The notes under the pieces were generated by a model that was not told the origin of the DNA, did not search any database, and saw nothing but the letters and a program-made list of their open reading frames with translations. A stretch of DNA of 64,000 bases from Octopus vulgaris. Its lineage: Eukaryota. This document shows positions 1 through 64,000 of the stretch, in pieces. Location of the stretch: contig OX597815.1 in NCBI GenBank assembly GCA_951406725.2, positions 37,076,001 through 37,140,000 on the forward strand, read 5' to 3'. Position 1 is the first letter of the stretch, and each line of letters begins with the position of its first letter. The position numbers and the translations under genes were made by a program.

Positions 1-620
1 GACTTATTTATAATGGAAAATGACTCTTGAAAATCAATTTGAATAGTTCCATGGAAAACTTGGAAGGATAATTGCTATAACTGCAAAGCAAGATGGTAAA
101 GGAATGACATAGGAACAGGCTCCAAGGAAAGTATATTATGTGATACAGGAGATTACAGGGAGCTAAAGAAGAGATAAAACATGAAAAACGCAAAGTCGGG
201 TAGAAAATAAAATTCTAACAAAAAATAATCTAGTATCAGTAGAAAAGGCTTTTGGAGAAATATTGAAAGGAAATTTTACCAACAACTGAAAATGAACATA
301 AGGAAGATCATGTTCCAAATGCTGAAGCAGCGAGGAACGTTTGGTAATATATTTGGAACAAAGAATTTCAACACAACAACGAAAAGGACTGATTACAGGG
401 ATTTCAGAGCGAAATGGAAAAGAAGCGAATGCAAATATTACAAAAGACACAGTAAAAAAGATACTTAAAAAGTTAACAAATTAGAAAGCTGCTGAATACG
501 AAGGTTTATAACGAATCCGGTTTCAAAATCTCACAAGCGGTAGGAAACGGTAAGTTCATATAGAAAATGGAACAGCAACGAAGATGGCTAAAGAAACGAT
601 AGTATTCAGACGGTGATTGT
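1..620 (+). mobile_element. Decayed R4/Dong-like non-LTR retrotransposon fragment (region just before RT)
   Basis: Around 465-540 translates KKLTN*KAAEYEGL*RIRFQNLTS, resembling the WKAPGPDG..GFW.K.LT motif. Many stops. Confidence 0.5.
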
Positions 621-756
621 CAATTGTGAGTGCGTCGGACAAATAACTTGGCGGCGTTTGTTCCGCATCACACCAGCTGCCCCATGTTCATGCCACATTT
701 CTGTGGCAAATTTAAAATGAATCCACACACTCTGCTAACATGCCAATCATCATCAC

Positions 757-1155
757 CTTCTTCTTCTTTTTCTTCTTCTTCTTCTTCTTCTTCTTCTTCT
801 TCTTCTTCTTCTTCTTCTTCTTCTTCTTCTTCTTCTTCTTCTTCTTCTTCTTCTTCTTTATCTTCTTCAGCTTCTTCTTCTTCTTCTTCTTCTTCTTCTT
901 CTTCTTCTTCTTCTTCTTCTTTTTCTTCTTTTTCTTCTTTTTCTTCTTCTTCTTCTTCTTCTTCTTCTTCTTCTTCTTCTTCTTCTTCTTCTCCTCCTCC
1001 TTCTCCTCCTTCTCCTCCTCCTCCTCCTCCTCCCCCTCCCCCTCCCCTCCTCCTCCTCCTCCTCCTCCTCCTCCTCCTCCTCCTCCTCCTTCTTCTTCTT
1101 CTTCTTCTTCTTCTTCTTCTTCTTCTTCTTCTTCTTCTTCTTCTTCTTCTTCTTC
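757..1155. repeat. Compound (TCT)n/(TCC)n/(TCT)n microsatellite
   Basis: Directly visible. It explains the homopolymeric ORFs at 630-1552. Confidence 0.97.
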
Positions 1156-1830
1156 CACGCCGGAAATGCTTAGGTAGGTCTGTCTGAGATGCGTTGCGTG
1201 TGGAGCAACGAAACCGTACTGCACGCACACTTGCAATTTCCAGGAATTGTCGACTTGTGGAGTTAAGTGGAACAGCTATAGTCGCGTGGAAGGCGAATCC
1301 TACAATCGGCTGAGTCCATCGTGAGGATCGCTCCATCGCTCCGCAAGGCAGGGCAGTGGAGGGCAGGGTAGTGCTTCTCTGTCTAGTGGCTATGGTGAAA
1401 TGGAGTCTGTGGTGCACGAGGTCGAAAGAATTGAGGACAGCCACCTTCCTCCTCGGTAAAGCTCTCATCGACATTTTAAAGCTCCACCTGGAAAGGGAAG
1501 TAGAGATGGGGAAAGTAATCTTTCTCAACCAAGTTGTAAGTGACTGAAGCAAAATGGGCTGGGGTGAATGGACTTATTCCAAGCATGCGCCTGTAGGCTG
1601 GACGACAATAGTTTCGCTAGTGTTTGCGCCTTTGGTAGTAAGATTGGTCCTGGATATGAGGGGTTCCTTAAAAGGCTTCAGCTGGTGCTTTTCCTGTAGC
1701 AGGAGCACAGCATCCTATCTGTGGTTTAATATTTTTGTAAACTAGGTATTCTTTTATCACATTCGGATCTCGTTTCCATTTCTTCACCGTATCTTTTTTT
1801 TTTTTGTAAACTTCAATACAAGCTGTAAGG
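1156..1830 (+). mobile_element. Tx1/L1-like LINE 3' fragment (zf-RVT region and 3' UTR)
   Basis: Frameshifted VCLRCVACG..NETVLHAHLQFPGIVDLW, a C..C...ET..H zinc-knuckle pattern, followed by VKWSLWCTR (W..R motif). Confidence 0.6.
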
Positions 1831-2115
1831 TGTTCTTGTTATATCTTCTTCATTAGATACCCCTGAGGCAAATACAAGACATTGGTACCACGACGACGAC
1901 GACCACCACCACCCCCACCATCATCACCGCCGCCGTCCAAGAATTTGGACCTATAGATCTCCATTTCCAGCGACTTCGAGGGTCACCTCCCAGTGGTGTC
2001 GGGCATCAACGAAGAGTCCTCGACTACAACAAGATGACCAAAGTATTTTTCCAAGGTCTGGGGTCTCCCGCCCCTAAGCCCTAGACCTAATCACCCTTAC
2101 CCGTCTTGTTGTTTA

Positions 2116-2121
<6 letters not shown>

Positions 2122-2204
<83 letters not shown>
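2122..2204. repeat. (ACT)n microsatellite
   Basis: Directly visible. Confidence 0.97.
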
Positions 2205-2206
<2 letters not shown>

Positions 2207-3237
2207 AATTTTATATTTGCATGAGTTAATACATGTATACTTTATGAAAATTAATCAATTGCATTTTGAAACACACGCACGGACGCACGTACGCACACAT
2301 AAGCAACCACCCACGAATGGCAATACACTTGCATATCTGCTTTCGACGATGATTTTTATGGAATTTTATCTGTATAATCCTTGTTCAAAGTATATATTTT
2401 ATCCACACTATAGTAAAGGTAAACGATGGTATTAAATTGAATATTTGCATGAAGATATACATACGAACATACATATATACGTACGTACATACATACATAC
2501 ACATACATACATACATACATACATACATACATACATACATACATACATACACATATACATATATACATGTGTGAGAATGTTGCTTCTTTCTTCGAAATGT
2601 ATGTCATATCTTTGAACTTTATGATGTGTCAGTGTCTGTCTAAGAATCAAATATATTTGATTGCAATTCCGATAAAAATTTCAAATCCGATATTATAAAA
2701 TTATAACTTCAAATGTCAATAACATTTTTAAAAAAATTGCAAGTTTCGAAATGTTTCAAATTTATATAATTTATATAATATTGAAAATATTTGATGAAAA
2801 CAGTTTGAACGTAAAAAGTCTTAATAATTTTTTTGTTTTCGCGACATTCAAATTTTTATAATCTTTATCGCGGAAGTTGGTCATAAACGACATGTTTAAT
2901 TAGCTAGAAATACAATTTTGAATCTTTAATCTGAATATTAACTTGTTCCCCTATAATTACTGTAAAAATAATTATGTGTGTTCGTTTATTTTATTAATAA
3001 TGCTACTAGGCACAGGATTGATTGCGTGCTTAAAATTTTCGTTTCGCAAGCATGTGTTTCTAGGTTTCATTTCACTGCGTGGTACCATAGATAAGAATCA
3101 TGTACTGTAGCCTCTGTTTCGCACAGTCTAAGAGAAATTTTTGCCAAGGGAAACTGTTCGGAAGACAAGATTTTAGCGTGTGCGTATGCACACATACACG
3201 CAAACATACTCACATACACATATACTTACAAGCAGAG

Positions 3238-3422
3238 CTACCTACCTACCTACCTACCTACCTACCTACCTACCTACCTACCTACCTACCTACCTACCTA
3301 CCTACCTACCTACCTACCTGCCTACCTGCCTGCCTACCTACCTACCTACCTACCTACCTACCTACCTACCTACCTACCTACCTATCTACCTACCTACTTA
3401 CCTGCCTACCTACATACATACC
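3238..3422. repeat. (CTAC)n microsatellite
   Basis: Directly visible. Confidence 0.97.
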
Positions 3423-3806
3423 TTTATGCATTCACAGATACACACACATATACATACTATTATATATATATACATATATATATATATAAAGAAGTTTGAA
3501 AACGCCACTATATAAGATAAATTTTTTTTTTCTTAGAGATTTCACATGTTTCCGTTCTTGAAAAAACGAACCTGCTCAAAAATAATTTTAAAAATTAAGT
3601 GTAATAAAAAAGTTAATACTTGTTTCTTACTAGTCTCAACAGAGTCCACGTGGTGGTTTTTTTGTGGGAGTGGGGGGAGAGCTTAATGGCTGTCTTTTCC
3701 GTTGACTAGATTCGTTTGACTGAAATTGTGAAAATGACCAGCGGCCGAAATAGCAGTAGTAGCAGTGACTGTTGGTCGTAGTAGTAGTGACCGTGGTGGT
3801 GGTGGC

Positions 3807-3851
3807 TGGCGACCTACGTGGTGAGGCCACTAGATTCTAACGAATGTTGTT

Positions 3852-3899
<48 letters not shown>

Positions 3900-3944
3900 A
3901 ACAATATTCGTTGGAATCTAGGGGTCTCAGCACGTAGGTCGCCA
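3807..3944. repeat. Palindrome centred on (TA)n with about 50-bp imperfect arms
   Basis: TGGCGACCTACGTGGTGAGGCCACTAGATTCTAACGAATGTTGTTTCTGA-(TA)n-TCAGAAACAATATTCGTTGGAATCTAGGGGTCTCAGCACGTAGGTCGCCA. Confidence 0.9.
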
Positions 3945-4149
3945 TAACTGACTAAGTACCATAACATAGGGTTCACAGTGAGGCAAAACAACCTTGATGT
4001 ATCATATGTTGTTAGTATACTGCAGGCACACTACCAACACATGGCACCTCATTGCTGTTTTACCTCATTGATATATAAGTGCCAATCTAACTAGGAAAGG
4101 TAAAACCTTGATGACGACCTATCCAACAAATAACATGTTGAATATGTGA

Positions 4150-4672
4150 TACCGTAAACCCTCGAGTATAATCCGCATTTTTTCCCAAAAATTTAAAGGT
4201 TAAAATCCCTAGTGCGTACTATATACGAGGTTAAAAATGAAAATTATTTTCTAAGCAATGTCCGAGTCTCTATTTGCTGTCCGGCAATGTTTATTCAGAC
4301 GCATTTTGTGTTGTCGGGCGCGAAAATACCTTAAGCTAAGCCTGAAAGGAATGAAGTCATAAAAGAATCATCCATAACTTGCAATAAGCAACATTTATTA
4401 AACGTTATTAGTTATTAGTGTTATTTCTTTATTTTCTGCAAACAAAATGCACAAAAAAGCTACACGTTTGCATTATGTTATATATACAATAATAATAAAG
4501 GACGTTACCGTATACATTTTTACAAACCAAGGACGTTATATAGACCTCCTTGACTCAAGTTAGAGAAGGAGTGCGTTTTATACACAAGGTTTAGGTTTTT
4601 CAGAGGTACAGCCCCCTAAAAAACCCCTGCGTATTATACTCAAGGGCGGACTATATTCGAATATTTACGGTA
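4150..4672. mobile_element. Pogo/Tigger-like MITE
   Basis: TIRs TACCGTAAACCCTCGAGTATAATCCGC and GCGGACTATATTCGAATATTTACGGTA, with TA at both ends and no ORF. Confidence 0.8.
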
Positions 4673-5105
4673 TTTTAAAATAGGACATTAACATTTTTAT
4701 GTATATATGTATACTTATGTATAAGTGTATATGGGTGCATATGTCTGTATGTGTGTGAGTGTCCACTAGAGTGAAATGTTGACGTTTTTATGTCTTTCTG
4801 CTGCCCAAAACCTGCTTCTCACTTAACCGACACGATATCTTCCTAGAAATGATTTGACTACAGCCTACCTGTTTGCAGACACTCCTTCATATCAAGTTAA
4901 ACTAATTAAGATAACTGCTTTAAATGATAAGAATGTTTTAGCCCCATTGTTTTTCGCATGCCCGTTATACTTCTGATATCTTTATAAATTCGAATGTTCA
5001 TTTTCAAAATACCACATATTAATCATGTTATTTGTTGGACGGGTCATCATCAAGATTTTATCTTGCCTGCTTATACTTGTTTAAAATTTTACCTGAGGAT
5101 TGTAG

Positions 5106-5193
<88 letters not shown>

Positions 5194-5924
5194 ACATGTA
5201 TGTATGTGTATGCATGTGCGTGTCTATGTGTGTGTGTGCGTGTGTAAATTGATCTCTATCGGTTTCATCGTTCAGTATTCTTTTGTTCAAGCTAATGAAT
5301 TGCCTGCTCTTTGATGGGTTTCTGATGGGTTTCTATACGGTTTACGTCAATCCAATTTCACTCACACAAATTACGTTCTTGAACATTGCGTATCCACACA
5401 ATTTTTTCAAAGAAATATTCTGCAATATATGTATGTATTTCGTACACGTTATAACAAATATTGATCTAGATGTCATGCATATTGATAGAGCGTAATAATA
5501 TTTTTGTGAAGACTTATGCTTTTGTATATGAGCAAAACTGTGACTTGTTTTCTGTGGAATGACATTCTATAATGTTTTTTGTTAGGATAAAATACTTCAA
5601 AGAAATGTAGTAGGTTGTGCTTCACCCGAATGGTTGCGCTGTTTGACTATCTGGTTGTGGATTTGGGAAAAAACTTTTGCTGACTTATATCTAAGAGTTG
5701 TTTTTATTAATTTATAGGTGCTGAATCTTAAAAATTATATTGGTTTTTGCCTATCAATTAAAATTTTGTTCTGCAAAGTAACCCCATCTTTTAAAAATCA
5801 ATGCGGGAGTACTCAGTCACATCAACACTATCCAATGCGTAGTTTGGTCGCATGCAATATATTAAAAGCATTGATACTGACATGATTTGAAGATCATTAA
5901 TTAGAATTGATATGTCTAACTCAA

Positions 5925-6447
5925 TGCTCTTTTGAGTGATGAAGGGGTTCTTCTCATGGACTGGTCAGCTCAAAGTCTCGATCTCAACCCTATAGAAAAC
6001 GTTTGGAAGATTATTGGAGACAGGGCTCGAAGGAGAAATCCAAAGAACTAAGATGGTCTCTGGGAATTATTGAAAAACGAATGGAACAACATTACTCCAT
6101 CATTTTGCAAGAAATTAATTCAGTCCTGCAGTAACAGATATCAGGAGGTCATTGATAGTAAAGATATATTCACAAAATATTAATAGTAAGGGTTTCGTTT
6201 TTGTTCTTGTTCCATATATCATTGTTTTTCTAAGTGACCCTTAACTTTTGGTCATTGCAGTTTGGAAGCTTATTTGTTTATTTCCTCATAACTTACGAAA
6301 TATTTATTCCATTCACTTGAAACTTTCACGAAAGATTGATATTAGATGTATCAAAATTTGTGTTAAATTAACGTTTTGTTAATCTTCTATAGTAAATATT
6401 TCAATATACTTGTTCTTACTGAGCCTTATATTATGGCCGCTACTGTA
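5925..6447 (+). mobile_element. Tc1-like transposon 3' fragment
   Basis: MDWSAQSLDLNPIENVWKII matches the Tc1 WP.QSPDLNPIEN.W motif. Ends in a TIR-like ...GGCCGCTACTGTA. Confidence 0.8.
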
Positions 6448-7709
6448 TATGAGTGTACGTATGTGTGCTTATACAAACAAGACAGGCATACACATTCATA
6501 TATATAATATCTATCTGTATATAATTAAAAAATATAACGAAGTAAAATAAATAATTCAAATAGGTTAAGTCGATGAATTAAGTAAAAGGCCCATGAAAGG
6601 AACGTTGTATGCAAATTTTTTCTTACTTGAAATGAATTGAAATTTGCCTAGTGACAGTTGTTAGAGATTCCTAAAGAATAAGTGAGGTTAATCAAGAAAT
6701 CAAGAATTATGGAAGGAAATTTGCTTTTTCTGGGTAAGTGAAATCTGATTTTTATGAGCAGGCAAGAATATAAACATAGACATGTTTCTCTACATTAAAT
6801 CTCATTAGCATAATATAGTATGAGGAAGCCTAAACACAAATGTTTACATAAAGAAAATTGCAAATAATTTTTGACTTGCATAATTTGCATAACTAAAGGT
6901 ACAATGGAAATAGCATAATTGAGCCAATGATATGAATTTGGATAATTCAATTCCCTTTAAGTTGAGGAAAGAAAATACTTAGGCGCAGATGTGAAGGAAT
7001 GTCAAAGAAAGAGGAAATAATTTCAAGACATCAGTTAGTTTCTCAAATCTAATTTTCATGTATAGATGTCTGAAAGTCTGTTCTCTTATAATCATTAGCA
7101 GAGATACAGATTAATCAAACCTGCTGATCAGTTAACATAAATTTTGACATTCAGAGATGAAAGTTATGAATACTTGCTTGAGAATACCTAAACATTTTCG
7201 CTAGGTTTTTGTTTTCTTTCTCCTTCTAAGACAAAAATTTCTATTTATAATGAAATTCTGGCGTACGACGTTCCGTATATCACCTCTTAGTTATCTCTAT
7301 AGAATGTCCTCTATATCTCCTTTCCACCCTACTCGCTCTCTCTCTGTGTATGTACACGTTCGCTCTCTCTCTCTCTCACACACACACGGACGCGCGCGCG
7401 CTGTGATAGATGGTTCTCTGTTGGTTGGACGATCAGTATTCAGTTGGTCGATCAACTGTATTGGGTCTTTTCTGTTGTGGTCACAGATTTTGAAATTTTA
7501 AAATTAAGTGAAGAATTTTAAATTTGATAAATTTTGAAAAAAACATAACAATGAAAGTTGTAAGAAGTTTTGAAATTTTAATAAGTTTTAATGAATAAAG
7601 TCGTGTGAAACGGTGGATCAAGCATGCAAATAATTTAAACAAGAAAAATCCCCAACGAAGGTTTTTGTGAAACATTACACACCCCTCCAAAAAATCTAAC
7701 AAACTGTAC

Positions 7710-7801
7710 GTTAGGGTCTAGGTTTAAGCTTAGGGTTCAGGTTTAAGGTTAGGGTTTAGGGTTAGGCCTAGGGTTTAGTGTTAGGGTTTAGTTTAGGGTT
7801 T
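7710..7801 (+). repeat. Degenerate TTAGGG/TTTAGG-like tandem repeat
   Basis: About 90 bp of imperfect TTAGGG-type units. Confidence 0.8.
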
Positions 7802-8399
7802 GGATTTGACTGCTCGCCAAAAGAATTAAATGGGCTAAAAGAACACAAACATTGTTGCCAGTCCCTTTTTACACAATTTTCGTTTAGGGATAACACACTT
7901 CTCTTGAAAGTGAAGAATCTCATTCTCTTCGGTTTCACTTTCTCCATCAAACTCGAAAGACTAAACGGGTTGGTTGCAATCATACTTGTGTTTATGCCGA
8001 AACGGGCCAGGAAAACGCAGTTAAAAAATTATGAAGGTAAAACAGTGACAGGACGCAACCAGAAAACGATGTACAAAAGTCCCAAAAAATAGGCAATCGT
8101 GAAAGAACATACACAGGTAAAGAAAATACACGTGGAGGTGGTTTAAGCAGACTATAGTTTCGCTTGTTACTATGGAAACGGGCACCTTTGTGTTTGTAGC
8201 TTTTGTTCGGTTAAAATTGTTCAAATTCTGCAAACTTTAAAAGCCATCAACTTTTATTTATTGATTGGCAAAAATTAATTTCGTTTTCATAATTAGCATA
8301 CAAGACTAAATCAGTGAAAACAATTGGGACAAAATTTAAAATTGTGAAAGCAACAGAAAAGATTCACTGAATTAACTGCCCATTGAATTAACATACTCT

Positions 8400-8603
8400 C
8401 TCTCTTTCTCTTTTACTTGTTTCAGTCATTTGACTGTGGCCATGCTGGAGCACCGCCTTTAATCGTGCAAATCGACCCCAGGACTTACTTTTTGTACGCC
8501 TAGTACTTATTCTATCGGTCTCTTTTGCCGAACCGCAAAGTTACGGGGACGTAAACACACGAGCGTCGGTTGTCAAGCGAATTTGGGGGGGGGGGGGGAC
8601 AAG

Positions 8604-8648
<45 letters not shown>

Positions 8649-8828
8649 CATATACACAAATATGACGGGCTTCTTTCAGTTTCCGTCTATCAAATCCACT
8701 CACAAGGCATTGGTCGGCCTGAGGCTATAGTAGAAGACACTTACCCAAGGTGCCACTCAGTGGGAATGAACCCGGAACCATGTGGTTGGTAAGCAAGCTA
8801 CTTACCACACAGCCACTCCTACGCCTAT
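8400..8828 (-). mobile_element. tRNA-derived SINE, family S2, near full length
   Basis: Head ATAGGCGTAGGAGTGGCTGTGTGGTAAG (A box) and GGTTCATTCC (B box), internal (CA)/(TA) tract, tail CCAGCATGGCCACAGTCAAATGACTGAAACAAG. Related copies near 16165-16360, 31400-31660, 48465-48890, 51410-51540 and 63690-64000. Confidence 0.85.
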
Positions 8829-9100
8829 GTAACTAAAAATTCCACAGACACACGTGTCATTAATGTAATTCTCAGGCAGATTACATGTAACACAATGTGT
8901 GGTAAGGCTTTGTCTTTAAATTACAGGTACAATCTATCTGACGGGTTTTTTATAGCGTTTCCAACTGCCCAGCTTGAAAAATTTCTCTTAAGAGAAAAAG
9001 AAAATGACAAATTGCACAAAATGCCATGCAATATGATCGAATTCGGAACCTCATGGTCGAGCAGTTAATTCCTTAACCATTCGACCACTCTGCGGTGCTT

Positions 9101-9141
<41 letters not shown>

Positions 9142-10189
9142 TGTGTGTCTTGTATGTATAAAACGTTACTCTGCATTTTGAATTTTAGTTCTGTCTGTTT
9201 AGACATATTTTATATAAATTTCGAAATATACTCAAGTTGCTGGGTTAAATGGTAGCAGTTGTAGCTGAAGCGAAGAATTGCTACGCACGATTAAAGCTGT
9301 TCTGCTTCTTGAGATCTGATGGAAATCACGGCAGTATAATTAAATGTCATTCCCATGATATTTATTACTGTCACTCTCTACTGTGTTTCATAATGCTGTC
9401 TGGTTACTGTCAATGTTATTGTCAACTTATTTCATTAATATTAGGAAACGTAATTATTGTTATATTTTTATTGGTTTTGTCTGGAGGAAAACTTCCAGAT
9501 CGACGTTAGATTTCGCAATTATTGTAGGGTGTCGAGCAGAATACTTTACAGTATTTAAACTCCTCTTTTTTGTTTTATATTTTACGTTCAAGAGCAGCCG
9601 AGGTCGACTATCTTCTTTATCCTTCTATCGTCCATGAAATAAAGTATCATTCAAATACCAGGGCGGAAATAATTGATTGACTCCTTCCTTTAAATTTCTG
9701 GTATTATGAAATTGCGCCTTCATCAACTTTGTCGTTCATCCTATCAGAAATCGAGAAAATTAATTACCAGCCAAGCACTGTGATAAATGTAATCAACTAA
9801 CATTATGTCATCAATATTGCTGCTCGTTGAGGGGCATCACACATGAACTAAGATGGGGGAGATCCGTTTCAGCAGATGTCGACGACATCACTGTAGTGGT
9901 GTCGAAAAGCAAACGTATTGAGATAATCGGCAACGCTTTCAGGGAGTACAGAACGGTAACAAGAGTGCAAATGAACTAGGAAAAGTCAGTGGAATTGCTG
10001 CCTGGCACCCGGAGAGGAAAGTACATGCCATTCATCTGTATCGTTGGGCACTGGTTAAATTGCTCGGGATCTGGTTCGGTGCTCATCTCTAGATGGACAA
10101 AAACTAGGACGGATTAGTAAGAAAGGTGACTACTCTCACCCAGAGATGGTCAGTGTTCATAATCTTATTTTTCAGTGTTCCTTTCTTCA

Positions 10190-10890
10190 GCTAATCCCAC
10201 CTATGTTTTCCAGCAACTTCTGTTGTGGCTACATAGAATTGTGTAGTCCTTTGTTGCATAATGCTTCTTCATGTTCTTTTTGTGCTTCTTCCTTTGTTTT
10301 TCTGTTTTTATTAGCTTTCAATACTCCCACATTCCCATCTGACACAAGCAAAGTTTCCTTACTTTGAGATCGGTATCTCATTAAGCTCTCGAGTCCGATA
10401 CGTACACAATCTTCCAAACTTACCAGTCCCCTTCCTACATTCGCTCTCTTCATGTTTGGCGATCAGTGGCTGCACGTGGATGATGGGCTCCATGCATCGT
10501 AAGGAGCTTTCTTGTCTTCCTGTCCAACCTTTTTAGACCCATCTCTGTTCACTTGAAGATGTCAGCACCATACCGAACTACTGTGACTGGGTACGAATTT
10601 ATGTTTCTGGCATTCAACTTTGAAGCCAATATTCTTCTCAATCGTCTCAGGTACACATTTGTTGTCTTATACATTTCCACTTTATTCTACGTCTTCGCTG
10701 TCGCCATTCATTTTTCTATTCTCACTAGGCACGTTATCTGCCGATGAAGTATTATTACTGTTTTTACTTACCTTTCTTTTTCCTCTTCAATTTCTATATC
10801 TGTTAACCATGCCTTATTGTTCTTGCTTGGTCGGCTAGCCGTTGCTTACTTATCTCGAAAAGTCTTATTTCATTTTATTTTGCTTTCATT
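10190..10890 (-). mobile_element. R4/Dong-like LINE fragment (RT C-terminal part)
   Basis: LDRKTRKLLTMHGAHHPRAATD and KRANVGRGLVSLEDCV motifs, with frameshifts. Confidence 0.75.
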
Positions 10891-10894
10891 CGTT

Positions 10895-10976
10895 ATAATA
10901 ATGATAATAATAATGATAATAATAATAATAATAAAATTAATAATAATAATATTAATAATAATAATTATAAATAATC

Positions 10977-11016
<40 letters not shown>

Positions 11017-11018
11017 CG

Positions 11019-11107
<89 letters not shown>

Positions 11108-11110
11108 TAA
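10895..11110. repeat. (TAA)n microsatellite
   Basis: Directly visible. Confidence 0.95.
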
Positions 11111-11355
11111 ATTCACACAAATACATAACAAAAACACCAGGACTTACAATTCAGACAAATACATAACAAAAACACCAGGACTTACAAACACATATAACAT
11201 ACAGAAAATTGCACTACTAGGCACTGCACACATCCTACGCAGAACACTTTCCATACAATAACCATCAGAGCATCACAACAAATCACAGCACATACCCAAG
11301 GCACACAGAGCTGTGCTCGGTAGTGAAGTGAAAGCACGCTATAAAAATAAAAATA

Positions 11356-11360
<5 letters not shown>
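11110..11360 (+). mobile_element. 5'-truncated R4/Dong-like LINE 3' end inside (TAA)n
   Basis: Encodes PGLTNTYNIQKIALLGTAHILRRTLSIQ*, the end of the REL domain, plus a 3' UTR. (TAA)n on both sides. Confidence 0.8.
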
Positions 11361-11403
<43 letters not shown>

Positions 11404-11426
11404 TATTATTATTATAATGATTATTA

Positions 11427-11610
11427 AGGCTGCGAGCTAGGAGAATCGTTAGCACGCCGGGCAAAATTCTTAGTGGCATTTCATCCGTCTTTAAGTTTTG
11501 AGTTTAAATTCCACCGAGGTCTACTTTGTTTTTCATTCTTTCAAGGTCGATGAAATAAGTATCAGCTGAGCATTGTGGTTGATGTAATCAACTTAGCCTG
11601 TCCCACCAAA
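11427..11610 (+). mobile_element. SINE family S3 (Nin/Deu-domain-like core)
   Basis: AAGGC.GCGAGCT head, GAGTTTAAATTCC B box, and a core of the GCCTTTCATCCTTTCGGGGTCGATAAAATAAGTACC type. More than 10 related copies in the window. Confidence 0.75.
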
Positions 11611-11639
11611 CTGCTTTCCTTGTGCCGCACAGTATCCAG

Positions 11640-13760
11640 TATTGTGATGTCGATTGAAGATCTTGTGTGTTTCGCGGATTTGTTGTCTATCAAGTCAAGT
11701 ATGCGTGCAGTTCCAAATAAAGCCGATTTTTGCCACAAACCAAGATTGTAGGGTATTTCTAAAGTGTCTAGGTGAGTCTTCACTGCATTGAACCCAATGC
11801 TTCGATGACCACAAGAGCAATCTTTATGTTTGACTCTCTCAAATACCGATCTCAATTTTCAGGAATCCATATTTGTCGACCTTTTCTCTTTCTTTCACGA
11901 CAATATATTAATATCCTTGCACTGCCACGTCGATTATTGGGCACTCTTGCTTGTCCCTGCTAAAGGCTACTATATCTGGCCTTCAGTGCTCTAAAATTTA
12001 GTCTGTCTTGAAGTCAAACTCTCAGAGGATCTTTGCCTTCCCATTTTAGTCCATTACCTTTTCAAGTGTATGTTGGTGCCAAGCACCCATTATCCCGTAT
12101 TCATACTTCCGGCACAATAGACAGTGAAAATTTCGGGCTACCTTGATATGTCTATGCTTGTGCTCTTTCTGTACAAGACTTTCACAGGCACAAATTCTGC
12201 AGAGGTTCGTTGCACTTGTGTCGTGCATATCCCTTTTTACTGAGTTGGTATTCAATGCTTGGTCCTGGGCAGCAATGATTAAGGCTTTCATTATTCTTTT
12301 TAAGGTCACCCTTGTTGAGCCACAGCCATGTTGTTTCCTGGTCTTTTAAGTTGTCAGTTTTATGGAGGAACAGATCATGTAATTCCGTGCAAAGTAGAGT
12401 TTCTTCTTTCTCGTTCGCTATTCGTGAGAAGAAGCCATTACAACTCTCAACTCCATTGTTTTGAGTAGTGCGATCGAGTTGGTCAATCTTTGCTCATGTC
12501 CATTTCAGAATTGGTACAATATAGTGGACTACAGTGACAACCTACATTTTGATGGCAGTCACAAAGTTCCTTGCATTGATTTTTGTCTTGAAGAGAAGTT
12601 TGAAGCGGTTCAAATACGCAATGGGGACCATGTCTTTCATTTCAGCTCCAGGGTGCTGAGGTCCTTGTATCACTATCATCCGGGTTTCCCATTCGCTCTC
12701 CGTTTCGCAATCCTATGTCCTTGCAATCTGCTCTTCTCCCTCGTTTCAAACTAAATACTGCACACTTTGAGATCACGAATTACTTTCCTATATCCTTGCT
12801 GCACGCCTGTACAGTCTCAACCAGCGTCCCCATTCCAAACCCACGAATGCGGCAATATGTCATCTATCTAGGCTATGCACAAGTTTTTTGTTATCGTTTG
12901 CAGTTATTCATGACGTTCCTTGGTGTCCTTGTATCCTTTATAGTATCCCTTTTGTTCTACTGGGAGTAGATTGTTTTCTGCAAGGAACGTATATATTTTC
13001 CTTGCAATGATGCCTGAGAACATTTTATTATTATAATTATCAATCAGCACCACACATAGAATCCATGCTATAACTGATTTTTTTGTTCTCGAATTTGTTT
13101 ATTTTCGTCGATTTGTACTGTTCAAATAATGATATTTTTTCTTAGTTGCCGAGGCATCTACCGAAGAAGTCACTCACCTTTTTAACAACAAAATTCCTTT
13201 ATCGCGTGTTAACTATGTTTTGTGTGTACTATGTTATCCAGTTGGCAGTTTCTTTGTTATGTGGGTTGCATTATTTTATTGCACAGTTACTTTGTGATGA
13301 ATATTATTGAATTGAAATCTGCTTTGCGTATGATGTGGACTTGTAGCTTGAAGGAATGTTTTAGACTGCGTAGATTTGGGCCTCCTAGTAGGGTATTTAT
13401 GTTCTTCTTTATGTTATCTACTCTAATTATTATTGTTATTGTTTTTTATATACTGTACAACCAGTTTACTTAAATTTCATGATCTTTGTTTGACACTTTT
13501 CCATCTCCTCTCTGGCGATCTTTGGGTCGTAAGGGGTCGAAATGTTTGTTGATAGTTTTCGACTTTCAATAGATCAGACAACTGGAAATTAAGCGCTCAA
13601 ATCCCTGATTGGACTGTAGTCTTGGTCTGTACTTGATTTTAATTTCTTATTACATCAGTTTCCTCTTCTAATGTAGTATCTTTCATTGAATCTGAGTAAC
13701 TAAAGCCAGACTTCTATTTCCAGAGTTCTTTGGCCATTGTTCGTGTTAGGCTTTAACCGT
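11640..13760 (-). mobile_element. Decayed R4/Dong-like LINE (zinc finger and REL endonuclease)
   Basis: ALIIAAQDQALNTN...CRIC...HKHRHIKVA and LGLWQKSALFGTARIL motifs. Confidence 0.75.
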
Positions 13761-14699
13761 GACTTATTGTCTCCCTTTCTTAATGTCCTTATTTTACATA
13801 ACAGTGGTAGATTGGCAGAATGCGGTGCTTTGTAACATCCTTTACTACCAGACCCGAATGATGGTTTGATAATGTTATTTTGGCGACGGAAATATTTTTA
13901 CCGCTACATAAGTTGCAAACCATTTATAACATTAGTATAACATTGGGGACTTGAGCAATACAATCGTCTCAGCGTCTGACTGAATACCGTCACAGCATTT
14001 ATTTTGCTGAGCTCGATTTTGCACTTCATTTTACAACAAAGGCTTCTGAAATGCAGCTTGCTAGTCAGTACTATTTTTTAGCCTTGTTAAATACGTTTCA
14101 GTTACATTTGTTTTCATCATTTTGTCTAAAATATTATCTAATAGTAGTATACAACGGTATTTATTATAACCAGCTCCTTTGGGATTACCAATATTAAATG
14201 GTAATTAAATAACATTGCAAACCACCTCTCTCTTACATTTTATGAAATCGGCTATAACGCATTTTGCATTGCTAAACTCCATTCCAATATTGTGGCAACG
14301 ATTGCATCCAGTCTTTACAAGTGTACCAATTTATGATATAACGATCTGATATAATCGTTCATAAATAGGTAATTAATGTTTGTGACATCATTTCCAAGTT
14401 TGATGAATACGTGCAAACAGATTCTAAAATGCTATGTGAGACCCTCATTTTAAGAATACTGGAGGCCTTGTGTTAATTTGCAATTCGAGTGTGTTTGCAA
14501 AACGTGAAGTCTTTCAATTAGTTATAGCGTGTGTTTTTCTCTATGTCTTGAAAGTAGTACTGGTAAATTATTTCAGAGTTTTGTGGTTGTGCGCTTTGCT
14601 TGTATGATATGAATGGATATCCAAAAATAATGGTAATAATAACATGCTTAATTTCTGCGTAGATGTCAGAGCTGAAGCACAGTTATTGCCAAGAGAAAA

Positions 14700-15400
14700 G
14701 AAAAAAAACCTATCAGTTAGCTGAATTCAAGTAATAAATGGTAGAAAGGGCAGAGATTGTTTATGTAGTAGAAATATGTGATACGTGCTACCATGATTAG
14801 GCAGAGATCAAATATCCCAATGAGGATAAGAGCTGTGATAACTAAGTTTAGAGGTGAGAAAGAGGTAGACTTGTCACCCGATAGTACTAATAGGTAAGAT
14901 TACTAGTTAGTGGTGATAGCTCAGGATGGAAGCGTAGTATTCAAGTGGGAGAATTGTGAGAACTTAAATGGGTTGCTTGCACTGAAACCTCTGCGTTTGA
15001 TGACATCAAAGAGGAACAAGGTGAAATAGATGTCCACAATGTAGCATCAGAAATATTCGAAGAAATTATTGATCTGGGTCGGCAGCGATAATATAAACTT
15101 AGAAGAGTGGAAAAGTATGAACCAGAGTCTCTTAAAGTATTTTTCGCTACTGTCCAGGTAAAAGTGAATGGTAGGGACAGTGGACCTCAGGTAAATGCAA
15201 ATACCAGAGAAATTGGAAAAGGTGGTTTGCACAGCATTAGCAAAGGAAAATGAGATAGGCAAGTAAAACATTCAGGTAGGCAAGTCAAACTTAATGTAAT
15301 GAACTCTCTCAATGTTTTGATAGGTTTGGTACACAGACCAAGGTTGGGAGACATAATGTGTGGTGATACTATCAGCAACCACATATCTACAGTTGTTTAG
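14700..15400 (-). mobile_element. Probable decayed APE-type LINE fragment (CR1/Jockey group)
   Basis: Weak similarity to an endonuclease region (FILSLPTQINNFFEYF). Heavily mutated. Confidence 0.35.
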
Positions 15401-16371
15401 TTTGATGGTAATGTACTAAATGATGTTCGAAAAATTTTTTTCATGAACTGAAATTTTCCATTTAGTTCGAGAAAGGAAGCAAAATCCCGAAGGTAATTAT
15501 GAAATAACTCTAAAAAATAAAATAAAATAAGTAGATCATGATTTCTAGATAATTGAAAATTAATTTTACTGAAAATTGAATTTCAATGTATAGTAGGAGA
15601 AAATCTGATCTTTGTTAGCAGGTAAGGTGACAGCGAAGGACATGCTTCATTCTACAGTTATTGTCGAAGATGCAGAGAATCAGTATCTGGTTGCTACGTA
15701 ACCAATAGCGTCAGCAGAGTCACCACTACTGTTTTATCAACGATTCAGGAAGTGTCATTTAAAACTGATTTGTGTTACTATCCACATTGCTTGAAAAGAT
15801 AATCACATATCGCAAAAAGAGCTCATAGTGATATATTTATTTAGCGAAAATACTGGAAGTCAGCATATTGAAATATAAGCAACTGCATGAATTATGCCGT
15901 CAATATTTATCGTCTGTAACATTCAAGCCTTAAAGGAAGCATTTATGCGGTTGTTTAATGTGCTAGAAACATCAACCAAGTCAACTTCAATAATGTAGTT
16001 ACAGATCGCATAATGTAGTTACGGATACACTATATCTGGAAATAAAAGACAAATCACAGTTAGAAGGTCTTTGATTATACATTTGTTCAATCAGGGCTAA
16101 CGCTGTGTCAAACAACTACTTTAACAATAAATATTATTCATTCTGTGTTGTATATCTATCTCTTACTAGTATTAATCATTGGACTGTGGCCATGCCGGGG
16201 CACTAGGTTGAAGACTGTAGTCGAACAAATCTACCCCAGTACATATATTTTAAGTCTGATACTTATTCTATGGGTTTGTTTTGCCAAACCGCAAGGTTAC
16301 AGTGATATAAACAAACCAACACCAGATATCAAGCGATGGCAAGGGAAGCAAAAGACACCACACGCACTATA

Positions 16372-16534
<163 letters not shown>

Positions 16535-16613
16535 TCTAAATCTCTGTAAAGGAGAGATACTGCAGCAGTACAGGGTATTAATATTTATCGCGAAGTTAAC
16601 GTAGCAGTGCAGT

Positions 16614-17030
16614 GAAATAGGACGAATGCTGGCGTTAATTAGCTCCAAGAAGCCATTGCCTCTAGCTAGCTATGTGACACACAAATCTGCGTTCATAACA
16701 CAGTACTACTGCCTTATCTCTCCTTTAGAGAGAGGTTTAGAAATGATAATATTTCTATTTTTGAAAATCAGTAAATGTTTTCCACTGAATATATATATAT
16801 ATATATAAATAAACCTTCGAACAGACGGTCAGCAGCGACGCCCGCTAGGTTTAGCTACTCCACATTAATAAGGGACAAATACTCCGAAACCAGGTCTGTG
16901 GATGCTGAACAAGCAAGGGGAAGTTGATGACCTCCCATGTTCGAAGGTGTTATGGACACAGATTTGTGTGTCACATAGCTAGCTAGAGGCCATTCTTGGA
17001 GCTAATTAACGGCAGCATTCGTCCTATTTC
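16614..17030. repeat. Inverted repeat with about 85-bp arms (16614-16701 and 16947-17030), PLE pseudo-LTR-like
   Basis: GAAATAGGACGAATGCTG...CATAACAC matches the reverse complement of GTGTTATG...CAGCATTCGTCCTATTTC. The spacer contains (TA)n and an HHR motif. Confidence 0.85.
16859..16902 (+). ncRNA. Type I hammerhead motif, degenerate core
   Basis: TCCACA-TTAATAA-GGG acaaata CTCC-GAAA-CCAGG-TC-TGTGGA. Perfect 6-bp stem I and a GUC site. Core has U3/A8 and G5A. Confidence 0.65.
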
Positions 17031-17063
17031 TCCGGACTGCCGCATTAGCTTGGAGATATATCT

Positions 17064-17151
<88 letters not shown>

Positions 17152-17867
17152 CTTGCCAAATTCACTGGGTGACCCGCGGTTATTGTAGATGTAATGTAAT
17201 TACTTGGAAAATAATCAATTTCTCGTTAAGATATGTATTATTTTACAGCGAATATAAATGAATGAACTCTGTTTCAGAATGAAAAAAATGTATAAATGAA
17301 TAAACAACAGAAAAATACAAGATATACATACCTGGATATACTAAGTAATTATGAATTTTAAGAAGTTTTATAAATAACAACAATAGAACAACGTTTTCAA
17401 TTTCCACAAAAATATTTTAATTTACATTTTCACAATAATTTGCTGAACTAGAAAGTTTTTCAACTCAACTTTATAAATACTGCAATTTTACATGAAGCAA
17501 ATATATGTATATATACAATATTTTGCAATAGTCTCAAACTGTTATAAGTTATAAACACATATATGAACATGACTGCTTATTATAAGAACTACTTCGGCAC
17601 TGATGACAGGAATTTCGAATTTTCTTTATGTCTAGTATTTTATTTTGATTGGGTATTTTTCTTAATTCATTTACTTCAAAGCTTTTCCAACGTTCTTCCT
17701 TTGTAAATTGTTTTGCTGTCCAATAAAGATATAACGCTTGGTAATTATCTCATGAGAGGATGATGGATCATAGTGATCCGAGACAAGCATACATACATAT
17801 ACATACATACTATATATATATATATTTTTTTTTTCTCTCCCTTTTTCTCTCCTTGTTTTTTCTGTGT

Positions 17868-17908
17868 CCCTTTCTGTAGAAGAGCGTAGGCTCGAAACGT
17901 AAAATACT
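17868..17908 (+). ncRNA. Minimal type I hammerhead-like motif with CUGUAGA core
   Basis: CTTT-CTGTAGA-A-GAGC gtag GCTC-GAA-ACGT-A-AAA. Sister copies at 42295-42332 (-) and 56538-56578 (+). Confidence 0.55.
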
Positions 17909-18036
17909 TTTTTCTATTCCTGAGCGTTATACTAATACATCTGTTTGTTTTGTACACCACCTGTCTTTGTCTTTTGTTTTTTTCGTAAACTCTCCCTATA
18001 TATATATATATATATACATCCCCCCACATATATATG

Positions 18037-18090
<54 letters not shown>

Positions 18091-18149
18091 AATTTACTCT
18101 GAGAAAGGAGATGGTTTCTAACAAAAATACAAAGCTCCATTGTTAGAAT

Positions 18150-19590
18150 TTAGATAATTAAAAAAGATGTCACATGTTTAACTTGGGAAAAGTCTTGCAT
18201 ATTTTTACTGTTCCTCTTACTGATTGAATTTGAAATGTTTGAGTTACTTGATTGATTTCTTTTTCCAAAAATCCAAGATTATCCAAATTCTCAGCTAAGT
18301 ATTTACTCAGAAAACCAAGTGCACTAATTATCATTTGTATAAATGTAAATATGCAAGCTGGTTATAGAAGCTGGACGTTTCGAAGTAGTTGTCCGTAGTT
18401 CTTTCTCTTTGATTTTCAAAGAGATATTCCCATCAACAGGACAGCTGATCTCTATAGCGGTTAATACTTTTTCTTGTTTCTCCCAAACACCAATATCGGG
18501 TTTGCTATGTTTGCACTTGACAGATGTTTTCTTGGGAATGTTCCACCAATATTTCTTGTGCTGACGGTGGGGTACGTATTCAGTAACGGGGGTATTCTCT
18601 ATATTTATTCGAAGACAGTCTTTTCTCCGAATGGCATTGTATATTGTTTTTGCGACAACGTCGTGTCGCATAGGGAGGTAATACCTTGAGGACATTTTTG
18701 AGTAGCTGCTAATCATGCGTGATATTTTCCATAGAAGTATGACATAATCTACAATTTCGATTGCGTCTTGGAACTTCAAAGGCGTAACTATCTCGTTTGT
18801 TAGCTATTTAGCAGCAATCTCGCAATCTCCTGTTCTTGTATTGCAAATGCATTGCATTCGAAGTGTGATGGGACGTTGCGGTCACGAGTCAAAGAGAGGC
18901 TTAGCTTCGTGTCAATATTACTGTCTTCTACGTTCTGATTAAAAATTCCTCCGAGGAATTTTGCCGTTCATCCTTTCAGAGCCGATTAAATAAGTACCAG
19001 ATGAGCACTGGGGTCGATGTAATCGACTTACCTCTCCCCCCAAACCGCTGGTCTTGTGCTAAAATCTTCTTCAAATCTTCAGGAAACATATACATACTTA
19101 ATCTTTTTTGGAGATGGGTTGGGTATGGTGAGCGTTTCACATCCAGGTCTTCTTTGAGTATGTTAGTCCAGCTGTTTTGGGTTGTATGGGAGGTCATCAG
19201 AAAGAGAGTGCTTCCTTAGGAGCTCGCTGCCGATACGTAAGAAATTGTTTCTTCACTTTTCAGGACTAAATGAATATTTTTGATGCTGTTGTTTATCAAG
19301 TGGTGTCTGAGAGAGACTATACAACATTCGAAGGCTGTCTGCATTGATCACAAACTCCTACCTCATTTATCTTCTTAGATAGAGCCTATCGATGTCACTG
19401 TTCTTGTGGAGGTTTCCAGTTGATGTCTGTATCATGCGGGTTTCTTCTACAGACTAATCAAATATTTCAAATGTTGGGATCAGTACTGGTACTGCAAATG
19501 CATTGTGGAATATTGTCTTGTTGTAAGACGAGAATTCCCACTGCCATATTTCTAAGTCTGGCATGAAAATCTTGGGTCACTCTGTCTTTA
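18150..19590 (-). mobile_element. Decayed R4/Dong-like LINE interrupted by an S3 SINE piece (about 18930-19060)
   Basis: MSSRYYLPMRHDVVAKTIY...YWWNIP...HSKPDIGVW...AIEISCP, a PD-(D/E) REL domain. Confidence 0.8.
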
Positions 19591-20515
19591 TTCACAGTAC
19601 CGTCTTACATATTTTCATTAGTACCAAGGTACTTGTAGCATATTTTGGGTGAGACAGAGAAAACGTTGATGCACAAATTTTGAGCCTGAGGGACTGATTG
19701 CATATAAGTATGTATGTATGTATGTATGTATGTATGTATGTATGTATGTATGTATGTATGTATGTATGTATGTATGTATGTATGTATGTATGGATAGATG
19801 GATGGATGGATGTGACAATGATTTGAATTACCAATTGATTTTCAGTGTTTTTCTCTCTCTGACAGACATACGTGTGTATATTATACATGCAGACACAAAT
19901 ATATATATATATATATATATACATGGTACAAATACAATGGAAAAGAAAAACAGAATAACGCAGGAGGAACGAAGTTTGCGAAATAAGGTATCCTCTATCT
20001 TTTAAAGGATAGAGGAAGTATTTTAATGTTAGTCTTGCATGAGAAGAGAGGAAAAGGGCGTAGAGGAAGCGAGAAGAAAACAATTGAAAAACGCTGGCAA
20101 AGGGTAAGAAACCAGAAAAGAATGTTATTCTTTTGGGGGAAATTAGGAAGAGAGATAAAGCAGGTGTTTAGATGCAAGTATGGTAGCTTATCAACAGGAG
20201 AAATGGTTGAGAAAATAGGCATGAGAAATAGGGATTAAAAAATGAGGGAAATAGAAGGAAGATAAAAGGAAAAACTATACATAAAGAGAATAGAAGAAAA
20301 AATGGAGGAAAGAGATTAAGTGCAGTGCAACAAGCAGTAAAAATATATCCGAAGTAATCTGGTACAGTAATCGAATATCGAGAACGAACCCAGAGGAAAT
20401 CTACTTCAGCATTTAATATATAGTGTAAATGCAATGAACAATATAAAGGACAACATAGGAGGAACAAAGTTTAACAGATGAAGTATTAGCTTAACGCTTT
20501 AATGGGAAGAGAAAG

Positions 20516-20551
20516 TCTCAGCGTTTCGGATGTTATTTCTTCATCAGAAGA
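20516..20551 (-). ncRNA. Minimal type I hammerhead motif
   Basis: TCTT-CTGATGA-AGA aataaca TCC-GAA-ACGC-T-GAGA. CUGAUGA and GAAA are intact, U16.1 is mutated. The downstream AGCGTTA..CTAATAC motif is shared with the 17868 family. Confidence 0.6.
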
Positions 20552-20779
20552 AAAAGAACATAAGGTGAGTGAGAAAGAGAAATCGCTAGTAGCAAAGAAA
20601 ATAACAGGTGAAGAGTTAGTAAACAAATGGGAATAGTGTTCTAGGTAGTTAAGAAGTAGTTAAGAAGCAGGAAATGTGTAGATATACAACACGTTTTACA
20701 TTTATATTTGCCTTACGCAGACACAGACACGGACAGACAGATAGACACACATACTACACGCACACTAACATATACAGGC

Positions 20780-20820
<41 letters not shown>

Positions 20821-21244
20821 AACATACACAGGCACACACACACACTCACACACGTGTATACACGTACATATTTGTAGGGATTAGTTATCTCAGTCATATC
20901 GTGTACTGTTTCACGCATTACACTTATACGATAAAATTCCTTACATATATATGTATGCACATTCATACATGCGTTATACACCTCGTTCATTAATCGACTA
21001 GATCGTTACTCAAGGATGTACTCAATGTATTATAGATGCAGACGAAATGGTGTCTTGCAACTGTACAATTATTTTAATTAATTTCTTCGAAAACCAGACT
21101 GGATGTATGATGGAGCCAGAATAGTTGAAACTGTGATCAACCATGTGGTATCACTGGTCAACTCAGATCCAGATCAACTATATAATGATAGGGTGAAACG
21201 GAAAAAGGGATGCCACTTTGTGTAGACGTACAAATGAGAGAGGA

Positions 21245-21280
<36 letters not shown>

Positions 21281-21649
21281 TAGTATTGTTAGGATGTAAA
21301 ATAAAATGAATTCATGTCAGTTACTGGTTTTTAGGCGGAAGTATGCGGTGAAGTAGTGAGAGAGAAGGAGGACCCATGGATAAGGATGGAGAAAAAGAGA
21401 GAAAAGGAATGAGAAGGAATGATGGGAAAGAGACTGGGAGGTAGCGGGCGTGATGTCATTAAGGTCAGACTTTAGAAGTTGATTGAATTTTGAAGTCCCT
21501 GGGGGAAGCTTGAAAAGTAACGGTTGCAGATAGCCAAATGAGACCGTTTCAGTTTTAAGTTTAGTGTATGGAATTACATTATTATTTCGTTATCTCTAGC
21601 ATTAAATGTTAAAATGAAGATAGTAACAGAACGTAAAAGAATCATTATT

Positions 21650-22582
21650 CTTTTCTATTATAGGCACAAGGTCTGAAATTAAGGAATGAGGGTGCTAGTC
21701 GACTACATCGACCCCGGTGTTCAACTGGCACTTATTTTATCGACCCCAAAAGGCTGAAAGGCAAAGTCAACCTCGGCGTAGTTTGAACGCGGAGCGTAAA
21801 GACGAGCGAAATGCCGTTAAGCTTTTTGCCCGGCGTACAAACGATTGTGCCACTTTGCCGCCTTAATAATAGTAATGATGATAATAATAATCTTCTCTAC
21901 TATACACACAAGGCCTGAAATTTAGGGGAGGGATAGACGATTACATCGACCCCTGTACAAAACTGGTACTTAGTTTATCGGCTCATAAAGAATGAAAGGT
22001 AAAATCGACCTCGGTGGAATTTGAATGATGATAATAATAATATTTTCTTTTATTAGCCACAAGTGCACAAGACATTCAGAACAATGTCAAAGGACGACGT
22101 AAAACACACAAAAGGCAGGGTTCACATCGATCAGAAGGGAATCGGCTACAATAAAGATATAAGAAATGATAAAACATAGAATTCAGAAAAATATAAAACT
22201 GAATATAGTCTTCAATAGCCTCGCAGTTCACCTAAGGTAATTGGAGGGAAAAAACCACACGCAAACAGGGAGATTACTCAGCTGTCTCCAGTTTCTTCCA
22301 TCCTACTTCTAATAATAATTCTATTGAAGGTGATGATGATAGTGATGATGATGTCATTTGTAACATTATAGGTTTCGAATTTTGGCACAAGGCCAGCAAT
22401 TTTGGAGGAGGGGTTAAGTCGATTACAACGACCCCAGTGTTCAACTGGCACTTATTTTATCGACTCCGAAAGAATGAAAAGCTAAGTCGACCTCGGCGGA
22501 ATATGAATTTACGACATAATAATGGACGAAATGCCGCCAAGCATTTTGCCCCGCTTGCTAATGATTCTGCCAGCTCACAGCC
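21650..22582 (-). mobile_element. Cluster of three S3 SINE copies (about 21650-21862, 21895-22025, 22375-22582)
   Basis: Repeated GCACAAGG...CGACCCC...CTGG.ACTTA.TTTATCG...GAAAGG.AAAGTCGACCTCGGCGGA modules in the same orientation. Confidence 0.85.
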
Positions 22583-22699
22583 TGATTGGCATGTGCAACA
22601 TTACTAATATGAAAATTGTGATTTCTGTGTGCAAGTGGCATATGTTTGATCTGGGGAGAGTCTAAACAGGTCTAAACTAATCTAATTACGTAGAATAGT

Positions 22700-23830
22700 G
22701 GATCTATTATAAAGGCAGCTGTTCATAGATATAGACGGAGGATTACAGGTACTTATTAGGTATTCAAAGGTTCCGTATTGAGATGATGTGGTGGAGCTGT
22801 AGTTCCAATCTTATATCGTACTGTTTTATATTGGTATGTTATTGTGTTTTGGTGAGTGGAAGATCCTTCTGTTATGAATTATTCTGTTATGTTGATGTGG
22901 TCAGTTATTATTACGGGAAAATTGGTAGTAGGATAATATTTTTAGGGTCTTATGGTTGCATAATGCTATTTTCAAATCAATAATAGTCACTTTATGAAGA
23001 ATATTTCTAGTGCATCTACCCTGCATAAATTGTATGGTTAGCTTTTAGAAGACTTTTCCAGAAGAGATTGAAGGCATTCCGGTCACTTTAGAGCTTCAAA
23101 TGCTAAGCAATTGCAAACCGGTTTTCTTTCTTGCAGGGTGTCCCAGCGTATGTTTCCAAGTATAAACGTTTCCTCGTTTTTGTTGTTACTGTACATCTGC
23201 ATACTATATTTCTTGCAAAACCGTTAAAATAATGGGGACACTTACTCGGATTACTAAATTTGCAACCGGTGATATTTAGGTCACGAGTTGTATTTCATTT
23301 GGTGCTACAAGAAGAGATTTTTAATTAGGTGAAATTAGAGGTAGTGAAATATGACTTTTATGCTGCTTTATTAGATATTTGATAGAATTTATGCTGTAGG
23401 GGAAGTTCCACCTCTGTGCAGAGAATATTGTCTGTGAGATTGCTGCTTCGAGAAAAGTAACGGAATTATACCAGAAGACGGTTTGATTCCCATGTTTCGT
23501 CTATTCGTGGTGTTGTTGCTTAGGAATATGTGAAATACGATCTCCTGGATACCATGTGCCTCGTTCTAATGGCATCGAATGTATGCAGAATATATCCAGC
23601 CTATACAAAATCCTAGAATGTCTGAGAGTTTCAGACTAGATTTTCAATAATATTTCTCGAGTAGTTTGAGAATTATAAATATAGAAGGTTTCATTGGGTT
23701 TATGATAATAAAGAACCTTCGGTATGTTTATTCAGCATGTTTGATGTAAAACTAGGGCGTTCTTATCCGATATTGTATTTTAAAGATTCTACAAAAGTTT
23801 CCGAAATTCGGGCAAATCCTAAACTTTGAC
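22700..23830 (-). mobile_element. Probable decayed retroelement coding fragment, family uncertain
   Basis: Strand-biased coding-like composition with many stops. No clear motif recognised. Confidence 0.25.
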
Positions 23831-24214
23831 CTTTATGGCATCACCTCCCCATCTCGCCACGCATTTTTATCAATCTACATTTCTCTCGCCTTTCTCTCTT
23901 ACTACACAACCTCTCTCCTTCCACATATGGTGTAGTGGTTGATGGTCATAGATCATATTCAATCGGCAACTCTAACAGTACTATTCACTGCCTCTTTTTA
24001 GAGCAATTCAATCAAAAAGCCGAAACAAAGCGACTTTCTCTTTGCTTTTTAAGCTATCATGATATGATTCTCCATCATGATCATATCATCAAGTGATTTC
24101 CATTATTAATACGGTTCTGGTAACATGATATTTTCTATCTGGCCTTTGAAGATAAACAAGATGTAACTGGTGATGTAACCGGAATAGTAGAGTTATATTA
24201 TTAATAATAATTCT

Positions 24215-24425
24215 TTCTACTATAGGCACAATGCCTGAGAGATTTGAGGTAGGAGGCTAGTCGATTTCATCGATCCCAGTACTTGGCTGGTTATTTTATC
24301 AACTCCGAGAGGATAAAAGGCAAAGTCAACCTCGGTGGAATTTGAACTCAGAACATAAAAACAGGTAAATGACGCTAAGCGTTTTGTCCGTCGTACTAAC
24401 GATCCTCTCTGCTCGCCACCTTCGG
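24215..24425 (-). mobile_element. S3 SINE
   Basis: Same modules as the other S3 copies. Flanked by TAA repeats. Confidence 0.8.
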
Positions 24426-24457
24426 TAATGATGATGATGATAATAATAATAATAATG

Positions 24458-24497
<40 letters not shown>

Positions 24498-24499
24498 TG

Positions 24500-24556
<57 letters not shown>

Positions 24557-24565
24557 GTAATAATA

Positions 24566-25225
24566 AACTGGTGACAAATAGTACAAGCACCACCCTTAGG
24601 TTGTAACTGAGGGAGAAAATGTAACTATTCTTTGGGACTTCCTAGTGTGTTCAGATCGTACCATCAAAGCAACTAAATCAGATTATGTTGTGAAGGACAA
24701 AAGCAATAAAGTCTGTTTATTGATTGACATGAGCATGTCCTGTCACCATAACATCTTGGGAAAAGAATTTGATAAGCTCAGAAAATATAAAGGTCTGCTA
24801 ATCGAAATCGAAAAGATGTGGCATCTCAAGACGTTTGCAATACCAGTGATTGCAGGAGCACTTGGAATGATCAAAAAAGGAACTGAAAATTATTTAAGAT
24901 TGATCCCTGGCTTACCATCCATGCAGGAAGTGCAAAAGATTGTTTTAACTGGTACGTCACACGCATTGAGAAGAGCATTGTCGCTGTAAATTTTCTTTCT
25001 CTACCCGACTTTATTTTATTTGTTAACTTTTCTATTTTTTATTTTCTCCTATTTCTCTCTGTGTTCCCCCCTTTCTCTATCACATAACTCTGTAAATGAA
25101 CAATCTAGTGTGCTTGTTTTAATGGCCTACCATGTATACAGTACATTTCTCTGCCCTAGGTGTCTGGAAGACACTCAGCAAGAGATGAAAACAGAATTGA
25201 AAGAAGATGCTAATGAAAATAGCGA
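24566..25225 (+). mobile_element. 5'-truncated R4/Dong-like LINE (REL endonuclease domain and 3' UTR) in (TAA)n
   Basis: VTILWDF..SDRTIKATKSDYVVKDK...LLIDMS...KEFDKLRKYKGLLIEIEKMW...IPVIAGALG...QKIVLTGTSHALRRALSL*. (TAA)n at 24426-24565 and a TAA-like tract at 25225-25270. Confidence 0.88.
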
Positions 25226-25321
25226 TAATAATAATGATAACAATGATAATAATAATGATAATAATAATAATGTTATATATATACTATATATATTTCATAT
25301 ATAATACTTATACATACATGT

Positions 25322-25540
25322 AAGGCGGCGAGATGGCAGAATTGTTACTGTATCGGACAAAATGCTTAGTGGCATTCTTCCGACTTGACGTTCTGAGTTC
25401 AAATGTCATTGGGGTCGACTTTGCCTTTCATCCATTCGAGCTCTTTAAAATATGTACAAGTAGTGAAGCACCTGGGACAATGTAATCGACTTAAACCCCT
25501 CCTCCGAGATTGTTGGCCTTGTGCCAAAATTTGAAACGAA
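25322..25540 (+). mobile_element. S3 SINE
   Basis: AAGGCGGCGAG head, GAGTTCAAAT B box, Nin-like core. Confidence 0.8.
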
Positions 25541-28005
25541 TATTTATACATGCATGTAAAACACCGATATGCACACATATTGACGCCCGCCCACCCGCCC
25601 GCGCGAACACACATGCACACACATATTGCAGACATACATCTGTATTTTTCCGCCTCATTATTTACATCTGAAAGATCAATTTGAATTTGAAAATATCACT
25701 GATCACTGATGAAACATTTATTACCCTCAGGAGATTTAGTTTTGTAAATTTAGATAATATTCATACATGAAAAATATGTAAATATTAACTGATCAATTTA
25801 ATAAGTGAATTAATTGTACATACAATATGAATATATGGTATAATAAATATACAAAAAAGGAAAACAAAACGCACTATAAAAAATAATTGAAGCGACTAAT
25901 GAAAACCATAGAACATAACGGTACATATACTGAAGTCATAATTAAAATTTAACAAAATTCGACAAATAATATAGATTTTGTATCTGGCATTGGAAGGAAA
26001 TAAGTTTACTTTTGGCAAAAATCTGAGTGAACTTATAAGTTTGGTTCTGTGATTTATTGTGCCTGAGCTGAACATTTATCTTGTTATGGAGCTACGAAAT
26101 GCATGGTAATAATATGGCTAGCCATATTATTACCATACATAGATAGCCATTTGCAGTGGAATATGATTATTGTTTTCTTTATTAAATGATCTGTTGAGGA
26201 AAATTATGGTGGAATAAGTTCCCTTCTTCTTCTGCCGATTAGCCAAAATATTTTTTACCAGAGCCAGGTTAATTGAAGAACGTAATCTCAGGAATCCTAC
26301 CCAGAAAGAAAACAAGAATCCTGCGGTGGATTTGAATTCCTGGCGACGAACAAACCAATCTCATCCACTTAGTCACTTTAAATGTTTAGATTGTGTATTT
26401 TGACTAAAATCATTATCATCCTATATTCTGCTTATAAAATATTGTGTTTATTCTACAACAAATATAGAACTAAAATTTGATCCAAGTTTACATGTTTCTG
26501 TTTATCAAAAAGTAACGCCATATTCTAAAAGATATGACCCAGAAAAGAAAACTTATATTTATAGTTATTCCTTCAGGTATTTAAATTTACTTTTCTTTTA
26601 AAGTTCGGTTGCACATAAAAAGATCATTTTGAAGCATAAAGATATTGATGACTAGAGTATTTATATTACATTTAATGCTGGTGAAGATCTCAGTTTATGG
26701 TTCAACGGCTTTTACAGAAGATCAGGAAAAATTAAAACGATATTTTCGCTGAAATGTTGCAAGTCCCACAAAGGAAGGGAATTAAATAAAAATATATGTA
26801 AACCTGTAACGCAGTATTGATTGTCGGAATTGACTGGATACAGATAAGATGTTTGATGTAGTATACAATTAACTTGTGTAGTTCTAGCGGAAAGATAAGT
26901 CTACACAATACACAATGCACAGATGTTACTTAAGCAAAAATATGTAATATAATAGAACGTAAGGGTAAGGGAGAAACTGTAACAGTTGAACATTCTTTGT
27001 GTTCTCACGCAACTTTGAAAACAGGATCTTTGGAATATGTTCAAAAGAAAATATAATGTCAAGTTTCCAGACGCTGGACAGCGAATTAAAGATGTTTCAT
27101 GATATTTCAGAGGTTTTGATGTCATAAACTTGTCAAAAAAAAAAAATCAATTCGAATCGAATATCAGGAATTTTTACAAATGTTGGCGAAATGCGATGAA
27201 ATGATTCAGAGTTTTGGTTAAATTTGATATTTTTCAGTCGAGGTAAATCAATAAAATGTTATTGCTCATCACAAATCCTTAAAATAAGAGGAAAATATTC
27301 TCATCTTGAAAAAATACATATCTCTTTTGTAGTAACATATTTCCCGTTTTAATAGGTATAGTGATACATAGTCTTTTTTTTTAAAACTTTAGTAGCAATA
27401 TATGTCTTATTAATATTTGTTATAAATCGTTGCGATATTACGCAGAAAATTTATTGTAAATATGGCGAAGATAAATTGATAAATGTTATTCAATTGATGA
27501 GGTAAACTTTATTGAGATTTATAACATTGATGAATAATTTTGAGTGTGTTTGTGTTTATATTCCCATTAAAATCGCTTTCATGAAATCTGGTTGCCAGTG
27601 CATATTAGATAGCCACAGGTTTCTAAATATATACCTCACAACATAAACAAAATATATGTCAGAAATCCATAGATCATGGTTCCAATTTTTCTTTGAAAGA
27701 ATTAGAATATGTGCACTCGAGGATCCTTATACTACTCATTATGGCTTATTTATAGTGAAATAGAAGAATATTCTCCAGTAACGAAAAATCATAGTGAGCG
27801 ATAATTGTTTCTTTATTTTCAACATGTGATGTGATACAACACAACCGAGGGAAACTTTTTTCTACTAAATCGAAATTAAAAAAAGGAGTTTGGTTACAAG
27901 GTATTCATAAATAATTATCTGATGGTTTTACTCAAGAATGACGATTATAATTAAGTTAACGTTCACTTTATTTGACCTTGAAATTATGGGAGATAGTTAA
28001 TACCT

Positions 28006-29163
28006 CTATAGGTCAGTTGTATCTAATATTCGGGTTTTATTGCTGACTCGAGGAAAGAATACCGATCGTTGAGTCATTTCCTTTTCAGATTTGTTTCCAT
28101 GTAACCCACCGAACGCTCGAGTTATTGCTTTCCTAAATTCAGGAATGGACAAGTAAACAAAAAATTTGACAACAAAGTTTAATAAGTAGAGACTCTTGTA
28201 AAGTGGCAGGAGTGACTTATAAGCTTCATTCATATAAGATATTCTTATCTTGATAATCATGTATGGTAAACTGGATAAGAGGTAAAATGTAGCAACAAAA
28301 ATACAGGAAATATTCATGGCAGTATCCATTACAGCGGGAGAAGGTGTCTCAACATGATCAAAAGTGCGGACACTCCATTTTGTTTTAACAGAACCACCTA
28401 TAAAGTTGGCCAGCATTGCATTACCCTGTGCTTCAATCTTTGTTTGTATCATATCAGCAAAGCACCACTTGTAGCACATGCAATTCTTCAACAGATGAAT
28501 TAAAAGGAAGACACAAGAAACTATCCATGGAAAGATGAAAGAAAAAAAGAGTTCAATTTTCTTCAAGAGTTGTATTTGTGCTTCATTTTCTGGTAAAATT
28601 GTACATCGAAGCGGATTATCTACGACACCGTGTGTCCAGGTGACATAGAGGAAACCAACACCAGCAAATATTGCTATCATTAAAATAATGAACTTAGCTT
28701 GTAAAACACTTTCAAAACGCCGTTTCAAACCTTGCGAATACATTTTCGAAGACCTCTGCATAATCATCAGAGTCATATACCAGCAAGAGAGGAATCTAGA
28801 ATAATGGGAAAGGTACAAAACAAGCTGACAAATCCCCATAGTCGTAAAGAAGCCGATGCCATATTTGGAAAGCCATGGTATGATTACGGTAAAAAGGTAA
28901 AAGTTATCCATAATCCCTATAGCAATAAGATAGTGACTTACGGACAACTTATTGAGTTCTGTGTTGAGAAAAACTGTTACCGAAATCGAATTGAGCAACA
29001 AACCGAGGGATGAAAATGTGGGTTTATAGTAAGCATCTAACATATCTACCAACTCCAAAGAAGACTCAATATTTTCTGATAGCTTTGGAACTTTTCTGGT
29101 GAAGGAATAATCATTTGTCTTAGAAATATTGAAATCCATTTTGCTCATATAAACATTCTCCAT
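28006..29163 (-). CDS. Class A 7TM GPCR, peptide-receptor-like (FMRFamide/sex-peptide/GPR139-142-like group), single coding exon
   Basis: 385-aa ORF with seven hydrophobic segments. TM1 GLLLN, TM2 LIAIGIMD, Cys at the top of TM3 (GICQ) and in ECL2 (LRCTI). TM3 ends QRS at the DRY position, TM5 FIFP, TM6 FYLLSSLP, TM7 LNFVVKFFVY. N-terminal N-glycosylation sequon NIS. Start context AAG-ATG-G. Confidence 0.93.
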   Translation of the reverse strand: MENVYMSKMDFNISKTNDYSFTRKVPKLSENIESSLELVDMLDAYYKPTFSSLGLLLNSISVTVFLNTELNKLSVSHYLIAIGIMDNFYLFTVIIPWLSKYGIGFFTTMGICQLVLYLSHYSRFLSCWYMTLMIMQRSSKMYSQGLKRRFESVLQAKFIILMIAIFAGVGFLYVTWTHGVVDNPLRCTILPENEAQIQLLKKIELFFSFIFPWIVSCVFLLIHLLKNCMCYKWCFADMIQTKIEAQGNAMLANFIGGSVKTKWSVRTFDHVETPSPAVMDTAMNISCIFVATFYLLSSLPYMIIKIRISYMNEAYKSLLPLYKSLYLLNFVVKFFVYLSIPEFRKAITRAFGGLHGNKSEKEMTQRSVFFPRVSNKTRILDTTDL

Positions 29164-29246
29164 CTTCAGTGCGCAGGTGGTAAATTTTGCGTACAGTTCT
29201 TATGCTTTCTGTTTGTGAAGCACTTGTGAAAACAAAGCGAAGCCGG

Positions 29247-29282
29247 TCTGTAATAGAAGAAACAAAAAATAAAAAAAAAATG
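29247..29282 (-). promoter_or_regulatory. 3' splice acceptor and polypyrimidine tract of the GPCR coding exon
   Basis: Minus strand reads TTTTTTTTTTATTTTTTGTTTCTTCTATTACAG|ACC with the AG at 29249-29248, 84 nt upstream of the ATG. Confidence 0.75.
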
Positions 29283-29789
29283 AGAAACTATTATGTGTAT
29301 TGGAAAAGAAGGTGAATTTTAAAACGTGTCAAAATAGTGAAACATAAACAATAAACAATCGATTCCTTCCTTTTTTTTTTCACTCTTAAATTATATTATA
29401 ACTGAATAAAAAGTAAACAAACAGCACGTCAATTAAATGTTATAGTCTTTTAAAAAATAAACACTTTGGAAAATTTAAGCTACTCAATCGATACACAAAC
29501 ACACACGCATACACACACACACATACACATACTTACATACATGTGTGTACACACAAAAAAATGTATAACCCCCCACCTTCAACACATTCCCACATAATGC
29601 TCACACATGACAGTACAGTAGTGATGGCAACAATTCAGCGACTACAGATTTAGATATTTCCCTGTAAATTGTTTGGAAGATAAACTGTTCCGAAATCATT
29701 TCAGATTTTGTCTTTCCGTAACAACATTTGAAAATAGATTACCATCTATACTCGATATAAAACACGGCTTTTAGACTTGAGACAATAAC

Positions 29790-30570
<781 letters not shown>

Positions 30571-31666
30571 CACGAACGCTCGCTTATATATATATGTGCT
30601 TCAAATCCAAAGTGGGGGTGGGGAAGTAAGTTTCTATGATATTATGATATTCATGCTTCTTTCAAAGTCATTCACAGTAGAAACTTTATAAACTTCATTT
30701 TTATAGAACCTGCCCAGCAACATGGAAGGAGGGAGGGAGAGAGAGATAGAGAGGGAGAGAGGGAGGGACAGAGAGAGAGAGAGAGGGAGAGAAAGAGGGA
30801 GAGAGGTGAACAGATTTCATTCTGAGGTTGTATTACGCTTGAATATCTGTTGGACAACTTCGTCAAGTCAGCAGATTTAGCTTTAGTAAATCTATAATCT
30901 GCTGTTGGCGCCAGTTTATAGGATTTTATAGAAGATTATTTCACGCATTGGAATACACGAACGTCGATCCATAAATTATGTATCTGCTTATGCTCACTTG
31001 TGTATGTGTGTGTGTGTGATCTCGTGCGTATGCGTGTGTATATACATATATTTGTACATATGTAATTTATCTATATATACATATATATATATATACCTAT
31101 TTGTGCGTGTGTGCATGTGTGTGTGAATATATTCAATTACGTGCGGTTTCTATACATACGTTGGAATGTATATATGTGATATATTTATATATATATGCAC
31201 ATAAATATACATATTTATATGTGATATATATATGTATATACACACATATATATATGTGATATATATATATATATACATATATATGTGATGTATATACACA
31301 CATACATATATATATATATATTTATATATATATATATATGTATATATCACACACACACACACAGTTATAATATATACACACACACATATATATACATATA
31401 TATATGCCTGTATGTGTTTGCGTGTGTGTGCGTGTGAGTGTGTGTGTGTCTTTGTGTATTTGTGTGTGATTGTCCCTCACCACCGCTTGATAACCTGAGT
31501 TGGTGTGTTACCGTCCCGGTAACTTAATGGTTCCACAAATGAGATCGATCGATTAAGTATCAGGCTTGTAAAATTCCTGGGGTCAACTTATTCGACTTAA
31601 AATCCTTTCAGGCAGTGTCCAAGCATGGCTGCAGTCAAATGACCGAAACAAGTAAAAGATAATATA

Positions 31667-31698
<32 letters not shown>

Positions 31699-31701
31699 CA
31701 T

Positions 31702-32075
31702 ATGCCAGAATCAAGGCCACTGCGTGGTGCCTAGGACTCCAAACTTGCCATCAAGATGTAGGACAAGATTCTGTGATAGCCTGGGCTTCCGAGGCCCACA
31801 GCTCTTCAATATCCTCCCGATGAACCTGAGAGACCTGCATGGGGTGGATACAGATGTCTTTAAAATGGAGCTGGATCTCTTCCTGTCAGGTGTCCCGGAT
31901 GAACCAACTTCTCGGCAGGAGGGGCAGATGAGGGCAGCTGCATCGAACTCTCTCATGCACCAAATAGCAGTTGCTAGAAAGCCTCCATGAAGTGAAACCA
32001 AGTAGCAACACCAAATGGCGGTGCCCCAGCATGGCCACAGCTCATAAGCTGAAACTAGAATCAATCAATCAATCA

Positions 32076-32079
<4 letters not shown>
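31702..32079 (+). mobile_element. CR1/L2-group LINE 3' end inside (TA)n
   Basis: Open frame FCDSLGFRGPQLFNILPMNLRD...FKMELDLFLSGVPDEP...AASNSL, typical of a CR1-group ORF2 C-terminus. (ATCA)n tail. Confidence 0.8.
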
Positions 32080-32115
<36 letters not shown>

Positions 32116-32149
32116 GTAAATAAGTAACATGTATATGTAAAATATACAA

Positions 32150-32190
<41 letters not shown>

Positions 32191-32191
32191 A

Positions 32192-32307
32192 ATCACGTGA
32201 TCACGTGACCAACCAGACCATCAGATGTTGTTACACATCGCTGGTCACAATGCGTTCGCATTGTTTTAGCCTTCGAATGACGCCATCCCGCTGGCTAAGC
32301 GAGCAGG

Positions 32308-32311
<4 letters not shown>
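32192..32311. repeat. About 120-bp structured cassette embedded in (TA)n; second copy at 46072-46190
   Basis: The two copies are highly similar with nearly the same boundaries. Internal hairpins ACAATGCG..CGCATTGT and TTAGCC..GGCTAA. Confidence 0.85.
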
Positions 32312-32351
<40 letters not shown>

Positions 32352-32540
32352 AATGTATGTAAATAAGTCCAGTATGAACTATGTCAAGGTTACGAGTGTT
32401 TTGGGGGTGCTCAGCCACTTGTTTATCGTCGTAAGCGACGTAGTGTCAGTTATATCATGATATATATATATATCTTATATCTCTCCCCACCCCTACACAC
32501 TCAATAATACTATAAAAAGAGACAATATTCCTGCAAAAGT

Positions 32541-32585
32541 TCAATTTGACAACTCCACTAGAGAGGACGAAAGCGCTAATATATG
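32541..32585 (+). ncRNA. Type I hammerhead-like motif (U3-A8 core)
   Basis: TTGACAA-CTCC actagaga GGAC-GAA-AGCGCT-A. Palindromic stem III, weak stem I. Lies in a (TA)n-flanked module. Confidence 0.45.
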
Positions 32586-32729
32586 ATATATGGTTTATAA
32601 AAACATGTAACATACTACGAATTATCTGTAAATATAAAACCATCCAGATTTTTGAGTACCTCATTTCTTCTAATATATAATACCTGTACATCATCTCCAA
32701 ACCTTCTAATATATATATATATATCATAT

Positions 32730-32780
<51 letters not shown>

Positions 32781-32918
32781 TATATATATATCATATATAT
32801 ATATATATGTATATATATATTATGTATATATATATATATATACATACATATGCATACATATATATGTATACACACAGACATGATTTCGCGTAGCCATAGC
32901 GAAATCTATCTATCATTC

Positions 32919-32953
<35 letters not shown>

Positions 32954-33869
32954 AGAGTTTACGAAAAAAACAAAAGACGAAGACAGGTGGTGTACAAAAC
33001 AAACAGATGTATAACGCTCAGGAATAGAAAAAGTATTTTACGTTTCGAATACATTATAAATACAGAGATGGCGTAGCTGGAGGAATAGTGCAAAGGAAGT
33101 AGTAACATTAGTACTAATAATTATGGCTACGTTGAATGTGGTGTAAAAATTTAGACGCCAATATGAGAAGGTAAGATGGTAAAAGAAACAATGATAAAAA
33201 AAAAAACGATAAGGAAAAGAAAATATTAATAAATAAGATGATACAAGTGAAGAAAACGATAATGAGGAAAAAAAACGCATTAAGAACGAGATGATAGTAG
33301 TGAAGAAAACGGTAGTATGACATATTGAAAAATATAAGATATTGTAAGATAAAAAATGAAGATAAAACAGCAACATCAAAAATAGGAAGATAAAAAATAT
33401 TTTGTATAAATAGCTGTACTGTGTTAAAGTGATGAGTAAAATGACAATGTGAAAAGAGAGGCTGGCTATATTAGAGTGAGTTATAATGTTTAAAGGTTGA
33501 GAGAAAGTTAGAAGGATCTTGTAGGATTCAGCAGGTAGGAAAGGGGAGAATTGTGTTGCTGGGGTGCAGCGTGTTAATATTGTAGTTTATGACAGAAGGT
33601 ATAAAAAACGAGAGACGACAAAATAGTTTATCTATAAAATTCTACCTGTCTAAGCACTTTGTTTTATTTTTTTTTATTTTTCAGTATACGTGTTACATGG
33701 AAACATACATACACATGCATGCACACATATGCACGCTCGCGCATACGCACTGCACACAAACACGCACGCGTATGCACAAATAGACATACAAGCACACGCA
33801 TATATATATATATCACATGCATATATATATATCACATGCATATATACATGTGTGTGTATGTTCTCTTTT

Positions 33870-34950
33870 ATTTTTAATTATTTGAAGTCCTCCTGGAAGG
33901 AAGGAGCTGATATCTATCAAATATACAGCGCTCCAGCGTTGGAATGTATATAGCAAAAACAATGTCACGTGTTGAACTTGAGAAAAGCCTTGCATATTTC
34001 TACTGTTCCACTTATAGATTGCGTTTGTAATTCATATCCATGTTAGCTGGTTAATTTCTTTTTCTGAAAACCTTAACTTTCCAGATGGTCAATTAGGCAT
34101 TCACTCACAAAATCGAGTATGACAACTATTATTGGTATAACGTAGGTTTGTAACATTGGTATATAAGCTGCAGGTTTTGAAACAACTGTTCTTAGTTATC
34201 CTCTTTTCCTTGTCTTTCGAAGAAAAATTCACATCATAAGGTAGCTGACCCCTATGAGAGTGCACATACCTTTTCTCGTACGTCTCAAACAGTTGTATCC
34301 AGACTGTAGTGGAGACACATGGCCTACTGGTTAGAGCAGCGGACTCGCGGTCGAGGGATAGCGGGTTCGAATCTCAGACCGGGCGATGTGTGTGGTTATG
34401 AACGAAACACCTAAGCTCCAGAAGGTAATGTTGAACTTCTGCTGACTCTTTCGCCACAACTTTGTCTCACTCTTTCCTCTTGCATCTTGTAGCTCACCTG
34501 CAACGGACTGGCATCCCATCAAGGTGGGGTACCTATACGCCAAGGAAACCGGGAAACCGGCCCTTATGAGCCAGGCATGGCTCGAGAAGGAACAGGTATC
34601 AAGACTGTTAGGTTTGCACCTGGTTGAAAATTTGATGGGAATGTTCCACTTGATATTTATGTATGTATGTACGGTCTGATGTATGACAGGACAGTCTCTC
34701 TTCGGATGGCATTATATATTTTAACTGCATTGTGTCGTTTTAGCAGGAAATATCTTAATGATATTTTTGGGCAGCTGTTGGTCATATGTGTGAGGTCTTC
34801 TACAGAAATATGACATAATCGACATTTTTGGTTGTTTCTAGGGGCTCTGAGGACGTCACTGTCCCCTATTGCTTATTAAGTTCCTTGTGGCAATCTCCTG
34901 CTCTTGGATTGTAAATGAATAGTCTTCGAGGTGTGATCTGATACATCGGT
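33870..34950 (-). mobile_element. Decayed R4/Dong-like LINE 3' part, same subfamily as 18150-19590 and 39405-40380
   Basis: Shares GAAAAG.CTTGCATATTT.TACTGTTCC and the REL-region sequence with the 18150 copy. Confidence 0.7.
34309..34594 (+). mobile_element. tRNA-derived SINE (S1-type head) with about 13-bp TSD
   Basis: Head GTGGAG..CATGGCCTACTGGTTAGAGCAGCGG...GGTTCGAATC. TSD GTATCCAGACTGT (34295) and GTATCAAGACTGT (34596). Confidence 0.85.
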
Positions 34951-35385
34951 ATCTATATATCTATGTACGTATGTGTGTGTGCATGTGTGTGTATGTGTAT
35001 GTGTTTGTGTGTGCTTGTGCGTGTTTGTGTGTGTGTGTGATTTTGTGCGTGTGTGTGTGTATAGACAAGAGTTGCATCACGATATCTGTCCACTTTACTA
35101 ATCTCTTCATGCCTCCCACATATATAGATAGATAGATATATACATACATGTGTGTGTGTTTGAATGCATATATATATGTTTACATATATGTATATATTCA
35201 TATGTATATATGTATGCATGTATGTATGTATGTATGTATGTATGTATGTATGTGTATATATATATATATATTCATATATATGTATATATATATATTCATA
35301 TGTATGTATATATGTATATATATATATCCATATGTATGTATGTATATATATACATATATATATACATATATATATATATGTATAC

Positions 35386-35430
<45 letters not shown>

Positions 35431-36229
35431 TATATTATATTATATTATATACATATATACATATATGTATACATGCACGTGTGTGAGTGATAGTGGAGAA
35501 GTAGAGAGTGAAAATAGTGGTTCTTTTTCTGTAACTGACACACCAAACTGTCTAAAGCATTTAACTCTCAAGCGGACAAATCTACCAACTGTAAAATTGA
35601 TAGAACGTTGAGTAAAAATGGTTGAACATCATAAGCATTCATATTTTCTAATAAATGTTTTACAATTCATCCAAAGTAATGTTATTCTTTGATCATACAA
35701 ATTCATTGAGTAGCTGCCATAAATTCTTAGTTGTAAACGCGTCGAACTGTTTGCTAGTTATTCTACAACATTAAACTCTTTTCGATTTTGGCAGTTTAGG
35801 AAGCCTCATTATACCGTTGAAAGGCCAGATTTTTTCCACTATTAATGGAGCATTAAGTAACTGATTTGGTGAAATTTTCTGATAGAATTCTGAGATAGTC
35901 TGTCATAATAACCTCGTAGGTGGATGCATCTCTACATAACTATCTGACTAACCGCAACGCTGTAGCGGGGGTGGGGGCTCTTTGTCTGTAGTTGATTGGA
36001 GATCCATTATTAACAGAACAACGGCCTCCCCACATCTTACTATAATGTATGTTATGTTACTATAATTAGGAAAAAGGTATATAAAGATATGAGTTAAGTT
36101 TTCTCTCGAATCAACTTTTCCTCTTTTATTCTGGTATCCTTATTTCACCCACAGAGGGTAAGATGCTGAACATGTTTAGTCAAGGTTTACAAGGGTCGGC
36201 TGATCAAGATGTTCTATTGGAATGCGATA

Positions 36230-37446
36230 AGGATTTTTTAAATGTGGTTGAAGAGCCTTTAGTTGAACGGGAAAAATAATCTTACCTCCACCTCACATCA
36301 AAAAATTATAAAGCAATTTTTAAAGCACTGGATAAAGATGGACCATGCTTTCACTATATCTGCAGCATACTTCCCGGTCTGAACAATGAAAAGATAAAAT
36401 CTGGAGTATTTAATGTGCCTCAAATCAGATAATTGATGGGAAATGGAAACTTTGTAAATTCAGTGAATTGCATCGAAGCGGCAACATGAAATCCGTTTGT
36501 AATAGTTGTAAATGACTTTCTGGACAACACGAAAGCAGCAAGCTATGACGAAATAGTCAATAAAATGCTGCTGATCTTTCAAAAGTTACGAGCAAATACG
36601 AGCATAAAACTGCATTATCTCCACGATCAACTTGATTCCTTGAAAATTTCCTTGAAAATTTTCCTGACACGAGTGACGAGCAGGGAGAACGCTTCCATCG
36701 GGACATAAAATCAATGGCCTTTGCTCTTTATCGGTTATGAAGGTAATTGATCAAGTTGATACGATCAACCGAACAGCCAGCTCGTGAAATTAACGTGCAA
36801 GTGGCTGAGCACGCCACAGGCACGTGCACCGTTAACACTGTTCTCAGGGAGAATCAGCATGACACAGAATATGACAAGGCCAGCCCTTTGAATTACGTGT
36901 ACCCCTCATTTTTGCTAGCTGAGTGGACTGGAGTAACAAAAAGTAAAATGTCTTGCTCAAGGACACAACGCACCGCTGGAAATCGCACACATGACCTTAC
37001 GATGATGAGCCGAACACCCTAACTACAAATCAACACTCTTCCTCATCAATTCAAGAAAGCTATCACGGCAGACGAGACTTGTCTATGATAGTGGACTATT
37101 GATCGGGATATTCCTGAGATTCGGCACTTAAGGTAATCATCCAAGCGCAAATTCATGGGACATTGAGTATAAACAATGATGTAATTTGTCTAGAAATTTT
37201 AAGATTTTTACTAGTTTCTCAGTAGAATTTTAAGAAAACATTCTGGCTTTGTAGAAAAGCCAACTTCTCTATATGTTTGTATGTTATGCTTTGTTTCTCA
37301 TAAGCTGTTTTATTGAGAAAAAAAAAGTGAAATTCTATGGATCCAGTATATTAAAATCTTGACGTGATGGTAATTAAGGGACGTCATTTTCGGATTCTGT
37401 ATTTCAAAAGACTCCTAGTTCAGGTTCAAAGTTTTTGACAACAGTG
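36230..37446 (+). mobile_element. Chapaev3/CMC-like DNA transposon 3' relic, split by a SINE
   Basis: IILPPPHIK..KQFLKALDK..KIKSGVFNVPQIR..SIKLHYLHDQLD..SDEQGERFHRDI motifs. Ends in CAGTG. The superfamily label is from memory of motifs. Confidence 0.65.
36745..37045 (-). mobile_element. Older SINE related to S1
   Basis: Shares GCTCGTGAAATTAACGTG.AAGTGGCTGAGCAC...GACAAGGCC.GCCCTTTGAA with the 57038 and 62374 copies. Confidence 0.8.
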
Positions 37447-38584
37447 GAAATAGCCAATGCTATCAGGTTTCTAAAATTTATAAACTGCAGATACTGAGTT
37501 TTGTTCATATCTCTCTTAATTAGACTGCACTACATTTGAGAATGACATTGGAGGGAGTTAAAGAGGTGAGAGAAGTGAGAAAAGAGGGATATGCAATGTT
37601 TCCAAAATTTAAGTTTTCTTATATTAAGATTTTAAGTAAAATGTCTGAGATTGCTGACACCCCTTACCTGCAGTGTTTCCTTAATATTTTCAAATAAAAA
37701 CAATCTGTTATGCAAAAAAAAGGATATCTACTTGTAGATCCAATAACAATAGTGATAAATAGAGACTCTTTCCAAAAAGTTGTCTCGACCAAATCTATCA
37801 ACTCAGTGTTTAGTGACGCAATATTGTTAGAAATAACTTCTAATAGATACATAAGTCTAGAAATTTAGGAAAGAGTACAGTCGACTAAATCGATCCCAAT
37901 ACTTGACTGGAACTTTATTTTATCATCCCCGAATGGATGACAGAGCCAAGGTTAACGTCGCCTATATCTTTTAGTGTAACAGATGTGTATTCTGTTATTA
38001 GTTTCTGTTAAACAGATTTTTTTCTCCGACGCATAATTCACATTCAAGCGTCATCTGTCTAAGCTACCTCAGACAAGCGGACGCTTGGCGAAACACGTGT
38101 GTGAGTTATTCCCGCTAAGTAAAGAAAACACTTGTGCGTGTGTAATGTGTTGTTTGCTATACTATATCTAATATTTGCTTTATGTTCGCGTCTGCTGCAA
38201 ATACATTATCTTTTCTCCTTATAAAATATTCACATCTTGCTGTGATTAAATTGACTTCCTTTCTTTTTCCGGTTAGTTTCCTGTTCTGTTATATTGTATT
38301 GCATTTTGGTGGGCGGTATCTCTGTCGTGTAGTAGACATTTTTTAGGTTGAATGTAAACGGAAAAAACAATTATTTAAAAATTCATAAAATGGCTATTTA
38401 TTTTACCTCATCATTGGGAAGAGTCATCGAGATATATTCCAGAAAATGTCTCTAAAGAAGATACTTGAATAAAAAAAAAGATTTTTTTTTCTTTCACTTA
38501 AACAAGAAAGAGGATTAAAGAATTTCACAAACGACAAAGTCGCCTACCTTTTCACATCAGATGCAACAATAACAGCAATAATCG

Positions 38585-38790
38585 TTTCTACTGTAGGCAA
38601 AAGGCTGAAAGTTTTGGGGAGAGCTAGTCGACAACATCGACCTCAGTAGTTTACTGGTACTTATTTCATTGACCTCGAAAGCATAAAAAGTAGAGTCGAC
38701 CTCAGCAGCATTTGAACTCATTACGTGAAGATGGACGAAATACTGCTAAGCATTTGTCCGGCGTGCTAACAATTCTACCATCTTGCAGCC
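38585..38790 (-). mobile_element. S3 SINE
   Basis: Same modules as the other S3 copies. Confidence 0.75.
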
Positions 38791-39266
38791 ATTTCTTTTT
38801 TGAAATTGTCCTCTTTTACAGTTCTATATTTAAGAGATGAGAAATTATGTACATTATTTATGTATTATTTCTTCACAAATATGTTTTCCCTTTGTTCTCT
38901 CACTTTGTGCTTTCCACGCATTCTCGATCAAGTCTCTTACGAGTTATTAGTATGAGATTCCTTGACGACTATGAAACTTTTCATCTGATTAAGGTATTTT
39001 TGACCCGACGATTAGCCAGTTGATTTCACCTCGTTTGGATAATTACTATTTCCGAGGTTCTGCTAGCTATGAAACACATGTAGCCTGGATTTTATCTACT
39101 CTATTCCCTAATTTTCCACTTTTATTCGTATACACATCAACCTGAACTTTACAACCTTTTACGCCAATAAACCACTATTGTTCTTGAAAGTTGTTTTTTT
39201 TTATATACCTTCTACGGAGAGCTCGAAGTTTACTAACTTCCTGTATCTTGATTCTTGGACCTTAAC

Positions 39267-39301
<35 letters not shown>

Positions 39302-39404
39302 GCTACCTCAGACAAGCTGAAAAACGAAGAGAGCAATATTCCACGTCAGTACTGTGCCCCTCAGAAATTGCCCGCATTCAATATCAAAATAGCCCGAAGA
39401 AGGC

Positions 39405-40380
39405 CTGAATGTGAAACCTTTGGAATAAAAAAGAAGAACGATGCACAAGTATGCTTCTCGAAACTTGCACACGGCACTAATATCGACATGATATGCAACC
39501 GTCTTTGTACTCACTGTTACTACACTACATCGCACTTCGAAAGCTATGCTCTTGCAATCGAAGACTAAGGAATCACTATAAAATAATAAACAAAAGAAAA
39601 AGTGAATTCCTTGGAGTTTCAAGCTGCAACTGCTCATATCAATTATATCACAATACTGTGGAAGACATCTTACATGTGATAAGCAATTTACATGTGATAA
39701 GCAACTGCTCAAAAATATCATAAAAGTTTCAATTCATCGTGACGTTGTTATTAAAACAATATGCAGTACCACCCGAAAAATGACTGTTCCAGTGTCCTGG
39801 CATAACTATAGAGAATAATCTTGTTATTGAATACATACATAAACATTAGCACTAGAAATATTGGTGGAACATTTTCATAAACACTTCTACCAAGTGTAGC
39901 CGTATCACGATGGATACGGTTGTTTAGTACAGATACCCCCGTCCTCCAAAAAAATAAAACAAAAAACAAACAACCCAATAAAAGACTATGCACCCTCACA
40001 GAGTTCAGCTACCCTCCTGGTGTGAATATTTTTTCGGAAAGAGAATGAGGATAATTACGGACAGTCGCTTCGAAATCTTCAGCATCTATACCCAGACTAT
40101 AAATTTAGATTTACATCAACAAAAATTGGTGCACATAGTTTTCTATGTAAATGTCGAAGTGACAATGTGGAAAAGTTAGAGTTACAAGGAATAAGAAGTC
40201 AATTAGCTAGCATGCACATTACAAATAAAATCTGCAAGCGGAACAGTAAAGATATGCAAAACTTTTCTCAGGTTCGACATATGAAAAATTTTTGTCGTTC
40301 CAGCGATGGAGATTTGTATCTTTGTATCTTTGTATCTTTTTAAGAAACCAGCTCTTTTCTTGCATGAAAACTTTAAATAA
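39405..40380 (+). mobile_element. Decayed R4/Dong-like LINE 3' part
   Basis: TSHFESYALAIED, a CCHC-like VEDILHVISNCSK, then KYWWNI and a REL tail. Confidence 0.7.
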
Positions 40381-41233
40381 TTTAAAATAGAAGTGTACAC
40401 CCACATACCTACATGCATATGCATGTGTGTTTGTAAGTCTATATGTGCGTACGTGTTTGTGTATGTGAGTGCTTGTGGATGCATGTATATGTGCTTCTAT
40501 ATAAAAGATGACGTATCTATATATGGACTCGCACCTCTGCTTCCGCTCGAAAGATTTCAAAATTTTCTATTGAGTGTTTTTTGAAATTGCTGCAAACCAT
40601 ATACATATTAGAGAATGGATAAAGATTATCCATAACTGTACTCAGCGGAATAACATCAGAATATCATTGATTGTTACATCTAAAAGATTCCCATGCTGAA
40701 TAAACATATATCTGGAATGAATACTATCATCTATCAATTAAAAACTAAATAGAAAATGTAAGAATTAAAAATCTCGAAGAAATTAAGGAAAAATAAAAAT
40801 AAAAATTTCAACAAATGTGAGGGAAAAAATGAAATACGTGAATATTTAACATATTTAAAATAGTGTGGTCAAAATATTCTGAAGGGAGATGAAGAACGAA
40901 AGAAAAAAATAGAGAAGGAACTCCGATAACAATATTAAAACTAGCGGAAGATAAATATATAAAGAGATATAATACTGAGCAAGGTAAAAAGACCTAAAGA
41001 TGCGGAAATAGAAGTAATTCATGTGAATGATGTACGCAGAGACACAGAGACATATACACGCATGCGCGCGTGCGGGAGCACACACATACGCTCATACTAA
41101 CACATACATTTATTTATGTATGTATGTATTTATGTATGGATTATGTATACATGTATGCACATACACATACATGCATACATACATACATATACACACGTAC
41201 ATACATATATATATATTTACACACATACACACA

Positions 41234-41304
<71 letters not shown>

Positions 41305-41495
41305 TATTAGCAAAGGATTGGACGAATATTTCGAGCGTTGGAAAAATTCTTTGCGCTATGTGTTCCGGTTCTACATTTCGAGTTCAAATCCTGCTGAGAT
41401 CATCGGGACTGATAGAATAAGTAACAGACTAAGGTCGTGGAGGTCGAATAACCTCCTACCCTTAAAACTGATACCCTTCTAATAAGCTTGAAACA

Positions 41496-41554
<59 letters not shown>

Positions 41555-41555
<1 letters not shown>

Positions 41556-41760
41556 ATCTGTAAAATAATATGTGATAATTATTCGGTAGCCAAGATAAAA
41601 CTCTGAATTTCGGATGCCGAGGTGGAAATCCACACCAACCACCTCTTCGGTTATCTGGCCAGACAACGAAAAGATGGTGGTGTGGATTTCCACCTCGGCA
41701 TCCGAAACTCAGAGTTTTATCTTGGCTACCGAATAATTATCACATATTATTTTACAGATA
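41555..41760. repeat. 206-bp spacer-less palindrome
   Basis: Centre TCTGG|CCAGA at 41658/41659 with nearly identical arms. The two opposite-strand ORFs share VDFHLGIRNSEFYLGYRIIITYYFTD. Confidence 0.93.
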
Positions 41761-42091
41761 AATTCTTCTATATACATAATATTGAGATCTCTTTCTTTCT
41801 GTTGTTATCTTACCGTTTTTACCAATATATATATATACATACATACATACATACATACATACATACATACATACATACATACATACAAACATATATATAT
41901 ATATATATATATATAACATACAAAGGAGTGAAAAAACTACAGAAGGCTTGTGTTATAAGGTTAAAGAATATATTTAAGTAGTTATGTTAGAAAAATGTAA
42001 TAACATTTTTTGTATAGTAACATAGTTTTTGGAGAAATAACCGGTTTTATATTTTCTTTTCAACACCTGCTTTCACACACCAACATTCTCA

Positions 42092-42205
<114 letters not shown>

Positions 42206-42381
42206 AGTATTCACAAAAAGAAAAACAAAAGACGAAAACAAGTGGTGCAGAAAACAAACAGTTGTATTAATATAACGCTCGGGAATTGAAAAAGTCTTTA
42301 ACGTTTCGAGCCTACGCTCTTACACAGAAAGAAATAAGGAGAGAAAAATGTGTGTATTGGCTAGTGATCTATCATGGCGAA

Positions 42382-42437
<56 letters not shown>

Positions 42438-42557
42438 TATATATATATATAAAATACGAAAATACATCCAGACAGTTAGGTGATACAAAAAAAGGATAAC
42501 AAAACATCCAGATAGACGATACAAAGAAAACAAGGACGGGTCATTCGGAGTTCTCTA

Positions 42558-42630
42558 TTCCCACTCGAGTTCCAGATTATCTTTGCAATTTCCGCTGGTT
42601 ATACTCGAGATTGTTCCAATCTGGCCAGCC
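42558..42630 (-). ncRNA. Permuted hammerhead-like motif, family A copy 1 (core decayed)
   Basis: GGCTGG-CCAGATT-gga-ACAAT-C-TCGAGT-ataa-CCAGCG-GAA-ATTGC-aaagat-AATCTGG-a-ACTCGA-GTGGGAA. Confidence 0.45.
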
Positions 42631-43149
42631 CTAAGGAATAACAAAGCTAAGAACATGAGATTCTTTGGAAGAAAGCAGCGAATGTATACGAAGTCAAGGA
42701 CAGAAAAAACAGAAAAAACAGCAATTAACAGGACACAACAACAGGTTTCTTTCGACTAAGGAAGAATTAAATTAAGCTGGCGTTTGTGGAGGTAAAGCCT
42801 TACGGCAAGGACATATGATTTAACAGGCACAGGGAGGAATACAGATGCTGCACGGATGGTAGTCGAACCAAGAAAGAAGGGTCAGGCCTAGCCGAACACC
42901 GGTAACGTGGGGAGAGAAGAGAGAGAAGTAGACGCAGAGAGATAGAAGAAATAAGGAGGGGAGAGATTAAATGAAAGAGACACAGTGAAAGAGGAAGTGA
43001 AAGAGGAAGGAAAGTGAGAATGAAATGAAGGCCAGAAAATGATGGAGAGGGGGTACGAAAAAACGAAGAGTGGAATGAACGAAGTGTGAAAGGGCTGATA
43101 GAAAGAAGGAAAGAATGAAAGAATAGAAAGAATAATATAATCATACAAA

Positions 43150-43184
<35 letters not shown>

Positions 43185-43355
43185 CATATAAGAAACCAAA
43201 GTGTACGTAAGCGCTATATTTTATATATAAAAAATACAAAAATGGGACAAGGACGCAAAACATCCAGAGAGTTAGGTGATGCAAAAAAGGGGCAACAAAA
43301 CAACCAGACAGACGATACAAAGAAACCAAGGACGGGTTATTCGGAGTTTTTTTTA

Positions 43356-43428
43356 TCCTTAGTCGAGTTCCAGATTATCTCTGCAATTTCTGCTGGTTAT
43401 ACTCGAGATTGCTCCAATCTGGCCAGTC
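43356..43428 (-). ncRNA. Permuted hammerhead-like motif, family A copy 2
   Basis: GACTGG-CCAGATT-gga-GCAAT-C-TCGAGT-ataa-CCAGCA-GAA-ATTGC-agagat-AATCTGG-a-ACTCGA-CTAAGGA. Confidence 0.5.
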
Positions 43429-43536
43429 CCCTGTTTTCTTCCGTCCTTGTTTTCGTATACATTCGTTACTTCCTCCTGCAAAATAGGGGTAGTTTATCCT
43501 GTTCAGGCTATATTATTAGCATTACCCTGCGTTTGA

Positions 43537-43574
<38 letters not shown>

Positions 43575-43622
43575 GTGTGTGTGTGCAACTTTCCAGGGGG
43601 TCTTTACTCTTACATATATATA

Positions 43623-44905
43623 TATGAGGGGTGCCTAAAAGTAACCGGAAACGTTCTCTGTGGGACGAGCCCGTTGTACTTCAGGATTCCACCGCTAGAA
43701 GCCACTTCATGCGACCCTCAAGAAACAGTCTGCTAACCGGTGTCGTTGAGTGAAGTCGTACTAACATGGTACGTATTTTTTTTGCAGTGCTTCTCTTCTG
43801 CTTGTCGATTTTCGCAATGGCTGAAACGAAGGAACAATGTACTACCGAATTAGTTGAGATGATCCAAGCAGCTTACTAGAACGCTGCCATAGGCAAAACA
43901 CAAGTTTACGAGTGGTTTTCATTTTTTAGGAATGGTCACTTTTCGCTTGAAGACCAACCTCGTTCAGGGTGACCGTCAAACTCCTGAATGAATGAAAACA
44001 TCACAAAAATTCATGAACTGATCTTGAAGGATCGTCGCCGAATAATTGATGAACTTCATATGACTGGTGTATCCTGGAGCTCCTGTAAACGAATTTTGAG
44101 CGTGGAATTGCGAACGAAAAGAGTTGCGACAAAAATTTGTGCCTCGCTTGTTCACGGAATATCAAAATCAGTCACGACTGAATGCATGTCGTGAATTAAA
44201 AGAACAGTTGGAAGTTGATCTGACCCTTCTTCCGAAGGTCATCACTGGTGGCGAAAGCTGGTGCTATGAAGCAGCAATCACGTCAATGGAAACGAAGCAG
44301 CAATCAACTCAACAGAAGCATTCATTATCAACACACATCCAAAAAGCGCGTCAAGTGGAGTCGAATGTCAAGACGAAGCTGATTTGTTTCATCGATGCAA
44401 AAGGAATTGTTTACTTAGGATTTGTTCCTGCTGGTCAATCTGTTAACTAGACATTTTAATTGGTAGTTCTGAAGCATTTTCAAGACGCGGTGAGACGAAA
44501 ACACTCCGATCTGTAGCAAAGTGGAGAGTGGTAGTTTCATCACAACAATGCACCTGCCTACACCGCCTTGAGTGTGTGGCAGTTTTTGCCAAAAATGGCA
44601 TGACACCGTTTACCCACCCTTCCTATTCACCCGATCTTACTCCCTGCAACTTTTTTCTGTTCTCCCGAATGAAAAAAGTCCTTAAAGGAAAACATTTTGC
44701 AGATGCAGAAGAGGGGAAGAAGAAAACGATGGAGGCGTTAAAAGGCATCACTTTGTAAGAGTTCCAGGACTACTTCGAACAGTGGAAAACATGCCTGGAC
44801 CCCGATGCATTGCTTTAAATGGAGAATACTTCGAAGGCGATAGAAGTGTAAAATTGTAAAACTAAGTGAATAAAGTAATATTGCTAAATTCCGGTTTCTT
44901 TTGAA
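43623..44905 (+). mobile_element. Near full-length decayed mariner (DD34D) transposon
   Basis: EDQPRSG, KFVPRL, VITGGESW, HHNNAPA and HPSYSPDLTPCNFFLF motifs across frameshifts. TIR remnants AAAAGTAACCGGAA and TTCCGGTTTCTTTT. About 1.28 kb. Confidence 0.92.
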
Positions 44906-44999
44906 TATACATCTATGTATGTATGTATGTGTGTGTGTGTGTCCGTGTTCGTGTGTTTAGTACATCATTTTATTAAACACTGTAAGTATTACATTAGTT

Positions 45000-45428
45000 T
45001 TAAAATGTCGAGCAATCTTCAGCCACATATAGAATTTTTTAATTAAACGGACGATGCACATTCTTATACTTATTTCATTTGCCAACATATATAGACAGAG
45101 AGGTTAATTTCATCATTAAGAACATGGTGGTAGTATGTTCTCCGTCTGTAGATTTTATCACTGAGTTCACTTTGTTATTTAGATCTATCAGTGGGGAGGG
45201 GGTTTTCTATTCTTGGTTCAATGCACACAAACAAGAATGTTTTCTATTTATAGACAGAGGAAGGGGTAGTACAAATGTCAAAGCCATAAATCCATTACAT
45301 ATATTGTTATGTAAGTTAGGGTTGTTTGTTACTAATCTTTTCCTAATTTCCTCACTTTCCACATTTTTATTATTATCATTTATATTATTAATATTATTAT
45401 TATTATTATTCTTGTTTATATTAATCTT

Positions 45429-45461
<33 letters not shown>

Positions 45462-46019
45462 ATTTATTCTATTTCTAGCTAACTTAATATTTTTTCTATT
45501 TAGTCTAACTATTATGGTACCCATATTTGGAAGAGTAGAGTATGATATTCTCACTGATTTACTAGAAATTATTTTATAATATTTATGGGAAGCAGGGTAG
45601 TTTTTTTCTAGTATGGACATAAATTTGCCGTATATGTTCGTAGAAATTGACCAGTTGAAGGGGATATTTAGCTATACAACATATTTTCTTTTGAATTTTT
45701 TTAGTTGAGTAAGGGTGGGAAACATTAATGTTATCTATATCCTTTAGGGATTCGTTATTCGCTTTAAACTTATATTTATATTTATTAGTTTTTTTATAAG
45801 TGGGAGAGATTTTTATATTATTATTTATATTTATTTTATCTCTGTTTATTGTATCAGGTTTATATACTAGGTTACCCGTTTTGGTTGTTTTATATCTTTT
45901 TAAAGTAGAAGATTCTATATTATTTGAGCTATTTTCATTCATTTTATCATTTCAAAGATTTATATTATCAAGATCTAGGAAAGTGATTTCCTGGTCGTAT
46001 CCAGCTCCAGATAAAGCAA

Positions 46020-46020
<1 letters not shown>
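45000..46020 (-). mobile_element. Penelope-like element fragment (linker between RT and GIY-YIG)
   Basis: Frameshifted KRKYVV*LNIPFNWSISTNIYGKFMSILEKNYPASHKYYKIISSKSVRISYSTLPNMGTII, matching the PLE pattern WFNPPF..TNIG..F..L.KHFP..H..KI.N...K.SYS. Confidence 0.75.
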
Positions 46021-46074
<54 letters not shown>

Positions 46075-47255
46075 ACCGTCACCGTGACTGACCAGGCTAT
46101 CAGATGTTGCTACACATCGCTGGTCACAATGCGCTTCGCATTGTTTTAGCCTTCAAATGATGTCACCCCGCTGGCTAAGCGAGCAGGTCATATATATATA
46201 TATATATATATGAATCTTTAGTCACATATATTCAATGAGAATATTATATACTGAGTTTATATTGAATACTCTATTGTATCAAAGTATTAATACTATTAAA
46301 GTATTTATATATTTAATACGAGCGATTATATATATTTTATAATATATCACTTCTTAATTTGAGCGGAGTAATGCAAGCAGGAACTAAATGAACATTACTA
46401 AGATCCACACACAAATATCAAATACATACATATATTCATATGTTATACAGTCATTTATATTAAGAGTTCCTAAATACACACATGCATTGACTGAATATTG
46501 TTTTGCAAGACAATTAACTAAATTTTATTCGTCAATACTAATTTATCCTTCTTTGGCTATGCAATGCAATAAAAGAAACGTAAAATAAATTTTAAGTAAA
46601 TTAATTTGATAAAAGTATTGAAATGCCCTTTCAACAGCGATAACTAAGAAATATAAATGTAGATGCGAAAGAAACAACAGAAAAACCATTGGCTAATGAA
46701 AAAGAAAAAGAACTATTCCCCAGTGGAATTTGTAGCAGGGTAATCAAAATATCGATAAAATTCACAAACAATCATCCCAACTTTTAATTAACTTCACAAA
46801 ATGTCTTTTTCCATTTATCAAAATCCATGCAATTCGAACAGATGACGTGATGACTTCATTGAGGGACTAATAAAATCATGCCAATTACGTGCAGCAAAAC
46901 GACACCTGTTGCAATAGACAGAAGTTAATTGTTATAAATTGCAATGGGAAATTATATAGAGACATAAATGTGGCCACACATCGCATCATGCATCTACAGG
47001 AAGACTTTTCAAGCTTAGTAAATGAAACAAATCGTTGTGGAACATATCAATATAAGAACAGAAAAAACATTATAGAATATATATATATATATATGTTATT
47101 GTATTTGGAGACGGTCATGTTGCCAGATTAGCCAATGAAAACACACGCACTATATATTTTGTTCACTTCCTTCAGCTTTATTTTATATTAATTGTACATT
47201 AATGATTTTTCACATCCATAGAATTTATTTAGTAGTTATTTACAAGATAATCTCG

Positions 47256-47341
47256 GGACGTACGCGTGTTTCAACTGCAGTGACTGCATAGTGTTGGATA
47301 TGCAACCTTGGACCATAGTCAATGCAGTTTCCTCAGGGCCC
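47256..47341 (-). ncRNA. Type I hammerhead ribozyme motif with intact core and long stem II
   Basis: GGGCC-CTGAGGA-AACTGCATTGACT...AGTCACTGCAGTT-GAA-ACACGCGT-A-CGTCC. Stem II pairs at 12 of 13 positions. GUA site. Inside a (TA)n-flanked module at about 47095-47370. Confidence 0.78.
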
Positions 47342-47370
47342 TTTACTCTAGATCGTTTTGAAGTAAGCTT

Positions 47371-47413
<43 letters not shown>

Positions 47414-47916
47414 TTTTAAATTGCGTCTAGTCACCTTAATTATTATATAATTTTCACATTACTATTTTTCAGAATCAGCCACTGATTCCTATGGTAATTT
47501 CTGTAGAAACTGACAGGCAAAAGTTCAGTATTTCTAATGAGCATTAATTTTTATCCGAAATTAGCATGCTAATCTAATGCACCTTGTCGAATTACTAGGG
47601 ATCACGACATAAATCTAAAGTGAATTGATACAACAAATAACACATCACTGATATATTTGTTTCTTTGGACATTCATTTCCGCAGGCGGGGTCGAAAGGCA
47701 TTGCTTGTGACTGATGAAAAGTATTGCTTGTGACAGGTGGACATATAGCAGGGCTGCTATATTAAACCAACCGGACCAGTCTAAACTACACTATAAATTG
47801 CGTTTATATCTCACCAGACGAATATCAGTTTTCGGCTCCGAAAATTACTCAACATGGAATGATTATTGGGAGAATTATCAATGTGGCAATAAAAACTATA
47901 AGAATTTAATAGAGTA

Positions 47917-48125
47917 TACGAGGGGGTGCTGAAAAATTCCTGGCTTTGTGTAAAAGAAAACACAGGAGAATCAATTATGATTTAGTCAACATCTCTTCTC
48001 ATTTTCTCAGACTCACACACTTATTGCAGCGACCCTTCAATTTTTCTAAGCCCTCTAAAAGAACTCGGAACGTTGGGCCTCCAACCAGGCTTTTCGCGAC
48101 AGGAACTTTTTAGCACACTCTCGTG
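47917..48125. mobile_element. Mariner-derived MITE
   Basis: TIRs TACGAGGGGGTGCTGAAAAATTCCTG and CAGGAACTTTTTAGCACACTCTCGT. Confidence 0.8.
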
Positions 48126-48464
48126 ACTCAACTAAATAACGTATAAGTTACTTTAGGTTTTCTGCATTTCTTCATTTTTTGCTACATACACACACACACC
48201 TTATATATATGTGTGTGCTTGTGTGTATGCGCGTGCACGTATATTTGAATAAGTACGTGCGCAGTGGTGGATCTACTATAAAATGAATGGGGTCTAAGCT
48301 TCGAAGCCCCAGAAATAACTGTATTTTAGTGAGGGAATTTTTCTCCACTCCTCAGATTTAGTAGTGGTCACTAAAGTTGGTAGGTGTAGCAACCAACTTT
48401 CCCCCAAACTAAACATTACTATCTTAAAAGTGGCAGAGACAGGTAAAAGCATAATCTCTAGTCG

Positions 48465-48668
48465 AATCAAATCGACTCCAGGACTTATTCTTTGTAAGCC
48501 TAGTACTTATTCTATCGGTCTCTTTTGCCTAACCGCTAAGTTACGGGGACCTAAACACACCAGCATCGGTTGTTAAGCGATGTTGGGGGACAAACACAGA
48601 CACACAACGCATACATACATACATACATACATACATACATACATACATACATACATACATACATACAT

Positions 48669-48721
<53 letters not shown>

Positions 48722-48890
48722 AACATATATACAACAGGCTTCTTTCAGTTTCCGTCACCAAATCTACTCACAAGGCTTTGGTCGGCCCGAGGCTATAGTA
48801 GAAGACACTTGCACAAGGTGCCACGCAGTGGGACTGAACCCGGAACCATGTGGTTGGTAAGCAAGTTACTTACCACACTCCTGCGCCTAT
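48465..48890 (-). mobile_element. S2 SINE
   Basis: Highly similar to 8400-8828. Confidence 0.85.
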
Positions 48891-49825
48891 ACTTGGGAAA
48901 GGTGTTTGATGATGTTAAACAGTGCATTGTGCATGTTAAACCAGTGTCCTACCTGCATTAATCGTACTTTTTATATTTGGCATGAATAAACTTTAACTAT
49001 AATTGGCTAATATAACGTCAGACTTTTTCAATCGGAGTCGATAAAATATTGTCTGACAGCACCACAGATCAAACGATTTTCTACTACTAATAATAATACA
49101 AAAAAGCCTATGAAGCAATTAAAAACAACAATATTACAAAAATTATCCCAGAATAAAAGAAAAGAAAAAATTGGGCAAAACAAACCAAATGGAAAAAAGA
49201 AAAACTTAACTAACTATTCTATGTGAACAAAAACATAAATGTAACAAAAGTAAAAGCTTTAATGTAACTCTCATTTTTTCATTATAGTATAAAAGTTACG
49301 TATGTAATGAAGTTTAACTTGTAGAAAATGGATCCATATCCGTTGACTGTTATTTTAAAAAATATCAAATGTTTTGATTAGTGGTTTCCGATTTTTATTC
49401 ACATTAATAAGCGATACGAATGAGATAGTGATGTTCCTGTTTTGCTGTTTGAAACAGTTATCACAGACGCTGTTTAGCTAGAGATAATCTACGTTTATTC
49501 GATTCTCTCTTGCTAAATTATTGATACTGGACGCTCAAACTCGGTTAAGAGTTCTGATTATGTCAACAACTTAAAGAAACGCATCGACATTTTATATCGC
49601 TAGGATTTTGAGAACGACTTAGAATTCAATACTAGGAAGTTTCAAGATATCTTCTTTCATCAAACACACTGCATCTTGAATACTTTAAGTTGAAGAAATA
49701 TTGCAACCCCAAACTCTGTGAGAGATTTTAGGAGAAACAGTGAGCTAAGAGTCATCTTTCCACAGTAAGATCACGCACACGATAAGCAGAATGACGGTAG
49801 GGTAACAGTGAGAACGTCACTCAAG

Positions 49826-50016
49826 AAACAGGAAGAAAGAGTGAGAGAAAGGTAGGGCGAAAGAGTACAACAGGGGTCACCACCACCCCTACCGGCGCAT
49901 TGTGGAGCTTTAAGTGTTTTCGCTCAATAAACACACACAAGGCCCGGTCTGGGAATCGAAACCGCGATCCTCCGACCGCGAATCCACTGCTCTAACCACT
50001 GGGCCTTTACGCCTCC
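49826..50016 (-). mobile_element. S1 SINE, 5' part
   Basis: Matches the head of the 57038 and 62374 copies. Confidence 0.8.
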
Positions 50017-50559
50017 AGTTAAATCAAAATAAAACTGCAAATTTTTATTGCAAATTCTACTTACTTTATCACATTCTCTCTCTTTTTCTCTCCCCCTCTC
50101 TCTCTCATACACACGCACACACTAAACAATATATATGAAATTAAATATTAAAAACTTTTTTTTAGAATATTATCATCCACATATGTGCGCGATAGTATAT
50201 ATATATATATATATATCTTAAAATTATAAATTAGGGTATCTACGAGATACCACCATGCTGAAAATAGCAGCCATGAACCGACCCTAAAACCACCTAAGTT
50301 TTCATATAGCAACATGGAGAAAAGACAAAGAGACAAGATGAAACCTTAAATCAAAAATAGTTTATGAAGGAAAAAGGTCCGAATACCCAGGGTAAATAAT
50401 TAGCTGTAAAAATAATAATAAATTAATATATTAAGAGTTATATACGTTTAGCGTACTAGTATTTTATTATTATAATTTTCATCAGCTCTCTGGCGTACCT
50501 TTACTGTAAAAGAAAAAGTAAATGAAAACAGAATCCATTTTCTGAAAAGCAAATTATTT

Positions 50560-51384
50560 TATTAATGAACCACTTAAAATATATACTGGAGTTATAATGC
50601 AGCTGATAGTAGATACAATATGGCTGATAACAGATATAACATAGCTGATAGTATATTTCGTCGTACCAGAGAAGTTTCGATTAATCATAATTGACATAAG
50701 ATTTAGATCATTGAAGACGTTACTTTTGATTAGCTTCGGATAACTATAGCTTCTCTTTAGTTTTACATCCTTTGATATTTTCAATGACCCTTATTCATTT
50801 ATCTCGGCAGACAGCACAGATGATCAATAGGCGATTTCTATCTTAGGAGTTCTAAATCTTTCAGTCCTCTTTGTTGTTGTGTTACGTTTTCTTTCAGATC
50901 TTTCTCTGCTTAGATGAATTTTTGTCGCTTGGAAACGTTTTATTGTGGTCTGAACTACAGAACGAGAACATTTAACCTGTTAGGTTATGTCGATTTGAAG
51001 AGGTTTTTGAAAATGAAGAATTTATGCCTTTGATTGAATCCTGAAATAGAGATAGTTCCTGTTTCTTCAGCAATTTTGATTTTAAACGGTAATACTCTCC
51101 ACCGACAAAATAGAAAAAACTGGAAATAACTTGAATTTTTTACATATAAATAATACTCATGAATTTTTCAAAAATAGTTATGTCCCTTATAATCCACAAA
51201 TGTTTAAATTTCTATCTAAATTATGCATGGGATTTACATATAAATTATAGCTACTTATAAAGTAATATAAATACATGTGAATGTTGTATTTTATTCATAA
51301 ATGATGATATTCCAATTCTTATATATTACGCGAATGCCTGAACTAAAAATAACAAGCATGCCTAAGACTTGTGTATATGAGTGT
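50560..51384 (-). mobile_element. Tc1-like transposon 5' fragment
   Basis: TIR-like start TACACTCATATACACAAGTCTTAGGCA and RSERKRNTTTKED, the GRPR-like linker. Confidence 0.55.
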
Positions 51385-51560
51385 ACATACATGCAACACA
51401 CACACATATATACAGACGATGGGCCTCTTTTAATTTCCACATCCATTCAAAAGGCTCGAGGCTATATAAGACTGTAGGCCAAAGTACCACGCTGTGGGAC
51501 AGAACTCGGAACCATGTGATTGCGGAGCAAGCTTCTTACCACACACACACACACACACAC

Positions 51561-51642
<82 letters not shown>

Positions 51643-51877
51643 CATATATATATTTCAGAATGCGATAAAAAAACCAAGCCTGTGAAGATAGAACATTTAT
51701 AAGTAGGTCTTACAGCTTTTTCCAAGATATTTTTGTATATACACACGCTGATATATGACCTACGTTGGACTCCTTATTCGCACAGTCACCGAAACTTAAC
51801 TATGGTCTATCCATAGCACTTACTCAGCATCACCTGACACCTTTGGATCTTACTGACACCATTACCTCTCATAACCG

Positions 51878-51946
<69 letters not shown>

Positions 51947-52389
51947 CATACATACATAGTACAAGTATGCATGTATATGTACATATACAAACAAATAAAT
52001 TCCATTTAAGAGTTGAAGTCTGGTCTTAGTTTAATATCCTTTCTAAAGGCATAAGATCACTATGTTTTATTGCCTATCTTTGTGGAATAAAGCGATAAAT
52101 ATTTTTCTACCTATCACACTAATCGAAGCTGTAATGCAGAATCGGGTTTGAAGGTGTATAATATTATATGATAAGAAAACTGAAACAAAAATATCGATTT
52201 CTTACATCGTCACAAGACAATGTCACAAGAATGCACAAGTGTCGTGTAAAAGTAAGTTTACCATCTTCAGTAGTATAGAAAGCAAAGTGGACAGCAGTAG
52301 CATTCGAAGCTAGTATATAATAAGGAGATGAAACTAAATATTTCAAGGCGATGAGTGCTACTAATTTTAATACGGTGAAGGGAGATGCA

Positions 52390-52600
52390 ATGGCGAGCTG
52401 CCAGAATTGTTAGCACACCGGGCGAAATGCGTAATGGTATTTCGTCCGTCTTTATTTTCTGAGTCCCAATTCCGCCGAGGTCGACTTTGTTTTTCCTCCT
52501 TTCGAGGTTGATAAATTAGTACCAGTTGAATAATGAGGTTTATGTAATCGGCTTACTTCCGCTCCTGAAATTGCTGGCCTTGTGTCAAACTTTGAAACCA
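52390..52600 (+). mobile_element. S3 SINE
   Basis: Same modules as the other S3 copies. Confidence 0.8.
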
Positions 52601-52689
52601 CTATATCGGACTCTATAGACACATCATACTGATATATTTGATGCTCAGTGTGAACATATATAGTTTTACTTTTGTAGTAAATAAAACGT

Positions 52690-53330
52690 ATGTAGGTTGA
52701 CAGGTAATTGTAAAGCGATGCAGCTTGATGTAAGAACGGTTAGTGCGAGATACTATACGAAAAGAATACTGAAGCACGCTAGGTATGGCGAAAGAAAGAG
52801 AAACAGGTGTATCGAAAGGGCTTAGTGGAGGTTCTATGGAACCTTAGTGGAGGTTCAGAGAGGCAGATGCCGTTGTAACGGCAGAAAAAAGATAAATGGT
52901 GAATCTGCAAAGCAGTATTTATAGTCCGTCTGCGAGGGAATCATCGGCAGTTTGCCCAATGGTCACCTATTAAATACATTCTATGATGTTTTTGCGTGCA
53001 GCGAATGATTAGGACTGAAACATTTTACTAGCTTTGAAGAGCATGCATACGCTTAGGATGAAGTTTTCCTAATGCTATATATGTACGGTCTCTGTGGAGA
53101 GGTTGTCAAAGATTTAGAAACCTAGCATTTACAAAGTCGTCGAGAGTTTATTTTGTATCTGTCACAGGCAGAGTAAAGGACAATATAGTTTCCCTGATAG
53201 ATATATCTTTTTAAAGAGAGACAACTTGAAAAGTTTGAATAGTATAGAAGCTAGCCTTGGGACATAGTTTGAGAGCAATGACACCACCGTTATGAATCAC
53301 TTTGCTGCGCTAGAGCAATTGGAAGAGAGA
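52690..53330 (-). mobile_element. Decayed CR1/Jockey-group LINE 3' fragment
   Basis: LQIHHLSFFCRYNGICLSE resembles the ..LFYRY.NG.CS.EL motif. Confidence 0.4.
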
Positions 53331-54279
53331 TCGCAATTAGTGACTGCATGATTGTAATGATAGTGAAAGGCAGAGCCAAAAAGAGTTAAAAAGAGAAATA
53401 GGAAGTAAAATCTATTTGATATAATCAAGAGGACAGTTTAAGAGTACTATAGTGTGTAAGGAATGGCAGCTTGGGAGGTTCTGTAATATTAGTGGAAATC
53501 CCACCATCCATCACTCTATGTGAATTTAAAATAAGGATTTACAGTATTAAGAGAAAGCCAAAAAATTTGAAGCAGTAGTTTAATAAATTAATTAACAACC
53601 TTTGATTTGATTTGTATTTATTTTGTCAACACTAAAAGCAAAAAAGGAAAAGGTGAGAATTTGACTGAATGAAAAGAATCTTGATCAAATATTAATTTTA
53701 TTAGCTTTAATAAATATGTTTCATCAGAGAAGTTCCATCGATTATCTATAATGGTGAAGTCTTAGCCCATTACAATAAACATTTTGTCACCTTTCTATGC
53801 ATTATAATATAATGAATAGGGAGTCGGAATTGTTAACAAGACATTTGGTGTTATTCGTTGAGCTAACTGTCATGTCAGAAGGATTAATCTAATTATATCA
53901 GATGCAAAGAATAATGTATCAAAGCAGTCAAATGCCGTGGGAAGGATTTGTTATTTCTGTATAACGTGACATAGTGCCGTGTTGAATTAGAGGATTTGAA
54001 AAGCCAATGGCAAAACGAGTTCACAATACTACTTCGATTGTCAGTTGAAATGAATATAAATCAACTTCATTTAGTTACTAAAACTTAAATACAGAGTAGT
54101 GTCAAATTAACAGAAAACAATGCGATGTAATATGAAGAGCATCTTAAAAGTGGAAACAAAATTCAATGTGAATTAAGTGTGAGTTTTAATTTCCGGTTGA
54201 AACGAATCGCATACTTTTGGCACAAAGAACAAAAACGACCCAACGACAGAGCCTCTACACTCTTTACCCAACCGCCTAG

Positions 54280-54342
<63 letters not shown>

Positions 54343-55149
54343 CACACACACACACACACTTTTTTGCAGTATTCTTTTCTGGTTTCGACCACCCTTACTG
54401 GAACACCTCATTCAAGCGTTTTTTAATCGATTATATTGCCATCAATACTTAATTAAATTCTTATTTTATAGTCTTTATTTACCGAATGGCTAAATTAACT
54501 TTGAAACGTCAAAGGACACCAGTAAACGCACTAGTTTACGCCAGAACACACAGTCACAGTTACACTCTCATGGAAGGTTTGTCTGTTTTTGTGTGCACCA
54601 GTGTAAACTACTGTAGATCGATTTTCTATAGTTACTATATTGCATGTGCTATTGGCTATTAACAATTTCAAGGATTTCCTCTATGTACGTTTTAAAAAAC
54701 TCCATCGAGTAGCATCTGTATTCCGATTATTTTGAGGATATTGTGTTTATTGAAAACCAGAACAGATTCACATAAGTTTGAAAAAAATTCTAGTGTATTT
54801 GCTGGCATTAACATGTGAAAGAAGTTTGCAAATTTCTTTTTGAATTTACTTGCTTAATCAGCTGTAAATTCGCTGTAAATATTTACTGTATTTCAATATG
54901 TAAGAAAAAATGATTTTAATGAGTTTCTGTAAGGAATAGACACTTAATTTCCTCTCTGTAGGAACTTGAGCTTATTCTTCGTATTTCCCGTAGAAACATT
55001 GAAGCTAGAGTTATTAATAGTTTGAAACTCTCTTTGATCTGAAACGGAAAGTTTGAGGTGGTAAAATAATACTGGTGCTGTTACTCTGCAATCCATAGCA
55101 TATCAATGGAAAGAAGCTTAGTAGTAAATCAATAAGGAATTCATTGGTC

Positions 55150-55720
55150 CGCTGTAATATACTGTTCGACACTCAGTAGCGAGTACTTGTTCAATGAACT
55201 CCCTAAACCAATCCTGGCCGATGTTCATTTGTATAAACAGTATTCATATAGTAGTGGTATGCTGGAAGAGAGTGGCGACAACAAGAATATTTGCAATACT
55301 CTTAGTTCTGGAGCCAATAGAAATAAATTACGTCGTAATATCATCTTTTCATGTCCCTCTGTTTGCTAAATACCGAAATAAATACTGCTAAGGCTTATAG
55401 GTTTAATAGATAAATACTTCTCCAGTAGCCATGAATATGGGAAAGTGTTCATCAGGCATAATCTTAAGATTAGCTTTAGTTCTAACCCTCACAGGAAGTA
55501 AATAATTTCACATAAGTCTACTCCGACTTTATAAGTAAATGTGCGTGTCTGCTTAATGACACATGCAAGACAAAGGTTATTATGTACGAGGCAGAAATCA
55601 GAGCATCCAAGCCAGACCACGGTACAAGTCAAAAGTGGTAGACTGACATAGCAATAAGAAAATTCAAAGCGATATTTAACAATCACATTTCTACTTTCAA
55701 TACCTTGAGGCAGAACTGAG
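55150..55720 (+). mobile_element. Penelope-like element fragment (linker and start of GIY-YIG)
   Basis: RRNIIF..P...GLIDKYFSSSHEYGKVFIRHNLKISFS and IAIRKFKAIFNNHISTFN, the FK.R.NNH motif. Confidence 0.7.
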
Positions 55721-56673
55721 AAAGAAAAAGACGAGCGTAGACTATAATATCAATTAAAAAATCGTAGAGAGAGGTTAATTCATTTCAATGGCAGCAGGGG
55801 ATGTGGGTCGTGCACAACAGAGAGGTGTCTTATGCTCAAGAACTCTCTGAAACCAGGGATTTGATTAAATCCTAAGAGCTAGGGGTTCAAAATCCGCCCA
55901 TACTTTACTAATGTACTAAGTACATTTTAAAATTTTGATCTCCATCAACGTCATAAGGAGATTATATTCAACGACACCGAACCACACTGGTGTAGAGTAT
56001 CGGACTAATTATAGTAATTTCCCTTATTTTAACTTTATATATTTAAAAAACACTTCTCAATATTTTTCCATATATTTTCCTATACTCATTCTATTATCTC
56101 TGTACAGTGAGTCGATATAAATGTTAGTTGGTTGGCTGATTTCTCCAGTTACACTATACACAGTATAGATAGAGGGACAAAGGGTTTTAAGGAGCGTTAA
56201 AGAGAGTGTTAACAGTGTAGTTAAAGTCGATAAAACATTGCAATTAACAAACAGTGGTATGGGTGGTAAAGATGATAAAAACCTACGTAGTCGACGGAGG
56301 ACAAATATATAACATACGTTTACAGGTGTGCGCGCACACGTACACAAACACAGACATAACTATAGTTTAAGTAGATGACTAAGCTTGACAAGGCATTGAT
56401 AGGAGAAAGTAAAGTAGCTGTAGGTTTGCACAGCCACACACACACACACACATATATATGAATATATATGGTATATATGATTGACCGCTAACTCCAAAAG
56501 TTTTTTTTGTATTCTCTCTTTGTTTATTTCCCCGTGTTCCTTTCTGTTGAAGAGCGTAAGTTCGAAATGTAATAGATTTTCTCACCTCGCCGAGTGTCAA
56601 ACTAATATACCTGCTTATTGTTTATACACCTGTCTTCGTCTTTTGTTTCTCTGTAAATTTCAACTATATATAA

Positions 56674-56728
<55 letters not shown>

Positions 56729-57037
56729 TAGATAGATAGACAGATATAGAGGTCACAAAAGTGGCAGATGGTACTAAAAATAAGAATTAGAATAGCTCAA
56801 AACTGCAAAATCACTGAATTTAATGACTGAAATAGGAGATAAGTTCCCAACATACATAGCAGGATCGCAATTTCAGATTTTAACGTACACCATCAATAAG
56901 ATACAATATTTAGCAGAGAGGGATGTATTGGTGGTGAGGTTAAAGAAAGGTAGATAGACAGAGAATTGACAGGGTAGGCAGTTATATTGAGATAGATAGA
57001 GATATATATATATATATAGAGAGAGGGAGCGGCAGAT

Positions 57038-57424
57038 AGTGTGGAAGCACTCCGTCGGTTACGACGACGAGGGTTCCGGTTGATCCGAATCAACGGAACA
57101 GCCTGCTCGTGAAATTAACGTGTAAGTGGCTGAGCACTCCACAGACACGTGTACCCTTAACGTAGTTCTCGGGGATATTCAGCGTGACACAAAGAGTGAC
57201 AAGGCCGGCCCTTTGAAATACAGGTACAACAGAAACAGGAAGGAAGAGTGAGAGAAAGTTGTGGTGAAAGAGTACAGCAGGGATCACCACCATCCCCTGC
57301 CGGAGCCTCGTGGAGCTTTAGGTGTTTTCGCTCAATAAACACTCACAACGCCCGGTCTGGGAATCGAGACCGCGATCCTATGACCGCGAGTCCGCTGCCC
57401 TAACCACTGGGCCATTGCGCCTCC
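57038..57424 (-). mobile_element. S1 tRNA-derived SINE, full length and young
   Basis: Head GGAGGCGCAATGGCCCAGTGGTTAGGGCAGCGG...TCGATTCC. Nearly identical to 62374-62762. Confidence 0.9.
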
Positions 57425-57559
57425 AGAGGCAGATAATGTTTGTATTATCAAAAGTTGAACTGAAATGAGGTTTGTTACTGAAAATTATAATGATGATGAT
57501 GATAGTGGTGTGTTGATAGTGCAAAGTATTTTTTATTGAACTAATTTATTTTATAGCGA

Positions 57560-57860
57560 CCATCACTTAACGCATGGGCATAAGTGCAACTATGGATTCA
57601 CAAGAAACATGGTTGCAAGGTGCCCGAGAAATGATGGGCAGATATAGAGCACGAATCAGAGAGGAACAGCGAAAGGATATAATAAAAAGACGAAATAGAT
57701 AACGCCGGAAAAGACGCGAAGAAATGAACGTAGACGAACGTCAAGTATATTTAGAAAAAGCTAAACTATGAATGCGATAAAAATACAAATTATCCTTTCT
57801 TTTTTAATTAGGTCCTCTTAATGTTTTTCATTCGGTGGAATTTACACGGATCACACTAGT
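57560..57860 (+). mobile_element. Helitron-like 3' end
   Basis: Hairpin TCGGTG-gaattta-CACGGA followed 5 nt later by CTAGT. R/E-rich coding relic upstream. Confidence 0.55.
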
Positions 57861-58238
57861 ACAATATGGTATAATACAACAAAAGCACCATAAACCAAGC
57901 ATCCGAGAACTCCCTAAACACATTTTACTCTACAAGAACTAAAATTTCAATGAAGTTCAAATTAAAACAATGAGAATACAAAAGAAAGTTTCACAGTCAA
58001 GAACAACACACACATACAAAAACAAGAACACCAGACATTTATACCCTATCTTAAATTACCTAACGGATAACATTGTGTGCGTGCGCGCGCGTTTGTATGT
58101 GTGTATAATCGATATAATAATGGAATATGCTAATCATATTTTGACTGATCATGTTTTGTTACTAAAAAATATAATACTTGATTCAGTTCTTTCTTGTCAC
58201 CTGCTGCACGTCTTGGAAACTTTATATCCACCCCATGC

Positions 58239-58319
<81 letters not shown>

Positions 58320-58397
58320 AATACAAAATGGAACAATAACGTAAAACATTCAAAAAGACGATACAAAAAACACGGACGGGTCATTCGAAGGCTCTAA

Positions 58398-58448
58398 TCT
58401 TCAGTCAAGAACCGGATCATCCTCGCAATTTCGGCTGATTAATCTTGA
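58398..58448 (-). ncRNA. Permuted hammerhead-like motif, family A copy 3 (intact CUGAAGA, starts at predicted cleavage site)
   Basis: TCAAGA-ttaa-TCAGCC-GAA-ATTGC-gaggat-GATCCGG-t-TCTTGA-CTGAAGA. Confidence 0.55.
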
Positions 58449-58821
58449 TACATATATATCACCGTCATCTCCCATCTCCATTTCTTGTTTCAAGCCGATC
58501 ACCAAGGCGACTGGTTGTGTTTCTTTCAACTCCCACTTTCTACACGCTTTGCTGTCTCTCGTCTCTCTGCTTCTAATCCTTTAGGATATTCCTCGTAGCG
58601 GTAACCATATTTTCGCCTGGCCCTAACGCTTTATTTTGTTTATTTATCTTATATATTGTTCGTAAGTCCACATTTCATCTTGTTTGTTTTCATCTTTATC
58701 CCTTGTCTGTCCACTATTCGTCTCGTCTTGATTATTATTTCATTTGTATACTGTATATTGCATATGCATTTTCACTTTCGGTCATATTTGGTCGCTTGTT
58801 CGGTGATTCACTACACCTCCC

Positions 58822-58912
58822 GGAGGTCTATCGTCGACGATGCCACCATATGGGAGTAATATTATCGTTATAGACGCAGAATTACTAAGCACCTTTGACC
58901 GATAACTGATGA
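58822..58912 (+). ncRNA. Permuted hammerhead-like motif, family B
   Basis: GGAGGTCTA-tc-GTCGACGATGC-caccatatggg-AGTAAT-A-TTATCG-tta-TAGACGC-AGA-ATTACT-aa-GCACCTTTGAC-CGATAA-CTGATGA. Confidence 0.55.
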
Positions 58913-59806
58913 GAGTTCGGTGACTGCTTTTCGTTTGTGCTTACACTTGTTATATATATTGTATAACGTAGAGTTCTGGGGTTTTGTTCAACTAAAAAAC
59001 CCTTCATTCAAAGCAGTGCCCTAGCATGGCCGCATTCAAACAACCGAAACAAGTAAAAGTTATATATATATATATAGCATGTAATTTGGACGATTTGCCA
59101 ACAGAAATGAAGACTCTCCGAAACTTAACGTTTTCTAAGGCAATTTTCTCTGTAGAATGAATACGTTCTTTAAAATACATAAACTGCGTTTCTATAATTG
59201 AAATATTGACAAACGGGAAGTTTGTATACAAATGCAAATAAAGCTAGTGTAAATAAAATCTAGGAAAATCTAACGATGAATTCTCATCCTTAAATTAAAT
59301 TTGAAATGAAAACCTAAAAGGGAAAGTAAATAAAAACGAAAATCTACTTTAAAAGAAATTCTACAAAACTGCATCAAATTTAGCTAATAAGACTTCCATT
59401 GATCCTTGTGGAGTGTTTAGATTCAAGTGAAATAAATTATAAAAGAAAAATTCAGAATAAAAAACATGCCAATAATGAAATGGATAAAAATTTTCAATAG
59501 CTATCACAGAAATCAATTGAAGTCATCACAGAAGGAAAACAGTTCAAATTAAGAATCCACAATGAAACAAATAGGGCTTAAAGCTATTGAATGAAGATTT
59601 TGAAAGATGTAAGGGAAAGATGATAATGGATGCATTTGTAAACTCTCTAACAAAATTTAATAAAATTTTAATTTACAAAGCTAAAATAATAAACAGCTAA
59701 ATTGAGCGGAGAACTAATAGATTTACCTCTAACATTTTCAGCTTAAAATTCAACAATAAATCTTTAATAGAAGGTTGAATAATTATGATGATGATGATGA
59801 TGATGC

Positions 59807-59868
<62 letters not shown>

Positions 59869-60814
59869 TGGAAAGGTCATATCGCAAATTTATGCAAAAC
59901 TGCGAAAAAAAGCGACAAAGGAATATATAATATTTGTGAAGATGCTGTTGAAACACGTATGATGGAAAGAATGATGAAATCATTGAAATCAATAATCAAC
60001 CGAAGTATACTTTTGGAATCATGTAAGAGAGGTGTAAAAGACATGCAAAATTGCACGACATGTTTTGGCCACAAAAATACAATGCCCATCTCATTGGAAA
60101 ATATCGATCTATTTTCCAAAATCAAAGAAGAGACATCAGAAAGACTGGTGATACTCTCTCAAAATAGCATTTATATCCAACGCAACCAAAGTTATGCTTA
60201 AATTGCTTTATCGATTAGAAAAGTTTTTCAAAGTTCATCTACTTCAAGAAGAAACTAGATTCTGTAAAAGTAGACCCGTCAGAGATACAATTGTTAATGT
60301 AAGATCAGTCTAAATTGAATCTTATGATTTCAAATAAAAGAATATAAATATTTTATTGATTAAAATAAAGGTTTTGACCATGTTGATTACATAAGAGTAT
60401 AGAATATTTTAAGATATGAGTTCCAGATCCTCTTGTTTATCTTTCAGACAAACTTCACGATCACCAACAAACAGTTTTTTTTAAAATTGATTCTCGAGCT
60501 AGGCTGTGTTTTAATACTTTAACTTATTCAGTGGAAAATATAAAAATTCTAAAAGTACCGCTAAAGAGTTTAAAGAGTAGAAAAAATAAGGACGAAGAAC
60601 CACATGGTTTCGAGTTCAGTGTTCTCGATTACGGCCTCGGACATTCATTTTCAAGGTTCACTTGGAAATATTGATGAGAGTTTATCAAAGAGGGACAATG
60701 CCTCTCTTCAGCCGTTTCAATCACCATACAACCTCTCTCGCTATGATAATCAGAAATATAATTGCTGTCTCCCCTCCCTGACAAAAAGAAAGCGGCGGGA
60801 GGATGAGTCTAAAT

Positions 60815-61725
60815 AACAATTGTTTCTGATTGAGGCACGCCCAGCAGATTTGAGGGAAGGCATTTTGTCAATATTCTCGATCCCAGTACTTTATAAAATT
60901 GGTATTTTATTTTATTCACCCCAAAATGATAAAAGGTAAAGTTGACCTCGACAGCATTTGAACTTAGAATGTAAAGAAATACCACAAAGTATTTTTCCAA
61001 TACTAATAATTCTGTCGTGGAGGCGCGTGGCTTAGTGGTTAGGGTGTCAGCATGATGATCGTAAGATTGTGGTTTCGATTCCTAGTCCGGGCGACGCGTT
61101 GTGTTCTTGAGCAAAACAATTTGTTTCACGTTGCTCCAGTCCACTCAGCTGGCAAAAATGAGTAACGCTGCGATGGGCTGGAGTCCCATCCAGCTGGGGA
61201 ACACATACACCATTGAAACCGGGCCCATGAGCCTGGTTAGGCTTTAAAAGTGCGCATTTATTTTTTTTATTAATGATTCTGTCAGCTCGCCGCCATATAT
61301 AGCAGTTGGTTAGGTACAAGGTCACCAGATTTGAAGGGAACGGTCTAGTCAATTACTTCAACCTCAGTATTTACATAGTATCTCACATTTATTGACCCCA
61401 GAATGATAAGAGGTACATATAATATTGGCGATATTTGAACTCATAACGTAGAATAGACAACTAAATTCTATTTTGTCCGACGATCTAAAAGCTTTGCAAA
61501 TCTACCACTCTAATGATTAAATGATTATCTGAAATTTTGGCACAAGGCTAGCAAATTTTTAGAGGGTAGGGCTTAGCCAATTACGCCGACCCAGTACTTG
61601 GCTGGGATTTATTTTATGAACTTCGAAAGGATAAAATGCAAAGCTAATCTCAGAACGTAAAGAACCGGAAAAATTACCGTTAAGCATTTTCTCCGTCGCA
61701 ATAAGGATTCTGTCAGTTTAGTACC

Positions 61726-61766
<41 letters not shown>

Positions 61767-61970
61767 TGTTTCTGTTGTAGGCACAGGGCTTGAAATTTGA
61801 TGAGAAGTGTCAAGTCGATTACATCCATTCCCGTACTTACCTGCGACTTATTTTATCGACCTCGAAAGGAAAAATTAACTCGTCGGAATTTGATCTCAGA
61901 GCGCAAAGAGTTGGAAGAAATGCTTAACAGCATTTTGTCCACGCGGTAACAATGTGTCATCTTGCCATCT
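60815..61970 (-). mobile_element. Tandem cluster of about four S3 SINEs with an S1-type SINE (61017-61260, +) inserted
   Basis: Repeated S3 modules. The inserted head reads GTGGAGGCGCGTGGCTTAGTGGTTAGG...GGTTTCGATTCC. Confidence 0.75.
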
Positions 61971-62158
61971 TGATAAAAAAAATATTACTATAACTACTAC
62001 TAATATAGAAATACGAGACAAAAGATTGAAATATCTGATTTGTCTGAGATGATTACACTTTAAACAATAACGTAGCCACCGAGGAAACTATAGAATTTAT
62101 TGTATAGATACTGGTTGGATTGTCATAGTGATGAATGTACCGGGTAGGAGGGGAAAGT

Positions 62159-62781
62159 ATAGGGTGGCCCAAAAGTAGGTTTACAGTTATTCAACTATCT
62201 CTGTCGCATTCATATAATAATAATTTAGAACTTAATTATAAAAAATATGAATCCATTATTCTATGCTAATTTAGTTGATTTTTCCGTCTGTAAGATAGAA
62301 ATTTAAATGTAATAAAATGTTTCAAAAGAAATTTAAAGTGCCTAAGTGATAACTGTAAACCTACTTTTGGTCCTTATGGGTTATGGAAGCACTCCGTCGG
62401 TTACGACGACGAGGGTTCCGGTTGATCCGAATCAACGGAACAGCCTGCTCGTGAAATTAACGTGTAAGTGGCTGAGCACTCCACAGACACGTGTAACCTT
62501 AACGTAGTTCTCGGGGAGATTCAGCGTGACACAGAGAGTGACAAGGCCGGCCCTTTGAAATACAGGTACAACAGAAACAGGAAGTAAGAGAAAGTTGTGG
62601 TGAAAGAGTACAGCAGGGTTCACCACCAACCACTGCCGGAGCCTCGTGGAGCTTTAGGTGTTTTCGCTCAATAAACACTCACAACGCCCGGTCTGGGAAT
62701 CGAAACCGCGATCCTATGACCGCGAGTCCGCTGCCCTAACCACTGGGCCATTGCGCCTCCACACTTTTGGTCCACCTGCAT
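62159..62781. mobile_element. Tc1/mariner-type MITE whose right TIR is interrupted by a SINE
   Basis: Left TIR AGGGTGGCCCAAAAGTAGGTTTACAGTTAT. Right TIR ATAACTGTAAACCTACTTTTGGTCC|SINE|ACCTG. Confidence 0.85.
62374..62762 (-). mobile_element. S1 SINE, full length, 11-bp TSD
   Basis: TSD ACTTTTGGTCC at 62363-62373 and 62763-62773. Confidence 0.92.
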
Positions 62782-63610
62782 ATGCAATACTAGCAGTGAA
62801 GAGATGGACAGTCTCAAGTTAGAGGTTGTTGTTGCTGCTGAATATTTGATAGAGTTTTTTCATGATTTTTTTCCTATTTTTTATTTTCTTGAGATGAAAG
62901 GCTTTCAAGAGCTGGTTTAGTTGTCAGTTTGTCTTGCTGATCTTTTATTGGAAAGCAATGTCACTGAAACATGATACATGTGTGTTCCGTGCTGTCGAGA
63001 GGCGAAACAAAACATTGGCTAGGATATCGGTTTCATATATTGTTTGTTATAGGCAAATTGTTTGTAATAGACATGACATTTGTGTTCAGCATGATGTAGC
63101 ATGGTATAATAATATTTGTGAAGTCACTTCTGTTTATTACATTTTTTTGTTTAAAATTATTTCGGGAAGATGCTCAGATTCTTTTTGTCTCAAAGTAAAC
63201 CAATGCAATTTGATTTTGAGGACTGTTTTATTTAATTACTTCTTTGTGTAGGGAAATAATATGCGGACATTAGTTTGTAGTACCGTCATTGAATATGGGG
63301 AACTTGATATATTCTTCGTTTTATTATTTTTGTTAAACTAAGGTTCTTTAGAGTGTATGTGATTACATGGAAATAATTATGGATATTAGTTTGAGTTTAA
63401 ATATCGGAAATTTTTATTGTTGAAGTATCGTGTACTTTCAAAACATTGGATTACTGAAGTTTAAGAAAAACATACCCTGGAAAATTTTCCTGTCAACTGA
63501 ATCCTGTGATTTATGGTACTGAATTGCAGAAGATAGCTGTAAAGAAACCATGACTGACTGGTCTGGCTACAATCGTACAAGAAGAAAAAGAAGAAAAAGA
63601 AGGACGACGA

Positions 63611-63664
<54 letters not shown>

Positions 63665-63689
63665 GTATACACACAACTATCATTTATCG

Positions 63690-64000
63690 TTTACTCGTTG
63701 TTAGTTTTATTTATTCGGCTGCGGTCATGCTGGGGCTCCGCCTTCAGGGTTTTAGCCGAACGAATCGATGCTAGTACTTATTTTTGAAAGTCTGGTACTT
63801 ATTCTATGGGTCTCTTTTGCCGAACCGCTGGGTTACGGGGATGTAAACAAACCAAGAACGGTTGTCAAGCGTTGGTTGGGTACAAACACAAACAAAAAGG
63901 AACACGTGCATAGATAAACACACACACACACACACATGTACGACAGGTGTCTTTCATTTTCCATTTACCAAATTCACTCACAAGTCTTTCAAGGTGCCAC
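63690..64000 (-). mobile_element. S2 SINE running off the window edge
   Basis: Similar to 8400-8828. Confidence 0.8.

Follow-up and report, generated by a model that had tools for sequence, protein, structure and literature searches.

Excess of 5' ends at the predicted cut of an open-core hammerhead motif in a non-coding Penelope-like repeat of Octopus vulgaris

On the minus strand of a 64,000-nucleotide stretch of Octopus vulgaris DNA (contig OX597815.1, positions 37,076,001 to 37,140,000, hereafter the window), a copy of a dispersed repeat begins exactly at the base predicted to be nucleotide 1.1 of a hammerhead ribozyme. Does this start record an RNA that had cut itself before being reverse-transcribed, or is it one truncation among many? 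The first-pass annotation favored the former, which would be genomic evidence for cleavage in vivo, and added that a single case could be chance. The question was addressed with genome-wide counts on the 2.8-Gb assembly (227 contigs).

The truncated copy and its family

The copy (58321 to 58448, minus strand) is a 5'-truncated piece, +1 to +128, of a non-coding Penelope-like repeat; its 128 nt run from TCAAGA to a TA/CA microsatellite. Positions are numbered from the T of TCAAGA (+1, at 58448). Read on the minus strand, the junction is ...GGTG ATATATATGTA | TCAAGATTAATCAGCC GAAA TTGC... The letters confirm that the copy starts right after TA-rich DNA, as had been noted, the tract being only 11 nt long (58449 to 58459), and the junction can be placed only to within one base, because the T may belong to the TA flank. 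The 3' end, at which the element is primed, is the TA/CA microsatellite at 58239 to 58320. Positions 58459 to 58451 may be a 9-nt target duplication of 58246 to 58238, indistinguishable within the microsatellite; neither an empty allele nor a target duplication was seen for this copy in four contig sets. In two public runs, contigs pass from the flank into the element for 28 letters (run X15, which may be the source sample) and 19 letters (X16), where a firm bridge takes 31. No sign of an assembly artefact was visible at the junction. A pair of 384-nt repeats, 96% identical and 5 kb apart, flanks the copy (57042 to 57425 and 62384 to 62761).

An 18-nt word of this family (family A), at +6 to +23, occurs 4733 times in the genome. 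Family copies have a common 3' end, the TA tract, and a variable 5' end. The unit measures about 850 nt in mapped loci, 798 nt in the window and about 720 to 830 nt in arrays, that is, 720 to 860 nt overall, which leaves no room for a Penelope ORF; the family would therefore be non-autonomous. Partial tandems, inverted (head-to-head) 5'-truncated copies, a tail of 30 to 40 nt and microsatellite targets are all found in it; partial tandems, inverted pieces and a 30 to 40 nt tail are the insertion pattern described for Penelope-like elements (PMC8557442). Among 30 loci mapped, the upstream units of partial tandems start at scattered positions, and only one direct upstream unit (L172, at +4) starts within +1 to +17 beside a TA flank. 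Head-to-tail arrays of five and eight units (of about 723 and 830 nt; G000:C1:79499414-79502351 and G000:C6:85539831-85545516) were also seen, a pattern expected from rolling reverse transcription of a circle. Elsewhere (L115, L134, L209/L210 and L293), two short copies lie head to head near the predicted cut, and some of these fold-back pairs are joined via stem I complementarity. Pieces of a Penelope-type reverse transcriptase (RT) gene (L211:1-1100 and L233:1580-2000) were considered as the autonomous partner and rejected: TA tracts separate them from the family copies, and they are probably independent insertions into the same target.

Two further copies in the window belong to an older subfamily with worn cores. 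They form a partial tandem insertion (42451 to 43430, minus strand) made of a copy starting from -24 (+1 at 43406), the body, and a second copy (+1 at 42608), with a unit of 798 nt; a short inverted piece of the same element (43431 to 43465, plus strand, by eye) is joined to its 5' end. Both copies do continue upstream with (G/A)CAATC, as first described (GCAATC and ACAATC). Since they lie in one insertion, they are not independent. The window also holds a palindromic 250-nt insertion in TA repeats (41532 to 41782), a head-to-head pair of a different repeat in the inverted style of Penelope-like elements. By eye, another dispersed repeat that ends in TA tracts and carries a CGAAAC word past a short stem (17842 to 18096, 32825 to 33048 and 42108 to 42348) resembles the minimal hammerheads of Penelope elements. 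Finally, a 397-codon open frame (about 28009 to 29199, minus strand) gives, from its translation, the impression of a seven-helix receptor.

Helices and wiring of the hammerhead motif

In full copies, the parts of the motif follow one another in the order stem II strand (-23 to -18), x (-17 to -11), stem III strand with AUC, and predicted cut; then come stem I (+1 to +6), stem II (+11 to +16), GAAA, stem III, x' (+31 to +37), the stem I partner and CUGAnGA. The copy at 58448 retains what lies past the predicted cut, all on the minus strand. It has the stem I strand TCAAGA (+1 to +6, 58443 to 58448), the stem II strand preceding GAAA (+11 to +16, 58433 to 58438), and GAAA (G12 to A15.1) with the stem III strand TTGC (+17 to +24, 58425 to 58432); the stem II and stem III partners (-23 to -18 and -6 to -2) are absent from the copy. 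The 3' strand of the extra helix x, which links stems I and II at their far ends, is at +31 to +37 (58412 to 58418). It is followed by the stem I partner TCTTGA and the core CTGAAGA (C3 to A9; 58398 to 58410), with no stem II strand after it.

Pairing was tested on 27 diverse copies, taken from 32 representatives of 108 distinct ones after the exclusion of five with indels or broken ends. Overall, 93% of the helix cells were paired (89 to 99% in stems I, II and III), compared to at most 47% in slid controls. Double changes affected 5 of the 24 pairs in these 27 related rows: three in stem I, two in x, and none in stems II and III. The A15.1-U16.1 pair was present in 27 of 27 rows, and GAAA stands between stems II and III. 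In every subfamily, the core word CUGAnGA directly follows the stem I partner (CTGAAGA, CTGATGA or CTGAGGA). The cut triplet is AUC in family A and AUA in one subfamily; in one viroid context, AUC gave good cutting after folding and poor cutting during transcription (PMC1636495).

With one strand of stem II at the 5' end (-23 to -18), the break in the chain falls between A9 and G10.1, where the paper on hammerhead permutations takes an opening as impossible (PMC10085705). All six permutations described link A9 to stem II with an insert of 0 to 2 nt, and natural hammerheads tolerate a single additional nucleotide there (PMC3705267, PMC4209133). In family A, no pairing was found at offset 0 to 1 after CUGAnGA, and this link is missing; at offset 5, a 4-bp GGCU is confined to the young subfamilies. 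A topology scan for the wiring gave 0 matches in shuffled loci, an Rfam scan of the 64-kb window gave no match at gathering score, and no hammerhead core was seen by eye on the opposite strand. An HDV-like or other ribozyme cutting at +10 to +13 was also considered by eye and discarded: a P1-P4 pattern could not be fitted, and stem I shows covariation at +1.

The same open-core wiring was found in a second family of unrelated sequence, family Y, which was met in the flanks of family A loci (L017, L047, L205, L269 and L337). By eye, its helices have different letters throughout from those of family A. Its cut triplets are GUU, GUC and GUA, and a weak G-rich alternative partner for stem II lies directly after the core.

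Distribution of 5' ends

For the analysis of 5' ends, copies lacking the four G at -24 to -21 were selected and their ends were then read. This filter loses some truncated copies (two of nine passed in one sample), a loss assumed to be independent of end position, so that the counts are lower bounds. Automated calls upstream of about -125 are unreliable, owing to changes in microsatellite length, and were left out; internal deletions, intact length variants, duplicates and unrelated rows were dropped before counting.

Exact counts on the whole genome, in which filter and anchor were kept identical, gave 157 copies beginning at +1 and 35 at -3/-4, and 99 of 100 of the +1 rows among the matches listed were truncations. 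In a simulation with uniform ends on TA flanks, about half as many ends are expected at +1 as at -3/-4, that is, about 18 compared to the 157 observed (expected share of +1 versus -3/-4, 0.336; P about 1e-42). Roughly nine in ten of the +1 ends are thus in excess.

This excess was placed within the wider distribution by means of several anchors. With an anchor at +17, in young subfamilies, 84 of 95 ends fell in +1 to +17 and 11 in -20 to -1 (among 100 of 1350 matches listed; 30 rows by script and 70 by eye, 5 dropped), a density per base about nine times higher after the predicted cut. The modal end in these listed matches was +10 (20 of 95), above +1 (11 of 95). An anchor at +26, read by script, gave 63 ends in +1 to +17, 11 in -20 to -1 and 8 in +19 to +26 (82 of 299 matches). 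With an anchor at +6, read by eye among 100 of 682 matches listed (4 of the 100 rows dropped), ends numbered 28 at +1, 2 at +2, 11 at +3, 8 at +4, 3 at +5 and 24 in -20 to -1. Once the 20 rows at +6 were excluded, +1 accounted for 28 of the 76 ends in -20 to +5 among these matches, for a null share of 0.057, and the four bases after the predicted cut collected 49 ends compared to 9 for the four bases before it. As a control further downstream, an anchor at +60, read by eye (7 rows dropped, 4 ambiguous), gave 52 ends in +1 to +17, 30 in +18 to +59 and 7 to 11 upstream, +1 to +17 being four times denser than the region beyond. In an unselected sample, 7 of the 29 copies reaching +26 ended in +1 to +17, and about three quarters ran through +1.

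The profile is therefore a step at +1 with a tail rather than a single peak, because most ends lie 5 to 16 nt past the predicted cut, at TA-like microhomologies. The first-pass annotation had expected a peak of family 5' ends at nucleotide 1.1 if the RNA is cut there, and an even distribution, with no enrichment at the UH site, if it is not. Even ends were not found, and the excess at +1 is as expected; the shape differs, +10 being the commonest end. The copy at 58448, taken alone, is ordinary and not more than chance would give, as had been cautioned, since 11 of the 95 truncated copies with ends in -20 to +17 share its start. The family as a whole is clearly above chance. At some +1 junctions (L251/L252, L257), bits of +1 to +25 were copied again, as expected at the end of a template. 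Duplications of +1 to +12 or +1 to +25 were noticed at other 5' junctions as well, including G000:C15:43106589 and several +1 rows, as if the RT had jumped back from the template end.

In family Y, two samples read by eye gave 69 ends in +1 to +15 compared to 9 to 10 in -20 to -1, and 84 compared to 5 to 7 (21 rows dropped and 1 ambiguous in the first sample, 9 and 2 in the second). The local step was borderline (17 ends in +1 to +5 compared to 5 to 8 in -5 to -1, P = 0.008 to 0.054), and the exact spike at +1 was not replicated, with 3 clean cases among 153 ends in +1 to +15. The older subfamily had 57 ends after and 27 before the predicted cut (16 rows dropped), and +1 to +16 was 2.6 times denser; here too the +1 spike was not replicated (6 of 84 ends), and the local step was not significant (12 versus 9, P = 0.40). 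As evidence for cleavage in vivo, the +1 excess of young family A thus stands, but it is indirect, and the spike itself is found neither in the second family nor in the older subfamily.

Several explanations of these ends other than self-cleavage were weighed. The template might end at +1 because transcription starts there, from a promoter in the repeat, or because a protein nuclease cuts there, the hammerhead being inactive or incidental. Either would leave the same footprint, as genome data cannot separate a 5'-OH from a capped end, and the starts of Penelope and Chlamys are indeed placed within the pLTR (PMC8557442). However, the step coincides with the base that hammerhead numbering had predicted in advance, the offset between pile-up and predicted cut is kept in family Y despite its unrelated sequence, and many copies extend upstream past +1; we consider this explanation rather unlikely. 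That the RT stalled or fell off at an RNA structure, with no cut, is unlikely too. The structures concerned would be stem II (+11 to +16), which most ends overlap or directly follow in both families, or a 6-bp hairpin at -14 to +1, which ends on base +1 and which some subfamilies are predicted to form (-2.7 to -4.5 kcal/mol). The middle pair of this hairpin varies among subfamilies (T/A, C/A and C/G; 43420 to 43406 and 42622 to 42608 in the window), T/A and C/G being a covariation. A stall predicts more +1 ends where the hairpin is strong, yet the opposite was observed: 8 ends for 249 continuing copies with the strongest hairpin (3.2 per 100), and 67 for 600 in the subfamily where it is mostly broken (9 to 11 per 100; broken in 73 of 100 rows among the matches listed). 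This contrast was significant, although it concerns two lineages only (Fisher P = 0.0003, or 0.005 without the CTAAG rows). Moreover, stems I and x, which the RT meets first, have no comparable pile-up (18 ends in +26 to +59), and about two thirds of the ends in +1 to +17 lie at +1 to +11, by which point stem II is largely copied. The contrast between the two lineages is compatible with a hairpin that competes with the ribozyme fold and could so tune cutting.

Resemblance to the target is largely refuted as a sufficient cause. Ends would then collect where the element looks like (TA)n (TTAAT at +6 to +11, T at +1), and the start at 58448 would be chance. TA repeats do make up most flanks, and peaks occur at the TA-like +6, +8, +10 and +13, and at TTA in family Y. 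But the microhomology at +1 is a single base, and -3/-4 offers a better match (AT, AAT) with 35 ends compared to 157; similarly, the best upstream TA microhomology, a 4-nt TATA at about -79, collected just 11 ends for 660 continuing copies (1.7 per 100). We therefore find it very improbable that microhomology alone is responsible. Still more improbable, in our view, is descent of many +1 copies from one or a few short masters starting at +1, which would overstate the number of independent events. Flanking promoters could transcribe short copies, and segmental duplicates exist; against this, 30 loci with a +1 start span at least five subfamilies, judged from downstream letters, and differ in their flanks and junction letters.

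Proposed mechanism and known systems

We think it likely that the copy at 58448 is the reverse transcript of an RNA already self-cleaved at its hammerhead. Transcripts would fold into a pseudoknotted hammerhead (stem II, x, stem III-AUC, cut, stem I, stem II-GAAA-stem III, x', stem I-CUGAAGA), and self-cleavage would take place just 3' of AUC. A borrowed endonuclease/RT of the Penelope type, possibly that of a Naiad, would nick (TA)n DNA, and reverse transcription would start internally on the RNA, at the UA tract that lies some 130 nt 3' of the cut; internal RT starts have been shown for an element of Anolis (PMC11167929). On a cut template, the RT would run off at +1. In the +1 class, to which the copy at 58448 would belong, the cDNA end would be joined flush to the target, and in the +6 to +17 class a TA-like microhomology 5 to 16 nt inside would anneal, the overhang being lost; such joining was postulated for R2 (PMC3774820). 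Copies running through +1 would derive from uncut, re-ligated or circular RNA. From the genomic footprint we infer cleavage at +1, and the genome-wide excess of ends supports the original suggestion that the 5' end at 58448 fits a self-cleaved RNA copied to its end into (TA)n.

The wider claim, to which we give a little better than an even chance, is that a hammerhead with its chain opened between A9 and G10.1, a topology that none of the six published permutations has, functions in the animal germ line and sets the template end of a Penelope-type element, that thousands of insertions have recorded it, and that cutting varies with the competing hairpin. If this is true, Naiads, which were reported to lack a ribozyme, would be supplied with one, and the footprint would be the first genome-scale read-out in vivo of hammerhead cleavage in Penelope-like transposition, where the role of hammerheads was described as unclear (PMC8557442). 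The excess of insertions at +1 suggests that cut RNA is likely a real template in vivo, and it names the bond and the subfamilies concerned; the same footprint is the best indirect sign that the open-core topology works. We found no report in the open literature of such a footprint in Penelope-like elements, or of the open-core topology. R2 already illustrates the logic, and the type of element is familiar from retrozymes and non-autonomous Penelope-like elements.

In R2, self-cleavage sets the 5' end of the RT template; the 5' junctions match the position of the ribozyme cut, and where this cut coincides with the end of the element, chance microhomology makes them variable (Eickbush, Burke and Eickbush 2013, PMC3774820). 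R2, however, is autonomous and site-specific, with an HDV-like ribozyme at its 5' end, whereas family A is a non-coding, (TA)n-targeting repeat whose predicted hammerhead lies about 130 nt from the priming end. Type-SGC hammerheads (Eckert et al. 2023, PMC10085705) share with family A the order of blocks S, G and C, the short linker between stems I and II, and the extra helix between these stems. Their block C (stem I, CUGAnGA, stem II) is uninterrupted, whereas that of family A is split between A9 and G10.1 and has its stem II strand upstream of block S, so the motif works like an SGC form and is not a member of the type. That paper reports SGC forms from metatranscriptomes and from no genome of a known organism.

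Retrozymes and non-autonomous Penelope-like elements (animal non-LTR retrozymes: Cervera and de la Pena 2020, PMC7229834; Li, Clavereau and Pollet 2026, 10.64898/2026.07.22.740005) are likewise non-coding hammerhead units, both dispersed and in head-to-tail arrays. Each of their units carries a type I hammerhead and is mostly 150 to 450 nt long; family A, read here from its genomic DNA copies, has units of 720 to 860 nt with a pseudoknotted, open-core motif. Octopus Naiads share the preference for (TA)n (Craig et al. 2021, PMC8557442). An autonomous Naiad has an ORF with an N-terminal GIY-YIG and an RT in 3.4 to 4.4 kb, unlike family A, which has no ORF and a unit too short for one. In the PMC8557442 supplement, four diagnostic words of family A had 0 matches. 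Naiad_Ovul is marked there 'HHR_half_core', and the record before it, probably Naiad_Obim judging from how the protein file is ordered, shows by eye the wiring of family A at its end.

The one reconstituted system is PAc, the Poseidon element of the lizard Anolis (Frangieh et al. 2024, PMC11167929), in which RT also starts inside the RNA, targets are AT-rich and the repeat contains a hammerhead. For PAc, cleavage was dispensable for insertion in vitro, and no RNA read had either end at the cut; genomic copies of family A, by contrast, cluster at the predicted cut.
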